Part shown: positions 1-64,000 of the stretch, piece by piece | Position numbering within the stretch: the first letter of the stretch is position 1 | Layout of the letters: every line of letters starts with the position of its first letter | DNA from: Anolis carolinensis | Lineage: Eukaryota | Reading direction: 5' to 3' | Length of the DNA: 64,000 nucleotides | Assembly: GCF_035594765.1 (NCBI RefSeq) | Contig: NW_026943819.1 | Location: forward strand, 1,426,001-1,490,000 | Position numbers and translations under genes: made by a program | The notes under the pieces: model-generated | Told to the model about the DNA's origin: nothing | The model's database searches: none | Seen by the model: the letters and a program-made list of their open reading frames with translations, nothing else

Positions 1-296
1 TGACACGAAAAAAAAAAACCCCCTCAGTGGAAATGGAAGTCTCCTTTAGACCTCAGTGGAGGCAGATGCATGTTTGCATCAGACCTCAGTGGAGGTGGAT
101 GCATGTTGCTGTTTGGACTTCATAATAATAACAATAATACTTTATTTATACCCCACCACCATCTCCCCGCGGTGACTTGGGGCAGCTTACATTGTTACAA
201 AAGTAACAACACAAATACATTAGCACAATATACACAGGTTAAAACATAATAAGGTAATAAAACAAAGTTAAAACAAAAGTTAATACAACAATAATA

Positions 297-939
297 CAGT
301 AGAGTCTCACTTATCATATCATGATATTTTGGTGCTAAATTCGCAAATACAGTAATTACTGAACTACAGTAGAGTCTCACTTATCCAAGACTCGCTTATC
401 CAACGTTCTGGATTATCCAAGCCATTTTTGTAGTCAGTGTTTTCAATACATCGTGAAATTTTGGTGCTTAATTCATAAATATAACATAATGTTTTGGTGC
501 TTAATTTGTAAAATCACAACCTAATTTGATGATTAATAGTCTTTTCCTTAATCCCTCTTTATTATCCAAGAAATTTGCTTATCCAACATTCTGCCGGCCT
601 GTTTATGTTGGATAAGTGAGACTCTACTGTACTTTTTCAGTCAAATTTGTTGTATATTTGCAATTCTATATTTGTAGTTAATTTGTTACTAGCCAATGTT
701 TTTGTAGTCAATGTTTTCAATACATTGCAATGTTTGTTTTGGTGCTAAATTCATAAATACAGCAATTACTACACAACGTTACCATGTATTGATTTATCAA
801 TTCGTTGTACAACATGCTGCTTTGGTGCTTAATTTGTAAAATCACAACCTAATTTGATGTTTAATAGGCTTTTTTCTTAATTCCTCCTTTTTATCCAAGA
901 TATGAGCTTATCCAAGGTTCTGCCGGTGAGACTCTACTG
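297..939. mobile_element. Nested Tc1/mariner (Tigger/pogo-like) MITEs; inner copy 367-629
   Basis: TIR CAGTAGAGTCTCACTTATCC / GGATAAGTGAGACTCTACTG flanked by TA. Confidence 0.8.
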
Positions 940-1167
940 TAGTACTTATAAGTATAATAATAATGACAACTTATAAATACTATTTATACATAATAATAAT
1001 AATAAAACTGTATAAATAATACATACCTATAAATAATACTATGATTATACTATATAATGCAGATAAATAATAGTGTTACAAATAATAATAAATACCTATA
1101 AACAATAGTACTAATAAATAATAATAAACAATACTTATAATATAATGAAAATAAATAGTTATAAATA

Positions 1168-1488
1168 CAGTAGAGTCTCACTTATCTAAGACTCGCTTAT
1201 CCAACGTTCTGGATTATCCAACGCATTTTTGTAGTCAGTGTTTTCAATACATCGTGATATTTTGATGCTAAATTTGTAAATAAAGTAATTACAACATAAC
1301 ATGACTGCGTATTGAACTACTTTTTCTGTCAAATTTGTTGTATAACATGATGTTTTGGTGCTTAATTTGTAAAATCATAACCTAATAATGTTTGATAGGC
1401 TTTTCCTTAATCCCTCTTTATTATCCAACATATACACTTATCCAGGGTTCTGCTGGCCCGTTTATGTTGGATAAGTGAGACTCTACCG
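1168..1488. mobile_element. Tc1/mariner-type MITE (CAGTAGAG family)
   Basis: Both TIRs present, TA TSD. Confidence 0.85.
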
Positions 1489-1631
1489 TATGTTATTTTT
1501 CAAAGAAGACTTTGTTTTTTTAATCTCTGAGTGCATGTTTTAAACTAAGAGTTTTCAAGGGAGGGCCTATCTTTTGGGCAACTGCAATTTCAACTTTAAA
1601 GAAACAACCATCCTCTGCTAAACAGATAGAT

Positions 1632-2354
1632 ATTTCTGTCGTGGCCTGTCTTTGGTCCTCGGCAGTTCGAAGACATGGTTCTTCAGTCTAACCGCTGAGT
1701 GCCCTGTGTGCCATGGCATAAACGCTTATGAATATCACTTGTTCAGACTTCTAGCAAGGTCGTGTTTTTTTCCCCTTGGCGAGTGGTTTGCAAAAGGGGG
1801 GCATCCTGATGTTCATGGAGATTCGGATATGTGCCCAGAGACTGGCTACAGTTATTTCCCAATACAGTAGAGTCTCGCTTATTCAATATTCGCTTATCCA
1901 AGCTTCTGGATTATCCAACACAGTTTGCCTCCCACCCTGATCCACAGCTGTTTCTCTAGGCAGCGAGGACTGAACTTTTTATGGATTTAATTTCCAACAA
2001 TGTGGCTACTGTAAGGTCATTTAATGCAGTTCTGTCTTTATTTGTAGCCAATTTCTTAGTAACCAATGTTTTGTCAGTCAATGTTTTCAAAATACAGTAG
2101 AGTCTCACTTATCCAACATAAACGGGCCGGCAAAATATTTTTGTCGTGGCCTGTCTTTGGTCCTTGGCAGTTCGAAGACACGGTTCTTCAGTCTAACCGC
2201 CGAGTGCCCTGTGTGCCAGGGCATTAAACGCTTATGAATATCACATGTTCAAGGTAACAAGGTCGTGTTTTTTTTTTTCCCCCTTGGCGAGTGGTTTGCA
2301 AAAGGAGATTGGGATATGTGCCCTGAGAATACTGGCTACAGTTATTTTCCAATA
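1632..2354. repeat. ~220-bp direct duplication (1632-1864 and ~2138-2354) separated by MITE fragments
   Basis: TGTCGTGGCCTGTCTTTGGTCC...ACTGGCTACAGTTATTT(T/C)CCAATA occurs twice. Confidence 0.85.
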
Positions 2355-2399
2355 GTTTCTAATCAAAGGTTGAGTGGCTGTCTGTGGGGAGGGTTTTTG

Positions 2400-2720
2400 G
2401 CGGCCCCCTCCTCGGGCACTCACTCACCTGGCGAGGCGGAGAGGAGCAGCATCGGGAGCAGAGGGAAGCCGGCCATCCTTCCTTTTCTTCTTTCCTTCCT
2501 TCCTTCCTTCCCGGCCCTCACCCCATCCTCCGGCTTCCTCTGCGGCGGGAGAGGCTCGCAATGCGGCGCCGCGCGCCGTGGGACCCACGCGTGCCCCTGG
2601 CCCCGCCCACAGGCCCTTAGCCCCGCCCACAGGCCCCTAGGTGTGGGGTGAAGGTGGGCCGGACAAAAGGACGGCCCACGCGGGGCTTCAGGGCTCCTTC
2701 CTGGCTCCTCCTGCCAGACA
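2400..2720 (-). promoter_or_regulatory. CpG-island promoter with duplicated GC boxes
   Basis: CpG-dense segment; two CCCCGCCC (Sp1-type) boxes in a tandem duplication at ~2602 and ~2620, upstream of the ATG at 2476. Confidence 0.55.
2428..2476 (-). CDS. TMEM25: Probable first coding exon (signal peptide) of transmembrane protein 25; rest of gene presumably left of the window
   Basis: aggATGg Kozak at 2476; encodes MAGFPLLPMLLLSASP(G), a hydrophobic signal-like peptide; phase-1 donor CAG|GTGAGT at 2428/2427; lies in a CpG island. The identity rests mainly on synteny (KMT2A-TTC36-TMEM25 on the same strand); no downstream exon recognised in 1-2400. Confidence 0.5.
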
Positions 2721-2744
2721 GACAGAATTGTCGGGTTATCCATT

Positions 2745-3963
2745 CTCCTTGTCGATACAGGGAATGCCGTGGATGTAGCCTGTCTGGATTTCAGGAAGGC
2801 CTTCGACAAAGTCCCCCACGACCTTCTGGCAAGGAAACTAGTCAAATGTGGGCTAGACAAAACTACGGTTAGGTGGATCTGCAATTGGCTAAGCGAACGA
2901 ACCCAAAGGGTGCTCACCAATGCGTCGTCTTCATCATGGAAAGAAGTGACAAGTGGAGTGCCGCAGGGCTCCGTCCTGGGCCCGGTTCTGTTCAACATCT
3001 TTATTAACGACTTAGACGAAGGGTCAGAAGGCACGATCATCAAGTTTGCAGACGACACCAAACTGGGAGGGATAGCTAACACTCCAGAAGACAGGAGCAG
3101 AATTCAAAACGATCTTGACAGACTAGAGAGATGATTGGCCGAAACTAACAAAATGAAGTTCAACAGGGACAAATGCAAGAGACTTCACTTCGGCAGAAAA
3201 AATGGAAATCAAAGATACAGAATGGGGGACGATGCCTGGCTTGAGAGCAGTGTGTGCGAAAAAGACCTTGGAGTCCTCGTGGGGAGGAAGGTGAACATGA
3301 GCCAGGAATGTGATGCAGCAGCTAAAAAAGCCAACGGGATTCTGGCCTCATCAATAGGGGAATAGCGTCTAGATCCAGGGAAGTCCTGCTCCCCCTTATT
3401 CTATTCTGCCTTGGTCAGACCACTTTACCTGGAATCACACTGAGTCCAATTTTGGGCACCACAGTTGAAGGGAGATGTTGACAAGCTGGAAAGCGTCCAG
3501 AGGAGGGCGACTAAAATGATCAAAGGTCTGGAGAACAAGCCCTATGAGGAGCGGCTTAAAGAGCTGGGCATGTTTAGCCTGCAGAAGAGAAGGCTGAGAG
3601 GAGACATGATAGCCATGTACAAATACGTGGAGGGAAGTCATAGGGAGGAGGGAGGGAGCTTGTTTTCTGCTGCCCTGCAGACTAGGACACGGAACAATGG
3701 CTTCAAAATACAGGAAAGGAGATTCCACCTGAACATCAGGAAGAACTTCCTCACTGTGAGAAAGGCTGTTTGGCGGTGGAACTCTCTGCTGCAGAGTGTT
3801 GTGGAGGCTTCTTCTTTGGAGGCTTTGAAGCAGAGGCTGGATGGCCATCTGTCGGGGGTGCTTTGAATGCGATTTCCTGCTTCTTAGCAGGGGGCTGGAC
3901 TAGATGGCCCATGAGGTCTCTTCCAACTCTACTATTCTATGATATGATATGATTCTATGATTC
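2745..3963 (+). mobile_element. 5'-truncated, disrupted CR1 LINE (RT C-terminal half plus 3' UTR)
   Basis: RT motifs [32 protein letters not shown] and FADD; in-frame stop at 3132-3134 and frameshifts; ends in the (TTCTATGA)n CR1 tail. Confidence 0.93.
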
Positions 3964-3997
3964 TTGTGCACCAATGCACACATTTCCATAGATAGAT

Positions 3998-4131
3998 CAG
4001 CCATGGGCAAACTTGGGCCCTCCGGGCGTTTTGGACTCCAACTCCCACCATTCCTAACAGCCGGTAGGCTGTTAGGAATGGTGGGAGTTGGAGTCCAAAA
4101 CGCCCGGAGGGCCCAAGTTTGCCCATGCCTG
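3998..4131. mobile_element. Near-perfect palindromic hAT-like MITE (~134 bp)
   Basis: CAGCCATGGGCAAACTT...AAGTTTGCCCATGCCTG; almost the whole element folds back around a 4-nt loop (GGTA); no clear TSD; related fragments near 58390 and 61027. Confidence 0.75.
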
Positions 4132-4341
4132 TGTATGTGTCCTTTGCTTATATTATTATTATTATTATTATATTATTATTATATTATTATTGGAATGGAC
4201 TTTGCCTATGTGCCAATGCCTCTATGCATTACTGGAGTGCCCTTTGCCTATGTGCCACTGTCCCCATATATTACTGAAGTGAGCGTTGTCTATGTACTAA
4301 TGTCTCTCTCTATATTATTGGAATGTCCCTATACAGTATTG

Positions 4342-4767
4342 CAGGGGTCCCCAAACTTTTTAAACAGAGGGTCAGTTCACGGTCCCTCCAACCGTTGTAG
4401 GGCTGGATTGAAAAAAACCCCTATAAACAAATTCCTATGTACACTGCACATCTCTTATTTTGAAGTAAAAAAAACCAAACGGGAAAAAAATACAGCCTCT
4501 ATGTTAATCCCAATCATAATAAAAATAATATAGAGGGTTGGAAGAGACCCCTTAGGCCATTGAGTCCAACCCTCTTCTGCCTTTGTGCACCAAAAGCACA
4601 AGCAAAGCACCCCTGACAGATGGCCACCCAGCCTCAATGTTAATAATGATGATAATAATAATAATAATAATGCATCACACAGCCCTAAACGCTTGGGAAC
4701 TTGTGATTTGTGATACAAAATCCAGCATATATATCTCGTTTGCTGTGTTATACTGTGTCTTTGTGTC

Positions 4768-4806
<39 letters not shown>

Positions 4807-5044
4807 GATTGGAAGAGACCCCTTGGGCCATTGAGTCCAGCCCCCTTCTGCCTTTGTGCATCAAAAGCACTAGCAAAGCACCCCCTTGGTAATTAATTAA
4901 TTAATTATTAAATAATAATTAAAATACCATTATAAACAAGCAAAGCTCTGGAAGGTGCACACTGGGCAAGGGAGGAGGCGGGGGCTGGATAAATGGCTTC
5001 GATGGGCCATATGTGGCCCCCGGGCCTTAGCTTGGGGACCCCTG
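4342..5044 (+). mobile_element. Non-autonomous hAT element
   Basis: TIR CAGGGGTCCCCAA...TTGGGGACCCCTG; 8-bp TSD cagtattg/cactattg (1 mismatch); a second family member lies at 61565-62145. Confidence 0.85.
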
Positions 5045-5049
5045 CACTA

Positions 5050-7040
5050 TTGGAATGGCTTTTCCCTATGTGCCAATGTCCCTATACATTATTGGACTGG
5101 CCTTTTCCCTATGTGCCAATGTCCCTATACATTATTGGACTGGCCTTTTCCTATGTGCCAATGTCCCTATACATTATTGGACTGGCCTTTTCCTATGTGC
5201 CAATGTCCCTATACATTATTGGACTGGCCTTTCCCTATGTGCCAATGTCCCTATACATTATTGGACTGGCCTTTCCCTATGTGCCAATGTCCCTATACAT
5301 TATTGGACTGGCCTTTCCCTATGTGCCAATGTCCCTATACATTATTGGACTGGCCTTTCCCTATGTGCCAATGTCCCTATACATTATTGGACTGGCCTTT
5401 TCCTATGTGCCAATGTCCCTATACATTATTGGACTGGCCTTTCCCTATGTGCCAATGTCCCTATACATTATTGGACTGGCCTTTTCCTATGTGCCAATGT
5501 CCCTATACATTATTGGACTGGACTTTTCCTATGTGCCAATGTCCCTATACATTATTGGACTGGCCTTTCCCTATGTGCCAATGTCCCTATACATTATTGG
5601 ACTGGCCTTTCCCTATGTGCCAATGTCCCTATACATTATTGGACTGGCCTTTCCCTATGTGCCAATGTCCCTATACATTATTGGACTGGCCTTTTCCTAT
5701 GTGCCAATGTCCCTATACATTATTGGACTGGCCTTTTCCTATGTGCCAATGTCCCTATACATTATTGGACTGGCCTTTCCCTATGTGCCAATGTCCCTAT
5801 ACATTATTGGACTGGCCTTTCCCTATGTGCTAATGTCCCTATACATTATTGGACTGGCCTTTCCCTATGTGCCAATGTCCCTATACATTATTGGACTGGC
5901 CTTTCCCTATGTGCTAATGTCCCTATACATTATTGGACTGGCCTTTCCCTATGTGCCAATGTCCCTATACATTATTGGACTGGCCTTTTCCTATGTGCCA
6001 ATGTCCCTATACATTATTGGACTGGCCTTTTCCTATGTGCCAATGTCCCTATACATTATTGGACTGGCCTTTCCCTATGTGCCAATGTCCCTATACATTA
6101 TTGGACTGGCCTTTCCCTATGTGCCAATGTCCCTATACATTATTGGACTGGCCTTTCCCTATGTGCCAATGTCCCTATACATTATTGGACTGGCCTTTCC
6201 CTATGTGCCAATGTCCCTATACATTATTGGACTGGCCTTTTCCTATGTGCCAATGTCCCTATACATTATTGGACTGGCCTTTTCCTATGTGCCAATGTCC
6301 CTATACATTATTGGACTGGCCTTTTCCTATGTGCCAATGTCCCTATACATTATTGGACTGGCCTTTCCCTATGTGCCAATGTCCCTATACATTATTGGAC
6401 TGGCCTTTCCCTATGTGCTAATGTCCCTATACATTATTGGACTGGCTTTTCCCTATGTGCCAATGTCCCTATACATTATTGGACTGGCCTTTCCCTATGT
6501 GCCAATGTCCCTATACATTATTGGACTGGCTTTTCCCTATGTGCCAATGTCCCTATACATTATTGGACTGGCCTTTCCCTATGTGCCAATGTCCCTATAC
6601 ATTATTGGACTGGCCTTTTCCTATGTGCCAATGTCCTCAAATAGGATTGTAGTGCTCTTTGCTTATGTGCCATTGTCCCCATACATTATTGGAGTGCCAC
6701 TTGTTTATGTGCCAATGTCCCGTATTGTAATGTCCTTTACCTATGTGCCAATGTCCCCATACATTGTTGCCCTTTGCTTATGTGCCAGTGTCCCTATATA
6801 TTATTGGAGTGCCCTTTGCCTGTGTGGCGTTGCATGAATTCCTATATAGGACTGACCTCTGCCAATGTCCTCATATATTATTGGAATGGCCTTTCCCTAT
6901 GTGCCAAAGTCCTCAAATAGGATTGTAGTGCTCTTTACCTATGTGCCATTGTCCCCATACATTATTGGAGTGCCCTTTGCCAAGGTGTCAGTGTCCCTAT
7001 ATATTATTGGCATGGCCCTTGACCTATGTGCCAATGTTCC
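5050..7040. repeat. 42-bp minisatellite: ~38 near-identical units (5050-6635) plus degenerate flanking units
   Basis: Unit TTCCCTATGTGCCAATGTCCCTATACATTATTGGACTGGCCT; degenerate copies at 6635-7040 and 4185-4341. Confidence 0.97.
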
Positions 7041-7117
7041 TGCTCAGAGGTTCTGCCTTTCACCCCTGTGTTAACCATCATCATGAGCAGCAGCCAAGGA
7101 CTGGACGAGGCCTCTGT

Positions 7118-9543
7118 TTATTCAGCCAGGGTGCCATTGGGGAGGGGGCCTTCTTCCCTTTTGGGTGGTCCCTGCAGCTGCTTCATGACCTCGGAGAGCA
7201 TCCGGTTGCAGAGGGCGGCGTAGGGGTTCATCCGCACCAGCTGCTGCCGGGCAAAGGGGCTCCCCAGCCGGGCCGCCTCCGCAAAGTCCCCGCGGGCCGC
7301 TTCCTCCTGGCCGCGCCAGAGCCGGATCAGGCCCCGCTGCACAAAGCCCTGCCGGGCCGCCGGGCCGCTCCCTCCGCTCAGGCTCAGCGCGGCCTCCAGG
7401 TCCCGCAGGGCACCTTGGGGAGAGGAAGAGAGAGACCCGTGAGTGTCCGCACCGCATTGGCAAGACCGTTGCCGGATTAACCGAACCCACTTACCCTCAG
7501 TGTCGCCCTTGAGCCGCAGGGCCTGGGCCCGGTTGTTGTAGGCGGAGGCCCGCCCAGGGAGCAGCAGGATGGCCTCTCCAAAGGCCTCCAGGGCCGCCTC
7601 CAGGTCTCCGGCTTCTGCCCAAGCGACTCCTTGGACCTCCAGGTCGGTGGCCTGTTTCAGCAGGTCCGGGTCGAAGGCGCCTTCTGCTGCCCCAAGAGAA
7701 AGGAGAGAGAAAGGCTTGGTCAAAGGACTCCAGAGCTGGGCAGACGGGGTGCAAACATCCCCTCGAAACAGGGTACAAAAATACCCGGGAACCCTTGTAG
7801 ACTTGGGACTTTATTTGGACTTTACTTGAGAAGACTTTCTTGAGAGCGGTGCTCCATCATCATTTTCTTCATTCCAGTCTACAGCAACATGACCAACCGT
7901 CTGTTTACTTTGTTTGGAAGATAGTTTCATGATTATGTATCCCTGAAGCCTATATACATTGGAACCAATATCAGACTTGGATCACTTTTGTGTTAGAGCT
8001 GTTGCTCCTTTTCATTTTCTCTGGTACAGTAGAGTCTCACTTATCCAACACTCACTTATCCAACGTTCTGGATTATCCAACGCATTTTTGTAGTCAATGT
8101 TTTCAATATATCATGATATTTTGGTGCGAAATTCATAAATACAGTAATTACTACGTAGCATTACTGCGTATTGAACTACTTTTTCTGCCAGATTTGTTGT
8201 ATAACATGATGTTTTGTGCTTAATTTGTAAAATCATAACTTAATTTGATGTTTAATAGGCTTCTCTTTAATCCCTCTTTATTATCCAACATATACACTTA
8301 TCCAGGGTTCTGCTGGCCCGTTTATGTTGGATAAGTGAGACTCTACTGTACTACCAAATTGAGCTTTGTACGGGGAACTTTAATAATACTATATGCTATA
8401 ATATATAATATATATAATACTATATGCCCCAGTGGTGAAGTGCGTTAAAGCACTGAGCTGGAGACCGAAAGGTCCCAGGTTCAAACCCTGGGAGCGGTGT
8501 GAGTGCCTGCTGTTAGCCCCAGCTTCTGCCAACCTAGCAGTTCGAAAACGTGCCAATGTGAGTAGATCAATAGGTACCGCTCCGGCGGGAAGGTAACGGC
8601 ACTCCATGCAGTCATGCCAGTGGCCACATGACCTTGGAGGTGTCTACGGACAACGCTGGCTCTTCGGCTTAGAAATGGAGATGAGCACCAACCCCCAGTG
8701 TGTGAGTAGATCAATAGGTACCGCTCCGGCGGGAAGGTAACGGCGCTCCATGCAGTCATGCCAGTGGCCACATGACCTTGGAGGTGTCTACGGACAACGC
8801 TGGCTCTTCGGCTTAGAAATGGAGATGAGCACCAACCCCCAGTGTGTGAGTAGATCAATAGGTACCGCTCCGGCGGGAAGGTAACGGCACTCCATGCAGT
8901 CATGCCAGTGGCCACATGACCTTGGAGGTGTCTACGGACAACGCTGGCTCTTCGGCTTAGAAATGGAGATGAGCACCAACCCCCAGTGTGTGAGTAGATC
9001 AATAGGTACCGCTCCGGCGGGAAGGTAACGGCGCTCCATGCAGTCATGCCAGTGGCCACATGACCTTGGAGGTGTCTACGGACAACGCTGGCTCTTTGGC
9101 TTAGAAATGGAGATGAGCACCAACCCCCAGAGTCAGACATGACTGGACTTAACGTCAGAGGAAACCTTACCTTTTACTATGCTATTTGGACATATTTTCT
9201 TTGTACATAGACCATCTTGTGTTTGTGTACTTTTCAAGTATTCTGGGATTTTGTATAGCAGAGGGGATGCAAAGCCAGGTCTTGCACGTTAAGGTACATG
9301 GCCAAGTTGCAGTGGGATCAGGGTATGTGACCCAGAGCAAGAGGCCTCAGTTCCCACTTCCCTTGTGCCGTAGCCTCCGCTTTGCAAAGGAGACCACGCT
9401 GGGTTCCCACAGCCCTGGATCTGGACCAGCTCACCTTCTTCCCCTGCGGCATCTGGCTCTTCGTCCTCGGACTCCTCCTCGTCGAAGGGGGTGTTGGGGT
9501 GCAGGATGCTCTGCAGGACGGCCCTGTCCTTGGCGCTGGCCAT
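7118..9543 (-). CDS. TTC36: Tetratricopeptide repeat protein 36, 3 exons, ~198 aa
   Basis: Exons 9543-9435, 7686-7495, 7413-7118 with GT-AG boundaries, total 597 nt in frame. Motifs [29 protein letters not shown] (TPR) and [17 protein letters not shown]. Lies downstream of KMT2A as in other amniotes. Confidence 0.93.
8027..8348. mobile_element. Tc1/mariner-type MITE in TTC36 intron 1
   Basis: Both TIRs, TA TSD. Confidence 0.85.
8426..9177 (+). mobile_element. Sauria SINE with 4x144-bp internal tandem amplification
   Basis: tRNA-like head (B box GGTTCAAACC), ACCTT-type tail; repeat units start at 8557, 8701, 8845 and 8989. Confidence 0.85.
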
Positions 9544-9765
9544 GGCGGAGCCCAGGTGAGAGGAGACAGGCAGGAGCTGGGCAAACAGAGGGAGGAGGCC
9601 ACCCTTCCCCAAAGTGGCCAATGGCAGGAGGGGGCAAGGCCGGGCCCCACCTCCTCAGGCCTGGACTCGGTGGGTGTTCACATCCGTGTCTGCAAGGGCC
9701 AGACTTTGGACCCTCTCCAAAGGCTGGGGAAGATCCTCCTCTTTTGGAAGTCCACACAGCGACAT

Positions 9766-10165
9766 TGTAGGAGACTAGCCCGGAGGGGAAGGAAAGGAGA
9801 GAATTCCAGGAGAGCAAAAAAACAAGCCTTTTATTGTTATCTCAGCTGATGATAAGGCAAAACAGCCGTAGGCACCCACTTCAGTGGGTCCGTATTATGC
9901 AATTGGCCGTTGCAACATGTGAGTAGCAAACAAAGAATTTTATATCTCAGCTTATCTAAATTTGACCAATGGCTGAGGGTCTTCCTCACCTTCCACACCT
10001 ACTTGGCATAAGTGATACCAATGACCCAACTTGTTGATTTCAAGCTAACTTTTGGTCTTGGAACATTCTGGAGAAAGGCACCAGCTCACAGGAAGGCAGG
10101 GGCATATGCACAGGCAAAGCGACATAGGCAATAGTTTACTATTTTTCTGGCTTATGGTCCTTACA
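9766..10165 (-). mobile_element. Solo LTR upstream of TTC36
   Basis: TG...CA termini; 4-bp TSD ACAT (9762-9765 and 10166-10169); minus-strand TATAAAA at 9944-9938 followed by AATAAA at 9835-9830. Confidence 0.72.
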
Positions 10166-10197
10166 ACATAGGGATGAATTACCTTGTGCTAGCAGAA

Positions 10198-10450
10198 GCA
10201 GCTGTGGCACAATGGGTTAAACCCTTGTGCCGGCTGAACTGCTGGCCTTAAGGTTGGGTTGCTGACCAGAAGGTTGGAGATTCGAATCTGCAAGGCTGGG
10301 TGAGCTCCCGTCTGTCAGCTCTAGCTTGCAGGGACATGAGAGAAGCCTCCCAGGAGGATGGTAACACATCCGGTTGTCCCCTGGGCAATGTCTCTGTAGA
10401 AGGCCAATTCTCTCGCACCAGAAGCGACTTGCAGTACACTCTCAAGTCAC
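10198..10450 (+). mobile_element. tRNA-derived SINE (Anolis SINE2-like)
   Basis: TGGCACAATGGGTTAAACCCTTGTGCC head with B-box-like GATTCGAATC; inverted relative at 43100-43370. Confidence 0.7.
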
Positions 10451-10528
10451 TCCAGTGTGGACTGCATCTGTCCCCCCCAAAATCAACAAACGCAAAGACC
10501 AGCCTGTGAAGCAATAAACTTGGACATG

Positions 10529-10534
10529 TTTATT
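10529..10534 (-). terminator. Probable KMT2A polyadenylation signal (3' UTR ~2.3 kb)
   Basis: AATAAA on the minus strand at the end of an AU-rich distal UTR, followed by a GU/U-rich sequence. Confidence 0.6.
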
Positions 10535-11608
10535 TAATTAAACTATCACTTAAATAAAAAAGTGCATAGAAAATAAACATGTTTAAAAACTCCTTTTTTT
10601 TGTACAACTATATACACTTTTGTCTTTTTTTAATTTTTTACATTCAGTCTTTCAGTCATTCCTCAAACTATTATTTTTTTGTGTGAAAAGTACTTTCCTT
10701 CCTCCCTGCGGCGAAGGGCAGGGAATTAACACTGATGCAGCACGAGACGTGTTTCCTCTTTTGAGAAAATAAAATAAAAACCCCAAAAAACAAGAAATCC
10801 CCAAAACAGTTTGGAAGAACACAAGAAAGGAGAAGAAGAAAAAAGAGCAATTGCTTGTACATGATAAGTTGTATTTGAACGGAAGGAACCCTGTGATGCG
10901 GAGCGGTTTTTTTTGCGCGGCGGGAGACAGTAACGATTTCATGACCGGCGGCTATCGAGAGACGGGACACCACGAACGCCGAAGCTGCGGGGACACGGCA
11001 CGGTTGTTTCACGCCATCGACGGGACCCAAGGGACGGAAGGAGAGGCAAAGGCTCTCGACAAGGCTCCTCGCTCTGCACCGAAGGGCCAAAAGCCCCCGG
11101 ATCGACTCCCCACAAAGCCCTTTGCCTGCCTCCGGAGACACTGGGACACGGCTGTTGTTTCTAAAAGTGTTAAAGAGAATTCCAAGCCAGGCTTCAAGAC
11201 ACGGCAGCGGCGGCGGCAGCGGCGGAGGATGATGAGTATTAGTTCCTATATATATACCATTATTTATAACTGCAAGGGTTGCAAGTGAGTGAGGAAGAAG
11301 GGGCCGCAGAGGGCAGCCCGGCAACGGTCAGTCCATGATTCTGCGCAAGAGAGGAACCCGGTATTGCTTTGCCGCAAACGGAGGTTGGGGAAGGAGGAAG
11401 AGGTTGCAGCCCAGCCCTTTTGCAGCAGCGAGGGACCCGCCTGGCCTTTGCGGAAAGAAACCCCGCGAGAGGTAAAGCCTCATTATCATCATCATGATTG
11501 TGGTCAGTTCTGGTTGAATGTGAGGTTTGACGGAAGCCTATCCCAAAAGAGCTGCTCAGTGGTTCACTAACCAACTGGCCACTCAGGGCAGCAACAGCCA
11601 GGAAGCAT

Positions 11609-11970
11609 CACCATCATCACTCTTGTACCCCTGGGCCTGTTCTGCCTGGCCCTTCAAAGGCAGAGGCTACGGAAGAAAACTCCAAACTAACACCATCATC
11701 CCTCTTGCACCCAGGGCCCGTTCTGCCTGGCCCGACAAAAGCAGAGGCTACGGAGGAAGAGGAGGCCCTGGAGCAACTGTTGGGATGTGGCTCCGCTTTC
11801 TCCCAAAACGAGAAACCACTCCGAACTAACACCATCATCACTCTTGCACCCTGGACCTGTTCTGCCTGGCCCTTCAAAGGTAGGCTATGGAGGAAGAGGA
11901 GGCCCCGGAGCAACTCTTGGGATGTGGCTCCTCTTTTTCCCGAAATGGGAAACCACTCTGATCTAACACC
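11609..11970. repeat. Three imperfect tandem repeats (~82-139 bp) in the KMT2A 3' UTR
   Basis: CACCATCATC(A/C)CTCTTG...GTTCTGCCTGGCCC recurs at 11609, 11691 and 11830. Confidence 0.8.
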
Positions 11971-12846
11971 AAGGCGGCGGAGGAAGAAGAAGGCCGGACT
12001 GCTCATGGTCCAGCGTTTGGATATCCACGGACATTGACACGTCCGGCATTTGAGACGGACCCCGATGCCCAGAGGCAGAGCCTGATGGGAAGAGGAAGGG
12101 AGGAAGAGGCCGCTCGGCCCCCTGCCCACTCCCAAAGCCCAGGCCCCCCTGCCCAAGGCCTCCCCCCTTCGGAGGAGACGGTCTTGGAGGACGCCACAAT
12201 TGGGAGAAAAAAAAAAGGAAAGACAAATAGTCCCATAAGTACTCTTCCCTTACGAAGTGCTGCTTCTCATAGAAAAATATACAAAATATATTTACATTTA
12301 CAAAAAACCTTAAATACGCAAGCTGTAAACAGAACCGGGTAAGATCCAATGACGCGACCGGGGGGGGGGGGGGGGCAAACTCAAAAGGGGCGGAAAGGAA
12401 GTTGTGCTGCTGCTGCGTTTCGGAACGGGAACAGGGCCGGCCTCTCTGGGGACAAAGCGGGGGGGGGGGGGGGTGCTTATCTCCCTCCCAGTGCAAACCC
12501 ACATCCCCCACCCTCCCCAGTGCCACCCCTCTTTCCATTTTGGAAGCAGTGGTTTCCTAGAAGGCTTTGCCTCCAACATGGATGCCCTGGGGTCCCCTCT
12601 GGCGGCAGGACAGCAGGAAGGAAGGCTGGCCCCCTCCCCTGAGTGCCCCTCCCTCCCTCCCTCCCCCCCAGACCCTGAATTCATGGAAGCTGCCCGAACC
12701 AAGGCCAGGGCTGGCCTCAGCGATCTCCCTTTTCTGGCCTGAGGAACCAATGGAGGAGTGGAAAGGACCCCGCCTTTCCACAAAGCCCACCCCTCCCTTT
12801 GCAGCCAAAGGGCGGGGGGGGGGGGTCGGCCCCTCGGGCAGGAAGC

Positions 12847-15800
12847 TCAGTTGAGGAACCGGCGGCACTTCTTGGCACCGCAGTTGCAGGGCAGCTTGTT
12901 GCTGGCGTCCTCGATGGGGAACTTGTAGTCGTAGGTCAGCTCCTCCCCGCGGAAGATCTTGCGCATGGCGAAGATGACGATGTGCTTCTGCCCGTCGATG
13001 TTGATGACCCGGGAGAAGCAGTTGGGCTCGCAGGAGTGGTTGATGAAGCGGGCCGCGTTCCCGTGCATGGTGGCGTCCACCACCTCCGCGTCGTCAATGC
13101 GGAACATGTAGCAGCCGATGTCCTGGAAGAGAGATGTTGGGTGAGTGGGCTTATCAACAGCAGACCCTCCCCATAACCGTATAGCAGAACAATATGGTTG
13201 CAGTATTTACACAAACAAGGTTTCTATAACACTAATAAAGTTCTGTATACTTCCTTCTTTGCTTCCACGCTGGGCTTCTTTCTCATACAGATAAACAGCT
13301 TCGCTCTCATAGAACCTCCTCTCACAACAAATTTACACAGTAGCTTTACACACAGCAGCAGCCTTCATACAGGAGCTTCACACACAAGGCCTTCAACCTG
13401 GGGCTTCTCTTTGAATGCGATTTCCTGCTTCTTGGCAGGGGGTTGGACTGGATGGCCCATGAGGTCTCTTCCAACTCTACTATTCTATGATTCTATGATT
13501 CTAGAAGCTTCTCACACCAGGCCTTCTCATACAGAAGCCTACCTCACACACAGAGACCTACTTCACCCTGAGGCCTACCTCACACAGAGGCCTTCTCTCA
13601 CTGTGACTGACTAACACTGAATACCACACAGAAGTGTTCTCTCACTTTCTTTGGGGCAACACTTGACTCACATTTTTTTGTAATTAAAAGTCCCAAGTTA
13701 ATTTCTGACAAGAGAGATGGGGAGGAAGAGGTCAGATCCCAAGGACCAGCCAAGCAGCGAAGGCCAAACGGGGGGACGGAGACTCCGGTTGCCAAGGTCT
13801 CACCTTGCTGTCGTAGTACTTCTCCCGCTTGTCAGTGAGAATGGAGCGGATGACGTTGCCGGCGTATTCGATCACCATCTCGCCGGCGTCGATGTTCCTC
13901 TTGCAGAACAGGCCTCGGCCGTGGATGGGGGATCTGTGACAAGAGGGGCAAAGTGGGTGGGACCATGGGTGCCACCCGTCCGAGCGGCCTCTCGCCACCT
14001 CCCCTCCGCTCTCCCACCCCACTGACCTGTAGACCCCGACGGCCTCCTTGGAGGTCTTCTTCAGGTGCCGGAAGCGCATGGGCATGGGGAGGTCCATGCT
14101 GGTGGCCCTCCTGCAGAAGGGAGGAAGGGAGGAAGGGGAGGAAGAAGGCTGCTTGAGAGCCCCCTGCAGCAGAGCTCCTTGCCACGAGGGAGGGCCGGGC
14201 AGCTCTTCTCGGCAACCGCTCCGTGGCCCCAATGATCCCTTGACACCCCTCCCTCCCTCCCGCAGACAAGATCAAGAAGATGCGGCCTTTGAGCCCCCCC
14301 ACCAACTCGCCTCCGCACCCGCTATGTACCGGGCAGACTTCAGCTGCACCTCCTCCTCCTCCTCCTCGTTGGGGTGGTACTCGGGCGGCTGGCGGTGCTT
14401 GGAGGCCAGGAAGTTGAACATGTCAAAGGCAGACTTCCTGCAGGGCAAGTGGGGGGGGGGGGGGGGGAGAAGGTCAGGAAGGTGGTCTTGGCCCCCTCAC
14501 CTGCCTCTTGGGTGACTCTTGGAGCCCTTTCCTGCACCACCAACCCCACCACTGCTCCCAGATAGGGCTCTGCATTGGCTCCTGCATCTATGGGGTCAGT
14601 TCCTTGTGCCCATGGCCTTCTCTCTCTTCTCCCAGCAAGGAAATGGGCTCCAGCTGGTGCCACGCAATGGATGCCCAGAGAAAGGCAGGGCCTGGGAGTA
14701 GAGTGCAGCCGCACTTCCTTCCCAACAAGGCCCTGCCCTGCCTCAGCCCCTCCAGTCTCCCCAGTTCTCTTGGGGTCCTCGGTGCCACTTGCCTGAGGTG
14801 CACTTCGGCCCTGGCGGAGCCATGGGGGTTGACGGGGGGCTCCTTGGTCTCCTCCGGTTTGTGGAAGCGGAACTTGTAGTTGTGGCAGTGCTTGGCGCCG
14901 TAGAGCTGCTCCACCAGGAAGACCACGGCATCGTGGAGAAGGCCCAACATCCGCAGCCCACTCACACCTGCAGCGGGAGGAAGAGAAGGGAGAACCGGGG
15001 CAGGAAACGTGTGACCCCCACTCAGCTCAGCTCCGCCCATCCTGAGGTCACAAGAGGCTCCGAGAGGGACTATGCACTTTGACCAAAGCGTCCCACTAGC
15101 ACGTGATTGAACCTCAAGAACATAGCCATCTCTACTAAGCACTTACTGGACAAGATCTGACTGTTGCACTTTATGGAACCAAACTTTAACGAGCTACCTG
15201 TAATATTATATCACGAGACCCCCTATTAATTCGAACTACTCCCAGACTGAGTAAAGAACACTACAGCATCTATTGTTCGGAATAAGCACTAATGCACTTT
15301 AGAGATAAACTGTATAGTTGCTATTATAATTAACATCAGCTGTGGGGTTAGTACACAATTAGGGTAATAGTGGGGAGCAGGGAGGGGTCAGTTAGGGGGC
15401 GGGAAGGTTCGGTGGGTAATTGGTGTAAGAAGTGGCCTTAAAAGCAACACAAATAGTACACTCTGGAGCCCCTGAGGAGGTGTGGCCACAGGCCTCACAC
15501 AGCCACGGCTCTTGGGCCTGAGGCAGACAACAATGGTCCAGGGCAACCCAAGCACCACCCCGGCAAGACTTATTGAGGATTCTGGATGAATGGATTCTAA
15601 TCTTGGACATGCTTAAAATTTTATATAATGTGATTTTATTTTGTAATGTTTTATATGAATTGTTGTTTTGTAGATTGTTTTATATGAATTGTTGTTTTTA
15701 TATTGTTTTTAGGCATTGAATTTTTGCCTATTTATTGTAAGCCGCTTTGAGTCCCCTCGGGGAGAAAGGCGGGGTAAAAGTGATGTAAATAAATAAATAA

Positions 15801-17067
15801 GGAGGCCTGCGCCCAGGAGATTGCCCCTAAGGAAGGCACACATTTGTGGCAAACCCAAAGACGACCCACCTGCAAAGGAGAGCTGCTTCAAGCGGGCGTT
15901 GGACCGCGCCTCCTGGACTTTGTCAGTCAAGGATTTCCAGGCCTCTGAGATCATGAGAAAAGAAGGATTCAGTAGAATGGGGAGACCCAAGGTCCTCCCA
16001 AAGCCCCTTCTGGAGCCACACAACTTCCGGATGCTCCAGGGACTCTAAATCCCAGCATGCCTCCATCAGGCCACTCCTGTGGCCTTTGGGCAGCTGATGT
16101 TGGGCTCAAGACCTCAGGCGGGTGCTGCAAACTCCCACGTCCTGCCCGCCCCTGCACTCCGCACACCTTCAATACTTTCTGCACAGATCTGAAAGCCGTC
16201 ATCGCTGGAGATCTCAAAGACCAGCCCCTTCTTGGGCTTCCTCTCCACAAGGCCTTCCTTTCTCCTCTGCTCCTGCTGCAGCCAGAACATGAGTGGGGAG
16301 CTGAAGGTGCCCTCCTCCTCCTCCTCTTCCTCCTCGGGAGCCTTGGGGTCTGGAGGGAAAAGAGGAGCCGCTTGCCTCCCACACGACAAACAACCACAAA
16401 CACGAGAGAGGAAAGCAGGGCACCCAGGGCCTCCCTCTTTGCACCCCACACACCTGCCGGCTCTGGTTCGCTTGGTGTGCTCTGCTTCGGGGAGAGATGC
16501 GGGTGGGCTTCGGGGAGAGATGCGGGTTGTCTGGGGAGAGGAAGACAGTCAATGCCACTCCACATGGCAGCCATCGTGACTCGATTCAGTTAACAAACCA
16601 GGCTGGTCAATGGGTGGCCCAAGAGATCCCTGTCCCCATTGGCTACTACTGGGTCAGCTGGCCCAAGAGATGAAGGAGGAAGCCTCCCAAGAGCCCACAG
16701 GACTTACCCTGCCGCCTTCGGGGCCGGGGGGTCTAGGCTTTCTTTCTCCTCCGGCTGCACCTTTGCGGCAGGGATTCTAGGACAGATGGACAGAGAGTTA
16801 GATTGTTTCTTGTACCAGTCACAAGCCATGACATCAAATAACATACAACCTTTAAAAGCACAATAAGCGCTTTCCAATGTAAACATTAAAACTTATTCCA
16901 TATCCTGGCTCTTTAAAACTACAGTCACTGTGATGTGATAATAACAATGTCTGATTTGTATCATCCCAAACTATCTCAATTTCCATTTTTAGCCTCTGCT
17001 GCGGACTTTACTAATTTAGCTTGGATTTTTTGGGCTGCATTTGCAAATGCAGTAACCTTTAATGTTG

Positions 17068-17126
<59 letters not shown>

Positions 17127-20100
17127 GTCTGTCTGTCTGTCTGTCTGGGTAATGGAATCACGGCACTGGACAAAACAACTAAACTAAACACCCCACAACC
17201 TCAAAAATTGACAGCAAAACCTCTCATCCACGCCTCTACGTTCATACAACAAAAAGAAAAGAAAAATAAAGTCCTAGCCACAGCAACGCGTGGCCGTGCA
17301 CAGCTAGTTTTGAATAATCCGCTAACAAGTCACAGATAACTGCTGACTGTTGCCATGCATCCCTTTCTTCCTTCCAAAAGGGCTCCCAGAAGATTGTTTC
17401 TAGGGTCATTATACAAAGGGCAGTGTAACAGATAGTGTAATAAATCCTCTCTTTCCCCCAAAAGACCCACAAATACAAAGTTGTTGAGCGTAAGAGATCC
17501 CTGTATATCTTTCTTCTAGCCAGCCTGATGGGGTTCTTCAGAAGTGCAGCGCTATAAATGCTTTTCTAAGGGCTACAGGCGTTAGGTCTTGGAGATATTG
17601 TTGACAACATTGGTCACTCTTTAGTAGAGGATACCAAGGGGTGAAACCCTGGTGTTTACTGCTCCGCAAGTCGTCAGATACATCCATTTTAAAGATTTGG
17701 TTGACAGAGTTATTTTGGACTCACACAGGGTCAGTAGAACCTGCCAAGGCTCTTGTCTGTCAGGAGAGAGAAGCAGTAGAGCAGAAGAGACCCCCTCTCC
17801 CTCCAGGAAGTCCCCCATTTGATCAGTGTGGGGGGGGGGGAGTGTGATTGCAAAGAGGGGAGGGGGCTCTGTGGCCCAGCAGGCCATCTCTTACCTGCCG
17901 CCGGCCTCCTGGGCTGCTGCCCCCCTTGTGCCTCGCTGGGGAGCCTCCTTCTCCAGGGACCTGGTCCAGAGCGGAGTGGCCTTGTGCTTCTTTGCAGACG
18001 CCTTGCTGTCCACGGAGGGCGGGAGCCTCTTGGCTTTGAGCTTGGCCTTCGTGGCGCTTGGGGGGCCCTGCTCTGCAGGTTGGGGCACCCCGGGAGTAGC
18101 AGCAGCGGGAGTGGCACGCACGGCGGTGGCGGAGGAAACACAGGGCTTGCTTTGCTCCAAAGAGGAGTCTGCGGCATCCACTGCCGGAGGAAAGCGGGGT
18201 AGTGGAGGGGTTCCTGACTGGGGCGCCATGGCCCCACTTTTGCCAGAAAGGAGCTGGGTCAGGGGGGGCCCCGGCTGGTAGGGGCCATCCGCGTCAGGGG
18301 CCAGGCCCAGAGTCTGGGGAGAGGGCAAGACGCACATGCTGGACGAGGCCCCCTGAGCCGCTGGGGGGCCCTCGGCCAGCGGGGCAAAGATCCCAGAGGG
18401 GACAGGGGGTGGAGGGGGGGCCGGGTGGGGCTCGGGGAGGCCCAGGCCTTGCTGCTGGGAAGCTTTGAGGAGGAGGCTTCCCAAGGGCCCCATGTCTGGG
18501 GAGGTGCCTGGCATAGCGTGGCCCCTCCCCATCGCGTGGCCAGGGGTGGCCGGGCCGGACAGGGGCTGCATGGGCACCACGTTCAGCACAGGGGGAGGGG
18601 AGGCTGGGCCAGGGGCAAGGCAGCCCACTTCGGGCCCAACCCCGCCGGATGGCGTTCCGATTGCTGGCCCCGGGGGCAAGAGAGGTTGCTGCTCAAAGTA
18701 CATCACCCCTCCGGCCTTGGAGCGCTTGATGATGTTGGGGAGGGCCCTGTGGGACGACGAAGTGCTGACCGCTCCCCCCAGGTCCAGGAGGCCCGGATGG
18801 GAGGGCAGCTGGGACGGAGCGAAGTTGACCAGGGCCATGCCGGAGGGAGCCATGTCGGACGGGGCCAGCTTCTTGCTCTTCCGCGACTGCAGCCGTGCAA
18901 TGGGGCGCTTCTTGCCGAGGGCGGAGGGCGGGGTCCCGGGGGAAGGGGAGGGGCCCAGCTCACCCCTCTGGCCAGCCTCGGGGTCCGGCGGCTGCTGGAC
19001 GCCAATCAGGAGGCCCGAGGAGGGCCCGGGGCTGGCCAGGGCCGGGGGGAATCCGCTCTGTGGTCCGGCTGAGAAGGGGTGCAGGTGCTGGTGGTGGGCC
19101 ATGGGCAGCAGCCCTTTGCCGGAGGAAGGGAAGAGGGGCTGCTGGGAGGAGGAGGGCAGGCTGGGGCTCAGCCCCGCGGCCAGCGCCAGCTCAGCCGATC
19201 CCATTGGCCCCATGGCTTCCATCACTCCCGTGGCGGATCCCACAGAGGAGGTCAGCTGGATCTTCTGCGTGACGCCATTGGGCAATGTCTGCAGGACATA
19301 AAGAGGCTGCATGTTCTGGTTCACCACCAAGAGCTTCTCAGCGCCGGGCTTGAGGTGGAGGGGGGCTGTCTGCACCGCAGCGTTGGTGATTTGGGAGGGG
19401 CCGGGGCTCTCCACAGCGCTGGGCCTGTACTTGGCGCCCTGGAGTGGGAGGGTGGGCGAGACGGGGACCTGGAGGCCGGGCGTCCCACTGCTCCTGGCCA
19501 GGTCTTGCTCCGAGGGTCCGCAGGAGGGGCTGGTGATGTGCTCTGGCTCCATGTGGCCCTGGATGAAGGTGTCCGGGGTGAGGGGTCCGTCAGGGCTGGG
19601 GTCCACTTGGGGGCTCAGGAGGGGCGGCTCCCCTTCGCTGGGTGCAGACTTCTCCGTGACGGTGACCCTTTTCTCGGCAGGCTCTGCGGAAGGCAAGGCC
19701 AGCATGGCTCTCTCCCGAGAGGAGGAGAGCGAGGCCTCGGAAATGGTGGCAAGCCGGCTGTGGTTCTGGCTGGGCACCGTGGGGCTCCGCGTTGTCAAGA
19801 CGGAGAGGTCGGACGGGAGCTCTAAGGGCAGCTCGAACTGCTCCTCGGCCGAGATGGAGGACGAGACGCTGCTGTCCACTGGCTCGGCACTGGGCAGCTG
19901 CTGAGAGAAGACCTCGAAGAGGCCCATGTCCTTGCCCCGGTTGCTGTCCAGGCCCAGGCCGTCCCCCAGCGTCAGCAGCTCCGAGGAGGAGGACTCGGGG
20001 CTCTCCCCCAGGGCTTGCATCGAGGGGGTGTTCTTCAGCACAAAGTCCATGATGTCCGAAGGGAGGATGTTTCCGCAGTCGTCGCTGTTGTTGTTGTCCG

Positions 20101-23100
20101 AGTCGGACTTGAGCAGCTCGGTGCTGAAGGTGTCCAGGAGGTTCTTCTCTGGGGGCTCTGTGGAGGCTCGGGTCCGGCGGCCTGCGGCCTCCAGGGAGCT
20201 CAGCTGGGCCTCCAAGGGATCCTGGCTCTGAGCCTTGACCCGGCAGTTCTCCATCTTGGACTCGGCCACTTTGTGCCCCGCTGAGCCCTTGGTCACCTGG
20301 GCCTTCTCCCCACTGCTCTCCTTCAGGCTCTCCGTTCCGTTCTCCTTGCTGCTGCTCCTCTTGGTCACTGGGTTGCCCTTCCTGGTGGTCACCGTGATGC
20401 TGGTGTCACTCTCCGTCCCGTCGTCTACGCCGTCCAGCTGGGAGATCTTAGGAGGGAGGCTGATGTTCTCCTCTTCACGGAACAAGCCGTGTGGGGGCAG
20501 GTGCTCTTCTCCGCTGGAGACTACGGTCCGGGTGAAGTTGTAGTAGTAGTGCTCTTCCTCGTCGGACGTGCTGAGGTCATCCGCTCCGTCCACTTGCCCT
20601 TCGGCCGACCTCTTCCCACGCTTCTTGCCTGTGGAGTTGCTGTAGAAGGGGATGTCCTCCTCGCCGTAGGACCTCACTCCATACAAGGGGGTCAGCCCAA
20701 AAAACATGTTGGACCTGGCCCTGGCGCTGCGCCGGGGGTACCTCCGCTTGTAAGCCCCGTCCTCCTGCGCCTTCGCCCCGTCCTGGATCATCAAACCGCT
20801 CCCCTGAACAGGGAGGCTGGGGTAGCCCTCTCCGGGGGCCTCGGGGGCCGAAGAAGCAGCAGTAGTAGCAGCAGTGCTCTGGCCTTCTGCAAGAACGCAG
20901 CCGTTGCCGGACTGAGCCCTGGAAGAGTCCGGCTTGCTCTCCTTGCTTTGCAGCTCTGCTTCGCTCTCTCTCTGGACACTCTTGCTCTCCCCTTCCATTT
21001 TGAGAGGAGTCAGGGTCACCTTCACGGTGCGCTTCTGGGAAGCCTGCATCTCCTTCAAAGGGGCTGCTGCATCTCCCTGGAAGGGAGCCTTGGGTGCCCT
21101 CTGGCTCAACAGCCCACTGTTGTCTGGTGCCTTCTCTGGAGCCAAAGTGCTGTTGCAGAGCCTCAGGGGAACCGGCTCAGGAGTGGCAGAAGGGAGAACA
21201 CACTCGGGCCCTGTGCTTTCCTGGTTGTCGGCCGGGAGGAGACTCGTGAAAGGCTTGCTGGGATGCCTCTCCTTGGCTCCCCTCCTGGCCTTCTGCCGCC
21301 TCTCTCGGCCCATGGAAGACGCTAAGGGGTCGCTGATGGAAGGAGGCTGGAGACCTGCTCCCGGAGGCTTGGAGGCCTTGGCTTCTAGATCCTGGAGGGA
21401 GCAGCTCTTTTCCACCTGGGGGAGATCCGCCTGCTGCTCTTGCTCCTTCTTTGGCGCTCTCTGTTGCACAGGCAGAAAGGGCACTGGCTCCTTGGGAGGA
21501 AAGGGCTCTGGTGGGGCTTCAGGGAGCTTTCCTGCTTGGCTGGGGTTTGCCTCCACTCCAGACAGGCTTTGTCCTGGAGGAAGTGCTTTCGAATTCCCAG
21601 GGGAAGAGATGAAGTCCTTGGGGCCCAGCAGCTTGGCCTTTTCTGTCGCCTTGGCAGGGGTGGGCCCTCCCGCTGAGGCTGCTTCGGATGACAGGCCTGT
21701 CCCCTCAGAGGGAGGAGTGCCTTTGTCTCCGCCGCCCGCTGCTTGCTTTGGGGAAATGGGAGGCGGAGGGCTGTTCTGGACAGAGAGGCCTGGGGCTCCT
21801 GGGCCCAGAGGGTGCTCCGGAGGCTTGGTGCTCAACGAATCCTGCTCTGGGGCAGGGGAGAGGCTGGGTCCTAAAGAGACGCTGGGCCTGGTGCCATGAT
21901 GGGGGGCTTCTGTCCGGTTGGGAGGCACTGCCCAGGACCTCAGTTGCTGGGGAGACAGCGGAGAGGCACTGGGTCTCCGGGAGCCAATGCTCTTAAGTCC
22001 AGAAGAGAGCAGTGGGTCTCCCACCGTCACGATTTCATGCGTCACAGGAGTAGGGCTCCCTAAGGAGAAAGCAAAGAGGGTCAGAACGGGAGGGTTATTT
22101 TACAGAACTCAGCCCAGGATGTAAATATCCAGACTATAAAAGCATCAGCATACAGTTTACAATATACAAATATGCAAACATTAAAGCAGAATTTAATATA
22201 AACAGTAATTAGAAATTCAGTTAAAATCCATTAAAACATTCAAAGTTAATGAAAGCACAGGGAGAGAGATCTACAGAGCCAGAGACCAATGTTGCCAAGC
22301 TCTATTTGTCCTGCTCTGCCTTGGGCCGCTCTCAACAGAGAGGCCCTGATGTTCAGACTCTCGCAAACTCCGACGAGGCAACAGCTGGAGGCCTCAGCTC
22401 CAAAACGCCAGCCTCCCCTTCCTCACCAAGGCCATGCCTGTCCATTGCAACTCTGTGAGTCAGTGAGCAGTAAGGAAAGGCAGGCCATAGAAGGCAAAGG
22501 AGGGCTTAGGTCCAGAATGCACACACACAAGCTAACACAAGCTATTGAAGAGAGCTTGGACAAAACACTGGGCACAGAAAAGAAGCCAAGTCACACAACG
22601 TAGAGCGGTCGCAGAAAGCAGGAGGGGACAGACCTGCGGAGGGCAAGGGGCGCGAACCAGGTGACCTCTGGGCAGGGGGAAAGCCCGGTGTCCTGATGCG
22701 CAGAGCCTTGCAGTGCGGAGGATGCAGAGGAAGGTCGGCGGAGGGGGCTCTCAGGACGGGCGGCAGCCCCCGGCCCTCCCTGGCTGGGATTTCTGCAGCA
22801 GGAGAAAAAGAGAAGCCAGGGGTTCTTGCTGGATGCAGACAAAAGAAGGGAACAGTTCCACAAAGGGGTGCAGCCAGGAAACACACCCAATTTGGCAACC
22901 CAGGGCACGGATGCAGCCTCGGCTGGGGCAGGGTCTGGCTCTGCCCACCGGGAAAGCGCATCCAGTGGCAGCCTGAGGAGGAGACTCACCCGGAAGAAGG
23001 GCCAGGCTGTGAGCAACCGTCCTGTTGTCGCTGTGCTCCACCGTGCTGTTGATGTCTGGCTCCAGGGCCGCAGGGCGGCACTCCATGATCTTGCAGGTGT

Positions 23101-26100
23101 AGACGCAGCGCTTCCGGGCATCCATCGTGCTCCAGTACACCCGGGAGCACCTGCGGAGACACCCCAAAGGCGTGTGCGGCAAAGAAGTGCACAGGGCAGC
23201 GGCAATAGGACCTGACACCTGCCCACGCTTTATTTTTGGGCTCAGAGCCCCTTTGGGAAAGTGCCCAGCAACTACTTGGGGATGAGGCTGTACTTACTGG
23301 TAGCCAATGGGGAAGAGCTTGTCTTCACAATCTGAGAGGTCATTCAGGATCCCGAGGCAGTCGATGGTCATTGAGCCTGCATGGAATCGGCCCAGGAGAG
23401 GTTATGTCAGGGCTGGGAAGGGGCCTCGTGCCCCTGCAGCCCTCACCAGGGACCAAAGCCTTACCGATCATCATGTGGATGTTCTCCGGCTGCAGGCCAT
23501 TCAGAAACCGTCGCCTCAAACTGATCCCTTCAAAGTCCACAAAGACTCTTCTCAGGACCTCAAAGCCATTCTCTGGCACCACCTGCACAGGCAGACAAGA
23601 GAAGTCCGGACAGCTGAAGAGCATGCTGGGCAAAGGGACCCAAGCGGAGTCTGCTTGCCAAGGGCAAGAATGGGGCGCCTGCTCACCTCCCCTTTGATCA
23701 GGTCCCGGTGGCGTTGGCAATACACTTTCTTGTCCTCCAGGAAGATGCAGTTCTTGGCCCGGGAGCACATGAAGTGGTAGTTGCTTGTGCAGGAGGTCAG
23801 GCAGCAGCCCACCGTGGCCCCAGGCCTCTGGCAGAACTCACATCTCTGCAAGACAGGTTTCAGTGTTAAGGGGAAAAGAAATGCTTCGATGGAAAGGACA
23901 TGGTGATCCAAAGTAGAAGGGGACGACTGTCCGTTCCAAAGGAGTCAGCCAATGGTAACGTGAGAGAAGGGCTACTGCACAGTAGGAGTTTGGGGATCCC
24001 TTCCCATTTTGCATGCAGAGATCTTATATTTGGAGACTCAAGAAACACAAAGCACATGAATCCCCATGTGCTTCCTTGTTAACAAGTGGGAGAGGGCCCT
24101 ACTGTTGCTGCTTTAGAAATTCATGGCCATGATTCCCATAAACCCTCCTCCACTCACCAGCTGCTTCCCGCGGATCAGGGCCATGTGCACGTTCTTCAAG
24201 GAGCCGCCGTCATCCTCAAACACCTCCGCTGACCACAGGGCGCAGTTCACGTGGGCCCACTCGTTCTGGCCGACGTAGAGGAGCCGCCCGGCATCCTGAA
24301 GGAGACAGAGTGGAGCCTGGGTCAGCTGGGCAGCGAAGGGCAGGCCTTGGAACTGGGGGCCGCCCACCGTTCACCACAGGCCCCTTTCTTGGCACAGCAC
24401 CACTTACGTTTCCCCCGTCATCGCCATACTTCAAGCAAAGCGCACACTGCCGGTTGTCTTCCACATCTGGAGGAGGGGCAAGGTCTGGGCCGTCCTCCTG
24501 GGTTCTGTCGGGATCTACAGAATAAACAACACAAGAAGAGGAATGTGCCCATCCTGACCAGGGAGGAAGAGGAGGAGGGAGCTGGGAACTGGATGCTGAA
24601 GACAGCAATTGCCAAAACAGGAAGGCACTTCCAGGGCCTTGCTCAGTTTTGCTTTTTTGAAAACCAAACACAAGCAGTGATGCAGCACCAGAGGGAGGGA
24701 AGCCACCTTCAGCCAGACCCCTGGGCAGCAGCTGGATCAATGTCAGAAATATTAAAAATTAACTAGGTATTTTTAATTACAAAGATGTGAGTCAAGCACT
24801 GAAATTGATGCAATGACTCTGCAAAAGATACAGTTCAATATAAGTAGGTGTGCCTGTAGCTTAGTAGGCCTCAGTGTGAGAGAGGCCTCGGTGTGAGAAG
24901 GCCTCTGTGTGAGAAGTTTTGGTGAGAGAAGCTCCAGTGTGAAGGCTGCTTTTTTTAAAGCTACTGTGTGAAGCTCCTGTGTAAGTTTGGTGTGAGAGGA
25001 GGCTCTGCATGGAAAAGAAGCCCAGTGTGGAAGCAAAGAAGGAAGTATAAAGAACTTAATTTGTGCTATGAAAACCTTGTTCTTGTAAATAGCACAACCA
25101 TATTATTTCACTATAAAGAAAAGCCTCCAAAGGAAGAGATAACATCGGTCTGTGCGATTTTGTTCTTTGTATCTCTTTTGGCTACTGGTGCTGAGCCATG
25201 CTGCTGCTAATAAGTTACTCTGCGGTGCATTCATGGGGAGGGCCTTTTGCTAATAAGCCCACTCGCCCAACAATCATGTCATAAGCCCTCAGACAGGCCC
25301 CAATGCTAAATAGATTCCCAGATGCCCCACTGCTGCCCCGTAGAGCCCTTATTCCTTACTGGTGGACAGTGGTGTTGGTGGAGGCATCGGGGTTGGGGAG
25401 TCCGGCTCTCCAGGCCCCTTGGGCCGCGGGGCAGGAATGATCTTCTTCATCAAGGGAGGCTGCTGGGCACAGCTGTTCTCCTCACGCTCCTGCCACTGAG
25501 CGTAGTTGTGGTCGAGCGACGGGGGCAAGACGGCGTTCGGCAGCATCCCACTGCTGAAAGGTACCGAGAGAAGGGAGAACCGGAGGGGGGGGGGGGATCA
25601 GGCGAGCCCCTCCTCACTCCGGAGACACAAGGGATCTTGCAAAGGACAGCATCCCAGAAGCAAAAGACTGTGTCTCAAAAGCCAGCTCTCGCCTTGCTTT
25701 CAAAGCACGAGAGCGGCGGCATCCCCAAGACCACCAAAGTTGCTTACTTGGGTGTAACTTTATTGGGTTCCCAAAATCTTGATTTCTTTACGCTGAACCA
25801 CGGAAACACACGCTCCATTTGCTAAACAGGGAGGGAAAATAGTACTTGACAAGATGTGTGACCAAATATTCTCGAGAAAGATGCAAATTTACATCCAGGC
25901 CAATTTATTAGGGGCAAAGTTAGGCCTTAAATTGCTTCCCAGGCAGCAAGGAAAGACTTAAACAGAAATAGGGGGACACTGAAGCCCTGGCATCGCATGC
26001 TGGAGGAAGGGCTGAACCGTCTCACCCGGATAAAGAAGGACTTCACCATGCCGTTGGCCTTCTTCAGCTCCGGCTGCCCTCCGTCCGCATTGATGGCGGC

Positions 26101-29100
26101 TTGAACGATCTTGACCACGTCATCACTGAAGTCCAGCTGAGTGAGAGACACAGGCTGGTCACACCAAATGAAATACGCGAAGAGAGGCCAAGGGAGCTGG
26201 GCACATTCAGCCTGGTGAAAGGACGTACCACAGAAGTGTAGCCTCCTTGGTCCATTTTCTTCTTCATGCTCTCCAGGTCCCGAAGCTGCTGCTCCTCCTG
26301 CTTGCTGACCTCGGTGAGCACCGGCGGATCCGGGCCTTCGGGAGAACTGCGGGAGGGGACGCTCTCCTCCGTCTCCGGGTTCAAGTCGGGGGGTTTGGCT
26401 GCCTGGAGACGGGACAGAGAAGAGGCAGAAGCCGCTCTGAATCTATCACCGAGCGCCTTTCTGTATTGGCTTGCCCCATACAGAACGCTCTTGGGAGACA
26501 CCAGAGACCACTTAAGACGAGGCACGGGACTAAGGGTTGGCTGGTATAGGAAGGGGTGTTCCATAGCTCCCTTCACCCCACACATTATTTGCATAGGACA
26601 CTAATTCCCCAAGAGGTAATGGGGTGTTCTCCTCTGGGTGTCTTTTAAGCCACCTGCTGCTGGGGGTGTTTCAGTTGGAGATCCTGCACTGAGCGGATTG
26701 GATGGCCTCTAGAGGCCCATTTCAGAGATGGATTCCCAGCAGATCCTGCTAAAGACAGACAGTTGGGTCCCCGTTTCTTCTGAGCTGTTGCTCTACAACA
26801 GACATGCTGCTTATTCGACAAATCCGAAGAGGAACGCTCCACCCAAAGCCCTCCATCTCACTCTGGGACCTTCCCAGCAGCCCCGCGGGAGGGGGGTTCA
26901 GCCCACCTGTCGGTAGCGCAGCAAGTGGCTGGTTGTCCTGGAGTTGAATAGGGCCGCCAAGATCTGCTTCAGGGAGAGCTGCAACTCCTTCTCCAGCGCC
27001 AGCCGCCATTCTGCCGGGTGCTGCTCCGTGCAGTTGATGCAGGTGTAGGCCACGCTTTCTGGCAGGTTGGAGAGGAGCTCGTACATCTCGTCTGAAGGGG
27101 GACGGGACAAGCGTTACGTTACGGGCACCAAATGCCACAGTCAAGGGGTGGGCAGGCGGTGAATGGACTCAGATGCAACTCTGCAGCTGAATAAAGGGGG
27201 CTGGAGGGGGGCCTCCCTCACCAGAGAGGTTTTCACACTTGGAGTGGACCCAGCGGTCGCACTTCCCGCACTGCATCATCTTGCTCTCGTAGTCGTCGTC
27301 ATCGTAGCATTTGTCGCACAGAGGGCAGAAGTTCCCTGCAAGGGAGGCAAAGGTCTGAGCTCGCTGCCACAAAGAGATGCCAATTAAAAGGCCAGGGAGA
27401 CAGTCATGAAAAGGCAAGAAGATAATGGGCAGGCCGGGGACACTTTGCTCACTATCCTCCCGTTCTGGGCAGAAGGTTTGTTGCCTTTCCCTGGGCAACT
27501 GGACCTGCCTCTCCTCACCTTTAGCGAAGAGTTTGGCACAGTCATGACACAGAGAGAAGTCATGGGACCACTGGGCATCCCACCCCTTGCCCGGCGTCGT
27601 TGCCCCACAGCTCTTGCAGCGGACGCACTTGGTGCAGATCTGGAAAGAAGGATAAAAAGGCTTCTGTGCTCACAACAAATAGCCACAGGTGGGTTTGTCC
27701 CCTACCCTCCTCAACGGCTGAAAGAAGTAATTGGATAAATGCACGAAATACCATGGAGGCTACTATAGTCTCCAGAGAAGGGAGGAAGCAAGGAAGTGCA
27801 GCTCAGGGACACTCACCCAGACCTTCTTCTTCTTGGTGGGCTTTGTGGGGTAGTTTGGTCCCAGGCACTCCGGGTGATAGCTGTTTCGGCACTTGTTGCA
27901 CTCCAGAAGTTGCTGCAGAAAGCACCGGAGGCGGCAGTCACCCGACTGGGCCAAGAGCCAGATCCCCAGTGCCAGCAAAGGGCAGCTCAAGCCACCAAGG
28001 GACAGGGAACCTCCCTGGCGCCACTCGGGAGGTGGCCAGAGCGCCTCCTTCCCAGAAGCAACCCCCAGGATGCCCTGCCACTACCTTGGTGGCCTGGTGC
28101 TGCCTCCCACAGACGTGGCAGAACTTGCAACGACGGCAGCACCAGTTCTCCAGCTGGTCCTCCAAGGGCCGCTCGCCGTCCTCCAGGCAGAACTTGTGGA
28201 AGGGCTCACAACACACCTGGCAATACACAAACTGCAGGCCAAGGGGAGGGGTGGTCAGCTGAGCACACAGGCTTGCTTTCAGCCTCAGCATCTGACCCAG
28301 CTCCCCCAGGCTGAAGGGTCAGGCAAAGCTCACCAGCCTGCCCTGAGAGTCTTCACAAAGGGCTCCAACCTGCTTTCAAGCTCATAAGCCTAGGATCATC
28401 CACTCTGGAACTGCCTGAAGTGGGTGGTCAGCTGGACCCTTACCTCCACGTGCCCACTGCTGGCACACAGGAAGCAGACCACCCGGGGCGTGATCGGAAC
28501 AGAGGTCAGGATGCTCAAGCCGCCCATTTCCCAAATGCTCTCAACCTCACAGTCTTCCTGAGGAAAACAAAGGCACGGCTATGAGGAGAAGGGGAAAGAG
28601 GAAATCAACTCAAGAGGCACTACAACAGCAAAGGTCCTGCAGATGTATCCCCCAGTTACCTTGAAGTCCACTCGGATGGTGTGGACGCGGTCTGCCAGGG
28701 GCTTCTGCCTAGAGATGTTGCCGCTTGGTAAAGCGCTCAGGGCACTGGGGACGCTGCTTTCTGGCCGGGCAGTTGGCGGAGGAGGCTTTTCCTGAAGGGC
28801 CGGACAAGAGAGAGATCAGCCTGGCTGCCTTTAGTTCATTTCAGATCAAAGCAGAACAGCAGCTCACCTTTTCTTTCAGCTTCTGTTTTGCCGGCAAAGT
28901 TGGACGAGGAGTGATTTTCTTCTGTTTGCTTTGCTCTATAGCTACAAAGAGGGTGGAGGGGGGAGAACAGTGGGTTACAAGTGTAGTCAAGAGGAACAAG
29001 ATTTGAGGAAACCAAGCAAGCCTGCCACTGTTATTGATGACAGGACTTGCTGCCCATTTGTGCCCACTGCCCACCAGCCGTCTCTTCCCGTGGAAAGAGT

Positions 29101-32100
29101 GCCCGGGACCTTCCCAGTTCGGACCCTTGCTTCCTGGCTGTGCTGACAGGAAGGCATACCTGCGTCTTGTGGTGGGGCTGCCTTCTTCTTGGGCTCCGCA
29201 GGGACAAGGATTTTGGGGGCTTCCTTCTTCGGTGGGCCTGGGGCTAGGGCTGGGACAGGGGGCGCTGGAGCGGAGGGTGCTGCCTGCTTGCCAGACTTCC
29301 TGGTGACGGAAGGCAGGGCCGGCTTGGGGTCCGGGAGGGTCGGTGGCGGCCCCTCCTCGCCCTTCTCCTCGCTGGGCTTCCGGGCCACCGGGTCGCTGGC
29401 CCTTCTGGGGGTCTGGCCCTCTTTTGGTAACGGGGGCTGAGCGGGGGCCGCTTTCTGCCCAGGCTCCGACTGGCCCTTCCCTGCCTGGCTCTCCTTCTTC
29501 TCGTTAGGCTTGGACCTCTTCTCCTTCCTCTTGGCGGCTGCAGGGCAAGGAGGCAGCTCAGAGGCAATGGGAGAGAGCTGATGGGGGAGAGGGAGCCATG
29601 CCTTCCCTCCCCAGCTTCCACGGCAGCAGTAATCCCTACCTTTGGCTTGCTTCTGAAGGTAGGCTTTGGAGGGCATCCACTGCAGGTTCTGACACTTCCT
29701 CATCCTGGGAAAGGAAAAGGAGGGAGAATACATGGAGCTCATGCTGGGGGCACCTCCGAGAACCTTCTGCATCCTCTATCCTGGAGGTTCCTCCAAATAG
29801 GGAAAGGATGGGTAGGGAAGGCTCCCCCAAACACACACACACACAGTCACTTACTTGCAGCATTGCTTCTTTATGTTGCGGCCACCAAACTTTGGCTTGT
29901 CCAGGCAGTTTGTGCAGACGCCGCAGTCCTCGGGGACCTGGCACCCCGGACACTGCCCACAGCGCCTTGACCGCCTGCCCTTTTTCACAGGGGGCTCCTG
30001 GGGGGCCTTGTTCCTGGTGACTGGCTTGATGGGCTTGATGGGTGGTGCCGGGGGCTCGGCATCTTCGGAACCAGCAATGGAGGACTTGTCTGCCAGAAGA
30101 AAGGCCCGCCTTGAGTGAGCGCGAGCAACGGCACTGGGGTGGGGGACAGCCCTCACCCTCCATCTCCTGGCCCCTCGTGCCCCACTGCTTGCTTACCGTC
30201 ATTCCCCATGGAGGAGAGAATCTTCTCCCGCTCCTCCCATGGCAAGGCACTCAGGGTGGGCATGTCGTCCGGGAAGACCGCTCGCTTGCGTCCCAGCGCG
30301 ACAGCCGCCCTCCTGCAGACGTGCTTTATGCGTGGCCCTCGCACTGAGGCCTCCGAGGAATCGCTCTCCTGGCCCTGGAATGAAAGGATAGGCAGCGGTC
30401 AGAAGGGGCACCCATCTGGAACCAGGCCCATCAGCCTCCCAAGGGCTCTCTTGGCCACAGCCCTCCTCTTGTGCCCTGAAATCATGCAGGACGGACCCGG
30501 TGCCCCCCGCCCCCTTCAAAGCCCAGTTTGGGGCCAATACCTTGGGCTGCTCCGCCTGCTTGAGGGACTTGCTCTTCTCGATCTTGTACAGCTGGGCTTT
30601 GGCTTTCTTCAGGAGGCTGGCCACCCTCTTGTCGGTCACGGGGATTTTGTCTGCATGGGCCAACACGGAGCTGATGGAGGCATGCTTGAGGCCGACGGAG
30701 GAGAGGCGCGGGGACTCCTCCTTCTCCGCCAAGGGAGCAGCAAGGCTGAGATCCAGGCTGGGCTTCTCTAAGGCCCCTCGGCCCTTCTTGGGCGCTTTGC
30801 TCTTGGCCACGGCAGAAGCAGAGTCTACCAGAACCACGGCAGGGGTGTCCACTGCCAAATCAGGTGCTGCTGGTGCCACCTTTTTCCGTCCCACAGGCCT
30901 CTTCGCAGAAGAGGAGACAGCCACTTCTTCGTGGGCGGTGGTCTTTCCTTTGGCCACACGCGCCAGCGGGAACAGAGCCGAGCCGCCCTGGGCCTCCGGG
31001 GCCTTCTTCCTCTTCTCTTTCCGGGACTCCCGCTTGTTCTCCTTTTCCCGCTCCCGGTCTCTCTCTCGGCTCCTCTCCTTCTCCAGACCTCGCTCGCCAT
31101 CTTTATCTTTGGATGGATCACTGATGGTTTTGTCCTTGTTTTTGCCCCTCTCTGTCTGGGAAACTGGGGTGAACCACGGAAAGAGGGGAGCGGAGCTGCC
31201 GGAGAACGGCTCGGAGGAAGCGCCCGCCTGCTTCCGCGGCCTCTGGCTCTTCTCCACTTGCTCTCCCGGCTGAGAGAGTGAATGGGAAGGGAACGCGAAG
31301 GTGGAGTTTAAGGCACTGGTGGCGAGGGACCCCACGGAGATGTTGGTTAAAGAGGAAGAAGACGACGGAGGAGGGAGAGAGGACAGCTCTGAGGTGGTGA
31401 GCCGCCCGCTCCTCGTCCTCATGGAGTGCGACGGGGACCTGGGTTCGGACCGAATGGGGCTGAAGACCCTCCGCTTCCGCCTCCTTGAAGAGCCGGCAGC
31501 CACCACACCGCCAGAGGCACTACGGCCTACGGAGGAAGGCAAGGTCACAGACTCGAAGATGCGGGAATGGGCCTCGCTGGGGGTAAAGCGGGGGGCGCGG
31601 AGCAGGGGGCTCCTCTTGTGCAGGTCGAACCGGGATCCTGAATGAAGAGGGGAGAACAAGTGGGCCGGGGCTGCTGCTCCGGAGAAGCCGGAGGCGAAGC
31701 CGACGTCCTCAGGGGTCAGCGGCGGGGGCCGGAAGTTGTCGAAGATGGGCTTGCGGATGAGGCCTTCTTTGGCATACTTGGCTGAGGAGAAGTACTGGGG
31801 CTCGGCGCGAGAGTGCTTCAGGGAGGTCCAGCGGAAGGTGGGCTCCCGGAGGATGGACTTACGCTTCTCCTGCATTGAACAGGAGGCGGCAGCAGCGCCG
31901 GGGGGCAAGAAGGCGGGGGCCAAGGGGATGGCGGGGGGCATGAGCCAAGGGGGGGCGTGGTCTGAGAGGCCGGCCGGGGGCTGGAGGGGTGGGGGAGGGG
32001 AGAGGAGCGGCGGGGGAGGGGAGGATGAGGAAGAGGAGGGGGGCTGCGAGGGCGGTAATGGCTGAGGGGGCTGCTGCTGCTGAGGGGGCTGTTGAGGGGG

Positions 32101-35100
32101 CCCCACGCCTTGGAGGCCGGGCAGTTTCTTGGCCGCTTTGGGTCCAAAGCCCCCTTCGGCCAGGGAGAACCTCCTCCTGCGCCTCCGCCGCCGCCTCCTC
32201 TCTCCGCTCCCGTTTTCCGGCAAAGGGGAGGCAGGCGGCGAGGGCTGGGCCTCTTCCGGAGTGTGGCCCCCTTCTTCGGACAGGGCCCCTTGCGCCTCCT
32301 CGGAGGCCTGGGAGTCGGAGGAGGTGTCCACGCTGGGGCTGCTGGAGCGTGAGGAGGAGCCCGAGGAGCCCTGGGAGGAGTGCTGGGAGGCGCCGCTGGA
32401 CTTCTCGCTGGATTCGCAGGAGGTGGCGCTGAAGCGGCTGTTTGGCGTGGACTCCAGGCGCGCGATCTTGATGGGCGGGTCGTAGTCCTCGTCCTCGATG
32501 AAGCGCTTGGGGGTCTTGATGATGCGCGAGGAGATGGCACTCACCACCGGCATGATGAACTGCCGAATGTTCTTCAGCTGGGTCCGGCCCTTGCGCCCCT
32601 GCAGCTTGGCCGCCTCCTTCTCGATCTTCTTCTGGGCCCCCTTCTTGGCCCGCTGCAGGAGCTGCTTGGCAATGGCGGCATCCGTCCGCTTGGAGGAGGG
32701 GATGATCCTCACCGGGCGGCGGGGGCTCTGACGGACAGCCTTCTCGTCCTTGGGGAGCGGGAGCGCCCCTTCTTTCTCCTTCCGCGCCCGCTGGCTCTTC
32801 TCCAGCTGGGAGCCCACCTCCAGGGCTACTGTTGTGGCTTTCAAGGCTCTCTCTGAGGAGGGCGGCCGTCCCCTCCGGCGCACTATTTGGACCCCCTTCC
32901 TCCCGATCTGCAGTTTTCCAGCTTTGAACTGAGACTTCAATGGGGAGAGTTTGCCTGCCCTCAGCTTCTTGATTTTCGCCGCGTGGTGGAATGCTGCGGA
33001 TGGGGTCCGCTTGATTTTCTTCAGGTTCTCTTTTTCTTCATGGCCTCCCTTCAGCGCCTCTGGGAGCCCCTCTTTGTCAGAGAGCTTGAACTTCACGCTG
33101 CTGAGGGCCGGAGGCCTCCCTCGCCGCTTTTCAACACCTTTCAGCTCCTTCTTCGCTTTCTCCATCAAGGTGGGCTCTGGTTTGCTCAAAGGTGGGTATG
33201 CAGGCAACGACTCTGGCAGCACAACAGAATTTTGATCCGAGGTGCTCCGGGGCCTCCCTCGAGGTTTGCGTGCGCCGGCCTTGGCTGCAATTGCAGAAAA
33301 GAAAGGAGAAATACTCATTTGTGTATTCATTGAAAGCAGTGGCCACCAGAGCAGTAGGTATATGTGAAGATGGCAACATGGCAGGAGGCACGACGTACCT
33401 GTGGGAGACTTGGCGGGACTCTGCCCTTTGGACTCTGCCCTTTTGGCATCGTCTAATCCAAAGCCTAGGAACTGCTCATCCTGCAAAGAGAGAGCAAGAC
33501 AGGTCAAAGTTAAATTGGACGAGAAAGTAAAGCACAGACTAGAATGAGGCATGAGGTTTTTAGACAAATGGATCTAATTTACTTATGTTATAATTTTTAT
33601 AATGTATTTTAATGATGTATTTTTATAGTTTTAATTGGTTATATGTACTGTTTTTTGTTTTATTATTATGTTCTTGGCATTAAACGTTGCCAACTGTGTA
33701 AGCCGCCCTGAGTCCCCCCGGGTGAGAAGGGCGGGGTATAAACTCTGGAAATAAATAAATAGAAAAATCTGACAGCTGTACACAAATAAGGGGAAGTTGG
33801 AGGTACCGTCACAAGATCAAGGGACCTCCAAGTGCAAGGAGAGCCCAATGGGCCAAATCCAAATGCCACAGAGGAAATGAGACAGCTCCCCATGATAGGG
33901 GCTCTTAAGAAGCCCTAGAGGGCCTACTGCTTGCGAAGAGCAAACAGCTGCACAGGGGCCACAAGTTGGTGTCCTCCTTTCTGTCTCCTTGATACAGGCA
34001 CAAGAGCATTCCTGGCTTCTTGGAGGATGACTCCTTTGGCACAGGCCAGTGTAATTCTACAGTTCACACTGGGAAAACACTCCCTAAGACCCACCACAGG
34101 GATCCTTAAGCGTTGCAGGGTCGTCTGTCTTAATGGGCAAATCTAAGTCCCACCAAATGGTAAGCTGCCCAAGCCAACAGAACCACGGACAGTTCCTCCA
34201 CTCCCGGATCATGCTCACTCCAGCTACGGTGGAAAAAAAGGCCCTGTAGTATGGTTTGGATTACATGTGCAACAGCACAGGTAGTAGGAAGAAGACTGCA
34301 GATGGTCTCTGACACTTTTGATAAATATCCCATGGATCACAAATATGTGTGTGTCTGGCGTAATGTTCCTGGCTTACCCTGTTTGTATATGTTTCTTTTT
34401 CTCAAAAGGGAACACAGAGAATGACAATCCACGTCCGCAGTGTGAAGTGGAGGTGAAGCCCACCTGGCCACCTCTGCTGTTTCTGCCCCGTGTTGCAGCT
34501 GGGCCTCTTGCCCCACTCAAGGGTGGAGCAAGGCCCTTGGTTCAAGCCCTAGCACCGCTGCTGAACAGGGGCAAGGGAAGGCAAGCGCCCCAAGCCTGAC
34601 CAAGGGACCAATGGCATGGCTTGGAAGGAAGGTTGTCCCTGTAGCACGGCGAGGGAGCCTGGAAAGCTTACCTGGAAATGATTCAGACTGTTCCTGAGAT
34701 CCATGGAGAGGCTATGTCAAAGGCCAGGGCTACCTTCGAGGAGGAAGGGGAGGAGGCAGCACAGTTTGTGTAGGGAAAGCACAGGATTGGGAACCAAGGG
34801 ACGAGCCTAAGGCATGCGGGACGACTGCCCCAAACCGCACTCCCACCTTAAGGACGAGCTTTGTGCTGTTTCTCTGGTCTGCAGCCCTGGCCACCGACCC
34901 TCGACCCTCAGCAGAGACCCCAAAGCCCTGCCGCCTCCGGCCTGGTACCTCTGCCGGCCCAGGACCACCTCCTCCCCCCAGGATTCCAGCTGCCTTTGCA
35001 GCCAATCACTGCCTGGCATGAGCCCCACGTGCAAATCAGCTGACAGAGGGAGGGAGGGGCTGGAGAAGAGGCATCCCCTGCTCAGGAGGAAGCAAAGGGG

Positions 35101-59659: not shown

Positions 59660-60358
59660 GGACTTCCGAATCCAGACTGACAAAGTTCTGGAACACAACA
59701 CACCAGACATCACAGTTGTGGAAAAGAAAAAGGTTTGGATCACTGATGTCGCCATCCCAGTTGACAGTCGCATTGACGAAAAACAACAGGAAAAACTCAG
59801 CCGCTATCAGGACCTCAAGATTGAACTTCAAAGACTCTGGCAGAAACCAGTACAGGTGGTACCGGTGGTGATCGGCGCATTGGGTGCCGTGCCGAAAGAT
59901 CTCAGCCGACATTTGGAAACAATAGATATTGACAAAATTACGATCTGCCAACTGCAACTTGTGATTTTGTGATATGAAATCCAGCATATCTGTCTTGTTT
60001 GCTGTGTCATAATAACATAATAATAATAATAAAATCTGCGATCTGCCTACTGCAAAAGGCCACCCTGCTGGGATCTGTGCGCATCATCCGAAAATACATC
60101 ACACAGTCCTAGACACTTGGGAAGTGTTCGACTTGTGATTTTGTTATATGAAATCCTGCATATCTATCTTGTTTGCTGTGTCATAATAAAATAATAATAA
60201 TAATAAAATCTGCGATCTGCCAACTGCAAAAGGCCACCCTACTGGGATCTCTGCGCATCATCCAAAAATACATCACACAGTCCTAGACACTTGGGAAGTG
60301 TTCGACTTGTGATTTTGTGATATGAAATCCACCATATCTATCTTGTTTGCTGTGTCAA
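59658..60358 (+). mobile_element. R4/Dong-clade non-LTR retrotransposon 3' fragments (restriction-like endonuclease) embedded in (TAA)n
   Basis: WDFRIQTDKVLEHNTPDITVVEKKKVWITDVAIP...EKLSRYQDL...VVPVVIGALG is a PD-(D/E) RLE domain; three tandem 3' ends, each bounded by TAA repeats. Confidence 0.85.
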
Positions 60359-60361
60359 ACA

Positions 60362-60415
<54 letters not shown>

Positions 60416-61564
60416 CTTTATTTTTATACCCCACCTCCATCTCCCTGAAGGGACTTGGGGCGCTTACATGGGGTCAAGCCCAGATAAAAACAATAGCAAT
60501 ATAAAACACATCAAATGTAGAAAAGACATAAACAAATTATAAAATTATAAAAACAGACTGGATAAAGTGCTCCATGTGAATTTGTAAACATGAGGTAGCT
60601 GATAAAGTGCTGCAAGTTCATGAGAGAGCAAACTTGGGGTGGGAATGGGCCCTGTATCTATATTAAATTAACAAGGCAAGAAAAGTGCAGCCGGCAAGGA
60701 AATGGTCACAGATACAAGATTTGTCATAGAGATGGGCAAACCTTAACGAAAGGCCTGTGTGTTTATCCCAGGTTATCTGGGGGACTCATATATTCCAGTT
60801 TAAAGCAGATAACCTGGGATCAGATCCTGGAATAAAGGGCAGTGTGGAAGCACCCCCAGAAAACCCCGTGATAGGATTGCCCGAGGGCCCTTCAACACAG
60901 CCATATTACCCAGAATATCAAGGCAGATCATTCACAATATCTGCTTTGAACTGGCTTATCTAAGTCCACACTGCCATATATTCCAGTTTGAAGCAGATGC
61001 TGTGGGATTTTATTCAGCTGTGTGGAGAGCCCAAGTTTGCCCATGCCTACTGTAGATGGTATGTGTGGACAGAGCTCTCCGGTGTCCCCAGAATGGCTTC
61101 AGCACCTTGGAGAGAACCTTCCAAGAGTAAAGTCCAGCTGCATTCACTGCATCCTTGGCCAAAGGATGCCTGGATGGGATCATGGGAGTTGTAGTTTGCA
61201 GGGTCTTCAGCTGTTGCCAAACTACAGCTCCCAGGATTTCATAGGGGTTTGGCTGGATGGTCCTTGGGGTCTCTTCTAACTCTTATTCTAGGAAAGTGAT
61301 AGCTGTGTCCACCATCTTTTGCCTCATTCTCAGTATCCACATCTTGTCCCAGATTTTCTCTCTAGGCTGTTTGTGAAAAGGGCACAGTTGAGGAAAAATT
61401 GTCAACAGGTGAATACATTTTATTTATTTTATTTATTTATTTGCTACATTTATATGCCGCCCTTTTCACCCCGAAGGGGACTCAGAGCGGCTTACAAATT
61501 AAATTTACATACAATATTATATTAGCATAGTACAATACTGGTAATAAATTACTATATTGTACTG

Positions 61565-61804
61565 CAGGGGTCCCCAAACTTTTTAAACAGGAGGCCGGTT
61601 CACGATCCTTCGGACCGTTGGAGGGCCGGACTATAGTTGGCCACCGAGCAATAATAATTAATAACAACAAAACAACAACAACAATAATAAAGAGGGTTGG
61701 AAGAGACCATTTGGGCCATTGAATCCAATCCCCTTCTGCCTTTGTAAGCCAAAAGCACAAGCAAAGCACCCCTGACAGATGGCCACCCAGCCTCAATGTT
61801 AATA

Positions 61805-61853
<49 letters not shown>

Positions 61854-61966
61854 TAATAATAGGGATGGAAGAGACCCCTTGGGCCATTTAATCCAACTCC
61901 TTCTACCTTTGTGCACCAAAAGCACAAGCAAAGCATCCCTGACAGATGGCCACCCAGCCTCAATGT

Positions 61967-62015
<49 letters not shown>

Positions 62016-62145
62016 GGGTTGTAAAAGAAGAAGAGACCCCTTGGGTTATTTAGCCCAACCCCCTTCTGCCCTTGTGCCGTGGGGGCCGGATAAATAGCTT
62101 CGATGGGCCGCATCCGGCCCCCGGGCCTTAGTTTGGGGACCCCTG
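61565..62145 (+). mobile_element. Non-autonomous hAT element (same family as 4342-5044)
   Basis: TIR CAGGGGTCCCCAAACT / AGTTTGGGGACCCCTG; perfect 8-bp TSD TTGTACTG. Confidence 0.9.
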
Positions 62146-62583
62146 TTGTACTGTATCAATATATTGTAATATTATTAGTATAATAATAGTATAAATAGTA
62201 TAAATACATTCTCCTTTGGCCAACGTGGCCAAGCTTTGATCAATGTGGTCATCCTTTGGTCAATCTGGCTGTCCTTTGGCCCGTATGACCTCTAGAGCCA
62301 CTGTCTGTTCTCCTCCTTTGTCCCAGGCTGCTTTGCGTCCAATGTGTGGGAGAAATGTAATAAATAAATAATAATAATCTCAGGAAAGGGAACCGTCAAA
62401 ACTGCGTTTCTCAGAAAAGAGGCTGCACCTGTTGCCTCTCTGATGTCGTCCCGTTACCTAAGTCTACGCAATGGGGAGAGGCCTCTGCCCACAGACTTCC
62501 TTTGCGGAGAGGAGTGTTCTTGCTACGCTCAGAGCGATACTCATTTGGTTTCTGCAAGCCGAGTGGCACCGAGGGACCCAAGG

Positions 62584-63054
62584 ATGGGAAGGGGCCGGCT
62601 CCGCTTGCCTGTTGCTGCCCTTGGGTTGCTCTTTGCAGGTAGGGCTCCAAGGAAGAGCGACATTGAGATCCCAAGTTGCTTTTAGGGGCTTGCTTCTTGG
62701 CGCCTCTCCCGTCTTTGTCTTCTGCTCCTCGCCTTGAAATAGCCCCACTGATGTGCTCGGACTGTGTTTGGTAAGATGTCTTGTCTTCTTTTCAGGGGCG
62801 GTTGTCGTTTTCGCCCAAAAGTCTGCTTCTGAAACAGGTACGGCTCGTCCTGCCTTCTATGGGGAGGGAAGGCTGGGTTCTTTGTACACCCACAGAGGCC
62901 ATTGTGTGGGAGATGCCAGAGTCCAGAATCGAAAGTCTCTTTCCCGCATCCCCAAAATGCACAGACTGGGCCTGCTTGAGGAGGCAGGTTCCTGATGAGA
63001 CTGGTTCTGTGTAAATGGAGGCACCTGATGTGGCTTGGCCTACAGGGCTGCTCC

Positions 63055-63094
<40 letters not shown>

Positions 63095-63635
63095 CTTTAT
63101 TTTTATACCCCGCCCCATCTCCCCAGAGGGACTTGGAGCGGCTTACATGGGGCCATGCCCGACAACAATACAACAGCAGCAATAAAACAATAAAACAAAT
63201 ATCGAGAATAAAACAAATGTCGCATCAGTAAAACATCAACATCAGTAAACAGTCATAAAAGTTGGCAAACAGCATAAAATGATTAAAAACGGGAAAGCTA
63301 AAAACATGGATCTGGGCCAGAGTGCAGAAAGCTTCGACATGGGAGAGGTAGTTTCACAGTTAAACTTCCCTCTGCCCTCCTCATTCCCAGCCCTCCTCTC
63401 TCACCCCCCTTTTCAGGGCTCTCCATCAAGGTGAAGCAGAATGGAAGGAACGTCACCCTGCAGTGCAGCGGAGGGAGCGGAGGGAGCGAGCCGTTCACGT
63501 GGGAGAAGGACGGGCACGTCTTGGATGACCACAAGGGAGAGTTGCTGCCCTTGGGCTCCGAAATGGATGACCCCAGAGGCTCCTTCTCCTGCTCTTCTGG
63601 GGACCAAACCGCCTCCCTGCAGGTCTTCTTCCGGA
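62584..63635 (+). CDS. CD3D: T-cell surface glycoprotein CD3 gamma/delta chain, first three coding exons (continues beyond window)
   Basis: Exons 62584-62638 (leader), 62796-62837 (mini-exon) and 63417-63635 (Ig domain VTLQC...W...DDPRGSFSC...LQVFFR), all phase 1. DPRG is the CD3g/d hallmark. Divergent from UBE4A, like mammalian CD3D. Confidence 0.88.
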
Positions 63636-63985
63636 GTGAGTATGCCTACCTTCTTCCCCCTTTGTTGTCTCCCCAAAAAGCCATGAGAGTGGCACCCCGG
63701 AATATGAGACCCCAGGCCTGTGTTGCCAAGAGGTGAGGCTCTTCCTCACCTTTCAGAAGAGCCTGAAAACTTGGCTCTTCTGAAAGGCCTTTGGTAACGG
63801 ATTGACCTGTTGCCTATCTCATTTATTATACCTTGTTCCTTTAGCAGGCCATAGTGTATGCCTTTGCCAGCACTTTAACGGGACAATAGTTCTGGGATCT
63901 ACCTCACCCTGATTGAATCTGACACTAATTGTACTTTTTTGGCCCAGTTCTTTTTTTAGAGCCGACCCAGGATTTTATCATAGTA

Positions 63986-64000
63986 CAGTAGAGTCTCACT
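63986..64000. mobile_element. Start of another CAGTAGAG MITE (truncated by window edge)
   Basis: TA-CAGTAGAGTCTCACT. Confidence 0.6.

Follow-up and report, generated by a model that had tools for sequence, protein, structure and literature searches.

Introduction

Retroelements are known to contribute branch points and acceptors to pseudoexons, as described for LTR78/AluJ in F8 intron 18 and for L1MD3 in GPR143 (PMC7951965), and in exonized inverted Alus the branch motif CUAAU is reported to pre-exist in the element (PMC4315302). Insertions beside an existing exon have been counted in the mouse, where 6 of 10,150 full-length intronic LTR elements were within 20 nt of an exon, 1 of the 6 being near an acceptor, and sense LTRs lying within 20 nt of acceptors are reported as the arrangement most depleted among fixed elements and as one enriched among mutagenic ones (PMC3088655). 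As to the signal itself, the region 19-37 nt upstream of the exon is described as containing 90% of mapped human branch points, and human CUNAN motifs as accompanying C-rich tracts and exons of high GC content (PMC4315302), while at least two branch points are reported for 95% of deeply sampled human constitutive introns, pairing with U2 being a poor predictor of use (PMC5959240).

Here we describe a locus in which the branch-point region of a constitutive exon appears to have been swapped, and in which, of two rival acceptors, the predicted stronger one is apparently unused. This is intron 35 of KMT2A in Anolis carolinensis, which lends itself, as a natural test, to asking how insertions are buffered by redundant branch points and by exon definition. 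It is an uncommon natural experiment, the mechanism itself not being new; a published report of the insertion was not found in the literature listings, the scope of which ended short of supplements and subscription journals.

Results

The last exon of KMT2A is intact and single-copy

KMT2A occupies the minus strand of the window, that is, of the whole stretch of 64,000 nucleotides that was analysed, and its large exon gives a 99% match to a RefSeq KMT2A of Anolis carolinensis. Mapping of the RefSeq protein P0295 onto the window returned 36 exons and 35 introns with exact translation, the introns being very short (median 177 nt). In this P0295-based model, in which all features lie on the minus strand, exon 35 occupies 13804-13933, the donor of intron 35 (GTGAGA) 13798-13803, intron 35, the 35th of 35, 13803-13123, and the coding part of exon 36, the last exon, 12847-13122. 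The latter codes for the last 91 residues of the protein, which belong to SET and post-SET, and its product matches human KMT2A SET-domain structures. The RefSeq models P0121 and P0295, both predictions for A. carolinensis, join exon 35 to 13122, read YYDSK-DIGCYMF and carry the whole SET domain at their end. A pseudogene or spare copy was considered and ruled out, since the 36 exons reproduce P0295 exactly and the genome holds a single locus for the last exon, the runner-up match being an 88%-identical paralogue on C12.

Four residues of exon 36 (D, A, F, F) depart from most amniotes. The first codon (13120-13122, minus strand) encodes Asp where 115 of 117 scored homologues have Gly, and three further SET-domain changes, Ser to Ala and two Tyr to Phe, lie within 12850-13122 (minus strand). 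All four are common to the A. sagrei models, and the Asp, but none of the other three, is also found in Sceloporus. Judging by its presence in both Anolis and Sceloporus models, the Asp is older than the LTR described below, and relaxed selection after the insertion was ruled out as its origin; the presence of all four residues in the A. sagrei models likewise argues against any LTR-linked decay of exon 36.

Elsewhere in the gene, intron 32 (14792-14438, minus strand) was found to be a GC-AG intron, its donor being GCAAGT. Just after this point a number of RefSeq models from squamates (A. sagrei P0296-P0298, Rhineura P0127 and Eublepharis P0128) end in ...RQV, and they are devoid of the SET domain; retention of intron 32, or annotation failure there, is thus recurrent among squamate RefSeq models.

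A solo LTR splits the acceptor of exon 36

A solo LTR of 576 nt, with TG...CA termini and in sense orientation to KMT2A, lies at 13135-13710 (minus strand). It is flanked by a 5-bp target-site duplication, the exon-side copy TCTCT (AGAGA on the plus strand) at 13130-13134 and the upstream copy at 13711-13715, and between the LTR end and the first base of exon 36 at 13122 there remain 12 host nucleotides (13123-13134, TCTCTCTTCCAG), consisting of 10 pyrimidines and the AG, with no other adenosine. Beyond the LTR, at 13711-13735, are found the upstream part of the pyrimidine tract and the displaced original branch motif CTGAC (13731-13735, A at 13732). The original prediction, that an LTR 12 nt from the SET exon and flanked by AGAGA had split the acceptor, leaving the old CTGAC upstream and placing CTCAC at 13141-13145 with its A at -20, was borne out by the sequence in its coordinates and motifs. 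It also named the 5-bp duplication correctly, although the string it gave for the rejoined acceptor drops 7 nt, the true empty site being 2 nt longer. A 7-bp duplication was rejected as an effect of the TC repeat, the family making 5-bp duplications. In the empty site reconstructed with 5 bp, the old branch A would sit at -29 and the original tract comprises 25 pyrimidines in 26 nt. The further statement that most of this tract was displaced is correct by length, the 10 pyrimidines beside the AG having nevertheless stayed in place.

The left junction of the LTR occurs at one locus in the genome and was bridged by contigs of two of the four runs used, out of 24, from two studies, with 0 and 1 differences, the two contigs being unspliced and possibly pre-mRNA or DNA. 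An assembly artefact was ruled out on these grounds, as was an insertion confined to a single animal. Contigs from organism B cover exon 35 and the repeat nested in the LTR (described below), not the LTR itself, a gap that is no sign of an empty site.

The element belongs to a dispersed LTR family, for which a first look gave 895 candidates, 40 of them scored, and for which 162 exact matches to the 20-base end motif were found in the genome, a lower bound that may include some local duplicates. Among 38 copies with both ends defined, the 5-bp duplication was perfect in 23 and had one mismatch in 8 more, while perfect 4- or 6-bp duplications were found in none. The intron 35 element thus shows what is expected of a solo LTR, namely TG...CA termini, a duplication of fixed length and dispersed copies. 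A full-length parent element, with the internal region, primer-binding site and second LTR by which ERV, Gypsy and BEL are told apart, was not found among the 12 of 13 end-plus-TGG matches examined, in which downstream sequence was common only to neighbouring loci resembling local duplications. In copies L073-L075 and L079-L080 (on C2 and C3) the sequence downstream is common to them and their near neighbours, a pattern that resembles segmental duplication of the locality, not a shared internal region.

A sister LTR lies in the same gene at 24741-25272 on the plus strand, antisense to KMT2A and inside intron 19 (24515-25359). It carries the duplication ATCAA/ATCAT and is clear of both splice sites, with ~90 nt separating it from the donor and ~225 nt from the acceptor, and, as had been noted, reads CTCGC at the motif equivalent to -20. 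It is the usual tolerated arrangement and a good contrast to the LTR of intron 35.

Probable branching from within the LTR end

The region from -19 to -37 of the exon 36 acceptor now consists entirely of LTR sequence and holds two yUnAy motifs, both on the minus strand. The first candidate is CTCAC at 13141-13145, with its A at 13142 (-20), a product of CpG decay seen in ~30% of copies; the second is TTGAT at 13153-13157, with its A at 13154 (-32), where yUnAy is the usual state of the family. Since the 12 host nucleotides offer no adenosine beyond that of the AG, and 64 AGs stand between the old branch A at 13732 and exon 36, the branch point now serving exon 36 very probably belongs to the LTR, provided that the acceptor at 13122 is used. 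In this respect the original prediction, that the displaced branch point was replaced by one within the LTR, is very likely correct.

The original prediction went further, holding that a G>A transition at 13142 had supplied a replacement branch adenosine, by which the insertion came to be tolerated in an essential gene; on this reading the new base was needed and would have been selected as a rescue. The first part of this, that the A arose by CpG transition, agrees with the family: when the consensus at this base was checked, CG was the commonest state (80 of the 162 exact end matches), followed by CA (49, the intron 35 copy included), TG (31) and TA (2). The change thus makes CTCAC at -20 from the state of most copies. 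The same A is, however, present in 49 of 162 copies wherever they are located, without a splicing role, so that it is not rarer than chance decay, as exaptation through a gained and selected base had been taken to require. The ratio of CA to TG was 49:31 (p = 0.057), and other CpG sites of the family show similar decay. Across 66 aligned copies the A state showed no clustering, nearest neighbours agreeing in 35 of 66 cases as compared with a mean of 33.3 after shuffling (p = 0.40), and an A-bearing subfamily as source of the base found no support, the 10 nearest copies being 7 CG, 2 TG and 1 CA. Moreover, yUnAy was found in 77 of 227 random 35-nt intronic stretches, which makes the motif at -20 no more than chance, and 18 of 34 other KMT2A introns are without yUnAy at -45 to -14.

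The motif at -32 also bears on whether a rescue was needed. TTAAT was present there in 20 of the 22 BLAST-chosen copies in which the end was found (it was not found in 7 of 29), and yUnAy in 60 of 65 other copies overall, 42 fetched loci having been chosen by patterns that fix part of this motif. The LTR thus offered a branch motif on arrival, nearly all copies of the family having one. The change from TTAAT to TTGAT is private to the intron 35 copy (1 of 66) and still leaves yUnAy, and this private drift, whether before or after the change at -20, can be read in favour of a rescue, as can the slightly better pairing of the -20 site with U2 (-2.4 against -1.8 kcal/mol in a rough duplex calculation). 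On the other hand, branch points are usually multiple and U2 pairing is reported to predict their use poorly (PMC5959240). Furthermore, a rescue would have been needed soon after insertion, and CpG decay at this site reached only about half of the copies over the whole age of the family; as a harmful allele could not wait for such decay, the mutation at -20 is an unlikely cause of the tolerance. The claim of an essential gene is itself weaker for exon 36, deletion of SET in mice being reported to spare viability and fertility and to cause skeletal and Hox defects (PMC6647185). Taken together, we consider it unlikely that G>A at 13142 was selected as the needed branch point, and neither the explanation of tolerance by this base nor its exaptation was upheld.

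The -20 site, being C-rich ahead of a C-rich tract and a GC-rich exon, may well be the main branch site today, which does not imply that it was once required. The CUNAN pattern known from humans, together with the private change at -32, would be consistent with a shift of the main, or the necessary, role to the -20 site.

A decoy acceptor at the LTR start

The original account of the splice site was right about the split acceptor; it overlooked both a decoy acceptor at the other end of the LTR and a private deletion within it. The family starts with TGTCAG in 30 of 38 two-ended copies, and placing this start behind the displaced CTGAC and a 21-nt tract produced a new acceptor, whose AG lies at 13705-13706 (minus strand), ~26-28 nt past the old branch A. 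With the original branch motif and tract upstream, an AG-free zone of 76 nt and an AG of normal strength, it has what is expected of a cryptic acceptor at the edge of a transposable element. The two competing acceptors of intron 35 stand 582 nt apart.

Acceptor strength was scored with a small position matrix built from the remaining 34 acceptors of KMT2A. By this measure the empty site reached 13.3 bits, the decoy 12.4 and the acceptor that exon 36 has now 6.0, so that, given the small matrix, the decoy is at least as strong as the present acceptor. The decoy was the best of the 66 AGs in intron 35 and scored above 22 of the 34 true KMT2A acceptors, the present acceptor above 7 of the 34; among the 34 other introns only 2 have an unused AG that scores better than the true site. 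The score obtained with another base at -20 was disregarded as a small-sample effect.

Use of the decoy, if real, would add six codons (KLTWDF) before a TAA stop in the seventh (13684-13686, minus strand; YYDSK-KLTWDF-stop), with loss of all 91 SET/post-SET residues. The product could take the form of a longer last exon, in which case there would be no downstream junction to trigger nonsense-mediated decay, or of a 59-, 126- or 162-nt cassette ending at 13646, 13579 or 13543 and spliced through donors in the LTR. These donors scored 7.6, 7.2 and 7.2, within the KMT2A range of 3.7-11.3. Substantial use is possible given 12.4 against 6.0 bits, and by analogy with the mice that survive loss of SET some leak may be tolerable (PMC6647185).

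Against this, the decoy peptide is absent from both A. carolinensis members of the RefSeq cluster and was present in none of the 304 proteins fetched, and the changes in exon 36 are limited to those common to A. sagrei. The sequence past the decoy is AT-rich and silencer-like. Its first 60 nt have 32% GC, whereas at least 43% follows each of the 35 true acceptors, and it contains TGTG at 36/kb and TAGG at 12/kb, as compared with 8/kb and 1/kb in the other introns. Motifs of the TGTG/TAGG type bind splicing repressors. As to transcripts, the joint of normal splicing and that of the decoy are both missing from the 15 of 56 joints listed from contigs of four runs. In all four, contig cover leaves out the first bases of exon 36, a gap that is evidence of nothing. 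Contig depth in one run came to ~74 over exon 35 as against ~4 over the intron next to it, a measure that cannot rank parts of the gene. A SET-truncated KMT2A made through the decoy at a real rate thus appears rather improbable; possible real use is nonetheless the most interesting point of the locus.

A more elaborate reading joins the two ends of the LTR, a single insertion having rewired the last intron of a master regulator of chromatin: its 3' end would have taken over branching for the SET exon, while its 5' end completed, out of displaced host signals, a stronger rival acceptor that in green anoles yields a regulated, catalytically dead and decay-escaping KMT2A isoform, with the private deletion and the A at -20 fixed as compensations. 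We regard it as quite unlikely.

A private deletion and a nested repeat within the LTR

Near its 3' end the intron 35 copy, alone among the 66 copies, lacks ~112 nt, the junction (13180-13191, minus strand) lying between two short TGCTATA-like repeats. In most copies the lost segment holds TATAAA and AATAAG. TATAAA is found in the last 250 nt of 46 of 65 other copies, whereas the intron 35 copy has neither motif anywhere, a state that, for the last 250 nt, only 2 of the 65 others share, the count for AATAAG being inflated by the search patterns. Harm would be expected from a promoter in sense orientation, or from a poly(A) signal, placed just ahead of the last exon, so that the deletion may have been favoured. 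An explanation could be built on this alone, in which tolerance came mainly from selected trimming (formation of the solo LTR and the private loss of promoter and possible poly(A) signals), the identity of the branch point never being limiting. The deletion, lying between short direct repeats, may instead be a neutral slip; four other copies have gaps of their own of 30-68 nt, in a family whose copies span 358-1444 nt; and TATAAA and AATAAG are only putative signals of the element. This explanation is very unlikely.

Nested in the LTR, at 13411-13503 on the plus strand, is a piece of ~93 nt from the 3' part of a non-LTR repeat of very high copy number. This piece has an ATTCTATG tail, is taken to be CR1-like and is absent from the other LTR copies. 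With this gained repeat, the private deletion and ~10.5% divergence from the nearest family copies at non-CpG sites, the intron 35 LTR is to be considered old.

Pieces related to the nested repeat were noted at 3861-3957, 36801-36881 and 56900-58250 of the window. Among its other repeats are near-perfect tandem arrays at ~4978-6800 and 8413-9132, with units of 42 nt and 144 nt, and many copies, in both orientations, of a short element starting TACAGTAGAGTCTCAC (365-1493, 8025-8353 and 44362-49421), presumably a non-autonomous DNA transposon.

Finally, continued service of exon 36 by the old branch point at 13732 is extremely improbable, for although this site pairs with U2 better than do the other four candidates (-4.4 kcal/mol), distant branch points require an AG-free path and here 64 AGs precede the exon, that of the decoy being the first.

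Discussion

The explanation that we favour, with moderate confidence, is a tolerated takeover of a core splice signal, in which exon 36 is spliced at its original AG through redundant branch points inside the LTR end. The pyrimidine tract of the last intron of KMT2A received a sense-oriented LTR element, and the original AG is likely still used, judging by the RefSeq models and the intact, conserved exon. Branching would occur at -20 and/or -32 inside the LTR end. For this the built-in -32 motif of the family was probably sufficient at the outset, while the A at -20 would be a later and common CpG decay that likely now shares or leads branching. The decoy at 13705 would be mostly ignored because the sequence downstream of it (32% GC, dense in TGTG and TAGG) is unlike KMT2A exons and exon 36 is well defined. 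Larger harms may have been removed by reduction to a solo LTR, assumed here from how solo LTRs form, and by loss of the TATA-like segment. The insertion is thus a tolerated one, with no adaptive gain shown, and the base proposed as its rescue belongs to the ordinary background of the family. Some form of compensation is plausible, sense LTRs less than 20 nt from an acceptor being reported as rare and often mutagenic in mammals (PMC3088655).

The tolerated takeover resembles the pseudoexons of F8 and GPR143, as described, in that a retroelement gives a predicted branch point and part of the 3' splice site. Those are new or disease pseudoexons, with LTR78 in antisense, whereas the KMT2A LTR is in sense, serves an ancient constitutive coding exon and displaced its branch point. 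As in the exonized Alus reported, the KMT2A family carries a ready motif, at -32, before any new mutation. The Alu, however, also supplies the tract and the AG and makes a new exon, while in KMT2A the AG and the nearest tract remain host-derived. The multiplicity of branch points (PMC5959240) explains why the loss of one need not be fatal, these data being human, not lizard. The KMT2A LTR shares the sense, <20-nt configuration reported for LTR elements (PMC3088655); that report concerns human and mouse, and its <20-nt counts are of full-length elements, whereas the case described here is a lizard solo LTR, fixed or at least widespread, in a gene of short introns.
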